64,000 nucleotides of DNA from contig OZ024740.1 in the NCBI GenBank assembly GCA_964016885.1, positions 303,800,001-303,864,000 on the forward strand, written 5' to 3'. Position 1 is the first letter of the stretch; each line of letters begins with the position of its first letter. Source of the stretch: Eledone cirrhosa (Eukaryota). Positions 1 through 64,000 of the stretch are shown in pieces. The notes under the pieces are model-generated. The model saw only the letters and a list, made by a program, of their open reading frames with translations. It had not been told where the DNA came from and did no database searches. The position numbers were made by a program, and so were the translations under genes.

Positions 1-866
1 TTATTGCCTTATATATGAGAACAACTGAATCTATTGTCTCATCTAACGCGCTCTTATGAGAAATTTAAGACAAACTGCATTAGAATGAACACTCGTCGAT
101 TTTGTAGTGTTCGTACTACTGTAGCTGCCGATTGCAGCCTAAATCACAGTTACCCCGTGTTACCTACATACAGTTACAGTTAAATTGACTTCACCACTTA
201 AATGTTACGTATCTTAGGATTGAAAACTATTAAACCCCGAGGGCAATAACAATATACAAACCTATTTAATTTTCCTCCTTCATATCATATTTGATATGTT
301 CCATCCATACGGTGTGATAAATGACTTTTTGAGATAATAAATAGTTTATTAATTCAACAAAAATATACATTTCCCACCCCTCCACCTTACAGACACACAT
401 ACTCAAGCATACACATCTTCAAATCCACGTTTCTGTTTTGAGATGTATAATTTGATTGAGTGATAGTTCACATGCCTTCAAAATGAATCGTCACATGATT
501 TCTTAGATAAATTGTTGTGCATGTTTATCTCCATGTCGGTCTGGATCGATCGGATCTATGATTAAAAAGCATTTCAGTTGTGACCATTCATATTTTGCTT
601 AGGTCATATAGTACATAGGACTATATTGTCCTTCCGTTAAGATAGTTGGGAATAATTTGGGGGGAGATTTTATTGCTATTTTTAGCAAGTCTGTCGACTA
701 CATAGAGGCTTTTTTATTGACTTGATTACTTGAGTTTCAATGTGTAAACTTACAGAAGTATTTGACCAATGATAAAAGACGCCATCATTAATGATAACAA
801 CTAAATGAAACCAGACTAATACTTTTGACAGTGTAGGAGACAAAAAATAGACAGTTTTCTACTTAC

Positions 867-896
867 TGTCGTTGTCTGGGCTGTCGACCACATTAT
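867..896 (-). CDS. Putative 30-nt coding micro-exon (exon 3) of an unidentified type II membrane protein; gene continues beyond this exon
   Basis: - strand tttatttctttcag|ATAATGTGGTCGACAGCCCAGACAACGACA|gtaagt. Phase 1/1, in frame with the exon ending at 2758, reads DNVVDSPDND. Confidence 0.6.
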
Positions 897-929
897 CTGA
901 AAGAAATAAACGAAAAGATTTTAAAATGT

Positions 930-1268
930 ATTCTCGGGACCCAAATAATAGGGAGTTCTAGGTTGTCTCCCTTGATATTTTTTGAAAACCAGAATTAGTC
1001 GTTAGAGACCCCAACCCATCCTATTCATTTTATAACATACGGGATTTCTTGGAATTGTTCTTTTTTGTCATGTATAATGTTTTTTGAATGTCTAAAGAAA
1101 ATGAATTGTCACAAGGAATGTTACCACTTAAAATACAATTTTGCCGGAGATAGATTAGCAAAATTTAATAAGCGGGGGGGGGGGGGTGAAATAAGAGCAG
1201 AAGGGTTGGGAAAAAATCTGAAAAATGAATAAGCTGGGTGGGGAAGATTATTCGAGATCCCAGAGTAA
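930..1268. mobile_element. MITE with TACTCTCGGG-type terminal inverted repeats (TA-flanked, Tc1/mariner-pogo-like). Related copies near 3180-3465, 9720-10000, 10400-10518, 13376-13997, 56186-56497
   Basis: Ends tattctcgggacccaaataat / ttattcgagatcccagagta. The same internal sequence recurs in both orientations. Confidence 0.7.
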
Positions 1269-1281
1269 TTACTGCTTATTA

Positions 1282-1466
1282 TTGGCAGTATCGGTAGAGG
1301 GCCGGACGCCAGGCTTTGAAGCATAGAGTTACCTCCCTTTATGATCTGAGTTCAAATCCCGCCGAGGTTAACTTTGCCTTTCATCCTTACGGGGTCGATA
1401 AAATAAAATATCAGTAATACACTGGGATAATTGCTGGCCTTGTGCCAAAAGTAGAAACAATTATAT
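1282..1466 (+). mobile_element. tRNA-derived SINE family A (high copy in window: also about 1936-2095, 16765-16960, 28105-28245, 30165-30505, 33800-34255, 40700-40860, 41610-42260, 48385-48565, 55015-55212)
   Basis: A-box-like tggcagtatcggtaga, B-box gagttcaaatccc, shared body gaggttaactttgcctttcatcc...gtcgataaaataaagtaccagt, (att)n tail. Confidence 0.85.
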
Positions 1467-2409
1467 TAGTAATGCACTGGGGTCGATTTAATCGATTTCC
1501 CCCTCCCCAAAATTGCTGGCCTTGTGCCTAAAGTAGAAACAGTTATGATATTAGTTGTATTCACAGGTCGCTGTTGTTGTTTACTGTTATACATGATGAG
1601 GTCAACCTCATTTTTTTGTTTCTTCTTTTCATTCGGACATTCAATATGTTTTTCTTTTTTCAAGACAGTGAAGTATATGAGAGAAATTTGACTGTTAGAA
1701 CTAGAAGGTCGAATCAACCCGTTGGTTCTCTCAAGTTGGCTTGTGTATTCAAAGATTGTATGGTATGGACCCGTAACTCCTGCGGGGGGAGTTGTAGTGG
1801 AGGGCCATATTGACATACAGCATTTCTAGGGCATTTTTAAACCTCCTCTCCAGGTCTGAAAAGAGCAGATTTCTTCCAGAGAAGGATAGAGGGTGAGAGA
1901 GAGAAAGTGAGAGAAAGAGAATAAGATGAAGTATCGACCCCAGTACTTGACTGGTACTTTCTTATATCGATCTACAACGGATGAAAGGCAAAGTTGACCT
2001 CGGCGGGATTTGAACTCAGATAGCAGAAAGTCGGAACAAATACTGCAAAGCATTCTATCTGACGTTCTAACAACTCGGCCAATGCGCCGCCTCTTCAAAG
2101 TTTAGGAAATTCTAAATACATGGTAAATCCCAAAATACAAAAAATAGATTGCAGGAGCATCACTAAAGATTTCGTCTCGACACAGTGTCGAATTGGCTCC
2201 GAATTGGTTAAGCTGTTAGAACATTAGATGCGTTCTGACTTAAAATTTCGTTGAGGCCGAATTTCATCTTCTCTCTCTCTGCAACAATCACGTAGAGGTT
2301 TCATAGTTGGATAAGGATCCGACGTGCGTGTGTATCAGTGTGTGTGGTGTGGTGTGTGTGAGTGTATGCGCGTATGAACACTGCCCTTAATTTATATTTT
2401 ATGTCCATC

Positions 2410-2680
2410 TCGAACCCGAAGACTCGTCAGGCCGGCGTCTCTCCCGGTTTCGTGGCATGAAGCGACTGAGAGTACAGGATTCCCGGCCCTGGACGGGACG
2501 CCAGTTCATCGCAGGGTTAAACCCACAGTTATTTCTGGTACTCATTTTCAGCTGAGTATACTGGAGCAACGTGAATGAAGTGTTTTGCTCAAGAACACAA
2601 GACGCAACCCAGCCCAGGAATCGAACCAACGACATTATGATCGTAAGTCCAATACCCTTACCACTAGACCACGCGTCTCC
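2410..2680 (-). mobile_element. tRNA-derived SINE family B (also about 16330-16635, 49000-49210, 52870-53070, 55700-55960, 60480-60665)
   Basis: Head gcgtggtctagtggtaagg...ggttcgattcc on - strand. Shared body agctgagtatactggagcaacgtgaa...tgctcaagaacacaa. Confidence 0.8.
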
Positions 2681-2757
2681 ATATATATATTATATGCCTC
2701 TTGTATAATAGAAAGTTCGTATTCTACATCATAGAAATGTATCAGTAATCCATTTAC

Positions 2758-3094
2758 CTGTTGTTTTGTAGAAATAGATAGAGATGATAATGGCTGTAGT
2801 GACACAGAAAATGAAGATAAACAACCAGAACACCGTACAGCCAACTTTCAATTGGAAGTGTCTTCTTTCATAGGAACGAGCAGCGTGGTTGAATGAATAA
2901 GAACGGGATAACCTTCCGACTGGTTCCCGCCTTAAACTGGAGTCTGGTGTTTTTCCCCAACGCCACATTTCGTACGGAGAGATCCGGCTAGGCTGCCAAT
3001 CAAGAATGCTCAGGCTGTGTATGGTTGGTGAATAAAATCCTGGATTTCCGACGTCGACATACTTCTTGGACTTGTCGAACGGAGAGAGCGCCAT
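2758..3094 (-). CDS. Coding exon 2 of an unidentified single-pass (type II-like) membrane protein
   Basis: Acceptor tcttgtttaattgtag|ATG, donor CAG|gtaaat, 337 nt open frame MALSPFDK...CTVFWLFIFIFCVTTAIIISIYFYKTT with one hydrophobic segment. Confidence 0.75.
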
Positions 3095-3881
3095 CTACAA
3101 TTAAACAAGATGGAAAGACAAAATATTTAAAATCACTCAAAATGTCAGTGGCAGTCATTGTACTGTAGCAAAAACGATGTACTCTCGGGTCCAAATAATA
3201 GAGGGGGGGTAAGCGGGAGGGCAGAATAAGTGGAGAGTAGAAAATCGGTAATTTTTCTAGGTTTCCTAGGTTGATTTAAAAAAAAAACAGAATTAGTCGT
3301 TTAGTTTACAGATTGTAACTCTGACTAATCCTTTTTTATTATATAACGTATGGGATTTCTAGTAATGTGCTTTCTTATTTGTCATGTGTAATATTTTTTA
3401 ATATATAAAGAAAATTAATTGTCGCGGGGATGCTACCACTTAAAATAGAATTTCACAGGAGATAAAGTAGCGCTGGAACTGGGGTGGGACATGTCCCCAC
3501 CAAAAAAATAATTATATTTTTCTCCCCAAACTACCAAAACACACATCTATTTGTATATGCGCTACAATTTATATACACGTTATCTAGAGACAGATAGGAG
3601 ATATAGAGAGGAGAGGGGGGAGTTTGGTGGTGATTAATATAAATTTCAATTTATTTGCCACCAGGGCATCAAAGATTGGGACAAATACAAAGGGGGAGTT
3701 TACATACATTTAAAAAGATGTGTAAAAAACATATAACAAATTAAATTTAACAATCGATGTCCTCAATAGGGAGGGGCGTTGACATGGGTCGCACACACCC
3801 CCGGAAAAATGTGCAACCCTCCTCTACAGGAGCACAAAGAGCGGGTGCTCCCTTCCTCTTCTCATTCTTCTCCTCTCTCAC

Positions 3882-6800
3882 CTACAGGCTGATATAGAGA
3901 GAAGGCCCATTCACTCGGGCCATTCTCGCTACTTTCACCCACCTTTCATAAAACTTGCTGGGGTAGAGCACCTCTCTCTCCATTCTGATCCTTCTTCTAA
4001 AGTGGTACTTGAAAAAAAAGACCAGTTGTTGGCCGGAGAAAAGGTGTCTGACCTCAGCCCTTTCAACCTTGTCCACCATACAACTTCTTTCGCCATAGCT
4101 ATCACACAGAGGAAAACTGCCTCTCCATCGTTTTTGAAAGGGGGAGGCGGTTTGATCGTGACAATGTTCTCGGTGGTCAACTGGATTGGTCCCAGCCGCG
4201 ACAGTAGTGGTTCCACATAGCCCCACAGGTCAGCAACGCCCGGGCAGTGTACGAATGCGTGTGCGACGGTTTCCTCGTCACGCACACATCTCGGACAGAT
4301 CTTCTTCGAGGGGTCCCTACCCGGGCGCCCGTGTCTGTAGAGCTTGTCCCGAACGGGTAGAGCTCCTCGGTAACATTGCCAAGCCAGGGATTTTTGGAAG
4401 TTGCCCATCGGTCCCGGGCCAAACGTCCTACCGAACAGACTGGCCAGCTCATCTTCCTCCATGCCCAGCGCCTCTCCGAGAGCGTCGTCGCATTTACTGC
4501 GAACCAACCCTTTATAGAATGTTGAGGTTGAGTCTCCACTGATTGCCGGATCCGCTTGCCAGAGGACCGTGAGCGCCTGGGCACATTCAATGTGCCAGTC
4601 GCCCACTTTTCTCGGTCTTTGCTTGACCCAAGATTGCAGCTCGGTGAGTGAGACGAGTCTCGGAAAGGCTCGCCTCACAAACAGGGCCCACACCGGCTGA
4701 CCGGTGAGGAATACCTGGAGGTGCCGTAGCCTTAATGCGTGTCTACGCATCGTCAGCCACGGCGTCTCCAGCCCTCCGTTCGAAGGGTGTTGACAGCAGA
4801 TGGATCTTCTCACCAAAGGAGCCCGCTTCTTCCAAAGAAATCGGAAGAGTGCGCGCTCCATTTTGGCGAGTGTTTTCTCTGGGCAAGACACGACGGTCAA
4901 GCGGTAGTAGATGACGGACGCTATATAAGCGTTCGCCACCTCCACTCGACCATTCAGGGATAGTTTGCACTCGGCCCACTTCTGGGCGAGTTCAAACACC
5001 TTGCCCGTTACCTCGTCCCAGTTTTTCTCCACCTGGAGGTCCGGTCCGAACCAGACCCCGAGCAGCTTCACCGGTCCCTCCGTCCAGCGTCCGACGATGC
5101 CGTCGGAGGGCATCGTTTTTCCCCTCCACGTCCCGAGTTGCAAACCGACGGACTTGTCCCGGCTCAGCTTGGCTCCTGTGAACCTTTCATATTCCTCCAG
5201 TAAGGTGCCGATCTGCCCGATTTCCGAGGCGCACGACACCATTACTGTCACGTCGTCGGCGTAGGCTGACACCGCTTTCCGCAATCCCGGTTCTAAGGGG
5301 ATGCCCTGCAACAGCTCCAGCTTCCGCAGTAGTGGCTCGAGTGCCAGCACATACAGGAGGGAGGAGAGAGGGCATCCCTGTCGGATGGATCGCGTGATTT
5401 GGAACGGCTCCGAGAGGTAGCCGTTCACCTTGACCCTCGAGCAGGTGTTGCTGCTGTGCATTGCAGCAATCCAGCCACTGAAAACGGGTCCGAAGCCTAC
5501 CGCCGCGAGCACCGCATCCAGGAACCGATGGTCAACCCTATCAAACGCCTTAGATTGATCCAAGTTGATCAGAGCCCCACCAAAGCCGGGTTCGTTCCCT
5601 ACCCTCTCTACGATGTATCGCATGAGGTGGAGGTTGTCGTGTATGGACCTGGACGGGATTGCGCATGTCTGCGCTTCTCCCACCAGGTTCCCGACGACAA
5701 GCGCCAACCTCTTCGCTAACACCTTGGCCAAAATCTTTAACTCTGTGTTTAGCAGAGTTATGGGCCTGAAGTTATCTATGTCATCCCCCTTGTTCTCGTC
5801 CTTCCTCACCAGCGTGACTACGCCCTTGATCACAGAACTGGAAATTCTCCCGTTCTGTTGCCAGTTGCAGTAGACCGCCTCGAGGAGACCGGAGAACAAG
5901 CCCGGCATCGCTACATAAAGTTCGTATGGTAGACCATCGAGACCCGGAGATTTGCGTTTGCCGCATTTGCTCAGCGCTTCCACTATTTTAGCGGCTGAAA
6001 TCGGCCTCTCGCAGGACTTCGCCTCCCCGTCCGAGAGCCGCGCCAGACCGTCGAGGTATGGACCGAAATCCATAGCCCCACTCGGCCCGCCGCCCCGCCC
6101 GAACAGTCGTGCAAAGCGCCGTTGAAAGGCCGCGCTCATACGCTCAGGTTCAAGGATCACGCGTCCATCCTGGTCCTTCAAAGACCGAATCGTGGACTTG
6201 TTTCGACATTTTGCCCCTGTCACTCGGACCCAGCATTGGCTCCCTCGTTACCCAGAGCACGTATTTTACTCCTGACAACGCAGCCCTCGTGCTTCGCATC
6301 AAAGAACTGGTCTAGGGCCGTTCTTGACGCCAGTACGCCGGCCACGTTGCCACTCCTAATCGCCTCTTCTACTCTATTTATTAATTCCCTTTCAGTTCTA
6401 TTCCTATCTGATGCTAATTCCCGACTAAAACCTATCGATTCTATTCTAATTTCTCTCTTGAGAGAGCCCCACCACCTGCTGTTGACAATTTCCCCCGTCA
6501 AACGCTGCTTAACTAGTGGGCTAATCCGCTTACTGTAAGCTTTGTTTGTCGGTAAAGACAAGTTTAGCTTCCAGTAACCGGGTCCCTGTCTATGAGTTCT
6601 ATCAAGGTTGACCACTCCGGTCACCAACTTGTGATCCGAATAGTCAACCATGAACATTCGTGGACAGCTTAATATGTCCCTATCCTTATTTCTAACTAGG
6701 AACCTATCTAGGTACGACCTAGATGTTCCGCTACGATTAGTCCACGTCCACAGTGGCACAGTCGGAAAATCTAGTCGATATCTATCGGCCAGATCAAATC

Positions 6801-7311
6801 TTCCGATTAATCGTTTGAGGCTGTTACACCCCCCTCTATCGGGACATGCCCCTACATAGTCCCAACGTGCATCCAGGATACCATTCCAGTCCCCCACTAA
6901 AAGCAAGGAGCGAGACGTTCCTAGGAAATTCTCCAGGCGTCGGAAGAAGTCCGGTCGCGGTGTCCCAGATGGGGCATACGCTGCCACCAGCCTGAAAGCT
7001 CCACCTTCACCACTGCCGACGTCTAAAACCACCAGTCGACCCTCCGGGTCCAGGTGTACCTTCTGTGTGGCAAGACCCAGGTATTTTCGCAGCAGAACGA
7101 CAACCCCACCCCCACCCCTCGGGTGACAGAGAGATGCGTAGATCTCAAAGTCGTCGAAGATGGGGGCCAGTTGGCGCTCGCTGCTGATCCTGGACTCGCA
7201 AATAACCATTACATCCACTCTGTACAACCTGAGGTCATTTAAGAATTTGCCCTGTTTCCAGGACATCCCCAGGCCGCGTGCATTCACATATCCAACTCTT
7301 ATATTGGCCAT
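3882..7311 (-). pseudogene. Tx1-like ORF2 (apurinic endonuclease + reverse transcriptase + zf-RVT-like motif), frameshifted near 6225 and 4030
   Basis: NARGL, GDWN, SYLDRF and YSDH endonuclease motifs. KSPGLDG, NFRPITLLN, LDQSKAFDRV, RQGCPLS and YADD RT motifs. CPRC..ETVAHAFVHC. C-terminus continues in ORF 3882-4226. Confidence 0.93.
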
Positions 7312-7353
7312 GTTGGTGCTGAAGAGTTAAAAAGGAAGAGAAAAGGAAATTAC

Positions 7354-9159
7354 TTACCTCTTCGTCTCCTGGGGACCAGGCTGCACAATTTCCATGGGGG
7401 TGTTGGAAGGGTTGTTTGGTGGGGTGGTGGTTTGTGGTGGGGTGAGGACATCAGTGTGTGGTGGGGTTAGGGCGTTTGGTTGGGTGTGGGTGTCAGGTGT
7501 GGGGGTGGGGAAACATCGCAATAGGACGTGGTTAAGTGGTTTGGTGCAGTTGGTCCCCACATGCATTGGATGGTTCTTTTTCAAAGTTACATAGGTTTCC
7601 GTTGGGACCCTAATCATCATTAGGTGCGGTTTGTTCGCTGCGTAGGTGAAAGTGATCCCTTCGGTTTCCACCGAAGGGTTATTTTCTATTGCTTTCATCA
7701 AAGTTTTATTGTTCTTGTTAATGTATGTATAGAGTTTTTGTTGTGTTGTGTTTGTTTTTGTTTGTTGTTCTTGTGCGTGTTTGCGTTTTGTAGTATGTGT
7801 TATGTTTTGGGGAGGGGTGGGTTTTTTTGTTTGTTCTGTTTGTTCTGTTTGTGCTGGTGGTTGTGTTTGTAGTATTTTTTTGTTAATGTGGTGCTTTTTT
7901 TTTTCCTTTTCACCTGTTGAAAGGGTTCTCCTTCGTCGTCACTGGGTGACGTTGATACGGAGTCCTCTTCCGTGTTGTTGGGGAGGGGTATATTTTGGGG
8001 TTTTGTTGTGGTTGCTTTTGTATTTGTTTTAGGTGGGGAGGGGTTGGGTGGAACAGTGTTTTGTATTGTTATTTTTCCGTGTTGTTGTGGTTGTTGTTGT
8101 TGTGGTGGTGGTGGTGGTGGTTGTGTTGTTGTGTTCGGGGTTGGCAGAAGAGCCTTTTTTTTTACTCGTTAATTGAGGACAGGCAGCCCTCAGGTGACCC
8201 CTACTTAAGCAGTGGTAACATGACGGCCGCCTTCCCTCCACTGAAATGTTTATATAAGTTAGCCCGTCCAGAGGCACGCGTTGTGGGATATTCGCTATTC
8301 GTTCTGGGCTCATTTGCACCAGAACTTCTACGCTGATCCCACCAAATACACATCCGGAGGACTTTCCTATTGAAATTATCTTGTCTTCATCAAAGTCAAT
8401 GATTCCACATAGTATCCACCAAATATTTACATTTGGTGTGATACTCATTATTTTTATTCTTTGTGTCCTTTTTCCCCTGTATGTGGGGAAAAAGGTGAAG
8501 CGGGGGGACACAATGGGTGATACGGAGTACTTTTGTGCTGTTGACTGGTTGTTCATTAGCACCGAAATGCTACCAAACAGTTTACCCTTTTGTATGAAGG
8601 TTATGTCCTTCATTGCATCTTGTAGAACCAGCTCAATTTCATTTTGTGATAATTGAGCTGGTTTTCCTGTTTCGTTCGATATTGTCCTGAAAACCACAGT
8701 TTTCAGGACAGCCTCTCTACGTAATTCCTGTGGAGAATGGATGCTAAAAGCACCGTTTTCGCCAAAAGTCACGAATTGTTTTGCGTCTTGTAATAGTTGT
8801 TTAGCATTTGTTATGTCTATTGGCGTGTATAGTTCGTTTTTTTTTACAGTCTGTGCGAATGTTGTTTTGGTGTTGTTGTCTTTTATGTTGCTGCTGTTGT
8901 TGTCACTGTTGGTAATATTGTTCATATTTTCCTTGGTGTTGCTATTGTTGCAGTTGTTGGTTGTGGTGTTACTGTCATTGTTCTTGTTGTTGGTGCTGGT
9001 ATTATTTACCGGGTTTGGTTTCGTGGTTTCAATATTTTCAACGTTTTTCGATAATGCGAGGGGGGAAGGCTGCAAGCTTTGTACTCCTACCTTCCCTCCA
9101 CCACTTTTCTTAGTGGGCGTGGCACTCACGACAGTGTGCGAGGTGGAAATGGCATCCAT
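7354..9159 (-). pseudogene. Tx1-like ORF1 (gag-like, zinc knuckle), broken by frameshifts in A homopolymers
   Basis: CYHCLSRGHLRAAC knuckle and Asn/Thr-rich regions. A frame change at the T-run near 8155-8164 restores KKALLPTP...DDEGEPFQQVKRKK. C-terminal part is in ORF 7354-7701. Confidence 0.8.
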
Positions 9160-9360
9160 TGCTGACTACCAAGTCTACACAGTTTTGAGATGAAAATGAA
9201 AATTTCGCCCCAGAAAGGGGCGAAAATTAGTTGACTCAACGTCTGAAGGCCCAGGCAAGGGGTTAAACTAAACAATGCTATTAAATTGAGCAATTAACTC
9301 ACAGTTTCTTTTACAATAATCCGTAAAAGTCCGGAGCGAAGTAATTCACGTCTATATCAA

Positions 9361-9715
9361 GTGGTAATTGATATAGAGAAGGGGGGGGGTGTAAGAGAGT
9401 GCCGTGTAATAGATATAGAGAGGGAGAGCTTTTAGGGGTGATTGATATAGAGAGGAGGGTTGGAAGAGAGTGCCGTGTAGTAGATATAGAGATGGGGAGA
9501 GTTTATGGGTGATTGATATACAGAGAGGGATTGGGAGAGATAAGTGTAGATATTTATAGAGTGAGAGAGTGTATTAGTCTTAGATATAGAGTGGGATAAG
9601 AGAGGCGGTGCCGTGGTAGATGTAGAGAGGTGTAGAGTTTGGTTTTAGTAGATATAGAGGGGAGGTTAAAAGAGAGTTCGTGTGATAGACATAGAGAGCA
9701 GGAGAGTTTGGTGGC
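9361..9715. repeat. Degenerate purine-rich minisatellite (gatatagagagg...), with its other part at 3585-3641, split by the Tx1 element
   Basis: Recurrent gatatagag(a/g)ggg...gtgatt units on both sides of the retrotransposon. Confidence 0.65.
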
Positions 9716-10109
9716 ACGCTTAGGTCCCAAATAATAGGAGGGGTGGAAATAATGGGAAGTGGGGCTTGGGAAATCAGTAATTGTATAGTGTATATTCATA
9801 AATATGGGATTTCTATTAATGTTCTTCTTTTGTCATATATTAGAATCTCCAGCTGCTGTATAAATATAAATCACAATAAAATTTTGCCGGAGATAGATTA
9901 GCAAAATTTAATATGTGGACGGAATAAAAACCGGTGGGGGGGGGGGGGGGCTGACAAATCAATAAGCGGAGTATGAGGGCGATTATTCAAGACCTGAGAA
10001 GACGTGAATTATTGACGGACGACGTAAGAATGAAAACTCAATACCGGAGTAGAGTTTAAATATTCATTTATTATGGTTAAGCCTTGTTATTCTGGAGTCT
10101 CACCTGCGT

Positions 10110-10211
10110 ATTCACCAGACGAGATTGGTGATTCTGTGAGTTATTGGTGAGCTTTGTTACTCTAAAGTTTCACCTGCACACTCACAGAATCACCAATCTC
10201 GTCTGGTGAAT
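10110..10211. repeat. Short hairpin with perfect 32-bp arms
   Basis: attcaccagacgagattggtgattctgtgagt ... actcacagaatcaccaatctcgtctggtgaat. Confidence 0.85.
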
Positions 10212-10784
10212 TTCTTCCCCAAACTACCAAAATACACATCTATTTGGATATGCGCTACAATTTATGTACATGTTATGTTTATCGCATATCGAAGTTTAGA
10301 GTACGTTTTAAAGTGCAAATAGCTAAACTAATAACTACAACGAAATCGGCCAAAGTTGCACCCCCACCCCACCCTTTCCCACCCAATTCAGAAATGCTTC
10401 TGTCACCCCTGAGATGGATTAGCAAAATTTAATAAGCGAAGGGGGATAACAGTGGGGGGGGGGTCTGAAAAATTAATAAGCGGGTGGGGGCGGGGCCATT
10501 ATTCGAGACCCGAGAGTATACGTATATACGGTTAAAAAATTATCAAACGAGAACATTAAAAAATCCTTAAACACGGAAATTGACTAAGTCATCAAAAATG
10601 AATTTCAAATATTGTAGAACATTCCATATCTTAAATAAAATATCATCTAGTTGCAATTACAAGCTTATCTTTTAGAACAAGGAACCAAGAAACAAATATC
10701 TGATATTGTGGTGGTTTAATTCCTAGCTGTTACGTATATTGTCATATGTAAATTAGAAAAAATAGCAAATACAAGTTGTCTGAT

Positions 10785-11450
10785 TATTAGTGCTTGTTGT
10801 GAGGGTGACGGATTGGTAGAATTGGTAGAGCGTTGGACAACATGCTTTGCAGCATAGAGTTACGGCCCTTTACGGTCTGAGTTAAATCCCGCCGAGTTTA
10901 ACTTTGCCTTTCATTCTTACGGGGTCGATAAAATAAAGCATCAGTAACGTACTGGGTCGATTTAATCGACTTTCCCCGCCCCCAAAATTACTGGCCTTGT
11001 GCCTATACTAGAAATCATTGTTAGTGCTTGTTGTAAGGGTGAGGAATTGGTAGAGGGTCGGACCACATGCTTTACATCCCTTTACGTTCTGAATTCAAAT
11101 CCCACCGAGATTAGCTTTGCCGTTCATCCTTGCAGTGTCGATAAAATAAAGTACCAGTCACGCACTGAGGTCAGTTTAATCGAATATCCTCTCTACTAAA
11201 ATTACTGACCTTGTGTCTAACTCAGAAACCATTATTAGTGCTTGCTGTAAGGTGAATTGGCAGTATCGGTAGAGCGTCCCTTTACGTTTTAAGTTCAAAT
11301 GCCATCAAGTTTTGCTTTGCCTTTCATCCTTATGAGCTCGATAAAATAAAGTACAAATAACGCACTGGGGTCGATTTAATCGACTTTCCCCTTCCTTTCA
11401 AATTGCTGGTCTTGTGCTAAATTCATGAACTATTATAAGTGCTTGCTGTA
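10785..11450 (+). repeat. Head-to-tail tandem cluster of 3 diverged SINE A copies (about 200-230 bp period)
   Basis: Units each begin attagtgcttg(t/c)tgt(g/a)agg at about 10785, 11018, 11233; a fourth junction at 11434. Confidence 0.8.
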
Positions 11451-12074
11451 CCAGCGAAGACTAAATCTTAGTTTAACTATAACTTATAGTGTAAAACAGA
11501 GTTTATGGAGAAAATAATGCAAGAGAATGGTGTTAACTGCCTCAACTAAACATTAACTGTAAATGTCAAACTAAATTGTGAAAATACATTCACAAAATTT
11601 TATAATTATTGTATTCTTTCCCTGTTCTAATCGAAAAAAGGAATGTTAGTGGGAGCCTGGTATTTTACCACCATTCCGAAATCTATAAAAGAATCCAAGT
11701 TTCTAGCCACATCTATCAAAAGCTGTTTCTATTGTAGGTCAGAGTAACTATTCGAAAGCGTGTTGCAGGGATGTCTTGAAAAGCTTCTAATATTACTCCT
11801 ATTAGTCACTATTGATAACCGTAAAGTAAAACTTATGACAGTAAAGATTAAATTTTGATTTAGCTTTCACTGGTTTTGTCATAAAAGTAATATTTCATGT
11901 AAATGTCAATACCACTTGATATTTAACGGCAACCAAATTTAGTTTGGTCGCTCATAATTCACAATCTTTCATTATATCATTAAAAGGTTGCCCTTCATTT
12001 TCACAATTTGTCTTACTAAACAGCATTCAGTTGTGCGCTATACTTAATTCTGGTGAAAAGTTCGGCTTTTAGTA

Positions 12075-12445
12075 TACGAGGTACACTCAAGAGGTTTTGA
12101 GATTTTTATCAGAGAAACATTTATTTAACTCAGATCAACACAAAACTCAAGTCACCTTCAAAGTGGAATCCTCCACCCTCCATGCACTTGTGTAGTGCTC
12201 CATCCACTTCTGGAAGGCCCCCTTGTAGTCCTCCTAAGGTGAAGGTGTCCAGGGTGCTTGTCTCAAACTCCTTCATCTCCTCCACATCCTCAAAGCGGAT
12301 ACCCCCTGAGCTTCTCCTTCGGCAACATCCAGAAGTCGCATATGGCTAAGTCTGGACTGTGGGGCGGGTGAAGGACAGTCTTGATCCTTATATCGGCCAA
12401 GTAGTTGGTCATCAGGATAGATTTGTGGCAGGGGAATTGTGTTTT
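12075..12445 (-). mobile_element. Mariner transposase remnant with one terminal repeat
   Basis: LHPPHSPDLAICDFW resembles the mariner HPPYSPDLAPCDF motif; tacgagg terminus at 12075. Confidence 0.8.
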
Positions 12446-14182
12446 CACAGCGAAAATTACTAGGTAAATGAGACGAAACCTCAGCAACATTGTCTATAGT
12501 GTCATTTTTTATCAAATTTGCGGAATATACCGAGATTTCTCATATTTGTTGTCGAAATATTAAAGGTAAAACACTTTATTCACCTAGAGTATATTTCTGG
12601 CTACTTGTTTCCGCCTTCAAGGGTACTTTACCGCATTTTCTCAACTATTGTTTATAGGCATGGATATACATTCAGCTCGAAATATTAACCGTAAAACTCT
12701 TTATTTAGTGTGTATTTCTGGCCACCTTTTTCCGCTTTTAAGGGTACTTTACCTGATTTTTTAAACTATTGTTTATAGTGATCAACTATTGTTATTATAG
12801 GACGAGTCAATTTCAAGTTTCAAATACAATAAAAAGAAACTAATTACATGTAAACGAAACTTCGTCGTTTTTCTTAATATATTCACTCTGCCTATGCATT
12901 GAGTGCTCGTTTTGGTACGACCACCAGTAATTAACTGAATCACATACATGTGTGTGTGTGTTATAAAGAGTCGGAACCCGACGGCTGAGCTCTTGCCGTT
13001 TTAACTGCTAGTTCCATGATAACTTTCCGAAATACACCAACATATAATTATTCTATTTGGTAAATATTTTATATCCCTTGACCTTTATATGATCTTTAGG
13101 AAAAAGTTATTCTGCCTCGACAAATTCTTTAAGAATTCAAAAGATAATGTCAAAAGGTGTTCAATGATTCCAGCATTAAGTTGATCGAGTTAGTATTTAC
13201 TGCTAAACTTATTTGGCCATAGTCATTGTCTATTTTCTACGAAATAAATCTTATGCAAGTAAAACACAAAACTATATTTTCTTATCAGTATTTGCATCAT
13301 TTACTTCGATTCTTCCGTTTCAATAATCATTTCTTCCTTCGATCCACCTCACAAACTGATATATTCTAAGACATCTACTCTCGGGTCTCGAATAATCTCA
13401 CCCCACCCCCACCCCACCACCCGCTTATTAATTTTTCAGATTTTTTCCAAACCCCCATCCCAGCCCCACCGCCGCTCTTACCACTACCACCCACTTATCT
13501 CCGGCAAAATTTAATTTTAAGTGGTAGCATTCCTGCAACAGTTAATTTTCTTTGTACATTCAAAAATATTATACATGACAAAAAAAGAACATTACAAGAA
13601 AAAATAAATAGGATGGATTAGGGTCTCAATATGTAAACTAAACAACTAATTCTGGTTTTGAAAAAAAAATCAACGGAGACAACCTAGAAAAATTACCGAT
13701 TTTCCAGCCCTCCCCCGCTTATTCCAAATCCTCTCACACTTATTCAAACTCCCTCGCTTATTTCAACCCCCTATTGTTTGGGACCCAGGAGTACATTATA
13801 AAATAACTAAGATAGGTTGGCGTCTCAATATGTAAACTAAATTACTAATTCTGGGTCTTTTTTTAAATCAAGTGAGACAACCTAGAAAAATTCTCGATTT
13901 TTCACCACCATCAGCCTATTATTTGGGCCCGAGAGTAAGTAATATTAACTGTATATTTAATATTAATAGGGGGTGCATTATTCGAGACCCGAGAGTATTT
14001 AACTAAAAAAACATGCTAAATTTATGTTTTCGTAATATGCCATACTTAAATGAACCTCGTCATTATGGGTAGTACGCTAATAAATATGTGGGTTTGTATG
14101 TTTGTTTGTGTGTGTGTGTGTGTGTAGAAAGATATACACACAAGAAAAGAAAAAAAAACGAAAGAAAGAAGTTGAAACTTAC

Positions 14183-14212
14183 CTCTGCTGATTCTTTTTC
14201 TTTAGTCGTCAT
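14183..14212 (-). CDS. Putative first coding exon (MTTKEKESAE) of the membrane-protein gene
   Basis: First in-frame ATG after an upstream stop. Strong donor GAG|gtaagt, phase 0 matching the exon at 3094. CpG-richer unique sequence upstream. Confidence 0.55.
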
Positions 14213-15145
14213 TCTGTCGTGTTTTATAATTGTAACAGATCCACTATAAACGGACTGGTACTCTTGGAGTGTAGTAATCCAGCAGAAAGCCGATTAGGCG
14301 AATCAATAATCGAAAACGAAGTCGTCTAGAAACCAAATTATATGACCAAAAATTCGACGAAACTTGGTCGCCATAAAATAAATCAAACTAAGTCGACATA
14401 CAAACATTCCTTGTCATTATATTTCAAAGTCTTTACCCCGCTTATCCAATTCATATATAATTGTTATATTTTCTATATTAATTGCAGGATTTACACACTA
14501 TCTCGTTTGTAAGTTGTAATTTCTACATTATTTTCGTTTGTTTTGTGTTGTGTTTAGTTATTTCATCCAATATTAGTTGTATCTTCTGCTAATCTTTAGT
14601 TACCGTCTGCATCTACGTTCTGTGTACTTTCTAGAATATAAGACAATGTAATCACCTATATTAATTAACTAACTCTCTGCTAAGTTCGTCTGACTTGCTT
14701 ATTTCTCTCATTACTTATTTGATTAGTTGTTTCTTGTCATACACATCAAAATTATAATAGAATAAAAGTGTTGGTGTTATTTTATGTTGTTGTTGATTTT
14801 GTTTTGTTTCGTGGAGTTTATTAATTTCTTGAATTAAAATATCCAGTTTTCTGCTTCTTCTAGATCTGGCAACGTTTTAAAAGATGAACTCCTACAAATT
14901 ACAAATCTCACTTGAGAAAATATTTCTTAAAGGACATGTGATCTCCGGGTTTGCCTACTTAATTGGAATTCTTACAGTACACAATAAGGGGCCCTCGGGC
15001 GTTCTAGAAACAACTGGCTATAGAAACAATGAAAACATAAATAAGCTGTTGCGTGCAATAATGACACTCCCAGTGTTTCGACTATTAAGACTCCCTCAGG
15101 TTAAGATTTGAGTTTGCAGACGATAGTTCAGGTCAACACACTGTG

Positions 15146-15177
<32 letters not shown>

Positions 15178-17014
15178 CTACCACCACAACCACCATCACC
15201 ACCACCATCATCATTATCATTATGTTCATTGTTATCACCATTGTTTCCCTTATTTTGTTTCAAATTTTAAATGTTGCTGATATTGTTGCTATTATTATCA
15301 ATGTCCGTTGGTATACCCCAGATCAATTTTGATCGGGTAAACCATGTTCCAACCGTGACCATTTCGTCTTTTTCTTATGTATAAGGACCCTAGGGTAATA
15401 TTATCCAACATGACCTTTTCTAGGATTTGAGAGAGATTTGCCTTTCATCCTTTCAAGGTCGATAAAAAAATACCAATCAAGTACTGATGTCGATTCTTCC
15501 TCTACATCTCTTTCTCATTTTCTATCCGTTTCTGGGAGAACTCTGCTATACTCAGACCTGGAGAGAGGGTGGGCTCCGTCGGGTTTTAAAACATGCTCCA
15601 AGAAACTCTCTGTGTCAATATGGCGCCCCTACGACTCCACAACTCCATCAGGAGTTACGGGTTCATACATACATATAAATAGTAAAATTGGATGGTAGGC
15701 AATCATTTATCTACATAATTTATCATAAGAATTTGGGAGTTAATCTGCAACTTTTTAAATTAATAATATAAGTTGCATAAGCTGACGAAACACTGAATTA
15801 GTCGTATGTATGAAAATATATTTATGTTTGAAAAATATCTTATCTAATCATGCTGTAGAGTAATTTTCGAGTTAAAATGCCAAATTGATAGGAAAGTAAT
15901 GTGAGCTTCTGGATCGTAAGAGGTACCACTAAAGACTCAGCCTACGTGTAATGTATCTAGGGTTATTGTTGCTGTAGTTGCAGCACACCTTTGATAAAAA
16001 AATGTTCAAACCATGACAAGCCTGTCTTTTATTAAACATAGGATTGTATTTTCCAAACTGTTCTTTTTAAAGGCAATAAGATATGATTTGAGGGATATTT
16101 GGTTGTTATTTTTTGTAAGTCGAGCAGCCTCATAGGAGCGTCCTTCATTAGGTTATATTTCGAGTATATTAATTTGAAAGAACCCATTCACCTCCAAGGA
16201 ATAGTTGAACTCAGCACTACACGTTAATGAACCACTTGTCACTTTGAAGCAGGATGAGGTGTTACAACCCTCCCTATGGTACCTATTCACAACTGGAAGC
16301 GATGAAACATTTAAAAAAAGGAATATTGCCGGTGCAATGAAATGAACTTCCGTTGGCTTCGACGATGAGTGTTCCAGTTGTTCGATTAACAGAACAGAGT
16401 ACTCGTGAAATTAGCATGTACCCCTTAACGTAATTCTAGCGGAGATTCAGCGTGACAGCGTGGGATAAGGCTGGCCTTCTGTATTACAATGTACAACTTG
16501 ATGTTGCCAGTTGAGTGAACTGGAGCAACGTTAAATAAAGTGTCTGGATCAAGGACGCAACGCACCACCGTCAATCGAACTTACGACCTGACAATCTGGA
16601 GTTAAGCATCCTAACAACTAAGCCATACGTCTTCATACTTTCTTTTTTCAGGAATTTGTTACTATAAACAAAATGGAATTAAGTAGCAACAAAACTTCGT
16701 GAACACGAAATAATTGTAGCTCTACATATCATTTGTCATGTTAACATAACATGACGACCTATGACTGGTGGGTTGGCAAATTTGGTAGAGCATCAGCTAA
16801 AATACCATCGCCGGATTTTTTATGGCTCTTTACGTTCTGAGGTCAACTTTGCCTTTCATCCTTCCAGCGTCTATAAAATAATGCACCAATCAAATATGGG
16901 GTCTTACCCTTACCCTTACTCCACATTTGCTGGCCATGTGCCTAAATTTGAAACCAATATTATATGACTACCACACAAAACATTATTTTGTTGCGTGTGC
17001 GATATTTATTTTGA

Positions 17015-17155
17015 ACTAGCTGACCCCGTGTCGTCAAAAATGACGGCTAATTGTAATATTTTATATATAAAAAGGGTACAAAACCAAGTTTTTTTGTTTA
17101 ATAATTCTTTTATTACAAACTTTTTTGTGGATAAACTATTTGCAACTAACATAGA
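17015..17155 (-). mobile_element. Short non-autonomous Helitron-like remnant
   Basis: - strand 3' end hairpin ccgtca..tgacgacacgg followed by CTAG. Confidence 0.45.
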
Positions 17156-17601
17156 TAACCAAGATAATATATTGGTGTGCATTTATATGTTTACATCTAT
17201 ATGTATGAGTATATAAATATAAACGCAGAAATTCACATACACTCACACAAGCAGTGGTGGACTGGCCAGGTTGCCAGGTTGCCCAATGGCGAGTGGGCCC
17301 CAGGGGGGCCACGGCAGCATTGCAGGGGTCCGCAGTAGCATTGCAGGTTCCACTGTAGTATTTTAGGGGATAATGCTTTGCTTTCAAAAAATACCTGAAC
17401 TCTAAGAGAAAGAATAAATATTTTTTTTATATATATAAAACAATTAAGCAAAGCATTTGGTCAACCAATTCCCCAGGGAATTAATAAAAACCAAAATATG
17501 TGATAGTGCAAATAGCTGGAACCAGTGGTTGTACATTCTACTAAGTCTAAAGCTTAGTGTATTCATTCATGCAAACATACATATATATACACAGACACAC
17601 A

Positions 17602-17648
<47 letters not shown>

Positions 17649-17887
17649 CAATATATTTAGAAACACACAGATACATGCGGACACACACATATACATGAAT
17701 GCATCCACACCCAACTATGAGTTAAGGGTGCCAACCTCACCGATGTTGCTCAATGAATGACTGGGACAGACCAATCCGGTTGAACCAGACTGAACCAGTA
17801 TCAGAGTTAAAAATACATTATGAAGAGAGAAGAAACATTTAGATATAATTAGTAATAAAATGTATCATACCTAAACTGTTCCTAGAT

Positions 17888-17977
17888 TCCTCGACTACGT
17901 AGTTTCGTGGCATAAACAAAAACAATACATCATAAAGATATAGAGTCCTTGCGAGGTCTGCCGACTTATCAAGAGGA
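17888..17977 (-). ncRNA. Type I hammerhead ribozyme, U3-A8 core variant, copy 1
   Basis: - strand: UCCUC-UUGAUAA-GUCGGCA...UGCCAC-GAA-ACUACGUAGU-C^GAGGA. Stems I, II and III all pair; GUC cleavage triplet. Confidence 0.8.
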
Positions 17978-18480
17978 TACCTCATTTTACTAGCCTCAAG
18001 AACGCGTCTACACGACGTGAGAAAGAATCCCAAAAGGAGGAGGGGGAGATAGTCACGCGATATAACGGTCGAGAAACAGAGCTAAGCCTCTTATAACCCC
18101 GAAGAAAATACCACGGAGGCAGAGGGGGTATTTATATCGAAGCCGTAGAAGAGGTGGTGAAGGAGGCGAGAAGTATGAGTAATGGCAGCTTTCCAGCAGT
18201 CACCACACTTCAAAGATTACTCAACCAGAGGGAGTTATTAACAATATATTTAGAAACACACAGATACATGCGGACACACACATATACATGAATGCATCCA
18301 CACCCAACCGTGAGTTAAGGGTGCCAACCTCACCGATGTTGCTCAATGAATGACTGGGACAGACCAATCCGGTTGAACCAGACTGAACCAGTATCAGAGT
18401 TAAAAATACATTATGAAGAGAGAAGAAACATTTAGATATAATTAGTAATAAAATGTATCATACCTAAACTGTTCCTAGAT

Positions 18481-18570
18481 TCCTCGACTACGTAGTTTCG
18501 TGGCATAAACAAAAACAATACATCATAAAGATATAGAGTCCTTGCGAGGTCTGCCGACTTATCAAGAGGA
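18481..18570 (-). ncRNA. Type I hammerhead ribozyme, copy 2
   Basis: Same motif, +593. Confidence 0.8.
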
Positions 18571-19073
18571 TACCTTATTTTACTAGCCTCAAGAACGCGT
18601 CTACACGACGTGAGAAAGAATCCCAAAAGGCGGAGGGGGAGATAGTCACGCGATATAACGGTCGAGAAACAAAGCTAAGCCTCTTATAACCCCGAAGAAA
18701 ATACCACGGAGGCGGAGGGGGTATTTATATCGAAGCCGTAGAAGAGGTGGTGAAGGAGGCGAGAAGTATGAGTAATGGCAGCTTTCCAGCAGTCACCACA
18801 CTTCAAAGATTACTCAACCAGAGGGAGTTATTAACAATATATTTAGAAACACACAGATACATGCGGACACACACATATACATGAATGCATCCACACCCAA
18901 CCGTGAGTTAAGGGTGCCAACCTCACCGATGTTGCTCAATGAATGACTGGGACAGACCAATCCGGTTGAACCAGACTGAACCAGTATCAGAGTTAAAAAT
19001 ACATTATGAAGAGAGAAGAAACATTTAGATATAATTAGTAATAAAATGTATCATACCTAAACTGTTCCTAGAT

Positions 19074-19163
19074 TCCTCGACTACGTAGTTTCGTGGCATA
19101 AACAAAAACAATACATCATAAAGATATAGAGTCCTTGCGAGGTCTGCCGACTTATCAAGAGGA
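19074..19163 (-). ncRNA. Type I hammerhead ribozyme, copy 3
   Basis: Same motif, +1186. Confidence 0.8.
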
Positions 19164-19666
19164 TACCTCATTTTACTAGCCTCAAGAACGCGTCTACACG
19201 ACGTGAGAAAGAATCCCAAAAGGCGGAGGGGGAGATAGTCACGCGATATAACGGTCGAGAAACAAAGCTAAGCCTCTTATAACCCCGAGGAAAATACCAC
19301 GGAGGCGGAGGGGGTATTTATATCGAAGCCGTAGAAGAGGTGGTGAAGGAGGCGAGAAGTATGAGTAATGGCAGCTTTCCAGCAGTCACCACACTTCAAA
19401 GATTACTCAACCAGAGGGAGTTATTAACAATATATTTAGAAACACACAGATACATGCGGACACACACATATACATGAATGCATCCACACCCAACCGTGAG
19501 TTAAGGGTGCCAACCTCACCGATGTTGCTCAATGAATGACTGGGACAGACCAATCCGGTTGAACCAGACTGAACCAGTATCAGAGTTAAAAATACATTAT
19601 GAAGAGAGAAGAAACATTTAGATATAATTAGTAATAAAATGTATCATACCTAAACTGTTCCTAGAT

Positions 19667-19756
19667 TCCTCGACTACGTAGTTTCGTGGCATAAACAAAA
19701 ACAATACATCATAAAGATATAGAGTCCTTGCGAGGTCTGCCGACTTATCAAGAGGA
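19667..19756 (-). ncRNA. Type I hammerhead ribozyme, copy 4
   Basis: Same motif, +1779. Confidence 0.8.
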
Positions 19757-20517
19757 TACCTTATTTTACTAGCCTCAAGAACGCGTCTACACGACGTGAG
19801 AAAGAATCCCAAAAGGCGGAGGGGGAGATAGTCACGCGATATAACGGTCGAGAAACAAAGCTAAGCCTCTTATAACCCCGAAGAAAATACCACGGAGGCG
19901 GAGGGGGTATTTATATCGAAGCCGTAGAAGAGGTGGTGAAGGAGGCGAGAAGTATGAGTAATGGCAGCTTTCCAGCAGTCACCACACTTCAAAGATTACT
20001 CAACCAGAGGGAGTTATTAACAATATATTTAGAAACACACAGATACATGCGGACACACACATATACATGAATGCATCCACACCCAACCGTGAGTTAAGGG
20101 TGCCAACCTCACCGATGTTGCTCAATGAATGACTGGGACAGACCAATCCGGTTGAACTAGACTGAACCAGTATCAGAGTTAAAAATACATTATGAAGAGA
20201 GAAGAAACATTTAGATATAATTAGTAATAAAATGTATCATATATATATCATAAAACATGTCTATAGAATCACAAGATAAAATATATACTATTTCCTCTCC
20301 CAATTAGCATAATTAACTATATAAAAAAATCGAATAGACCAGGCTATACGAATGAGGCTTCTATGAAGGAATCTCCAACAAATAACCAAAACTAGCGCTT
20401 CGCGTCGGCTGTAGTGGAATATTTATCGAATATTTCGACAGCGTAATCGCCTAGATACAGTCAACTAAGCAGAATTAGATTTAAAATAAACTAGGAGAAA
20501 ATAGAATACATTTAAAT

Positions 20518-20605
20518 ACCTCTACCATGGTTTCGTCCGTGTTTTGAGTTTTCCAATAATTATGTAATAATTATATAAACTCGAGCGCCGGATTCTTCAG
20601 GAAGC
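20518..20605 (-). ncRNA. Second, unrelated type I hammerhead-like motif in a TA-flanked cassette (about 20250-20740)
   Basis: - strand: GCUUC-CUGAAGA-AUCCG...CGGAC-GAA-ACCAUGGU-A^GAGGU. Palindromic stem III; A-C mismatch at the base of stem II. Confidence 0.65.
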
Positions 20606-20760
20606 TCGCTCATATCTAGACATTAAATTTTCCAAAACGATCGCGCCAAGAATTCATTTCAAAATGGCTAAAAATCGTGATGTTTGGTATCGATGGGTTA
20701 AAGACATTTGTCAAATCAATTAGTAGTGGTGAAGGTGGTGTATATATATATATTTATTTA

Positions 20761-20829
<69 letters not shown>

Positions 20830-20856
20830 AATGGCGTGCTGTGTTGTTGCAAATGT

Positions 20857-21683
<827 letters not shown>

Positions 21684-21730
21684 CACACATATATATATTT
21701 AACGAAGGGTATTATTTAGTAAGAAGTAGT

Positions 21731-23825
21731 TATAGCGAGCATACTGGGTGAAATGGGTAGCAACAAAACGAGACATGGTTTGTGTATATAATATTTAATT
21801 AACGGTAGATAGAATACTTGACATGTCAAAGATAGATGTTAGAATGAAACAAAGTTAGTAGTTACCGTTTTGATTGCCAGGCAAACGCGGCTGGCAGAGG
21901 GCGCCTGGCTAAGGCCAGGCGCCTGTTGGCCAAATTAATGGCAGAGCCAAATGAGAGGCTCTTGTCCTGGTGCCGAAAAGGCAAAGAGAGAAAGGAAGCT
22001 TAAAGTTGTTAGTTTTATAGGGCTCTGACCGGAAGTCGCAGAAAGGGTTCCACCTCCCGTCTAGATCCCAATCAAAACAAGGGAGACAACCGCTACATAA
22101 CCTCCCGCCAGAATTTTAGTGTATAAAAATCGAAATGAAAATATGTAGCAAGTTGGCGAGAATGTTGTAACAGGCATGAAAATTACGACAAAAGAATGTT
22201 TGGAAAAATCAATGATAGATATCAAGGTAGCCAACCGCTCTTGGCCAGAGAACGACTGGACATCCATCTATCCATCACCCAAAGATACAATGTAATAAAG
22301 TAAAAGTAATAGAAGAGCTCAAAGTTCAAAATATAGTTCACAGGTGTGCAATCACATGACAGCAGGAAAGAAAGTGTGTTCCAGAGAATGAATGCAGGTG
22401 GTTTCTGTTCTGTGGTATATCGTGAAATTTCCAACCTCCGAATGGATTTTCTCACAGGAAGAGTGCTGCAAAAATGAATTCTCTGGCTTTGGTGAAGCTG
22501 TATTGATGTATTGCTGTTGCTGCTGCTGTTGTCTCGCTGAGTGAGCGTATTCGGTGTTTAAATTCACAGTAAAAAAAAATTATTTAGAAAAAATGAGTTG
22601 CGCAAAGTGCTAGAAATAGCAGCCGAAGTTGATGGTCGATGTTGAGAATGCGTTGACCTGGAAGGGTCAAGAGGCCAGCGACCAGAGAAATAAGCATTCT
22701 TAATAAATGCGCGGTTATCAACTGTAAATTTACATTGTAAATTTATAAACCGGCAAATAGAAGAATATAGCTTAAGGCTGAAGAATCCCTGGTGATAAAT
22801 GGCGTGCGGCTGTCTGTGAGTAGAGACATCTCTGTGAATCGAGAATTTGTGCTGCCTACACGTGCCAATACAAGGTTGAAAAAAAATAATATTTCTAACG
22901 CGCGAGAAAATGATAGTGCAATGTTGAAAGTGACAATGATGAAAAAGAAAGGCTTCAATCAGCATAATTATTGGTGTGAACTTTGGGGAAAAAAAAAAAA
23001 AAATTGAACGATGAAGAAAACGATGAACAAAAAGGCAATGGTTCATCGAAAATAAATGTTCCTGTTGAAATGTTATTTAAAGAATATCAAATTTCTTTTT
23101 TTTTTTTTGTGTTTTGAAAGAGTTCGTTGTAAGAAACGAGAAACATATATATATATATATATATCGTGAAATGTTTTTTTTTTGTTTTGAAAGTGTTCGT
23201 TGTAAGAAACGAGAAACATATATATATATATTGGTGAAATGCGACAGTTAATTGATGCGTGAGAGAAAAAGTATGTCTGTGCGAATTCCACATGTGCGTG
23301 TGTGCATGTCCTTGAGTAGTTTCATTGTTTGTCGCTAAATTTGCTGTGTATTCGTAATGTTACTCACAAAACCAGATGTGCTATTTTTTTCTTTTTTTGG
23401 GGGGGTGACCACTTATAGCGATGAACGGCTGCGTGTTCGTATCACGTCAGGGTTACCAATATAGCGAGGATACTGGGTTGTATGAATGTAACAAAACGAG
23501 ACATGGTTTGTGTATATAATATTTAATTAACGGTAGATAGAATAATTGACATGTCAAAGATAGATGTTAGAATGAAACAAAGTTAGTAGTTACCGTTTTG
23601 ATTGCCAGGCAAACGCGGCTGGCAGAGGGCGCCTGGCTAAGGCCAGGCGCCTGTTGGCCAAATTAATGGCAGAGCCAAATGAGAGGCTCTTGTCCTGGTG
23701 CCGAAAAGGCAAAGAGAGAAAGGAAGCTTAAAGTTGTTAGTTTTATAGGGCTCTGACCGGAAGTCGCAGAAAGGGTTCCACCTCCCGTCTAGATCCCAAT
23801 CAAAACAAGGGAGACAACCGCTACA
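21731..23825 (-). mobile_element. Non-autonomous LTR retroelement (TRIM/LARD-like), LTRs 21731-22097 and 23460-23825
   Basis: About 366-bp direct repeats (TGTAGCG...CGCTATA on - strand), 4-bp TSD tagt, PPT ggcgggagg, tRNA-Trp-type PBS, non-coding interior. Confidence 0.9.
23427..23458 (+). pseudogene. 3'-terminal 32 nt of tRNA-Trp including CCA, at the LTR/PBS junction
   Basis: ggctgcgtgttcgtatcacgtcagggttacca versus metazoan tRNA-Trp 3' end as recalled, GGCTGCGTGTTCGAATCACGTCGGGGTCACCA (3 differences). Confidence 0.8.
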
Positions 23826-24147
23826 TAGTTATTGTTAGATGAGGTAACAAGATTATTAGATGAAATAACAAGAATGGCTGAGTTAGTTTATATATAAAGG
23901 TTTACTTCACTTGAGTCAAAAAGAAGAATAAACATGAGTCAAAAAGAACAATAAACATGTTAACACGTGTTGCGATGGTTGACAATGTTATGTTTGTTGT
24001 TGATGTGAAAACAGCGAACGACCAGATAAAATGTGTTGGTGGTTAAAGTTTGTTGCAGTCCCTCGTAGTAGTTCTCGTCCTGAGTCTATGACCATAGTGA
24101 GAGAGAGAAAGTAATGGTTTGTATACCTCTGAATGGTCTGTAGATGA

Positions 24148-24392
24148 CTGTAGACCAGTGTGGCCTGTAGATAGCGGTGAATCTTTCACATAGCTTTTTG
24201 TAGGCGAAATGCTCCGATCGCTCTGTTTTTCTGTAGACCACTGGGGTCTGAAGGTAGCGGTGAATCCTTCACATAGCTTGTCTGTATCGTAGTGCTCCGA
24301 TGTTTCTGTGTTTCTGTAGACGTCAAGGGCCTGAAGGTAGCGGTGAATCTTTACATAGTCAGTTGCTAGCGTAATGCTCCGATCTTTCTGTA
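24148..24392. repeat. About 83-bp tandem repeat x3 inside a TA-flanked, possibly solo-LTR cassette (about 21699-24552, interrupted by the LTR element)
   Basis: ctgtagac...tagcggtgaatc...catag...tgctccgat at 24148, 24231, 24314; cassette ends cgctaca. Confidence 0.7.
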
Positions 24393-24548
24393 TAAACGTG
24401 GGATGATACAGGCTTTATATACCTGTCGCTTCCTGTCTCCCACCTTGAGGGGATAGCCAACGCATTAACCTGTTCACACCACAAGGGTGGTGACCTAGAA
24501 TTTGACCTTTAGGTGTCACCCAAGGTTCAAGGCGTGGACAGATCTCGC

Positions 24549-24599
<51 letters not shown>

Positions 24600-24682
24600 C
24601 GAAGGAAATGTGGTAAGGAACCAGGTGGACCATAACGCACCAAAGTACTCAATACTTGGGGTAGTAGAGTGGGTAATAGGAA

Positions 24683-24772
<90 letters not shown>

Positions 24773-24775
24773 CAT

Positions 24776-24864
<89 letters not shown>

Positions 24865-25164
24865 TATACATACACACATATACATATATATATGTGTATA
24901 TATAACATACACATACATATATATAAATATATTCAGTGAGTGTGAAAGGTCATTATTGAAAGTCTCTGGATTTCGCAAAATACATAATATTTTTATTGGA
25001 GAAGGTGAGATATTTCCCGCAAAATTTTGATTACAGTTTTGTTATCACTCATGTATTTTTGAAAATGTTATTTATTCATTATAAAAATTAAATGATAGCA
25101 TTCTATGTGTAGGTGTATCCCCTTCATCTCCTGGCAACCAATATTTTTCGGCCCAGTCCGCCAC

Positions 25165-25244
<80 letters not shown>

Positions 25245-25248
<4 letters not shown>

Positions 25249-25909
25249 AGTTAATATAAATTAATATATGATAAACACAAAAGTGTTTGTATTGTAAAAG
25301 ACGAAGTTAGCTAGAATGAAATAAACTAATTCAAATAAATATATATAGTTTGCCTGTCTCGATTTAAAATAATAAATCAATAAAAACAAACCCATATTGG
25401 CAAATAGCCGTGATACCTGGACAAATTTAAATTTTAAAATCCAAACCTGTTCCGTATAAACGGGTGTTATTTCTAGCGCCATGAATATGAGATAGCTAGT
25501 GAGCTGGAAAACCTCGTGCAAAACCTCGTGCGTTTGCGCTAGTGAACCAGACCTCCTAAATTATTTCTCCTAAATTATTTCGAGGTGAAACATCCTAATT
25601 TTTCTGGATACCTGTTGAGAAGCACAGAAAATTGGAATATTTCACTTTTTATACTATCGTTGCGAAACTTATTTGGGTTTTGAAATTCAAATTTATCTGC
25701 GGAACAGGTTTGGATTTTAAAATTTAAATTTGTCCAGGTATCACGGTTATTTGCCAATATGGGTTTGTTTTTATTGATTTATTATTTTAAATCGAGACAG
25801 GAAAACTATATATATTTATTTGAATTAGTTTATTTCATTCTAGCAAACTTCGTCTTTTACAATACAAACACTTTTGTGTTTATCATATATTAATTTATAT
25901 TAACTTGTA
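25245..25909. repeat. Fold-back cassette: about 210-bp inverted arms, about 245-bp spacer
   Basis: tacaagttaatataaa...ccaaacctgttccg versus cggaacaggtttgg...tttatattaacttgta. Confidence 0.9.
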
Positions 25910-26312
25910 TTTCACGACTCAGAAATGCTTCTTTCTTTGAGATAATTAATTGTAAAGAACTGTTTGAGTTTTTAACTCTAAATATAATATTATATATATA
26001 TATATATATATATAGTAATAATAATAAATGTGAAGACTAAAATATATATATATATATTTTGATAAATATATATGTATATATAATGCCAATGATTGTAAGT
26101 TTGAATCTGGCGTGCAAATACATATATATATCTTATTTTGTTTGACCCGTTTAGCTTGTTCGCTTTTTTGGCTCTGGTGGTTAATGGCTTCGTAACCATC
26201 GTCTCAGTTTGTATGACCTTTTTAACTTATGTTTATAGCTCTGGTATCTTCATATCCATGGAGCGCTTGTCTACACAATACAGAAGTTGCGCCGAAATGC
26301 GATTCTCGCTAA

Positions 26313-26376
<64 letters not shown>

Positions 26377-26384
<8 letters not shown>

Positions 26385-26717
26385 AGATCAAAAGATGGTT
26401 AAAGGAGTTCCATGTATTTTATTATGCGCATTTCAAAAACAAACATCATCATGCAATAATATTTGTGTTTTCATCAGATAAAACAGGAGAACATGATATG
26501 AAGGCTAAAAAACACTTGTGGATAGTGGAGTTTTAAATCAACAAATCATATGTTGATTTAAAACTGCACCATCCACAAGTGTTTTTTAGCCTTCATATCA
26601 TGTTCTCCTGTTTTATCTGATGAAAACACAAATATTATTGCATGATGATGTTTGTTTTTGAAATGCGCATAATAAAATACATGGAACTCCTTTAACCATC
26701 TTTTGATCTTATATTAT
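26377..26717. repeat. Near-perfect palindrome: about 167-bp arms, 7-nt loop
   Basis: ataatataagatcaaaag...aaatcaaca | aatcata | tgttgattt...cttttgatcttatattat. Confidence 0.92.
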
Positions 26718-26800
26718 GTATACTCCAGTCCTACAAACTGTAGAGTGCTTCTTATCCGATATCTGCATTGCTTTATTGTACTACAATAAAACTCACCTCC

Positions 26801-26851
<51 letters not shown>

Positions 26852-26960
26852 TTAATATAGATGAGATTCTACAGGACTCATCTATATTAAAACTGTTATA
26901 CTCTGCTATGTATTGAGTACCTTACTTACTGTGGTTACCTCCGATTCAACCCGAAATAAC

Positions 26961-27017
<57 letters not shown>

Positions 27018-27099
27018 TAAAGTAAGTCCAAATCATAGTAGATTCAAATATCAGAGAGAGAAAGAGAGTGGGGAGGGGGAGAAATGAGGTGCGACAGTA

Positions 27100-27670
27100 A
27101 TGAAACATGGATTACAGCTTAAAATATAGTCTAGATAAATGAGAAACAAAACGAGGATGTAGTTTATGGAACACTCAAATGATTTAGAAGTCGACCTTAA
27201 GTAGGAGCAATAATTATTAAGAAAGTTATGAACGACAGCACATCATTTTGTTTTTAACAGTTTTTAAGTAGCTTTATAAGTATGAAACTTTAGTAGTTTT
27301 TTTTTTTTGTAGCTGTCTCAGTGGCCTAGCAGCAGGTACTAGAGACGGTGGAGATCCTGGTCTTGGGTTCAATCCTGGTCGAGAGGTACATGTAGTCATT
27401 TTCAGTTTTTATTTTACATATAGAAAAAAACTAAAGAGGTTTACCGGAAACCCTACTGCCGACCAAGATCACCACCGACTATGATTCCTCCAACTAGGGC
27501 GCCGAGACAGCTACAAAAGTATAATGAAAATTAATAATTATAAACCTACTTTCAAAATCAAAGTTTAAAAGTTGTGGTGTCGTTCATGGCTTTCCTAAAG
27601 CTATTAGTCATATTTAGCGTTGACTTGTCAATCTTCTGGCTCTTTGGTAACAATCTTATTATTCCCATGT
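27100..27670. repeat. Imperfect rod-like inverted repeat with tRNA-like A/B boxes in the left arm
   Basis: Paired blocks gaaagttatgaacgaca/tgtcgttcatggctttc, gtagctgtctc/gagacagctac, ggtggagatcctggtc/gaccaagatcaccacc; ggttcaatcc at 27366. Confidence 0.65.
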
Positions 27671-27714
27671 GAGTTTAAATGTTGAATTAATTAATTTGAT
27701 TATTTTAACAAACA

Positions 27715-27782
<68 letters not shown>

Positions 27783-28392
27783 AGTGAGTGTGAAAGACAC
27801 CAAAGGTCATTATTGAAAGTCTTTGGATTTCGCAAAATACATATTTCTTATTGGAGAAAGTAAGATATTTTTCCGCAAAAATTTGATTGCACTGTTTTGT
27901 TTCCACTTATGTATTTTTTTTAAATATTATTTATTCATTATAAAAATTAAATGATAGCATTCTATATGTAGGTGTGCCCCCTTCATCTCCTGGCAACCAA
28001 TATTTTTAGACCCAGTCCGCCACTACACACAAGTATAAATATATTCACACAAACACTCATATACTCGCACACTTACACTCACACAAGTGATATAAACACT
28101 AATACAATAATTGTTTCTACTTTTTGGCACAAGGCCAGCAAATACCCAGTGCATTACTGGTACTTTATTTTATCGACCCCGTAAGGATGAAAGGCAAAGT
28201 TAACCTCGGCGGGATTTGAACTCAGAATGGCAAAGGCCGTAACTCTAAATAGCCAATGTGTGTAGCCAATTCACTACATATACACACACGAGTGTAACGA
28301 ATCTTAGAACGCTGGTCTCTGTTTTCTATAGTTTATCACCAGCCCCCTCCTTCCCCAGTCATATCCCTTTCAGTGCATGACGCATATATATA

Positions 28393-28792
28393 TCTTATAT
28401 ATAAAGTGAAGTTGGGCGTTGTTTGGTGTACCGAACTTGCATGCTACACCGTTCATCCAATTTTCATGAAACCTCACACATATATAAAACTCAACGCGTA
28501 GAGTGGAATAGGCTACTTGAAAATTTCGAAAAATCGATAATCGGGACCCCAGAAGCCAAAAATCGATATTTTCAAAAATCGATGAAACTCGACGCAAGTG
28601 TGTATTTTGATCCGGGGATAAACGTGCGCTACATTAAATTTTCGAAAAATCGATAATTGGATCACCAGAGGCAAAAATCAGGACAACTCTAACTTACTCT
28701 CTTTCCCTCTCTTCCACCTCACTGGCGCAGCCAAAACCTCCTGCCTGCTGATAAAATACATACATAGATAAACACACACATATATAGTTATG

Positions 28793-28824
<32 letters not shown>

Positions 28825-28851
28825 TATATGTGTGTATATATATGTGTGTGT

Positions 28852-28899
<48 letters not shown>

Positions 28900-30129
28900 A
28901 TGTCGTCCCACTGCATCGTCATGCCTCACCATGCCGCATCCATGCTCTGTCAGCCACCATGCCCTCCCCTACCCTCTCCCTTACCCGCACGACTTGGTCC
29001 TTCACGAGTGCCATGGTTTACCATGCGGAATCCCTGCAACCGTCAATCCCGGCCATCTCCCTTCCCTGCACGCTGTCGTCCCACTGCATCGTCATGCATC
29101 ACCATGCCGCATCAATGCTCTGTCAGCCGCCATCCCCTCCTTGGCCCTTTCTTTTTCCTGCCCGCAGTGCTCCTTCAAGACTGCCATGGATCACCATGCG
29201 GCATCCTTGCCACCGTCCACCCCTGCCCTCTCCCTTGCCTGCTGGCCGTCGCCCCACTACATCTTCATGCCTCAGGATGCCGCCTCCATGCACTGTCAGC
29301 CACCATCCCATCCTCGGCCCTTTCTTTTGCCTGACCGCCGTGCTCCTTCAAGACTCCCATGGCTATCTATGCCGCATCAATTCCTTGCCACCCGCTTAAA
29401 CGTCATCAGTATGGCTTATTGTTGCCTCATTTGATCACCGATGTTCGCAGGCTAAACACAATACCAGCGTGTACGATAGTCCATGGTAAATCTTTTTAAT
29501 TACATGTTCTTGAGGCTGTTGCAAAGGGCAATAACCCTAGACGCAATTTTGATCAACTTTTTTTCACATATAGCAAATTTACCGGGACAGGTCTTTAGCT
29601 ACTCAAATCTACTTCAGAGGTCACGCGTTCATGTAAAAAATCAATAAAACTGAAGCGGGGGTTCGACTTTGCGCAAAAAACAAGGCAAAGTTGCAGATGG
29701 GATAATTTTTTACAGGAACGTCCGATTTTCGTGAAAACTGTCACAAATGAATCGTCCATTAGGCCACGATTCAGATAAAGTCCCTTTTATTTCTTCTTCT
29801 GCACATGTGAGCGCCAAAATTGTAAAAAAAAAAAAAAATATTTGAAAAAATCGACTTTTTCACCCTGCTTTAAAAATCAACTGAAAATTCAATTTCAAGT
29901 GAATTTGACTTCCGTCAGTCTTGCAAAGAACTATTTCAACGATACACTCTGAACCTACAATTGATCCATTATTTATGCTCAATTACACACCTGCGTATAC
30001 TAACCTCTGTTTTTTTCCTTGAGGTTCGAAGGTTTTTGTACCTGTGATGCGCGGGAAGTAACTTTCAAACATTTTAACAACAGACCAAAGTTCGACTTAC
30101 ACCCGGGCAACGCCGGGTACGTCTGCTAG
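28393..30129 (+). mobile_element. Non-autonomous Helitron with internal microsatellite and GC-rich about 170-bp degenerate triplication (28900-29400)
   Basis: 5' TCttatatataaa; 3' hairpin cccgggcaacgccggg then CTAG; inserted between A and T. Confidence 0.8.
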
Positions 30130-30513
30130 TATATATATAAATATACACACATTCGCTATTATTAGAGTTACGGTCCTTTATAGTCTGAGTTCAAATCCTG
30201 CCGAGGTTAACTTTGCTTTTCATCCTTACGGGGTCGATAAAATAAAGTACCAGTAATACACTGGGATAATTGCTGGCCTTGTGCCAATAGTAGAAACAAT
30301 TATTATAGTTGATATTGGATTGGCAGTATCGGTAGAGCGTCGGACACTATACTTTGGTGCATAGACTTATGGCCCTTTGCGTTTTGAGTTCAAATCCACC
30401 CGATCTTAGCTTTGCCTTTCATCCTTATGGGGTCGATAAAATAAAGCATCAGTAAATCACTGGGGTAATTGCTGGTCTTGTGCCAAAAGTAGAAACAATT
30501 ATTATAGTTGATA

Positions 30514-31036
30514 CTAGCTGAGGTACCCGGCTTCGCCCGGGAGAACAGAGAAAACGAATGTATTAGATATGTTGTCTGTATGAGGTGTGACTATAATATA
30601 TATGTGTGTGAGAGAGAGACATAAAAAAAACAATCATAAAACATCCTTATTAGGCTGGGAGAGTAAACTGCCGATTAAATGGTAGCATTGGCCTTGGATT
30701 TTAAATGTCGTGAAATAACCATAGTCAGTATGATTTTTTTCAGCTCCAAAGGACGTCATCTGAAACACAGCAATATACCGCATAACATTGCTTCTGAAGT
30801 GTTTGTTTTTTTTTGTTCTGTTTTGTGTTTTTTTTCGTTAGTATGGTCTGTAAGTAGTATATGGATAAAATCTGGAAGGTAGATTAATTTCAGATAGTAT
30901 CACTTTTCTTTGTTCTGTAAAATCAAAGACTAAAATGACTTTATAAAAAAGCTAACGCAATATTGTTAAACCTTCCTATAGATCAAAGGATCTATAGTTT
31001 AAGCCGTTTCTAGACTTTCGTGGGACGTTACTTACT

Positions 31037-31068
<32 letters not shown>

Positions 31069-31298
31069 CTCTCTCTGAATATCTATACTCTAATTGTATC
31101 TCTGTCTGTATAACGGCCTATCCCTTTCTTTCTGTCTCTCCCTCTGTGCCTCTCTCTCTTTTTATATGTGTGTGTATATATTTTTGTGTGCGTGTGTGTG
31201 TGTGGGTGTGTGTGTGCGTGTGTGTGTGTGTGTGTAGTTTTCGCGTGATTCAACCAGCCAGCCAACCAATAAACCTCTCTCTTTTATATATGTATAGA
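30514..31298 (-). mobile_element. Non-autonomous Helitron
   Basis: - strand 5' TCtatacatatataaaa; 3' hairpin cccgggcgaagccggg then CTAG. Confidence 0.75.
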
Positions 31299-32764
31299 TT
31301 TCCCATACATGTAATAAACTAAAATAACTTCTTTATAAAATGTTGGATAAACTTTATATATCACCATGGTTACACGTCTGGAGTTGTCTCCATAGCTACC
31401 ACTGATCAGATACTCTCCCACCATATATAATATCATTTTTATTTGCTTCATTGGAATTTGAGTTCTCTCCTTTGTCCGTTGTGGAAATTTTCTTTTTCTT
31501 TCTTTTTTTTTTTTTTTCGAACGCTAATGAATTTTCTTCTCGTTACAATTATCATCTCAATTGATTAAACATTTTGGTTTCGAATCACTGAGTCCAAAAT
31601 ATGGCAGTCTATCAGTATGTGTGAGCGTGAGTGTATGAGTACGTGTGTGCACCTGTGTGTGTGAGAGAGTGTGTGTGTGTATATACATCTATGTCAATGT
31701 GAGTGTATGTGTGTGCGTGTGTGTGTTAGCGTGTGTGTGTATATGTGTATATATATATATGTGTGTGTGTTGAAAACATGTCTCGCTATACAAATATCTG
31801 AAATCATCCTTTTAGGTGACTTCAATTTACCGAATACATCATAACTTTCACTCCTCTCCTGTCTATACTGCTGGTCCTAAAGTCAAATCATTTCTGAACT
31901 ATCTTCACGTTCGTATTTCTGATAGACCAAAACTCCAAATACATATACACTAACTCAACAACCACAAACACATTCTCTCGGGTCTCAAATAATCCCCCCA
32001 CAACCACGAGATATTTTAACCCCATGCCCATAGTATCGAAGCTGCGATCTCTCAATTCGGAGAAGTAGCGACTCTACCTCGAGTGACTCTCTGATCTCTG
32101 AGCTAGGCACTCAATCGAATAACGTTACTCAAAAGACCCCATTTCAGCCGCTTGTATTCGCGATCGTATCCTTTCGGTCATTACCCAAGATTCATGACCG
32201 AATTGCAGATAGCGAGTTCAGCTTTTACACCTACCTCCTTTCTTCTAATTACCGAATGCTGAAGGTAGTGCATTACTGCACCAGCTCCTGCAATTCTTGC
32301 ACTTAGTTTAGTAAATGTCCATTTTAAATATTTCTCATTTTAATCATGAATTTAATAATGGATTATGAATAAGAAACTGAGGGAAAGTATTGATTTTTAT
32401 TTCCATTAGCATTTGTGATTTCCATTCTGCACTCGTGTACTTTCAACAATCATGCTTTACGGGTTACATTTAGTTTTTATTGAAATATATATATTTTAAA
32501 TTTTATTAGTTACCTTATTAGGTATAATAGAATTTAAAGCTTTTTGCGACCAATGGCAGAAAAAAAATACGGAACCTCGTTATGTCGTCTGCCGAAGCAA
32601 TTGGGTCGACAGTAAAACCCTGAAGGTATTTTAGACCTAGTTTCCTTGTTTATTATTTCACCGTCTAATAAAGGGATAAATAAATCTTAAGAGATAATAA
32701 TCTACTGTTTCTTTTCTTTTTTTAATCCTCGTATTTTCAGCAATTCAGCTGTTCTGGGGGGTTT

Positions 32765-32935
32765 ACTATCTATTACTAGCTTTAACAATAATATTTCATA
32801 TGTCTCTTGTTTTATATTATCTATTACTAGCTTTAACTATAATATTCCACAAGAGTCTTGTCTTGTACTATCTATTACTAGCGTTAGCAATAATATTTTA
32901 TAAGTGTCTTGTTTATAATATCTATTACTAGTTTT
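32765..32935. repeat. About 53-bp minisatellite, about 3.3 copies
   Basis: tctattactag recurs at about 32769, 32820, 32871, 32921. Confidence 0.75.
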
Positions 32936-32946
32936 CACAATGGCTG

Positions 32947-33688
32947 TGTAACGGAATTCTCCTATAAATTACTCGGCGATGATTCGAAATCGAATCTAAG
33001 AGTTCTCGCATCTGAGACCACCCATTATAGGGAATTTCCCACGATTGTCCTGTCAAGAAACAGGATGATAAACGTACATACCATTTGACCTGTGACCTCA
33101 GCTGTCTGAGAGACAATATCCACTGGCTGATCATAAATCAACCTCATATACACATCCTTCTAACTATAATGTATAGTATAAATACAAGGACTTTAGGTAC
33201 CCAGGAAAAAGAGTGATAACACAAACTCGAAGCAGCAGTCAGTGAGTGATAACGATGTAGGCCTTTTACCTTTTCTCTCTCCCGGCCCTTACTAGTTCTC
33301 ACCTTATCGGCCACAGACACAGCCAGCCATGTCTGCCTGACAGATTGACCACTACTACTGCAACAATAATGTATTCTAAGAATAGGCACACACACATAGT
33401 AAGTTCATATTGTTTACATTCTACGCTCATTCTATTCTCCAGTCTTGTTATATTGTATCTGTAAGATACAACACAACTTTTACTATATCGTTTTCTGTGA
33501 TACATGCATTCACGCTAGCTCGTAGTAGCTAGCCAGTATTTAATGTAGGGATAATTCATGTCATAAATATTATTACTCGATGTTCAAAGTGAATATTGTT
33601 GTTATAAAATAAACGTTGTAAACAACTCAATCATGGCATTATTCTTTTCATCAAACACCCATCAAAAGAATATCACTTATCCACTACA
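32947..33688 (+). mobile_element. Solo LTR (742 bp)
   Basis: TGTAACGG...CCACTACA termini, 4-bp TSD gctg on both sides, tataaata near 33177, aataaa near 33608. Confidence 0.75.
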
Positions 33689-34278
33689 GCTGTTTAGAAT
33701 TTTAGTATTTGCTACAATTATTCTCGAAATTTTGTTACGATTTTAAAATTACAATTCATTATAATTATGGTCATTACTATTATCATTGCTGTCGCGTGTG
33801 TTCAAATCCCGTCGAGGTTTACTTTGCCTTTCATCCTTACGGGGTCGATAAAATAAAGTATCAGTAATGCTCTGGGGTCATCTGGTTTATTTCCCCACCC
33901 CTAAAATTCTTCGCCTTGTGCCTAAATCAGAAATCATTATCATTGTTGACGCAATTGTTTTATCAGTTTAGGTGCATGCAGATGCGTCTGGTATGTTTTC
34001 AGCTATCTACCAGTAAGTTGTTTTTTTATGAATTTTTATCAAATACGGTTTCTGATTTAAGCACAAGGCCAACACTTTTTTTTTGGGGGGGGGGTTCAAT
34101 TAAATCGAATCCAGTGCATTACTGATACTTTATTTTATCGACCCTGTAAGGATGAAAGGCGAAGCTAACCTGGGTGGGATTTGAACTCAGAACGTAAAGA
34201 ACCTATGTCGCAAAGCGTCTTGTCCGACGCCCTACCGATACTGCCAATCCGCCATTTCACCACAATGTTTATTAATAA

Positions 34279-34417
34279 CTAGCAGAATGGCCCGGCGTTG
34301 CTCGGGATTTGCTCTAGGGTTCTTATATATTTGATATATATTTATCCTTATCGAGCCTCGTGAAATAAATACGTTTGTTTATGTTTTGTTATTGTGTATG
34401 CAAAAATATCTGTACAC

Positions 34418-34484
<67 letters not shown>

Positions 34485-35128
34485 TAACAGATTAAAGTTT
34501 AAGCAAAGAATCGCTGCTTTCACCCTTAGCGGGATCTTCTGAAACTAAAAAAAACAATCTGTGAACGTCGAAATGTTTTTGTGTATGCAAAAATATCTGT
34601 ACACGAATATCTATATTAAAATAACAGATTAAAGTTTAAGCAAAGCATCGCTGCTTTCACCCTTAACGGGATGTTGTGAAACTAAAAAAATCAATCTGTG
34701 AACGCAGATGTAAAAATATTTCGAAAAACGTTGCAACCGAAGGAAAACAGGAAGACGATACTTTGGTTCGTGAAGACGTTCCCTGGCATAAGAATATATA
34801 TATATATACACACACAATATACACACACACACACTGATCGCATCATAATGACGAAATGCAAACAGTCAGGCATACTGACAGATATTATAAGGGTGCGACG
34901 TTATATCCATGTATCTATCTAAAAAGAGAAAAACTAAGAATTATAGAGAGATATCGCTAAATTGCCTAATGCAGTCCCTAGGGCCATAAAAATTTGAATT
35001 TTTTGGCTCAAAACACTCACGGGACCATAAGTATTACATGTGTAAAGTTTGAAAAAACTCGGTTGGGTGGTTCTCGAGTTTTAGTGATTGGACAGACAGA
35101 CAGACATTCTCTGTTTTAGTAATATAGA
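34279..35128 (-). mobile_element. Non-autonomous Helitron
   Basis: - strand 5' TCtatattactaaaa; 3' hairpin cccgagcaacgccggg then CTAG. Confidence 0.75.
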
Positions 35129-35179
35129 TAATAATAAATGTTTTATCGGTCTGAAGGAAGACCCTGTGTCCATGGATTT

Positions 35180-38100
35180 CGCGGACCATCAAAAACCAGT
35201 GAGATCTGCAGGGTTAATGTGTTATCTTGAACGGTTGCCAATCTACATCTGCGGGAAAATACGTCTTCTAGGCGGATTATACACTGTGTCTAATGCTGTA
35301 TCTATGAGAGGTGACATACACAATATGTGTGAGTCAGGCGTGCTTGAGCAGGATGAAACAACTAGCTCAGAGAAGCAGAAGACCCTATAGCAGCGATAGA
35401 AAAGGCAGAGGAGACAACATGTTTGTAGGACAGATATTAAAGTGTGTTGGTGAACGACTTCATAAAAACCAGTCATGTGACTTTTTATGTGGTCGAGCTT
35501 GTCCCACGTGTGAGAGTGGTATTCTATTGTAAGTTTTACCTGAGCTTTGTGAAGTAGTTTGGGGGTCTGAGGTATTTTTCTGGCTCTGAAAAAGAAGGCC
35601 AGTCTTTGTGGTAAAGTCTTTGCTTCGTTGAGGATGTGCATTCGCCAGGAAAGATCCTCATTTGTAGTAACCTTGAGGGTTCTAGTTGCATGCTGTTCGT
35701 GTTTAAGATGTGATCATGTTTTCTTTATGTGTGTAGTGATTGTGACTTTATGATGTTGAAGGAAACAAGATCGATATAACTTCATTTAAGTATGCTTCCT
35801 TGGCTTCTGTTCGTGGATTCAGTGCAGGTTCGGTGTAAGATGTATAACAAAACACTGGTGTGTATGAATATAACAAAAGTCTCAGTTGTGTGTATAAAGT
35901 TTAATTAACAAGTTGAAGTTATGTAGAATAGTATAGTTGACATGTCCATGAGTAGATGAAAGAATGAAGTAAAGTTATTTGTTACCGTTTTGAAGTTAGC
36001 TCGCAAGAGACCATGTTAGGGTTGCCAGGCGAACGCGCCTGGCCGAAGACGCCAGGCCGAAGGGCCAAGCAGGTTAGAAGAGGGCAAATGAGAGGGAGAG
36101 AGCTGAAAGTTATTCCCTTTATAGGGTCCCAGAACGGAAGTGACAGAAAGGGTTCTGCCACCCCAACGGGAAGTAACTCCAGCTACTTCCTGTCTAGAGA
36201 TCGGTGATGTGATTGTCATAACAAGGGAGGCAACTCTTGCTACATTATCTCCCGCCAGATTTTTAAAATATAAAAATCGAATGAACCATGTATGGAGTAA
36301 GATGGCGAGCATGTAACACCAAAGTCCAGGCATGAAAATTACGAAAAAAATTATGTTTGCAATAAAAGGAAAACAGCAAAATATATGCATGCAAAAATCA
36401 ATGATAGATATCAAGGTAGCCAACCGCTCTTGGTCAGAGAGCGACTGGACATCTATCTATCCATCACTCAAAGATACAATGTAATCAAAGTAAAAGAAGA
36501 GGTCAAAGTTCAAATGTTCAAAATTCAGTTCACAAGTGTGCAATCACATGACAGCAGGAAAGAAAGTGTGTCATCCAGAGAATGTATGCAGGTGGTCGGT
36601 AGACTGTGGTACAACGTGAAAATCGGTGGGATTTTCTCACAGGAAGAGTGCTGCAAAAATATATTCTCTGTTTTGTTCTGCTGGTTTTGGTTGTTGATGT
36701 TGTTGTCTCGCGGAGTGAGCGTATTCGATGTTTCCGTTCACAGTGAAATCTTTCCCAGAAAAAATGAGTTGCGCAAAGTGCTAGAAATAACAGCCACAGT
36801 TGATGGTCGATGTTGAGAATGCGTTGACCTGGAAGGGTCAAGAGGCCAGCAACCAAAGAAATAAGCATTCTGAATAAATGCGCAGTTTTCAACGGCAAAT
36901 TTACGAGGTAAATTTTTAAACCGGCAAATAGGAGAATATAGCTTAAGGCTGGAGAATCCTTGGCAAGAAACATTATCTATGGCGTGTGTTATCTCGGTGA
37001 GTCGAGATGTGTGCTCCCCACACGTGCCGAAACAAGGTTAAAGTCAAGTTGAAAAAAAAATATTTCTATTGCGCGAGAAAATGGCGCGAAAATGATAGTG
37101 CAACAGGTCGTTGGCAGCCATTTTGAAAAATTTGTGTGTGAACGTGATAATATGATAAAAAAGAAAGAAAGGCTTCACTTGGTATAACAAATATGGCGAG
37201 TTCGATTTTTTTTGTGAACGATGAAAAAAAGCTTGGTGGAAAGAATAAGCAATAGTTGAGATTCAGCAAAAATAAATGTTCATGTTGAAATGTGTAAAAA
37301 AAATAATATTTATTTATTTATTTATTTTTTAAAGTGTTCGTTGTAAGAAGAAATGAAAAACATATATATACATCCAGTGGAATGCGACACATAATTCATG
37401 TGCGACACGTGCGTGAAAGGCAAAATTTTCTGTTTATTTTGCTTGCTGAGAAAAAATTTCTTTTTTGATGTTTTCGTTATAAGACAGTGTATGTGGAGAG
37501 AAATCCTTGTCTAAGGAGGTCGGAGGGATTTCTTAGTCCGAAAAAAAAATATCACGTCGGGTGAGAGAAGAAGAGTCTGTCTGAATGAGAATTTCACATG
37601 TGCGTGTGTTCGTTTCTGTGTCTGCGTATTTTTCCTAATTTGTTAATAAAGTTTGCTGCGTATTCGAAATGTTAGTCGACACCTTCCAACGAAAATGGGG
37701 TACTGCTAATTAATTTTTTTATATATATTCACACAACACCAGATCCTATCATTTTTTTCTTTTTTCGGGGTCACCACTTATAACAAAATACTGGTGTGTA
37801 TGAATATAACAAAAGTCTCAGTTGTGTGTATAAAGTTTAATTAACAAGTTGAAGTTATGTAGAATAGTATAGTTGACATGTCCATGAGTAGATGAAAGAA
37901 TGAAGTAAAGTCATTTGTTACCGTTTTGAAGTTAGCTCGCAAGAGACCATGTTAGGGTTGCCAGGCGAACGCGCCTGGCCGAAGACGCCTGGCCGAAGAG
38001 CCAGGCAGGTTAGAAGAGGGCAAATGAGAGGGAGAGAGCTGAAAGTTATTCCCTTTATAGGGTCCCAGAACGGAAGTGACAGAAAGGGTTCTGCCACCCC

Positions 38101-38950
38101 AACGGGAAGTAACTCCAGCTACTTCCTGTCTAGAGATCGGTGATGTGATTGTCATAACAAGAGAGGCAACTCTTGCTACAGATGTATAGATTGTATGTGG
38201 ATGACGCTTAGATACAGAAGGTTGGGAGAAATAAAGGGTGACATCCTATGTGTAAGAATTAACGTTGTTGGGGATGGCGACAAGTAGGCTGTTGATATAT
38301 TAGTGGAAGATTGTGTAGTACAAAACTGAAGCTTGGGCCACAACTGTGTTGATAACGTAAGAAGAAGCTTCAGTGGGACATTCCATAATTGTGCGATCTT
38401 ACATGAAGCCACCGATCAAAACAACGAGAGGTAGACACCTTTTATTTGGAAATCTACGTGTTAGGTACGGTGTAATGCTTTGCTGTACAACAATACTGGT
38501 TTCACTTAATTTCTCTAAGATGACGATCCATTAGTGAGTAACATGAGTAGGTTTTCACTATCTCTGACTTTACAAAATATGTACTTCTAGTCACTAAGGG
38601 TGGAGATTTAATGTGTTAGAGATGATTGTTGTTAACAACTGTATATCTCTTTTGAAATATTGGGAGTACGATAAAATGATAGTTATCAGAATCAGAAAGG
38701 TTGCCTCTTTTTGGAGTGGAACACACCACGGCGTGTATCTAAACATTGAAATATGCATATGGAGAGAAAGCGAAGGATAGGGAGATTAAAGAGATTGATT
38801 ACGATACGGCTAGCTCTGAGATAAATTGTTTTAGGGTAATAGAAAGGACATTGTCAGGGCTGATAGATGTGTCAGTTTGAAGTGACCGGGGTGCTTTCGT
38901 ATTTGGTGTGTATGTAAATGTGATGATGGCGTCTTGTGGAATGGAGAGGG
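35180..38950 (-). mobile_element. Highly decayed LINE (CR1/L2/Jockey group), interrupted by the LTR element at 35843-38180
   Basis: LLHKAQVKLTIEYHSHTWD resembles the LYKAQVRPxLEYCSxxW post-RT motif; flanks join across the TSD. Confidence 0.5.
35843..38180 (-). mobile_element. Second non-autonomous LTR retroelement of the same family, LTRs 35843-36244 and 37779-38180
   Basis: 402-bp direct repeats with about 6 differences, TSD gatg, PBS TGGTGACCCCGA (37765-37776), PPT ggcgggaga; interior homologous to 22100-23400. Confidence 0.92.
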
Positions 38951-39299
38951 ATGTTTTTGGAGGAAATTTATGTAGTGTGTGCAGTGCAGCGTTGGATGCA
39001 AAACAAATGGATGCAAAACAAATGGATGCAAAACAAAAATTCGTGGGCTTTCTTTCTGGAAATACTTCTTACAAAATCATCATGGTAGAGATCCTTTGAG
39101 CAAAGGACTAAAAAGATCGTATGTCGGGTTGAATGGAAGCCATACTGGTTGAGACAGGTTAACAGCTCGGATGTTCTGTCTCTTTTTTTTTTTTTTTTTT
39201 TGCAGGATTTTGTTTATTGGATGCTTTACACAGTGGGGGAAGAGGAAGAAATAACAAAAATGTCCATCATATAGTATCATAATTGCATTTATTTGTGCT

Positions 39300-40523
39300 A
39301 GATGAAGAGAATACTTTGTTGATATCCTAAACGCAGTCACAGCAGCATCTTTTGATCTACACGAGATGTATCTGGGAGCAATAACTAAACTCTCAGGGGA
39401 TGAGGTTACAAGAGCAATTAAAGAGTTCAAATGTAGCATGGCTGCTGGGGAGGATGAAATTCGGCCTGAGATGTTAAAAGCTTTAAATAGAGAAGGTATT
39501 CTCTGGCTGACTCATGTGTGCCAGGTGGCCTGGGTCTCTGGAAAGGCACCTAAACAATGACAATCGGGAGTGATAATTCCAATTTTCAAAAAAGGAGACA
39601 AGAGAGATTCTCCGATTACAGAGAGATCTCTTTGTTAAGCCTCCCAAGCAAAGTCTATACTAAATGTCTAGCAAAGGGATGTAGGGAGATTGTTGAGAGT
39701 CCAAGGGTGAGGACTGCCACCTCTCCTGTTCATAAGCTTTATGAATTGGATTGAGATGCGCAGCCGGGTTGAGAGTGGTAACAAAACTGATGGGTGTAGG
39801 ATCAGTTGGCTGGAATTTGCAGGCGACATGGTATTACTTAACTCGTCAGAAGGTGATCTCCGACATGCACTTGTTGATATGTTTGATGCCGAGTGTTGCA
39901 AGGCTGGAATTAAAATCAGTGCTACGAAGATTGAGACACTCGTTTTCCCAAGGATGTCTGCACACTCCACTCTTCATATGAGTGGAGTTCCACTGACTCA
40001 GGTGGAGAAGTTCAAGTATCTCGGGGCTGTATTCACGAGTGATTGAAGACAGGAAACTAAATAAAGAGCAAGAATTGCAGAAGCTGGTGCAATAATGTGT
40101 CACCTTCAACATTCGGTAATCAGAAAAAAAGAGATAGGTGTAGAAGCCAAACTCACTATCTTTAATTCAGTATCCATGCCAAGTTTTACCTATTGTCATG
40201 AATCTTGGGTAATGACCGGTAGAATACAACCGCGAATACAAGCATCCGAAACGGGGTTCCTCCGAAGGGTCTTTGGAGTAACGTTACTCGATAGAATACG
40301 TAGCTCGGAGATCAGAGAGTCACTTCAGGTGGAGCCGCTACTCTCCGAATTAAGAGATCACTATGGGTGTCTGGTTAGAATGTCTCGGGAAAGAATCACT
40401 GGACAGATGATTTTATGGGCAAAACCAACCGACAGGAGACCCAGGGGTAGACCCCGAGCAAGATGGTTGAATAACATCCATGAACGCCGCTGAAGAAGAA
40501 GAAGAAGAAGAAGAAGAAGAAGA
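39300..40523 (+). mobile_element. Decayed RTE-clade LINE with (GAA)n tail (related 3' fragments on - strand at 31990-32300, 46685-47090, 49490-49730)
   Basis: AAGEDEIRPEMLK, YREISLLSLPSKVY, FKYLG, RPRGRPRARW motifs. Confidence 0.85.
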
Positions 40524-41185
40524 GTGTCTTCGATGCCGAGAAATACAGCATTTATTTTTCTGTGTAACTTTATAATAAAATAACAAAAAGAATTTGTTTT
40601 TGTGAATATTGTGCAGTAAGCCTCTATAGTATGCTATAATTTCAATAGATATCCTAATAAAATAGATTTCTCTAAATTTTTACAAATTTATTTGGTATTT
40701 GACGGCGAATTGGCAGAGTCGTTAGAACGTCGGCTAGAATACTTTGCAGTATTCGTTTCGGCTCTCTTCTTTCTGAGTTCAAATCCCGCCGAGGTCAACT
40801 ATGCCTTTCGTCTTTTCGAGGTAAATAAAAAAAAGTACTAGTCTGGTACTGGAATTGATTCTTCCTCTATATCTCTTTCTCACTCTCTCTCTCTCTCACT
40901 CTCTCTATCTTTTTCTGGAAGAAAACTGTTGTGTTCAGACCTGGAGAGGAGATAGGCTCCACTAGGCTTAAAATGCCCAAGAGTCGCTCTATATCACTAC
41001 GACGCCCCTACGACTCTATTAGGAGTAACGGAACTATCACATATCATATTTGGTATAGATAAAATATTTTCGTATTAAAAACTTATTCCGTAGAATATGA
41101 AGCATAATAATATAAAACCTTCCAATTTTATTGAATACGAGCGGGCTGACACACGGACGGACGAACACCATTCGACTTTTATTTA

Positions 41186-41530
41186 TCTATATATTACTAA
41201 AACTCTGTGATTGTGTGCTTGTCTGTAATTTAATACAGCCAAAACGGCACATAATGGAAAAATACTTTGAAAGGAAGTTGCCCCTGAAATAGGAATACAA
41301 ATGGAATAAAACAAGTTTCACGTAAATCAGAGCGTGGGTTACCGGGTACCGTCATAAATAGAAAGAGAGAAAGATAGAGAGAAAGTGATAGTGGTTGTGA
41401 GAGCGTAGATTGAAAGAAAGACATGTTTGGTATATTTTAATTATATAAAAATTATTTTTAAGTGGACAAGATTTTTATTTTTAATTTTTAAGTAAAGTGA
41501 CCCAATGGGTCGGGGGGGGGGGGGGTCTAG
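41186..41530 (+). mobile_element. Short non-autonomous Helitron-like element
   Basis: 5' TCtatatattactaaaa; 3' gacccaatgggtc hairpin and CTAG. Confidence 0.55.
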
Positions 41531-42571
41531 TATAGATTAAGTGCAAGGTAGGATTTTTTTTTTATTTAGTTGCTAAGATATGTTCTTTATTTTTCCTGTT
41601 GTATAGATAATTTAGGCACAAAGACCAACAAATTTTGAGAGGACAACGTTGGTTAAATCATCACCAGTACTTGACTTGACTGGTACGTTATTTTATCGAC
41701 CCTAGAAGGATGAAAGGCAAAGTTGACCTTAGCAGGATTTGAACTCAGGGCGTAGAAATCGTAATCAAATAGCGCAAAACATTTTGTCCGACGTTCTTAC
41801 CAATACTGCTAATCCACCGTCGTTTTTGTTGGCTAGATATTAGATATGAAAGATTGTAGAATAGTGGCAGTATCGGTAGAGCGTCGAACAACTTGGAGTT
41901 ACGGCCTTTTACGTTCTGAGTTAAAATCCCGCCGAGGTTAGCTTTGTCCTTACAAAGTCGATAAATAAAGCACCAGTAACACACTGGAGTCGATTTAATT
42001 GACTTTCCCCTCCCTCTTCAAATTGCTGGCCTTGTGCTTAAAGTAGAAACAATTATTAGATAAAATAAGCGTGGTGGGTTGGCAGAATCGGCAAAATCGG
42101 CGATATTCGTTCCGTATCTTTAGGTTCTGAGTTCAAATCTGACTGAGGTCAACTTTATCTTTCATTCTTCCGATATCGATAAAATTAAGAACTGAGATCG
42201 ATATAAACGACTTTTCCCTTCTCTAAATTGCCGGCCTTGTCCTTAAATCAGAAAACATTATTAGACAAGATACACATATGTTGTAAAAATTTATGATGTG
42301 TGAAATTAAACATGAACTTATTCATATTAAAATATATCTAAAATGAATTATTTGTACATTACACTGTTTATTATAATTCCGATACGATTGCATAAGCCAA
42401 TTATATTAACGGATTAAATTAACTTGGGCATTTCATTTACATATGAACAAAAGTTAATAGACTGAAAAGTTAATAGACTGTAGAGCTTTTCTATTCCTAA
42501 ATCACATAAATAACTTTTAATATATTATGTGAACACCCATCAATTTTAATGACACAGCCCACACAGACACT

Positions 42572-43461
42572 TTCTTCTTCTTCTTCTTCTTCTTCTTCTT
42601 CTTCGGTCATCCGATGCGTTGAAGTGGTGATAAGGCATTGACAAAGTTCGAGCTCCATACACCTCAGTCAACCATTGCAACACGCAGATCCGTTCCTTCG
42701 AGGCATGTGTCCATCTCGATAATTGATTTCAAGATTATATACGGTCAGTCAACCTGTCTCTTTGCTTCCGGAATCCAGAGGAGCAATCTTTCAGCTAGTT
42801 CATTATGGCAAGTGACATGGCTGGCACCGGCTAGACGACGACGCCTCACAGCATCAGAGATGCGAGGCGGGGATCCATATAGAGACTTCTTTGTTGGATG
42901 ACGTCACCAGTAAATGCTGTATGCTGAGCATAGCATTCTGGTGTTTGTACCATCAAGTTTATTGCGGCGAACAGCATTCAACGTCCCCGACTCCGAACCA
43001 TACAGAAGAATCGGTTTTTTTTATACATGCCAGAAACACCCTTGTTTTTTTGTGTCCTTGGTGATGGCCGCCTTCCACACACTCTGCAAAGAGTGAAGCA
43101 CAGTCTACGACTGAGCAATCCTAACATCCATGTCACGGCCAGAATCAATATAACCACCCAGATACTTGAAATCACTCACGAGTTCGATATCTAAGCCATC
43201 TGGTGCGTTCAGGTGCTCATTGGTAGATGGATTCAAGTGCATGTACTTCGTCTTTGGTGCATTCAGAAACAGACCAGCACACTGCATGCCTTCTCAACTC
43301 TGATGAGGAGATCATGTGCAGCTTCTATCGAATTTTCGAGAAGCACAGCACAATGTCGTCAGTGTAGCCAATATCAGGTATGACATCAGTAGAATGACGG
43401 GGCTATGACGTCGTCTCAGAGTCAGACCAGCAGTTTCAGTGATCGAAGTGCGTATTGCATA
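42572..43461 (-). mobile_element. 5'-truncated decayed RTE-like LINE with (GAA)n tail
   Basis: GLFLNAPKTKYM, VSDFKYLG, degenerate YTDD; (ttc)n at 42572-42604. Confidence 0.75.
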
Positions 43462-43469
43462 GTTTAGAC

Positions 43470-44023
43470 CAGCATTTCTCATCCTTTTTACCCTTGTGGA
43501 ACCCTTGAAATAACTTTCACGTCTCAGGGAACCCCTGCATAAAAATTATTATATACCATTATTAATATCTATCAAATTTTTTGGTTGGCCCTTGTGGTGC
43601 GGCATGCGGCCGATTGCCGCACTTGGTGGTATTGATGGTTGTTTTTGTGTTTATTTTTTCCTTTTCTTTTTCTCTCACTTTGATCATATATTTTTGTGCA
43701 TTATATTTGTGAGGTTTCTAACAGTAATTAATTGTATTTATTATATATGTTTATATTTTCATTCTGTAAGAATTATACACAATTTGTAATGTTATTTATA
43801 CAACTGTGAATATTAAGAATTATATATATTTTTTTTTAATCTATCTCTTTTACATAGTATTGAAGTCTTTATTATAATAACCTGGGGTTCTCCAATATGC
43901 CGTATATGTATAGTAAAAATTACTCAAAAATTCATTAGCTTATTTATCAGTGTTTCTCGCGGAACCCCTAGCGACCTCTTGCGGAACCCTGGGGTTTCGG
44001 GGAAAACTGGTTGAGAAACGCTG
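43470..44023. mobile_element. hAT (Charlie-like) MITE
   Basis: TIRs cagcatttctca / tgagaaacgctg; TSD gtttagac / gtatagac. Confidence 0.8.
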
Positions 44024-44102
44024 GTATAGACAGATGATGTAAAAGAATTGGAGCACACGCGCACACACATACACACACACACATATGTGTGAGAGAGAGA
44101 GG

Positions 44103-44192
<90 letters not shown>

Positions 44193-44695
44193 CAAAAATA
44201 TTCGTGGTTAAAAAAAAGGAAGGAAAAATGTGCTCAATCTAGTGTAAGAGAGCTGATATATTATTTATATATGTTCATACACAGAACAAGTAAAGTGTTG
44301 CCTTAGGTTACAAGGTCCAGTTATGGCCGCCCCTGTAGACTGTACGAAGTGATGCAGAATGCGTGGAGGAACGATCGAAAAACTTCAAAAAAAAACTGAT
44401 TTTAACAGAAATTCATATTTGGTTTAGGGGAGATAACTTCTGTGTTAAAATATCATCTGTTCCCTCTAGCTGGTAAAAAGAGAAGGAAAATGGGAATAAG
44501 TTGGAGAAAGTAGGTATTATGTGTGGTAAGAGCAGCTATATGACCAATTGTTTTTGAATATTGCGAGGTACTTATAATGAGTGAAATGTTGAAAGAGGCG
44601 AGTGTAAGAATATAGTATTAGTTTGAGAGACAGTATAAGCATGTGGGTAATTTTTATGTGGGCTTTCTGTTTAGTTGTGTAGAATGTCTGAGGGT

Positions 44696-46178
44696 AATAA
44701 TAATAATAATAATGAAATTATTGTGTACAGTGCTCAGGTGCACTACAACTCATCAAAGGTGCATGTATAGTACATAGAATAATAAAGTGTCAGGAAAATG
44801 AACAGTGTATGAGTCATGATATAATAACAATAACAATAATGAAATATTGTGTACAGTGCCCAGGTGCACCACAACTCATCAAAAAAGTGCATGTACAGTA
44901 CATAGGGCAATGCAAAAACATCAGTAAAATGAACAGTGCACGAGTCATGATACACACATGTGTGCATGTGTATGGAAGGGGTACATCAGGTGTAGTTTTG
45001 GCGTATTTCGGGAAGCATGAGTGTCTTAAAGGATGCAGTGTCTCGGCAGCTAACAATTGACGCAGGCAGTTTGTTCCATGCTTCAGCAACTCTGAGCGTG
45101 AAAAAATGTCTACGAAAGTCATGGGAGCTGTGCTGTTTTCTGATCTTGTAGGCATGTCCACGTGTGTTCACACATGGAGATCAAAGAGGCGCTCAGGGTT
45201 GCAATTGGCGAGATGGTTAAAAACTTTGTGGGTATTCACCAAGTCCATTGCCAGACGTCGGAGCTTCAATGAATCCATGCCCAGGGAAACAAGGCGTTCA
45301 GAGTATGGTAGGTGTCTGGTGGAGGGTATGCGCTTGGTTGCACGTCTCTGAACAGTTTCCAGGAGGTCAATGTTCTGAGCAAGATAGGGGTTCCAGACTG
45401 ATGATGCGAATTCCAAGTGTGGTCGCACCATAGCTGTATACAGTTTTAAATAGATGGCTGGAGAGCGGCTAACAAAGGTCTTGCTGAGTGATGCCAAGAC
45501 ACCCTCGGCCTTCTTGACAATCTTAGAGACATGCTTTGTCCAACGCAAATCGTTGCTGACAGTAATGCCCAGGTCACGTTCACAAGAGGACTTTTTGATA
45601 TCAGTGTTGTGGAGGGAGTATGTGGACGCTGTATTTTTCCTTCCAAAATGCATGGTGGTACACTTGTCCACAGCCAGCTTCAGTTGCCAGTCTGTGATCC
45701 ATTGCTGCATTGTGTCCAGGTCTGATTGTAGGAAAGAGTTGTAAATTTCAGGACCAGTCCTTTTGATTTCAAGGTACAGCTTGATGTCATCTGCATATTT
45801 TAGTACCGTGGCATTCTGTAAGTTGGCATCTATGTCATTAATATATGCCACAAACAAAAGAGGACCAAGAACAGATCCCTGTGGTACACCAGATGACATC
45901 TCATATGGTGAAGAATGCTGACCCAGAACCGTGACTACTTCTTTTCGGCTGAGAATGAAGGATTTCAACCAGTCGAAAAGATCATCCCTCACACCCATTG
46001 CAGAGAGTTTTGCCATAAGCCTTTTGTGTGGCACAGAATTAAAAGCCTTAGCAAAGTCAAGGTAAACAACATCCACCCATGAGCCGCTGTCAGTGATCCG
46101 GGTGATGTCCTCAAGGAACTCGATAAGCTGATCACAGCAGCTGGAGTTAGGGATAAATCCAAACTGTGATGTTTCCAT
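44696..46178 (-). mobile_element. 5'-truncated CR1-clade LINE (RT domain) with duplicated 3' terminus and (ATT)n tail; related 3' fragment on + strand at about 54560-54996
   Basis: DVVYLDFAKAFNSVPH, SGVPQGSVLGPLLF, YADD, ERDLG, VRPHLEFA motifs. Confidence 0.9.
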
Positions 46179-47260
46179 AAAGAGAACATGTTTTTTGTTT
46201 GTTGTTTTACTTTTTTTATTTTTAGATGCAAACAGAAACAGGTATTCATTGGGCCTTTCCCAGCGTTTACCCAGCTATTTCTGTATGTGTCCGCATCACT
46301 AGCTAAACAAGACAGTACACCTGTCATTTTCCTATTACACAACAACCACTACCACCGCCTTTGGTCTCTGATAAGCGGTAATTGATTCTTGGAAGTCAAG
46401 CACTCTGCAAATTTAAATAATCGTTGCATTTCTAACATATAGGTTTCATAGACTAAGACTAACGTGTTTAAGCCACTGTCGGAGCTGGTCTATCCTCCCC
46501 AGTGCTATATATAAAGCTTATCAGCTGATGAATATGAAATAGTACAAATTCATGAACGAAGATTCTATGCGGTCAATCGACCAACTAAAAATTGCAGCCA
46601 AATATCCCTCCAATCATACACCATATTGTTTCAAGTAATGAAAAATGCAATAGATAATGAATGTTGTATCGTGATAAAAAAAAGACTTCTTCTTCTTCTT
46701 CTTCTTCTTCTTCTCCCACATATTCCTGAGAAGATCGTGGGGGCAGAGTCCTCAAACACTCCTTCCAGTGGGCCCTGTCAGAAGTAACCGTCTCCAACTG
46801 ATCCGGCTGGATCCACAACTGAGACCAACCGAGCTCATGGATGTTATCCAACTATCTTGCTCGGGGTCTGCCACCGGGTCTACTGCTGATTGGTTTTACC
46901 CGTAAAATCTGTCCAGCGATTCTACCGTGAGACATTCTAACTGCATGCTCATAGTATCGGACCTGTTATCTCTCAATTTGGAGGAGTAGCGGCTCTACCA
47001 GAAGTGACTTTCTGCTCTCCGAACTACGCACTCTATAGAGTAACGTTACTCATTTCGGCTCCTTGTATTCGCGATCGTATCCTTTCGGTCATTAAAATAA
47101 TGAAAGATACAATAGATAATAAAAAGACTTGTTGATAATAATTAGAATGCATCTGATCATAGGTCTGCTCAATCAGGTTTGACTTCAAGCTAAATAAATT
47201 TAGAATAAAAATCGAAAACAAATCTGAATTAGTCCTTTAGAGTTATTTCCCTTGAATCGT

Positions 47261-47271
47261 AAAATGGCGGC
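47261..47271 (+). promoter_or_regulatory. YY1-like AAAATGGCGGC motif upstream of GFM2; its ATG opens a 17-codon out-of-frame uORF (47264-47317)
   Basis: Sequence aaaatggcggc; ATG lies 79 nt before the main ATG. Confidence 0.5.
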
Positions 47272-47342
47272 GCCGGATTATATTCACGTGTTGACATTTA
47301 AGTTGATAAAATTATAAGCAAATTCGTTTTCTAACTTTTACA

Positions 47343-47604
47343 ATGTCATTAGTTATTGGCAAGAGAATTGTGCGATATCCAATAGAGTTTTTTAAAGCAA
47401 TACAATTGCATCGCAATAGAGCTGCTACCTTCCGAAGGTGTTTCGATACAACTGCATGTAAACATTCTTCCATAAAAAATGCCTTTTCAAAGGACATTGA
47501 CATTGCAAAAATACGAAATATCGGGATTCTGGCCCATATCGATGGCGGCAAAACCACAACCACTGAAAGAATTCTCTATTATACTGGTTTTACTCGATTC
47601 TTAG
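47343..47604 (+). CDS. GFM2: Mitochondrial elongation factor G2 / ribosome-releasing factor 2, exon 1
   Basis: Basic presequence-like N-terminus then [26 protein letters not shown] (G1 box); donor G|gtatgt. Confidence 0.92.
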
Positions 47605-47706
47605 GTATGTTTATTGTGATTCCAAAAGATTCATTTCGAAATTCAGTCTAATGAATGTGTCATTGATTGATCTTGACGGTAGTATATATACATTGATGGG
47701 TATATT

Positions 47707-48385
47707 TATAGAACACCCCACTCGATTTCAGTGGGGGGAATATTTTTTCCTCGATTTTTTCATGTGCTATCAACTAATCTAACCTCCAACATTCCGGCAA
47801 TCGATTTTTTTTCGAACGGAGATGGTGGGGTGTGTCTTCCTCAGAGTTTCCCTACGACGTTTTTGTTTTCGTGTGTTTTCAACATGTAGGACCTCCAAAC
47901 CAATTGGAAACGACGAGATTTGTTGAAAAAGTAAGGTGAAAGAAAGGGGGCGAAAAGACCATCGGAGTTTTGCAGATCGACATACCTCTCGCGTTTGGTG
48001 GGAAATGATTATCTTATTATCTTTCCATTTAGATGCTTGCAATCGATTTTTTGCCGAAAAACAAAAACCCTAAACCTAACCCTGGGAAAAAGTCGATTGT
48101 AAGCATCAAAGAGGTCCAGAAAAAATCACGGAAAGATAATTATTTCCCACTTAACGCGAGAGGTGTGTAGATCTGCGAAACTCCTATGGTGTTTTCACCA
48201 CCACCACCCTTTTTTCTACAAATCTAGTCGGTTTGGAGGACAAAAGAAAATCGTAGGAAAAACTCCGTTCTCCTGAGAAAATGTCGATTGCCAGAATCTT
48301 TGAGGTTACATTACTTGATAGCACACGAAAAACCCAAGGAAAAAAAAAGGTTCCCCACTGAAATTGAGTGGGATGTTCTTCTATA
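47707..48385. mobile_element. Long-TIR fold-back DNA element (Mutator-like MITE) in GFM2 intron 1
   Basis: cccactcgatttcagtgggg / ccccactgaaattgagtggg, with further degenerate inverted blocks inward. Confidence 0.65.
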
Positions 48386-49944
48386 ATAATTGTTTCTACT
48401 CTTGGCACAAGGCCAGCAATTACTCAGGGCATTACTGGTACTTTATTTTATCGACCCCGTAAGGTTGAAAGGCAAAGTTAACCTTTTGAACTCAGAATGT
48501 AAAGGGCCGTAACTCTATGCTGCAAAGCATGGCGTCCGACCCACTGCCTATACTGCCAAACCACCTATTAATGTTATACTGTATTGATACAAAACATCTC
48601 TAATATTCCGATGTTTAAGCTAAAGAAAAGACTGACCAATCAGTCAGTTCTTCTATAAAAGTTTGGTTATATAACTAGTTGATTGTTCTTGCCCATACCA
48701 GTCGAGCAGCTCTATAACTAAACTCATTCTTGACACTTCTGAGTTTTTCGCATAATCCATTCTGTTGCAAACATTCAGGCCAGGTTTCCGGTCTGGGAAT
48801 AAATTGCTCCTTTCATGCTACTAGTTTTGGGAGCTCTGAAAAAGTTCATAACTACTTCACTTCTTCCTCTAACTAAGCCTATTTCAAGGTTTCCACAAGG
48901 ATAAAGGGTTGAGAAATGTTGGTCTCGTAGGCCTCCTTCAGTCATGATTGACCATGGTTTTGCACCTAGGAAGTTCCTCTGCAAGCCTGGGCAAGGTGTG
49001 TTTGTGGAAGACCAGCAGTCACTCAAGCAGGCCAGTCTCCCCTCTCCACGCCACTGATGTTGTCCAAAGGAAAGGCAATGGCCAATACAGCTTGACACCA
49101 GTGACATTGCAACTCATTTCAACAGCTGAGTAAACTGGAGCAACATGAAATAAAGTGTTTTGCTCAAGAACACAATGTACCGCCTGTTCCAGGATTTGAA
49201 CGCACAACCTTTTGATATATTTTTATGGAGATATTGAGATAGCTAAATGCCAGAATCATATTTGCAGTATTGTTAATGTGATCTGAAGGCAAACACAGCA
49301 ATATACAAAGCATGAGCCTAAAATACAGTACAATGCCAGATTTTGGTTTGTATTGACTTCACGATTGTTCATAATATTTATCCATTACATTATTTTCATA
49401 TAAATAATTTCTTTGTGGGTATCTTGTAGAAGGCATCATTGACTGGAAGTAGAAGGGAAATAATATCACATACAGAATTTAAAGTAATTTCTTCTTCTTT
49501 GCCCACTTATTCCTGAGAGGGTCATGGGGGCAGAGTCCTCAAACACTCCTTCTGACTGGATCCCCATGTGAGACAAGCCAAGATCATGCATGTTATCCAA
49601 CTATATTGTTCAAGGTATACCCTCAGTCTCTTGCCAGTTGGTTTTGCCCATAAAATCTATCCAGCAATTCTTTCCTGAGACATTCTAACCACATACCCAT
49701 AATATCAGAGCTATGATCTCTCAAATCTAGAAGTTGATGTTTTTATAATACATATATATTGTCTTCAATCATTCTGTAGATGTCATTAGCATTATTATTT
49801 GACTTCTATTCTAAAGTAATGTGGTACATTATTATATTTTTCAGTATAATTTCATTTCTTATAGAAAAACTTGAATATAAGATTCATAAGTTAAAACTAT
49901 TCTAAAATTTGACCATTTTTTTCTCTTGAACATTATATATGTAG

Positions 49945-50073
49945 GTAATGTTGACCAAGGTACCACTGTGACTGATTATATGGAGCAGGAACGTGACAGG
50001 GGGATTACAATCACTTCAGCTGCTGTCACATGTTACTGGAAGAAGCACAAAATCAATTTAATTGACACCCCTG
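49945..50073 (+). CDS. GFM2: GFM2 exon 2
   Basis: [27 protein letters not shown]...INLIDTPG; ag/gt boundaries, phase 1/1. Confidence 0.95.
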
Positions 50074-50820
50074 GTATGTTCTTCAGCTATCCTTCTAAAA
50101 ATTTCAAACTGGTAACAAAATTTGTATTTCTCAGATTAAAAATCACTAATCTACTGGTATTTTTTACATCATGTAATATATTAAAATGGGGGGAAATAAA
50201 CCTTTATATTTAATCAGTTTCAAGATAGTAGTAAATTACAGCAGAGATTTTATCATTTTTGTAACCTAAAAATATATTACCCTACAAAACAGATGTTAGC
50301 AATATTTATCATTTTCATAATCTTCAATGTCTATCTATATGTATGTTGATGTGAATTCATAAAATATTTTCCCTCTATTTTTTTTATTAATATCAATTTA
50401 CTTTTAAACAATCTCAACAAGCTCATTCTAAAATAAGGTTGTGTGTTGTGATGAAGTAGCCACATCTTCGCATAAAACATGAACTTGGGTTATTCTACAA
50501 ATTTTATCAACAATTTTTACCGTTTCAGATCATCACTGGTTTCCTCATATTCTAGTTTATTTTTGTATCACTAACTTTCCCTATAAATAAACTAGTTTGC
50601 ATTTTTATCAAATGCTTATATTATACTTTCTTTCAAACAACTTCTTACTCACTTTATAATTGTTATAAGTTACATATATCTTCAGGTTGCTTTTTTTAAA
50701 CTTCAATGCCCACATTTCACTTTTTATATTACACTACCTATATTTCGCTGACCTCAGTTCATGCATTTTTTCTGTAATCATATTTTTCCAAAATGTTCTA
50801 TTATATGTTATTCTTTCTAG

Positions 50821-50901
50821 GTCATGTTGATTTCACTGTTGAAGTTGAACGAGCGTTGCGTGTCCTTGATGGAGCTGTCACTATACTAGATGCCTCAGCA
50901 G
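50821..50901 (+). CDS. GFM2: GFM2 exon 3 (absent from ORF track)
   Basis: ttttctag|[28 protein letters not shown]|gtatct. Confidence 0.95.
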
Positions 50902-51059
50902 GTATCTAACTGCCTTTTTAAAAATAATTGTCTCATATTCATACAGTTAGTTTTTCTTAAATGAAATATTGCACTATATTGTATTCGACATTTAAAATAT
51001 TTTTGATAGCCAGAAGGAAATAGCTATGCTCAGGTAGTACAAGTAATGTATATATTTCA

Positions 51060-51460
51060 TGCATAATAAGATTTCAAGTAAACTCTTGGATCTGCAATGT
51101 AAGTGTGAGAGAAAAGCAGAGCTTGGACGAGTTGAGGGAGAAGGTGGGTTTAGGAGGAATCTGAGGTGGTGTGCAGAAGAGAAGACTGCGTTGGTATAGA
51201 CATGTGATGTGTATGGACAATGATTGCTGGGTGAAGAAGTGTCAGGAAATGCCAGTGAAAGGAAGCCACTGTAGAGGTAGACCAAGAAAGACCTGGGCAG
51301 AGGCTCTGAAAGTTGATCTCAAATCACTGAGACTCACAATGGAGATGAGAAAGGAACATGACCAGTGGAGAGATGCCTTGCTGAAAAGGACCAGTCCAAC
51401 CCATGCAAGCATGGAAAAAGAGACGTAAAAACGATGAGGATGATGATGATGATGGTGGTG
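51060..51460 (+). mobile_element. RTE LINE 3' fragment with (GAT)n tail
   Basis: RRLRWYRHV...RGRPRKTW. Confidence 0.75.
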
Positions 51461-52066
51461 GTGGTGGTGGTGGCGGCGGCGATGACAACAAAATAATTTC
51501 AGAACACTTACAAGACTATATATAAATCCTTTTATAACTTAAGTAAGAATACAAAATAATGAATTTGATTGATTCCAGTACAGGACTAGTCATTATTTAA
51601 TCAATTTCTGTTGTGAGGTTACTCTTGTCACTAAATTGTGCTTCTGAGTAAGGTTCCTAACTCTGATTTATCCAGTTTCCAGTTTACCTGACTAGACAAA
51701 ATGCAGAGCCTGCTCTTGCTTTACAATTACATAGTTTTCAGTAGGATAGACATCATCATCATCGCCGTCGTCATTTTAATGATGATATCTATCCTACTGG
51801 AACTATGTAACTGTTGAAAAACAATTGCTCCAACAAATAATGATTCCCAATATGATAAATAGTTAAGGCTCTTAACACCTGATGAAGTGGTAGGGTACTA
51901 TTCTGTGACAGCAGAGTCCATCCCTTTCCAAGTCAGAACATAACCAATGTCTTCCAGTTAAAGAAAGAGAGCAAGAAATAGAAGATGAAGAATCAACTTT
52001 AGCACTAGACTAGTATTTTATTTATTGACCAGGAAAGGATGAAAGAAAGTTTTCCTTGGCAAGATT

Positions 52067-52302
52067 TAACCCTTTAGTTGCCAACATGACCAAAACCAGC
52101 TTGGGTTCTATGAAATAAAACCACACATTTTAAAGGTTTCCAATTTATATTAAAATTTTCCAACATAATTTTATATAAGAACCTTACATTAAGTTACTAT
52201 CTTAGTAATGAGATAATTAATAATTTTAGTAAATCCCTTAAAATTCTTCAATTAATTGAAATTGTGTGTATTTCATTAAAACTGTGGTCATGAAAGGGTT
52301 AG
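52067..52302. mobile_element. piggyBac-like MITE (others at about 57135-57602 with nested 57199-57417, and 61479-61703)
   Basis: ttaaCCCTTT...AAAGGGtta(a) termini. Confidence 0.65.
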
Positions 52303-53332
52303 ACTCAGAACATAGGAAGTAGAAACAAATACTGGGACATTTTTTTTATCTGACCCCTTAATGACTGCTAACTTGCTGCCTATAAAGCAATAATACAGTG
52401 TTGTATTGAAATGAAATAAGTAAAATAAGGTATGGAGATATGTAAATTGAAAAACAGTGCAAGAGTTGAGAAATAAAAAGGGGATTGAACATGAGACATT
52501 GGTTCATCGTCATCATTATTTAACGTCCATTTTCTATGCTAGCATGGGTAGGACGAGCTGTCCCATTGTAAGAGATTAGGTCAGAGGACCATGTTTTGCT
52601 CACACAGAACTGATTATGGCTTGGTTACTACAGCTGGATGCCCTTCCTAACGCTAACCATATTTACAGTTTATACACTATATATAACAACACATACAGAC
52701 AAATGTATTGTTACCTCTTTAACTACCTTACTAGCAGTACAGTTTTGCACATTAAGGTGGTACTGCGTTGATGTTATGCATGAGAGATGACAACAAAACA
52801 ATGAATAGACAGGAAAATTTTATGAGTGGAGTCTTACAACTAAATGAGATACATATGTGGAAATTTACAACTGAGAGTACGAACTCGCCCTTGGACAGGA
52901 TGCCTGTCCATTGCAGGGTTAAACCCCCAGCTTTTGCTGGTACTCATTTTCAGCTGAGTATACCAGAACAATGTGAAATAAAGTGCTTTGCTCAAGAATA
53001 CAACACACAACCCAGGAATCAAACCCATGACATTATGATCATTAGTCAATACCCTACCACTAGCCTTCACACACATACATATATATATATGCTTTTTGTA
53101 ACATTAACACTGATGTAAGTAGTCATAATTTCTGTATTTCATCGATAAAAAGTCAATTTTTCCCTACTCCTGGTGTTTTTTGTTGCATATTTGTGTGGAA
53201 ACAAGACATATTTTCAAGTTAGATGGATATAGGCAAGATCACAATATCTTCAACAAATTTAAACTCATAATTGATAAGCTGTTAACATTATACAATGGCT
53301 ATAGTAAATTTGTTTTAAATGTTCTTTTAAAG

Positions 53333-54132
53333 GTGTCGAAGCTCAGACATTAACAGTGTGGAGACAAGCAAATCGATATTCAGTTCCTCAAATCATTTTT
53401 CTCAACAAAATGGATAAACCAAAAGCAAATGTAAAACTTTGTCTTCAATCAATACAACGCAAACTACGAACAGAACCATTACTTTTGTCACTTCCATTAG
53501 GTAGTGGGAGTAATTTTGATGGTTTTGTTGACTTGATCACTTTAGAAATGTGGAAGTGGTCAATGCATTCTCGAGATGGAACAAAATTTCGTGTTGAAAA
53601 AATTAACAAATCTAATCCAGATCTCATTGAAAAAGTTATGTCATACAGAACACATCTGATTGGTCAGTTGTCTGATTTGAATGAAACAATTGCTGAGTAT
53701 GTACTTGAAGACTATGATTTAAATGATATTCCTGCTGAAGTTATATATTCAGCAATAAGACAAGTGACATTACAACAGAAAGCTGTACCTGTTTTATGTG
53801 GCAGCGCATTGAAAAACAAAGGGGTGCAACATCTATTGAGTGCTATTAATCATTATTTGCCATCACCTCAGGATGTAAAACATGACTTCTTAAAATATTA
53901 TGACAAAAGTTTAGTTTGCTTGGCTTTTAAGATAATCCATGACAAACAACGTGGACCGCTGACATTTCTTCGCATATACAATGGAGAATTAACGAATGGT
54001 GCTTCTATTTATAATGTCAACCAGAAGCAAAATGAGAAGGTAATGAGGTTGTTACAAATTAATGCTAATGAATATGAAGAAATACCCAAGGCAAATTCTG
54101 GCAGTATTGTTTGTGCTGCTGGATTTAAACAG
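53333..54132 (+). CDS. GFM2: GFM2 exon 4
   Basis: GVEAQTLTVWRQA..FLNKMDK..GSALKNKGVQ..LAFKIIHDKQRGPLTFLRIYNG; donor CAG|gtttgt. Confidence 0.95.
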
Positions 54133-55232
54133 GTTTGTTAATGCTTCTTTTTCCAATATCTATGGTTTTTATGCCAATTTTGTGAGTTTAATTTGAATAA
54201 GATTTCTGTTTTCAAAAAAATATATACCACTTCAAAAAATATATATATACAGGATGTTTATGAAAAACATTTGAGAGCTTTTTGCTATAAAGTTTTAAGG
54301 CTGTAACCAACGTCACACACCTAACCCCAACAAATGCAAGAGGAAGTGTTTCTTGCTCCTTAGCAAAAGTAGGGCGATATCTAGTTGTGATAAATGCTAA
54401 ACAGTGAGAAACAACACGTTGTCGATTACTTCCCTTTGCATTTGCTGACGTTAGGTGTGACATTGGTTGGTTACCACCTTAAAAATTCTTAGCGAATGGT
54501 TCTCAAATATTTTTCATAAATATCCCGTATATTATTCAATATATGATACATAAAATGTCTGGCAACTGATTTGGTAGACACCCACAAGATTATTAACCAT
54601 CTTTCCAACAACAACCCTGAACACCTTTTTGAATTCCATGTGTCTAACACCCATGGACATGATTACAAAATCAGAAAGCAGTACAGCTCCCATGACTTTC
54701 AGAAACATTTTTTCATGCTCAGAGTTGCTGAAGCATGGAACAAACTACCTGCACTAGTTGTTAGTTGTTGGGACACTGCATCCTTCAAAACTTCCATGCT
54801 TCCCAAAATTCTCCAACATTACACCTGATATTCCCTCTCCATACACATGCATGCATGTGTGTGTCTGTGTGTATATCATGACTCATACACTTTTCACTTT
54901 CCTGACATTTTACATTATTCTATGTACTATACATGCACATTTGATGAGTTGTAGTGCACCTGAGTACTGTACACAATAATTTTCATTATTATTATTACTA
55001 TTTTGTTTATAATAGGGTGGTGGATTGACAGTATCGGTAGAGGGTTGGACGCCATGTTTTGCAGCATAGAGTTACGGCCCTTTATGATCTGAGTTCAAAT
55101 CCCATTGAGGTTAACTTTGCTTTTCATCCTTACGAGGTCGATAAAATAAAGTACCAGTAATGCACTGGGATAATTGCTGGCCTTGTGCCAAAAGTAGAAA
55201 CGATTATTATTATTTTGTTTGTTTGTTTTCAG

Positions 55233-55660
55233 ACAATCACAGGCGACACCCTTGTAACAAGTTATGCAACAGCTAATGCTGCCATGAAACTTTACAAGAA
55301 AGAACATTTAAGTAATGTTGATAGAGAAGATGGGGCAGATCTGCAAACAAATGAAGAAGAAAGTAACAGTATAGACAGCCCAATTTTGGCTGGCTTAGAT
55401 ATCCCAGACCCTGTGTTCTTCTGTTCTATTGAAGCTGAGACTATATCAGAGCAGAAACAGTTAGATACTGCTCTTGAATGTCTTCAAAAAGAAGACCCCA
55501 CTTTATCTGTGAAAATTAACCCTGACACAGGAGAAACTGTACTATGTGGCATGGGTGAATTACATTTGGATATTGTACGCAACAGAATTAAGCATGAATA
55601 TAACTTAGACGTTCATCTTGGAACACTGCAAGTGGCTTACATGGAAACCATCAAAGAGGC
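55233..55660 (+). CDS. GFM2: GFM2 exon 5
   Basis: TITGDTL..PDPVFFCSIE..EDPTL..GMGELHLDI..QVAYMETI; donor GC|gtaagg. Confidence 0.93.
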
Positions 55661-57664
55661 GTAAGGAATATTTTTATTTATTCTTATATAGTAATTGGTG
55701 GAGATGCATGGCCTAGTGGTAAAGGTGTTGGACTTACGATTATAATGTCATGGGTTCAATTCTTGGGTTGGGCTGTGTGTTGTGTTCTTGAGCAAAACAC
55801 TTTATTTTACATTGCTCCAGTATACTCAGCTGAAAATGAGTACCAGCAATAACTGGGGGTTTAACCCTGCAATGGACTGGTGTCTCTGTCCAGGGGAAGT
55901 CTTGTACTCTCAGTTGCCACACACCATGAAACTAGGATAACCACTGACCTGATAAGCCACCTAATTTGAAACAGACTTTAGATTAGACTTATATGGTCAT
56001 TGGATATTTAGAGTGTTGGCTAATGTAGATTTTGGATTTATAAACATTTTATTTCTACAATTATTTTCTTGCAATTATCACCATCATAATTATCACAAAG
56101 AAATAATTCTGTTTTTCATAAGAGATTTAGTCTTAATGTATAAATCCAACAAATCTCCCTTTCAGATTTACATTGTACTCTCAGGTCTCCAATAATAGTC
56201 GCTACCTTATTATTCCATTCACCCCACGCCCGCTTATTCAATTTTGCTCTTCTATCTGATGAAATTTTAATTTAAGTGATAGCATTCCTGCGACAATTAA
56301 TTTTCTTTAGACATTAAGACAAAAAAAAGTACATTACTAGAAATCCCATAGGTTATAAAATAAATAGAATGGGCTGGGATCTCAATATGTAAACTAAACG
56401 ATTAATTCTGAGTTTAAAAAAAAATATCAAGGGAGACAACCTAGAAAAATTATCGATTTTCCAAACCCCATCCCCTATTATTTGAGATCTGCGAGTATCC
56501 ATTGATCATAACTGCAGGAAGTCCTTATTGTTGTTTAGTTCCAGGTGGGTTAGCCAAGATATATTATTGCTAGTTAGAAACAGAGGGGAATGTTATGTTA
56601 CAGTAAGTCATGGGGCTACTCAAAAGACTTTTTATTTAGTCTATTTATGACAGATCAACTTCATAGTGTCAATGAGAATACAATGTAGAAATTTAACATT
56701 TCATATCAATGCACATTTATTAAACCTTTCATTGTCATATTTCTAATGAAATACCATGTATTTTAATTAATTAATGAAGATTTATTAAAATTATAATTTC
56801 ATTAAGATGGTATTTGAAACAACAAAAGTAGGAGCCCTTTAAAAATGTGTGGTTTCAAAAAACGAATGCATTTGGTAATGTGACCCTGTGTTTCCTGCAC
56901 ATAGGAAAAAGATGGAATAGTTATGGCTGGGATACTTTTGATCATAGATCTGCTCAGTGGAAGTTGACCTAGGGCTAAATAACAATAACAACAGTGAACT
57001 GATCCTGTAGCATGTTAAGTGTGATAGCCAAAGACATAAAACAGTATTGGTGATGGGTTACGAATCTCAGGCAGTGCACAGTACCTAGGAAAAAGGCAGG
57101 ATGATTGTATTAAGTCTTTTGATCAGAGGACTGCTGAACCCCTTTGATGCCAAATTGACTGGAAATTCCTCTGGTTTGGGGATACAAACTGCAAATTTTA
57201 ATCCTTTAGCGTTTACATTACTCTATATTTACTATTGTATTTTCATGGTAAAGGCTTTACCTCACATAATTATCTCCCAATCTATAAGATTTTGATATTA
57301 TTTATTTTGAGAAGAATATCTTAGTGTAAGTATGAGTGGCCGGTTACAACCAGTTTGAACAGAAAGAGGTGAGAGAATTCTGGCCAGATATGGCCGGTTT
57401 AAATGCTAAAGGGTTAAAGTGTTTATATTTATCTAAAAAAAAATTTCCATCATATTTCTTTGTAAGAATCTTTGTTCAGTTATGTTTCAAACACGAGCTT
57501 AATAATTTGAAAGTTATATTACTAAATCCTTCCAAATTGTTGATTATTTGAAAATCATAGGTAGTGTCTTTCATTAGAAATATTGTAAGGAAATGGTTAA
57601 ACAAAGCTAACCTGAAGTAAAACAACTTCTTTTATATCTTTCATTTTGGTTTTAAATCTTTTAG

Positions 57665-57864
57665 AGCTTATGTCAGTGAGGTTCTGGACAAAACTCTTGG
57701 AGAACAACGCCATCAGATGTATGTGGCATTATCTGTAGAACCAAGTGAAACAAGAAACTTTCAACATGTTAATTTAGTTCACACCAAAGAGAACAACCTG
57801 ACCCATATCCACAGATACCAGTTGAATGCCATCGAAAATGGTGTGAAATCAGCATTAACAGCAG
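57665..57864 (+). CDS. GFM2: GFM2 exon 6 (absent from ORF track)
   Basis: tttag|A AYVSEVLDKTLGEQRHQMYVALSVEP...AIENGVKSALTAG|gtacca; phases 2/1 fit neighbours. Confidence 0.9.
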
Positions 57865-58267
57865 GTACCAAATTATGATTTTATCTTTTTATTGTTTTCT
57901 TTTGTTTTCTCTGTTCAATTCTATTCACCTTAGCATTTTAGATAAGTTTCTGCATGGGGTTTGATATATTCATAAATTCACAGATTTGCAGAGTTTTTTT
58001 TTGGGGTGGGGGGGGTCCAAAGGGGAGAGCTTGTCTTGGATTGTTGAGTATGGATACATTATTTCATGATCTACACAGAATCAGGAGTCTGGGTTACAGC
58101 CGGATGGATGCCCTACCTAACCTCAATCCATATTTTATGCATTGGTATGATATATGCCACTCATATTATTTATATATGACATAAACAAACATCACCAGTT
58201 GCTTTAAGTGTTGTCAATATGAAGTCAAGCAATAAAATGACATGCATATATCATCATCATATATATA

Positions 58268-59190
58268 TAGTTGCTGAGACGCTGAAGGCATCAGGAGAAG
58301 TAGGCACTAAACTGGTTGCACGCATCATCAATCAAGCTATATATGGTGGTGTCATACCCAAAGACTGGTGCAGCAGTATTCTCATAAATTGCTACAAAGG
58401 TAAAGGGGATGCTCTGGAGAGGAGCAATTATAGGGGCATAAAGCTGATGGATCAGGTTATGAAAGTGGCAGAGAGAATATTAGCGCAACTGATTAGAGAA
58501 AGGATCAAATTAGATGAGATGTAGTTTGGTTTTGTGCCTCGGAAAAGTAAAACAGATGCCCTCTTCTTAGTGAGGCAACTACAAGAGAGGTTCTTAGAGA
58601 AGAATAAGCTACTATACTTAGCTTTTGTTGACCTAGAGAAGGCCTTTGATAGGGTACCCCGATCTGTCATCTGGTGGTCCCTACGGAAACTAGGTGTAGA
58701 GGAATGGCTTGTGAGGAAAGTGCAAGCTATGTACAAGGGTGCTGTCAGTAAAGTGAGAGTAGGAATGGAGTTTAGTGAGAAAATTCCAGATACAAGTAGG
58801 TGTACATCAGGGTTCGGTCCTCAGCCCGCTCTTGTTCATTATAGTCCTCCAAGCCATAACAGAGGAGTTTAAGACTGGATGCCCATGGGAACTTCTCTAT
58901 GCTGATGATCTGGTTCTTATAGCAGAATCAGTAGAGGAGCTAGAGAATAAAATCTGGCTATGAAAACAGCAGTTGGAATCAAGAAGACTGAGAGTGAACA
59001 TAGCTAAGACAAAAGTGTTGATAAGTAGAAGAGAGAACAATACTCTGATTCCATCAGGGAAATGGCCATATTCAATATGTAGGAAAGGAACTGGCATAAA
59101 TTCCATAAAATGTACGCAATGCAGATCTTGGGTACACATGAGATGTAGTGGGATAGCAAGCAAACTAACAGGTAGGGAAAACTACTCCCG
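58268..59190 (+). mobile_element. Decayed RTE/BovB-like LINE RT fragment (another at about 61110-61860)
   Basis: NYRGIKLM, AFVDLEKAFDRVPR, GVHQGSVLSPLLF, LYADDL. Confidence 0.88.
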
Positions 59191-61950
59191 CTTTTTTACA
59201 GTATCTATCTACCAAATTCCCTCGCAAGTTATTAGTAGAAGATACTTAACCTATAAACACCCAAATCAGGATGGGCAGATGAACTGGAATACCATTTAAA
59301 TGAGTCCCTTGTGTAGACTACTTTTTTAATGGATAACAATGACTTTATAATCACATCTAGTGGTTTTAATGGACATGTTGGATAATGCTGTGATTGCTTC
59401 CAATGTGCCCACAAAAGCTTTGGGTTGGGTACAAGAAATGAGGAGGGATCAATACTCATGGAGTTGTGATGCTAATGATCTGACTATCAGCCACACAAAC
59501 TTCAGAAAACCAGCCAGCCACTTGATCACCTGTAAGTCAGGCAAGTACATATACCAGATAGAATTTATTCCCATCTGAATTCAAGAGGAGTGGAACTCCC
59601 ACATAATTTGGTAGTTAGCAACTTTAGAGTTAGAGCTAATCAAACTCAGAAACAGAAGGCAATTTGGTGGAGAAGGTTATCATCACCATTTAACATCCAT
59701 TTTCTATGCCAGCATGGGTTAAACAAGCTATCCTATTGAGACAAGCCAGATCAGATGACCATGTCTTGCTCATACAGAACAGATTCTGGCTTGGTTTCTA
59801 CAGCTAGATGTCCTTCCTAATGCTAACTATATTTACAGGGTACTAACTATAAGTACTGGGTACTTTTGTTATGACACCTTCTCAACCACTGAGCTGGGAA
59901 CTCTTTGTCATAGCACCAATATTACCACTTTACAGTGTAGGCTGGGGGATGGGAGGTGCATGGAGATTGGAGAGGTTGAGCACTTATCTGGTGAAGAATG
60001 GGGTGTAGGGATGTGGGAGGTAGGGAGCATGGTGCATACTATATGTATGCTTCAACCCATACACATTGGAAGGTGGGTCTTCTGTATTACTGCCTAACAC
60101 CAAAGATCTCGATCCTCTATCATTGCCTTTGAGAGGTGCAATTGTGCAAGGTCAGCTTTTATTACCTCATCCTAAGTCTTCCTACTCTATAGCTTCTCTA
60201 TCTATATAGAAACACACACATATGTAAATATGATGATGATGATGATGATATATATATGTGTGTGTATATATATATATACACATACACACATACATATGTT
60301 ACATTGGACCTCAGTTTGTTTTGACAATAAGTGTCCCAGTGATTGCGCATTCCACCACACATATATAAATGTGATGATGATATATATGTGTGTTTATATA
60401 TATATATACACACACACATATGATGCATTGGACCTCAGTTTGTTCTGACAATGAGTGTCCCAGTGACTGTGCATTCCACAAACATATTTGCTCTTAATGT
60501 AATTCTCAGGGGTATTCAACAAGACACAGTATATATCAAGACTGACCCTTTGAATTACAGGTGAATGGACTGGAGCAATGTGAAATAAAGTGTCTTGCTC
60601 ACAATGTGTTGTTAGGTATCAAACTGATGACTGAGAGCTGAATACACTAACCACTAAGCCACATGTCTTTACAAATTAGCCATAAAAAGCAAAATGAAAA
60701 AAAAATGTTTATCTTTTCAATTAATGATTTGGAGAAAAAAAGTCCACTTATGTTTCTTTATTTGCATATGTAATCCAGTATTCAACCAGGTTTACATAAC
60801 TTGTGCAGCCAGTCATTGGGGAGCCACTGGTACAGCCAGTCATTGGGGTGCCACTCTAATTGTTTGTCTGTGTGTTCATCATGGCGTTTCAATGAGCCTT
60901 AAAAATGTTTGGCAGTGCCCATCTCCTCTCCAAGCGTATATTTATATATTTCATAAAATAAGTGAAGTTTAGCAAGATAATGTTTTACAAAATGTAGCCT
61001 TGTTAGATGTCAGTTAATTTCTATGCAATCTTGCAACATAAAAAGATCCCCCATCCCGGATATAAAATCTCTCCTAGCTTTCTATAATTCTTAGCTAGTG
61101 ATTAACTAAGAGTAAACTTCTGTACCTACCATTCATTGACCTGAAGAAAGCTTTTCAGTGAGAACCCCACTCCATAATCTGGTGGGATGTTAGCAAACTA
61201 GGAGTAGATGAGTGCTGTACAAGCCATGTACAGTCAGAAGGTTAGAAGAGTTAACACTGGGTATAGTAATAAGTTTAGCATGTAAATGAGGGTCCACTAG
61301 GGCTCTTTCATCAGCCTCCTTCTGTATTTTATAATCCTTCAGGCTATAACAAATAGGTTTAAGATTGGTAGTTTGTGGGAATTTTTATATGCAAATGTCC
61401 TAGTTCTCATAGCTTCATCCACAGAGGAACTAGAAAACAAATTCCAGATTTGGAAGCAAAATCTGGATTCAAAGGGCCTTAACCCTTTAGCATTTAAACT
61501 GGCCATATCCGGCCAGAATTCTCTCACTTCTTTATTCAAACTGGCTATCTGGCTGTTCATACTGATGTTAAGGTATTGTACTCAAAATAAATAACATCAA
61601 AATCTCATAGATTCGATATTATGAGAGATAAGTATGTAAAGTAAAGCTTTTACCGTGAAAATATAATAGTAAATATAGAGTAATGTAAATGCTAAAGGGT
61701 TAACGTCAACTTAGTGAAGATTCCATCAGGGAAATGACCGTTCTCAATATGCAAAAAAATGGAGTTGGTCGAAATTTGATACAGTAACATATGGGTAAAC
61801 AAGAGATGTACCAGTTTGTGGGCAGGTTAACAAAGAATGTAAACTATGTATGTGGCACACTCTGTTTTCTTTAATAATGATATTTTTTTATTATTATTTA
61901 ATTATAATTGCTTAATATCGTGTTTGTTTTGTTTTTCTATATTTATTCAG

Positions 61951-62117
61951 GTCTGATTCTAAACTTTCCTGTCATTCATGTGTCTGTATCACTTCATGAA
62001 GTCAGCATTGGATCTAGAACTTCACTTCCTATGATTAGTGCTTGTGTGATGACTGCAGTTCAAAAAGCCTTACTTAAAGCTAACACTTTTCTGATGGAAC
62101 CTCTTATGAATGTTCAG
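61951..62117 (+). CDS. GFM2: GFM2 exon 7
   Basis: GLILNFPVIHVSV..LMEPLMNVQ; cag/gta boundaries. Confidence 0.92.
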
Positions 62118-62595
62118 GTAATAACAATTTCTTAAATAAGCACAAGGCCATCAGGTGTTTGTAAAATCAACCTTAACATGCCACATGTGTATATTTATAT
62201 ATAACTCTGTGTGTAACTCTTGAAAATTTATACACAAACATACATGCATACAATGCATTTCCTATATCAGTCATGTTGCTACAATAAGTTCACTTTCTAC
62301 TTGTAAGATCCTGGGTTCTGACCCTAAATTTGTTCCTGTAAATAGTTATGTCTCCAAAGTTACTCATCATATATTTAATCCTGTATATCATTTGTACAAT
62401 GTTTTATGATTGGATGTTCTACTTGACACCAGCCCTTTTAGTGACTTCATATGATACACAGGAATACAGCATGCCTATTCTAAACTGAAAGCACACATCT
62501 TTATCTTATAAAATAATTTTCTTTATCTTGTCAGCCATAAATAGTTTTTCCCTTTCTAATGTGAATTTATATAAATGATGTTTTAATTCTTTCAG

Positions 62596-62865
62596 ATAAG
62601 TTGTGAAGAATCTTATTTGAATGGTGTTCTTGGTGACTTAACCAAACGGCGCAGTCAAATCCTTTCAATTCAACAACAGCAGGGCTTACAGATTATTTCT
62701 GCCCTAACACCAGTTTCAGAAATGGTTGGATATTCTACAACTCTAAGAACTATAACATCTGGAATGGCATCTTTCTCTATGGAACTTTCTCACTATGAAT
62801 CTTTAACAGCTGAGGAACAGGCTGAAGTTATAGAACAGATTTCAGGTTTCTCTCAAAAATACTGA
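62596..62865 (+). CDS. GFM2: GFM2 exon 8 (last coding exon); spliced CDS 2337 nt, 778 aa
   Basis: VLGDLTKRR..PVSEMVGYSTTLRTITSGMASFSME (EF-G domain V), stop TGA. Confidence 0.95.
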   Translation: MSCEESYLNGVLGDLTKRRSQILSIQQQQGLQIISALTPVSEMVGYSTTLRTITSGMASFSMELSHYESLTAEEQAEVIEQISGFSQKY

Positions 62866-62947
62866 TATATTTGGATAAATGAAATATTGCTTTTTATAGA
62901 CTAACTTATCAATTGTTCAAATATTGTGTAAATTAAAAATTGTAATG

Positions 62948-62953
62948 AATAAA
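62948..62953 (+). terminator. Candidate polyadenylation signal for GFM2
   Basis: AATAAA about 83 nt after the stop, followed by T-rich sequence. Confidence 0.5.
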
Positions 62954-63149
62954 TTATTTTTAAAGATAAACAATTCTTTTATCATTTAATTCGTTTTTTT
63001 TTAAATATTTATTTCAGTCATTCCAAACTAAGATATCATTATCGCCATCATCATTACATCCGCTTTTTGATGCAGCCGCTTGGACGATAAAAGAAAAAAC
63101 AATTTTATATAACATTTCGTCGTAGTTTTTTTTTTATTTTATTTTATAT

Positions 63150-63690
63150 CAATTAGCAGGCCGTGACCGGGGAGATGGCAAGCGTCCCAATGGAATCACC
63201 CATTCGAAGGAGGTAAATCCCTCATCTGGGATGCCGCCTGATGCGACACGTTCTTAGTCGCTTCAACCACAAACCCCGGTACCGCAGCCCGCCTAACAGA
63301 GGAACGGAAAATAAACAAATACCGAGGACTGTCCGGCCGCTTCCTCTTCGCACCTATCGCCGTCGAGACCTCAGGCGTAGTTGGACCACGTACAGTCGAG
63401 CTCCTCCGCAAGATCAGAACGTTGGCAACCCAAAAGGTGGGGTGGCTGTTGTTGCGGGTGTCACTGGCCATTGTCCGCGGGAATGCTTTTGCGCCATAGG
63501 CCCAGAACCAAATAATCCTCCCCCTCTTCATTCTTCTGTGACACTAGAGTTCTTGCCATTCCCTCCCTTCCCGTTTTGTTTTTGTTTTTCTATTTTCTCT
63601 AAATTTTCCCATCTTACATTCCATTTTTCTCAATCTAAATTTTCTTTTTTTTTTGCTTTTCCTATTTACATATATTCCATAAATAAAATA
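63150..63690 (+). mobile_element. 3' fragment of a CRE-like non-LTR retrotransposon (restriction-like endonuclease domain), disrupted
   Basis: Across a frameshift and stop reads DRGDGKRPNGIT/PFEGGKSLIWDA..DT..AARLTEERKINKYRGL..FAPIAVETSGVVGP; pyrimidine-rich 3'UTR and AATAAA. Confidence 0.7.
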
Positions 63691-64000
63691 TTATTATTTG
63701 AAAATTATTTCCCTTTAATGTGGTCACGTGTTATTATGGGATGGATTCATATATAAAGCAAATATTTCCTTCTTCCCTCCCTTTTATGTTGAATACTCGC
63801 TTCTGATTAAGTTCGTGTATATCTCAGAAAACTTTGGAAATGGGTCATACAAACCTTTGGTTCTCACATCCTAGACGATTTGGGCCAGGATCACGACAAT
63901 GGTAAGACTTTTTTCTGTTGTGTATATATTATACACACACACATACATTACACAATCGTATTAGACAAAACGTACAATTCCTTACTCCAAATCGCACATG

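Follow-up and report, generated by a model that had tools for sequence, protein, structure and literature searches.

RESULTS

A non-coding LTR element with a tRNA insert

The window, by which we mean the whole 64,000-nucleotide stretch analysed, carries on its minus strand an element of ∼2.1 kb with two LTRs, a target site duplication (TSD), a site for primer binding (PBS) plus a polypurine tract but neither gag nor pol, which makes it a non-autonomous LTR retrotransposon (Table 1). No coding remnant of the internal region was detected among its open frames, which reach 170 aa, or with Pfam. An Rfam search over 21600–24000 returned low-complexity matches only and no tRNA, and ARAGORN found no tRNA in the window. 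The internal region is 77% identical (aligned at 36216–37083) to that of a sister element in the window (35843–38180), which is of the insert-less type and keeps an intact short PBS, cggggtcacca (37766–37776). The LTRs of the element under study are 97.6% identical (21731–22097 versus 23460–23825), and eight of their differences lie within the first 45 nt of the U5 tip, with one elsewhere.

Table 1. Anatomy of the minus-strand element, in window coordinates
Feature	Position	Strand	Basis
Left TSD, TAGT, 4 bp	21727..21730	.	sequence
3′ LTR, 367 nt, TGTA...TATA; without tRNA copy	21731..22097	-	sequence comparison
Polypurine tract (CTGGCGGGAGGTTA), abutting the 3′ LTR	22098..22111	-	sequence and position
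Non-coding internal region, ∼1.3 kb	22112..23401	-	longest open frame 170 aa, no Pfam match
Original short tRNA-Trp PBS, ggggtgacca, today mutated (C72>G at 23407); likely not the main site of priming any more	23402..23411	-	unmutated in relatives lacking the insert and in the oldest copies that bear it; mutated in derived lineage
Original 2-nt spacer ct (23412–23413) and duplicated U5 tip tatagcga (23414–23421), probably on through tgaac (23422–23426)	23412..23426	-	sequence
32-nt DNA copy of mature tRNA-Trp positions 45–76 with CCA (tRNA sense on plus strand); likely working PBS	23427..23458	-	match to genes; use as PBS from family copies
1-nt spacer (a) between LTR and captured PBS; 2-nt CT in oldest copies	23459..23459	-	sequence
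5′ LTR, 366 nt	23460..23825	-	sequence comparison
Right TSD, TAGT, 4 bp	23826..23829	.	sequence

A prior interpretation of this DNA, made from the letters alone and referred to here as the sequence-only reading, had located the LTR start, the short PBS, the tatagcga repeat and the 32-nt CCA-ended stretch, all of them correctly. The PBS that it described as normal is itself mutated (C72>G and C66>G). The duplicated tip, given as eight nucleotides, is present but probably longer, since the adjoining linker tgaac resembles the LTR-tip variants tataacaatgtact/tataacaatgaact; a tip of that extent would leave a GG overlap with G45–G46 of the tRNA.

The insert is a copy of mature tRNA-Trp

As a reference we used the tRNA-Trp gene L093 of this genome with CCA added, called tRNA-Trp(CCA) by ARAGORN. 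The tRNA-Trp genes reached by pattern searches, two arrays on C4 and some single genes, were likewise confirmed with ARAGORN. With genomic genes in place of the reference of the sequence-only reading, the insert does match the tRNA-Trp of the species, over positions 45–76, with three mismatches: A58>T (23440), G67>A (23449) and C72>T (23454). The substitution at 58 had thus been recognized, but as the sole mismatch, A67 and T72 having been overlooked.

Among 46 tRNA-Trp gene copies in 12 fetched loci, 45 carry A58, the other being degenerate with G58, and none encodes CCA. Because the insert ends in CCA and the genes do not, it is, to judge from the sequences compared, derived from a mature, CCA-ended tRNA as a cDNA. 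T58 is moreover a mismatch at a site of probable Watson–Crick-face modification, and one that is absent from the matching genes. An exact search for non-A58 variants with upstream tRNA context gave seven matches, six LTR-adjacent captures and one gene. This gene, L252 in the C4 array, is the sole T58 gene found by exact pattern; it lacks CCA and combines T58 with A57, as against G57 in the family copies examined. The search that the earlier reading had proposed, for a genomic T58 or an encoded CCA, thus yields a near miss but no identical T58 gene or SINE. A 5′ half with an A box, a cloverleaf and a SINE body, as expected of a tRNA gene or tRNA-derived SINE, are absent, the match ending at position 45, and no SINE context was seen in the T58 loci read.

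These comparisons bear on the possibility that the insert was copied from a sequence already in the genome, be it a T58 tRNA-Trp gene, a tRNA-derived SINE or, through template switching in a shared particle, the 32-nt PBS of a coding, CsRn1-type family (family B). A T58 gene does exist, and the long PBS of family B ends at the same position 45. However, L252 is set apart by its A57 and its lack of CCA, and family B has T47 and A58, whereas the oldest copies of the window family mostly have C47 (5/6) and never A58. No family-B bases are found beyond the junction, unrelated captures, each a single case, also end at 45 and 46 (L084, L080), and the T58 loci read lack SINE context. Copying from an existing sequence is accordingly regarded as quite improbable, although L252 could be the source of some A57–T58 captures.

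The insert is inherited in about 500 copies

An 18-nt core of the insert has 685 matches in this genome and its reversed control has none, so that the matches are not due to chance. There are 129 matches with a base other than T at 58, leaving 556 with T58, and the T58 matches within the first 30 loci all have the family junction. Exact family haplotypes number 478, with A/T at positions 67/72 in 359, A/C in 42, G/C in 71 (13 of which form one tandem array) and G/T in 6. Only eight family copies have a base other than T at 58; all have C and none A. T47 occurs only together with a tRNA-perfect 3′ end (22/22 matches). Nearly all copies keep the short PBS together with the spacer and duplicated tip that accompany it. 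A search with the PBS and LTR tip for the older CT-spacer junction gave 103 matches, mostly insert-less, and among 29 distinct loci found by PBS and LTR tip alone (30 fetched) two have the insert, both with T58. The insert is an inherited trait of about 500 copies. The survey that the sequence-only reading had suggested, to tell a one-off accident from an inherited feature, therefore decides for the latter, and the capture is not this element's own accident.

Family history

A midpoint-rooted tree was built from the 3′ LTR body and internal region of 80 two-LTR copies, with the PBS zone and tip excluded; one short copy is omitted, and 19 junctions were skipped at extraction. Six long-branch copies form a clade with 100/100 support. 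Their old PBS is intact or almost so, their tip is of the TATAACA type as in the insert-less relatives and their spacer is mostly the 2-nt CT, and it is on such characters, common to insert-less relatives, that the age of the clade rests. Their tRNA 3′ end is perfect or near-perfect, with T58 in five and C58 in one, and C47 in five of the six. In all tree copies outside this clade, the old PBS is mutated at 72. By these characters, T58 is ancestral to the insert. The likely order of events is that capture with T58 came first and that the old PBS decayed and A67/T72 were gained later, because the six-copy clade combines T58 with a near-intact old PBS while the other copies have it mutated. The tRNA-perfect state is scattered through young clades, corresponding to 16 changes on the tree, at least nine of which are forced by well-supported branches.

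The captured copy as the probable working PBS

In 71 of 81 two-LTR copies the 3′ LTR ends directly on the 4-bp TSD, and none of these 71 LTRs contains tRNA-like sequence. Among the remaining ten, L209 carries the full unit at its 3′ end and was integrated by way of the duplicated tip (TSD CTCA), a 9-nt copy of the primer is present in L137, and eight have no tRNA sequence. Priming at the inner, short PBS would copy the insert to the 3′ end, which is seen in 1/81. Together with the fact that the old PBS is mutated and unrepaired while the LTR-adjacent copy repeatedly reverts towards the tRNA, this suggests that the PBS now at work is likely the captured copy and that the old short PBS has decayed. 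The roles assigned by the sequence-only reading, which had the short PBS as the functional site, are likely reversed. We also considered that the insert is passive, lying in front of a short PBS that still works. The retention of short PBS, spacer and duplicated tip in nearly all copies can be read in this way, and L209 shows that the inner site can prime. Nevertheless, the scarcity of inserts at the 3′ end, the unrepaired mutation of the short PBS in the derived lineage and the repeated reversion of its LTR-adjacent counterpart make a passive insert the least probable of the readings weighed here, with very little to commend it.

Of the 478 copies, 113 (71 G/C and 42 A/C) are nearer to the tRNA, and many of these lie within young clades. 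Restoration is polar, with 72 restored alone 42 times, 67 alone six times and 58 never. Such reversion at 67/72 but not at 58 is what would be expected from repair by a primer copy that stops before 58.

The state of the PBS is also related to that of the LTR tips. Comparing the first 45 nt of U5, the two tips differ at two or more sites in 21/38 A/T, 5/10 A/C and 0/18 derived G/C copies (derived G/C versus A/T, Fisher p 2e-5; 3/23 and p 0.001 with the old G/C copies included), where the A/T copies are mostly first matches on C1 and the G/C and A/C copies were fetched deliberately from haplotype lists. The A67/C72 class is mixed, because half of its copies have unequal tips and a tRNA gene with A67/C72 exists (L083). 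Mean pairwise tip distances are similar for 5′ A/T (3.94), 3′ A/T (3.47) and G/C (3.45) tips and do not single out the LTR with the new changes.

The occurrence of T47, as in another isodecoder, with a tRNA-perfect end had suggested that fresh read-through re-templates the insert in routine cycles. This was rejected because, of five T47 family loci, four show tips or junctions of the old type and the remaining one has C58 in common with its neighbour, and because A58 is absent from the family.

Position 58 in other captures

As the T58 of the window family goes back to one founding event, a test of position 58 as a modification footprint must use other captures; it also counts against the footprint that, among positions 45–58, an ordinary point mutation would hit 58 with a chance of about 1 in 14. 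A search with positions 43–76 plus CCA, allowing at most one mismatch, gave 29 captures, 13 perfect and 16 with a single mismatch. Five of these 16 mismatches are at position 58 (two T, two C and one G), an enrichment with a binomial p of 1e-4 over 32 scoreable sites (0.003 after correction) in a set that is not fully independent, three captures coming from one family. For the capture ends, 63 non-gene junctions were grouped by their flanks into 33 clusters and merged by eye to 29 events. The ends fall at 35–41 in 19 events, at 27–30 in five and at 43–46 in five, with none at 31–34 or below 27 and with clusters near positions 38, 45 and 28, in a search whose patterns favour long captures and to which ends above 49 are invisible.

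Eukaryotic tRNA-Trp is taken here to carry m1G37, m2,2G26 and m1A58, and A58 in the tRNA-Trp of this organism is probably methylated, as judged from conservation among eukaryotes. The capture ends fit blocks at G37, G26 and the foot of the anticodon stem. Reverse transcriptase (RT) is described in general as stopping at m1G37 and m2,2G26 (PMC8062790), m1A causes both arrest and misincorporation, including that of dATP (PMC4787781), and m1A58 is described as the plus-strand stop signal (PMC8599865). The clear preference for dATP in PMC4787781 is for m1A followed by U, whereas position 58 is here followed by A. Both the enrichment at 58 and the clustering of ends support read-through of m1A58 followed by mis-transfer. 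This had been proposed by the sequence-only reading as RT read-through with aberrant strand transfer and, in view of the CCA end, A58 in 45/46 gene copies and the enrichment at 58, is the best account of the origin of the insert, its methylation component being carried over from other eukaryotes.

A different origin of T58 itself was also considered, in which the over-long read-through copy is real and faithful at 58, and T58 arose in the founder as an ordinary point mutation that happened to be amplified. A single founding event would permit this, A58 was read correctly in 13/18 other captures and stands in 20/21 loci of a coding family with the same 45–76 PBS, and the window family later fixed two other PBS mutations, A67 and T72. 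However, no family copy has A58, the oldest clade included, single mismatches elsewhere have their only hot spot at 58, with 5/16 and three different bases, and A>T is a transversion. An ordinary mutation is thus judged unlikely, though less so than copying from an existing sequence.

DISCUSSION

Our preferred reading, to which we assign a probability of roughly three in four, is that a gene-less LTR family carries a 32-nt copy of its tRNA-Trp primer, likely made once when RT read through a methylated A58 with a wrong base and likely now serving as the PBS, with enzymes likely supplied by Gypsy elements of the CsRn1 clade. In the founder, plus-strand strong-stop DNA would have run through 58 with dA placed opposite (read as T58) and come to a halt at the base of the anticodon stem (position 45). 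Unable to pair with the 11-nt PBS, this over-long DNA may have used the GG overlap to jump to the U5 tip where a minus strand ended, so that tip, spacer and PBS were duplicated. Amplification then took the family to about 500 copies, with mutation of the old PBS and gain of A67/T72 in the new one.

The polymorphism of the family suggests how the routine cycle may proceed. Priming would occur at the LTR-adjacent copy and plus-strand synthesis would normally stop short of 58. The tRNA-templated strand would win in a minority of insertions, restoring C72 and G67 and giving identical LTR tips, while in most the RNA-templated strand would win, so that A67/T72 are kept and the tips are often unequal. 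If the 5′ end is set by the plus strand templated on the tRNA, one strong-stop DNA would supply both PBS and tip; if not, the RNA template would supply both. The window copy would be of the RNA-templated kind, because its LTRs have eight tip differences and one elsewhere.

The likely source of enzymes is indicated by coding tRNA-Trp-primed elements in this genome, which encode a DUF7041 Gag, a protease and an RT and have a CX2HX9CX3C motif. Over-long primer copies are kept as the PBS in at least three of these coding families. The CX2HX9CX3C Gag motif, a tRNA-Trp PBS and a 4-bp TSD are described as marks of the CsRn1 clade of Ty3/Gypsy (PMC2582038). The window element shares the tRNA-Trp PBS and, as in 71/81 two-LTR copies, the 4-bp TSD with members such as PwRn1 and AgCR (PMC2582038), but has no coding capacity and hence no Gag in which the motif could be sought. 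The element is thus likely a dependent of the clade and not a member of it, and mobilization by CsRn1-clade elements may be proposed because of the shared primer, TSD length and similar LTR ends. The text of the CsRn1 description, its supplementary PBS alignment aside, makes no mention of a 32-nt PBS (PMC2582038).

DNA copied from a mature tRNA, with its CCA, has been described before next to the U5 end of an LTR, once in a Moloney MLV circle where tRNA-Gly sits between the two LTRs (Colicelli and Goff 1986, cited after PMC12220202) and once as tRNA-Gly cDNA beside an HIV provirus (PMC12220202). Those cases are somatic or episomal one-offs that involve a non-cognate tRNA at the outer end (PMC12220202). 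In the window family, by contrast, the tRNA is the cognate primer, lies on the PBS side, is fixed in the germ line and amplified ∼500-fold, and has a substitution at 58. For HIV-1, the m1A58 stop is placed one base before 58 in the routine cycle, and the window family likewise never restores 58. Read-through past position 54 is reported there to give cDNA unable to transfer or integrate, whereas here the read-through product would have been rescued by mis-transfer and founded a family (PMC8599865). The literature searched, which covers subscription papers incompletely, yielded no description of a family that had amplified with an over-copied primer serving as its PBS.

A parallel for the frozen mismatches is mouse ETn/MusD, where most copies have a ‘common’ PBS with two mismatches, as in the window family, and ‘perfect’ PBSs scattered over the tree are suggested to be reversions by primer copying (PMC7472051). 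The ETn/MusD mismatches lie off tRNA modification sites in a PBS of normal length, whereas here one lies at a probable modification site and reversion is coupled to LTR-tip identity (PMC7472051). Ty1 and Ty3 are described as strictly inheriting their PBS (PMC7472051), with the primer sequence not being inherited (PMC5371799). This resembles the window family in that most of its insertions keep the parental PBS, but inheritance is not strict there, 113/478 copies being nearer to the tRNA. Helenus, Cassandra and Ajax TRIMs are also non-autonomous LTR elements with sequence derived from a small RNA, and animal Helenus has 4-bp TSDs and Gypsy-like PBSs (PMC10886601). Both LTRs of these TRIMs contain the tRNA or 5S sequence, which serves as a Pol III promoter (PMC10886601). 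Unlike Helenus/TRIMp3, for which tRNA-like sequence in both LTRs is the mark, the window family has its tRNA sequence at the PBS and not within the LTR, in antisense orientation on the element's RNA and as a 3′ fragment with CCA, in an element of ∼2.1 kb.

A further proposal adds to this account without competing with it, namely that the long PBS or the mismatches T58/A67/T72 were selected, through T-arm pairing that tolerates read-through or through blunted silencing by 3′ tRNA fragments. It is favoured by the excess of exact insert-bearing matches (478) over CT-spacer junction matches (103, mostly insert-less), by the persistence of A67/T72 in 359/478 despite one-way reversion and by the long PBSs of at least three coding families, and the silencing argument has been made for mouse ETn/MusD (PMC7472051). 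However, a few A67/T72 source copies would explain the excess without selection, and routine read-through is invisible in the family, with no A58. Selection of this kind is possible but doubtful.

The analysis contributes the order of events, evidence for priming by the captured copy and a connection of PBS reversion with the identity of the LTR tips. Reading past m1A58 is commonly deemed a dead end for a retroelement and has here apparently founded a successful family, which offers one concrete route for the replacement of a primer-binding site. The frozen mismatches also provide an in-genome test of whether a Gypsy-type PBS is inherited from the tRNA or from the element's own RNA, a question for which the answer comes chiefly from yeast. 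That choice of template is tied by them to differences between 5′ and 3′ LTR that arise at insertion and would inflate LTR-based dating, a problem illustrated by the window element, in which 8/9 LTR differences lie within 45 nt.

More broadly, this genome may be a readable fossil record of tRNA modification and plus-strand transfer, a view whose chances we regard as even. Dozens of over-copies would then have stopped where m1G37, m2,2G26 and the anticodon stem would block RT and miscoded at m1A58, one of them becoming the PBS of a 500-copy family. The frozen mismatches would mark two routes of second-strand transfer, a retrovirus-like one in which the PBS is rewritten from the tRNA and the LTRs are identical, and a Ty-like one in which the PBS is kept and the LTRs are unequal at birth. 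If the pattern of stops and mismatches holds, tRNA modification sites would be inferable from the assemblies of animals without tRNA sequencing.

Contigs of four sequencing runs were also compared with the element. X7 matched in the LTR only and X5 gave no match. In X1 both insert and LTR are covered and no other letter is listed at 58, and in X6, from another organism, the tRNA part is covered at low depth by two short contigs whose flanks differ and which seem to stem from a capture of their own.

Insert-less comparison and U5 tip variability

The window itself holds the pre-capture comparison for the 32-nt tRNA-Trp insert, in the form of a sister non-coding LTR element (see the table) whose 11-nt PBS at 37766–37776 is intact, in the ancestral form and without the insert. 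Internally, the sister element carries atcacgtcggg (37551–37561), corresponding to tRNA-Trp positions 59–69 and beginning at the canonical plus-strand stop; this motif is possibly an older captured 18-nt PBS, and a similar motif was flagged in just 2 of 30 related loci. In the insert-bearing, gene-less family the U5 tip is hypervariable, with 36 (5′) and 31 (3′) distinct 32-mers among 41 young copies, compared with 11–19 in each of six other LTR windows.

Rearranged junctions

Three fold-back junctions (loci L254, L065 and L249) were observed in which inverted LTR tips flank a tRNA copy extending to position 27–28 or 38; both arms of L254 carry a copy, each with T58, and L065 combines C37 with C58. 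The tip and primer unit is doubled at six loci (L209, L229, L235, L237, L027 and L137), and at L209 the 3′ end has received the entire unit, with integration at the duplicated tip (TSD CTCA). In L147 and L148 the family's insert is joined back-to-back, via a GAT overlap, to the LTR end of another element, whose primer copy is exactly 18 nt (positions 76–59) and displays the canonical stop.

Over-long primer copies in coding families

A coding Gypsy family of 21 loci (L062, L071, L204 and L207 among them), with a DUF7041 Gag, protease, RT and the CHCC motif, likewise has a PBS covering tRNA-Trp 45–76, with T47 and A58 (G58 at one locus) and an ATG in the gag frame 26 nt past the PBS. Inherited primer copies extend to positions 37–41 in two further CHCC-type families (L099/L107/L177/L184 and L064/L075/L087/L097), and those of the former differ at positions 47 (C/T) and 58 (A/T).

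Tandem arrays and other repeats

tRNA-Trp(CCA) genes form two tandem arrays, the second having A57 in most copies and a single T58 copy (L252). At G000:C14:21.37–21.46 Mb, 13 junctions of the insert-bearing family with tRNA-perfect 3′ ends, spaced mostly 4–6 kb apart, represent tandem amplification.

Elsewhere in the window lie a tandem array of 593-bp units (~99% identity), near-perfect long inverted repeats that are MITE- or fold-back-like, and about ten copies of a SINE-like dispersed repeat with a B-box-like motif, GTTCAAATCC. A coding mobile element is the probable source of a series of long open frames, which measure 770, 368, 194 and 378 aa between stops.

Coordinates of repeats, genes and elements (window positions unless a contig of the searched genome, G000, is named)
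Feature	Position	Details
Sister non-coding LTR element	35839–38184 incl. TSD	LTRs 35843 to about 36245 and 37779–38180; TSD GATG
U5 tip pair, window element	21731–21775 vs 23460–23504	
tRNA-Trp(CCA) array 1	G000:C4:277.40–277.45 Mb	
tRNA-Trp(CCA) array 2	G000:C4:353.39–353.49 Mb	
593-bp tandem array	17646–20317	
Long inverted repeats	20858–21532, 25244–25910, 26372–26722	arms 118–211 nt
SINE-like repeat	1281–1464, 10853–11392, 30120–30502, 55024–55207	and others
Open-frame run	3935–9165	minus strand
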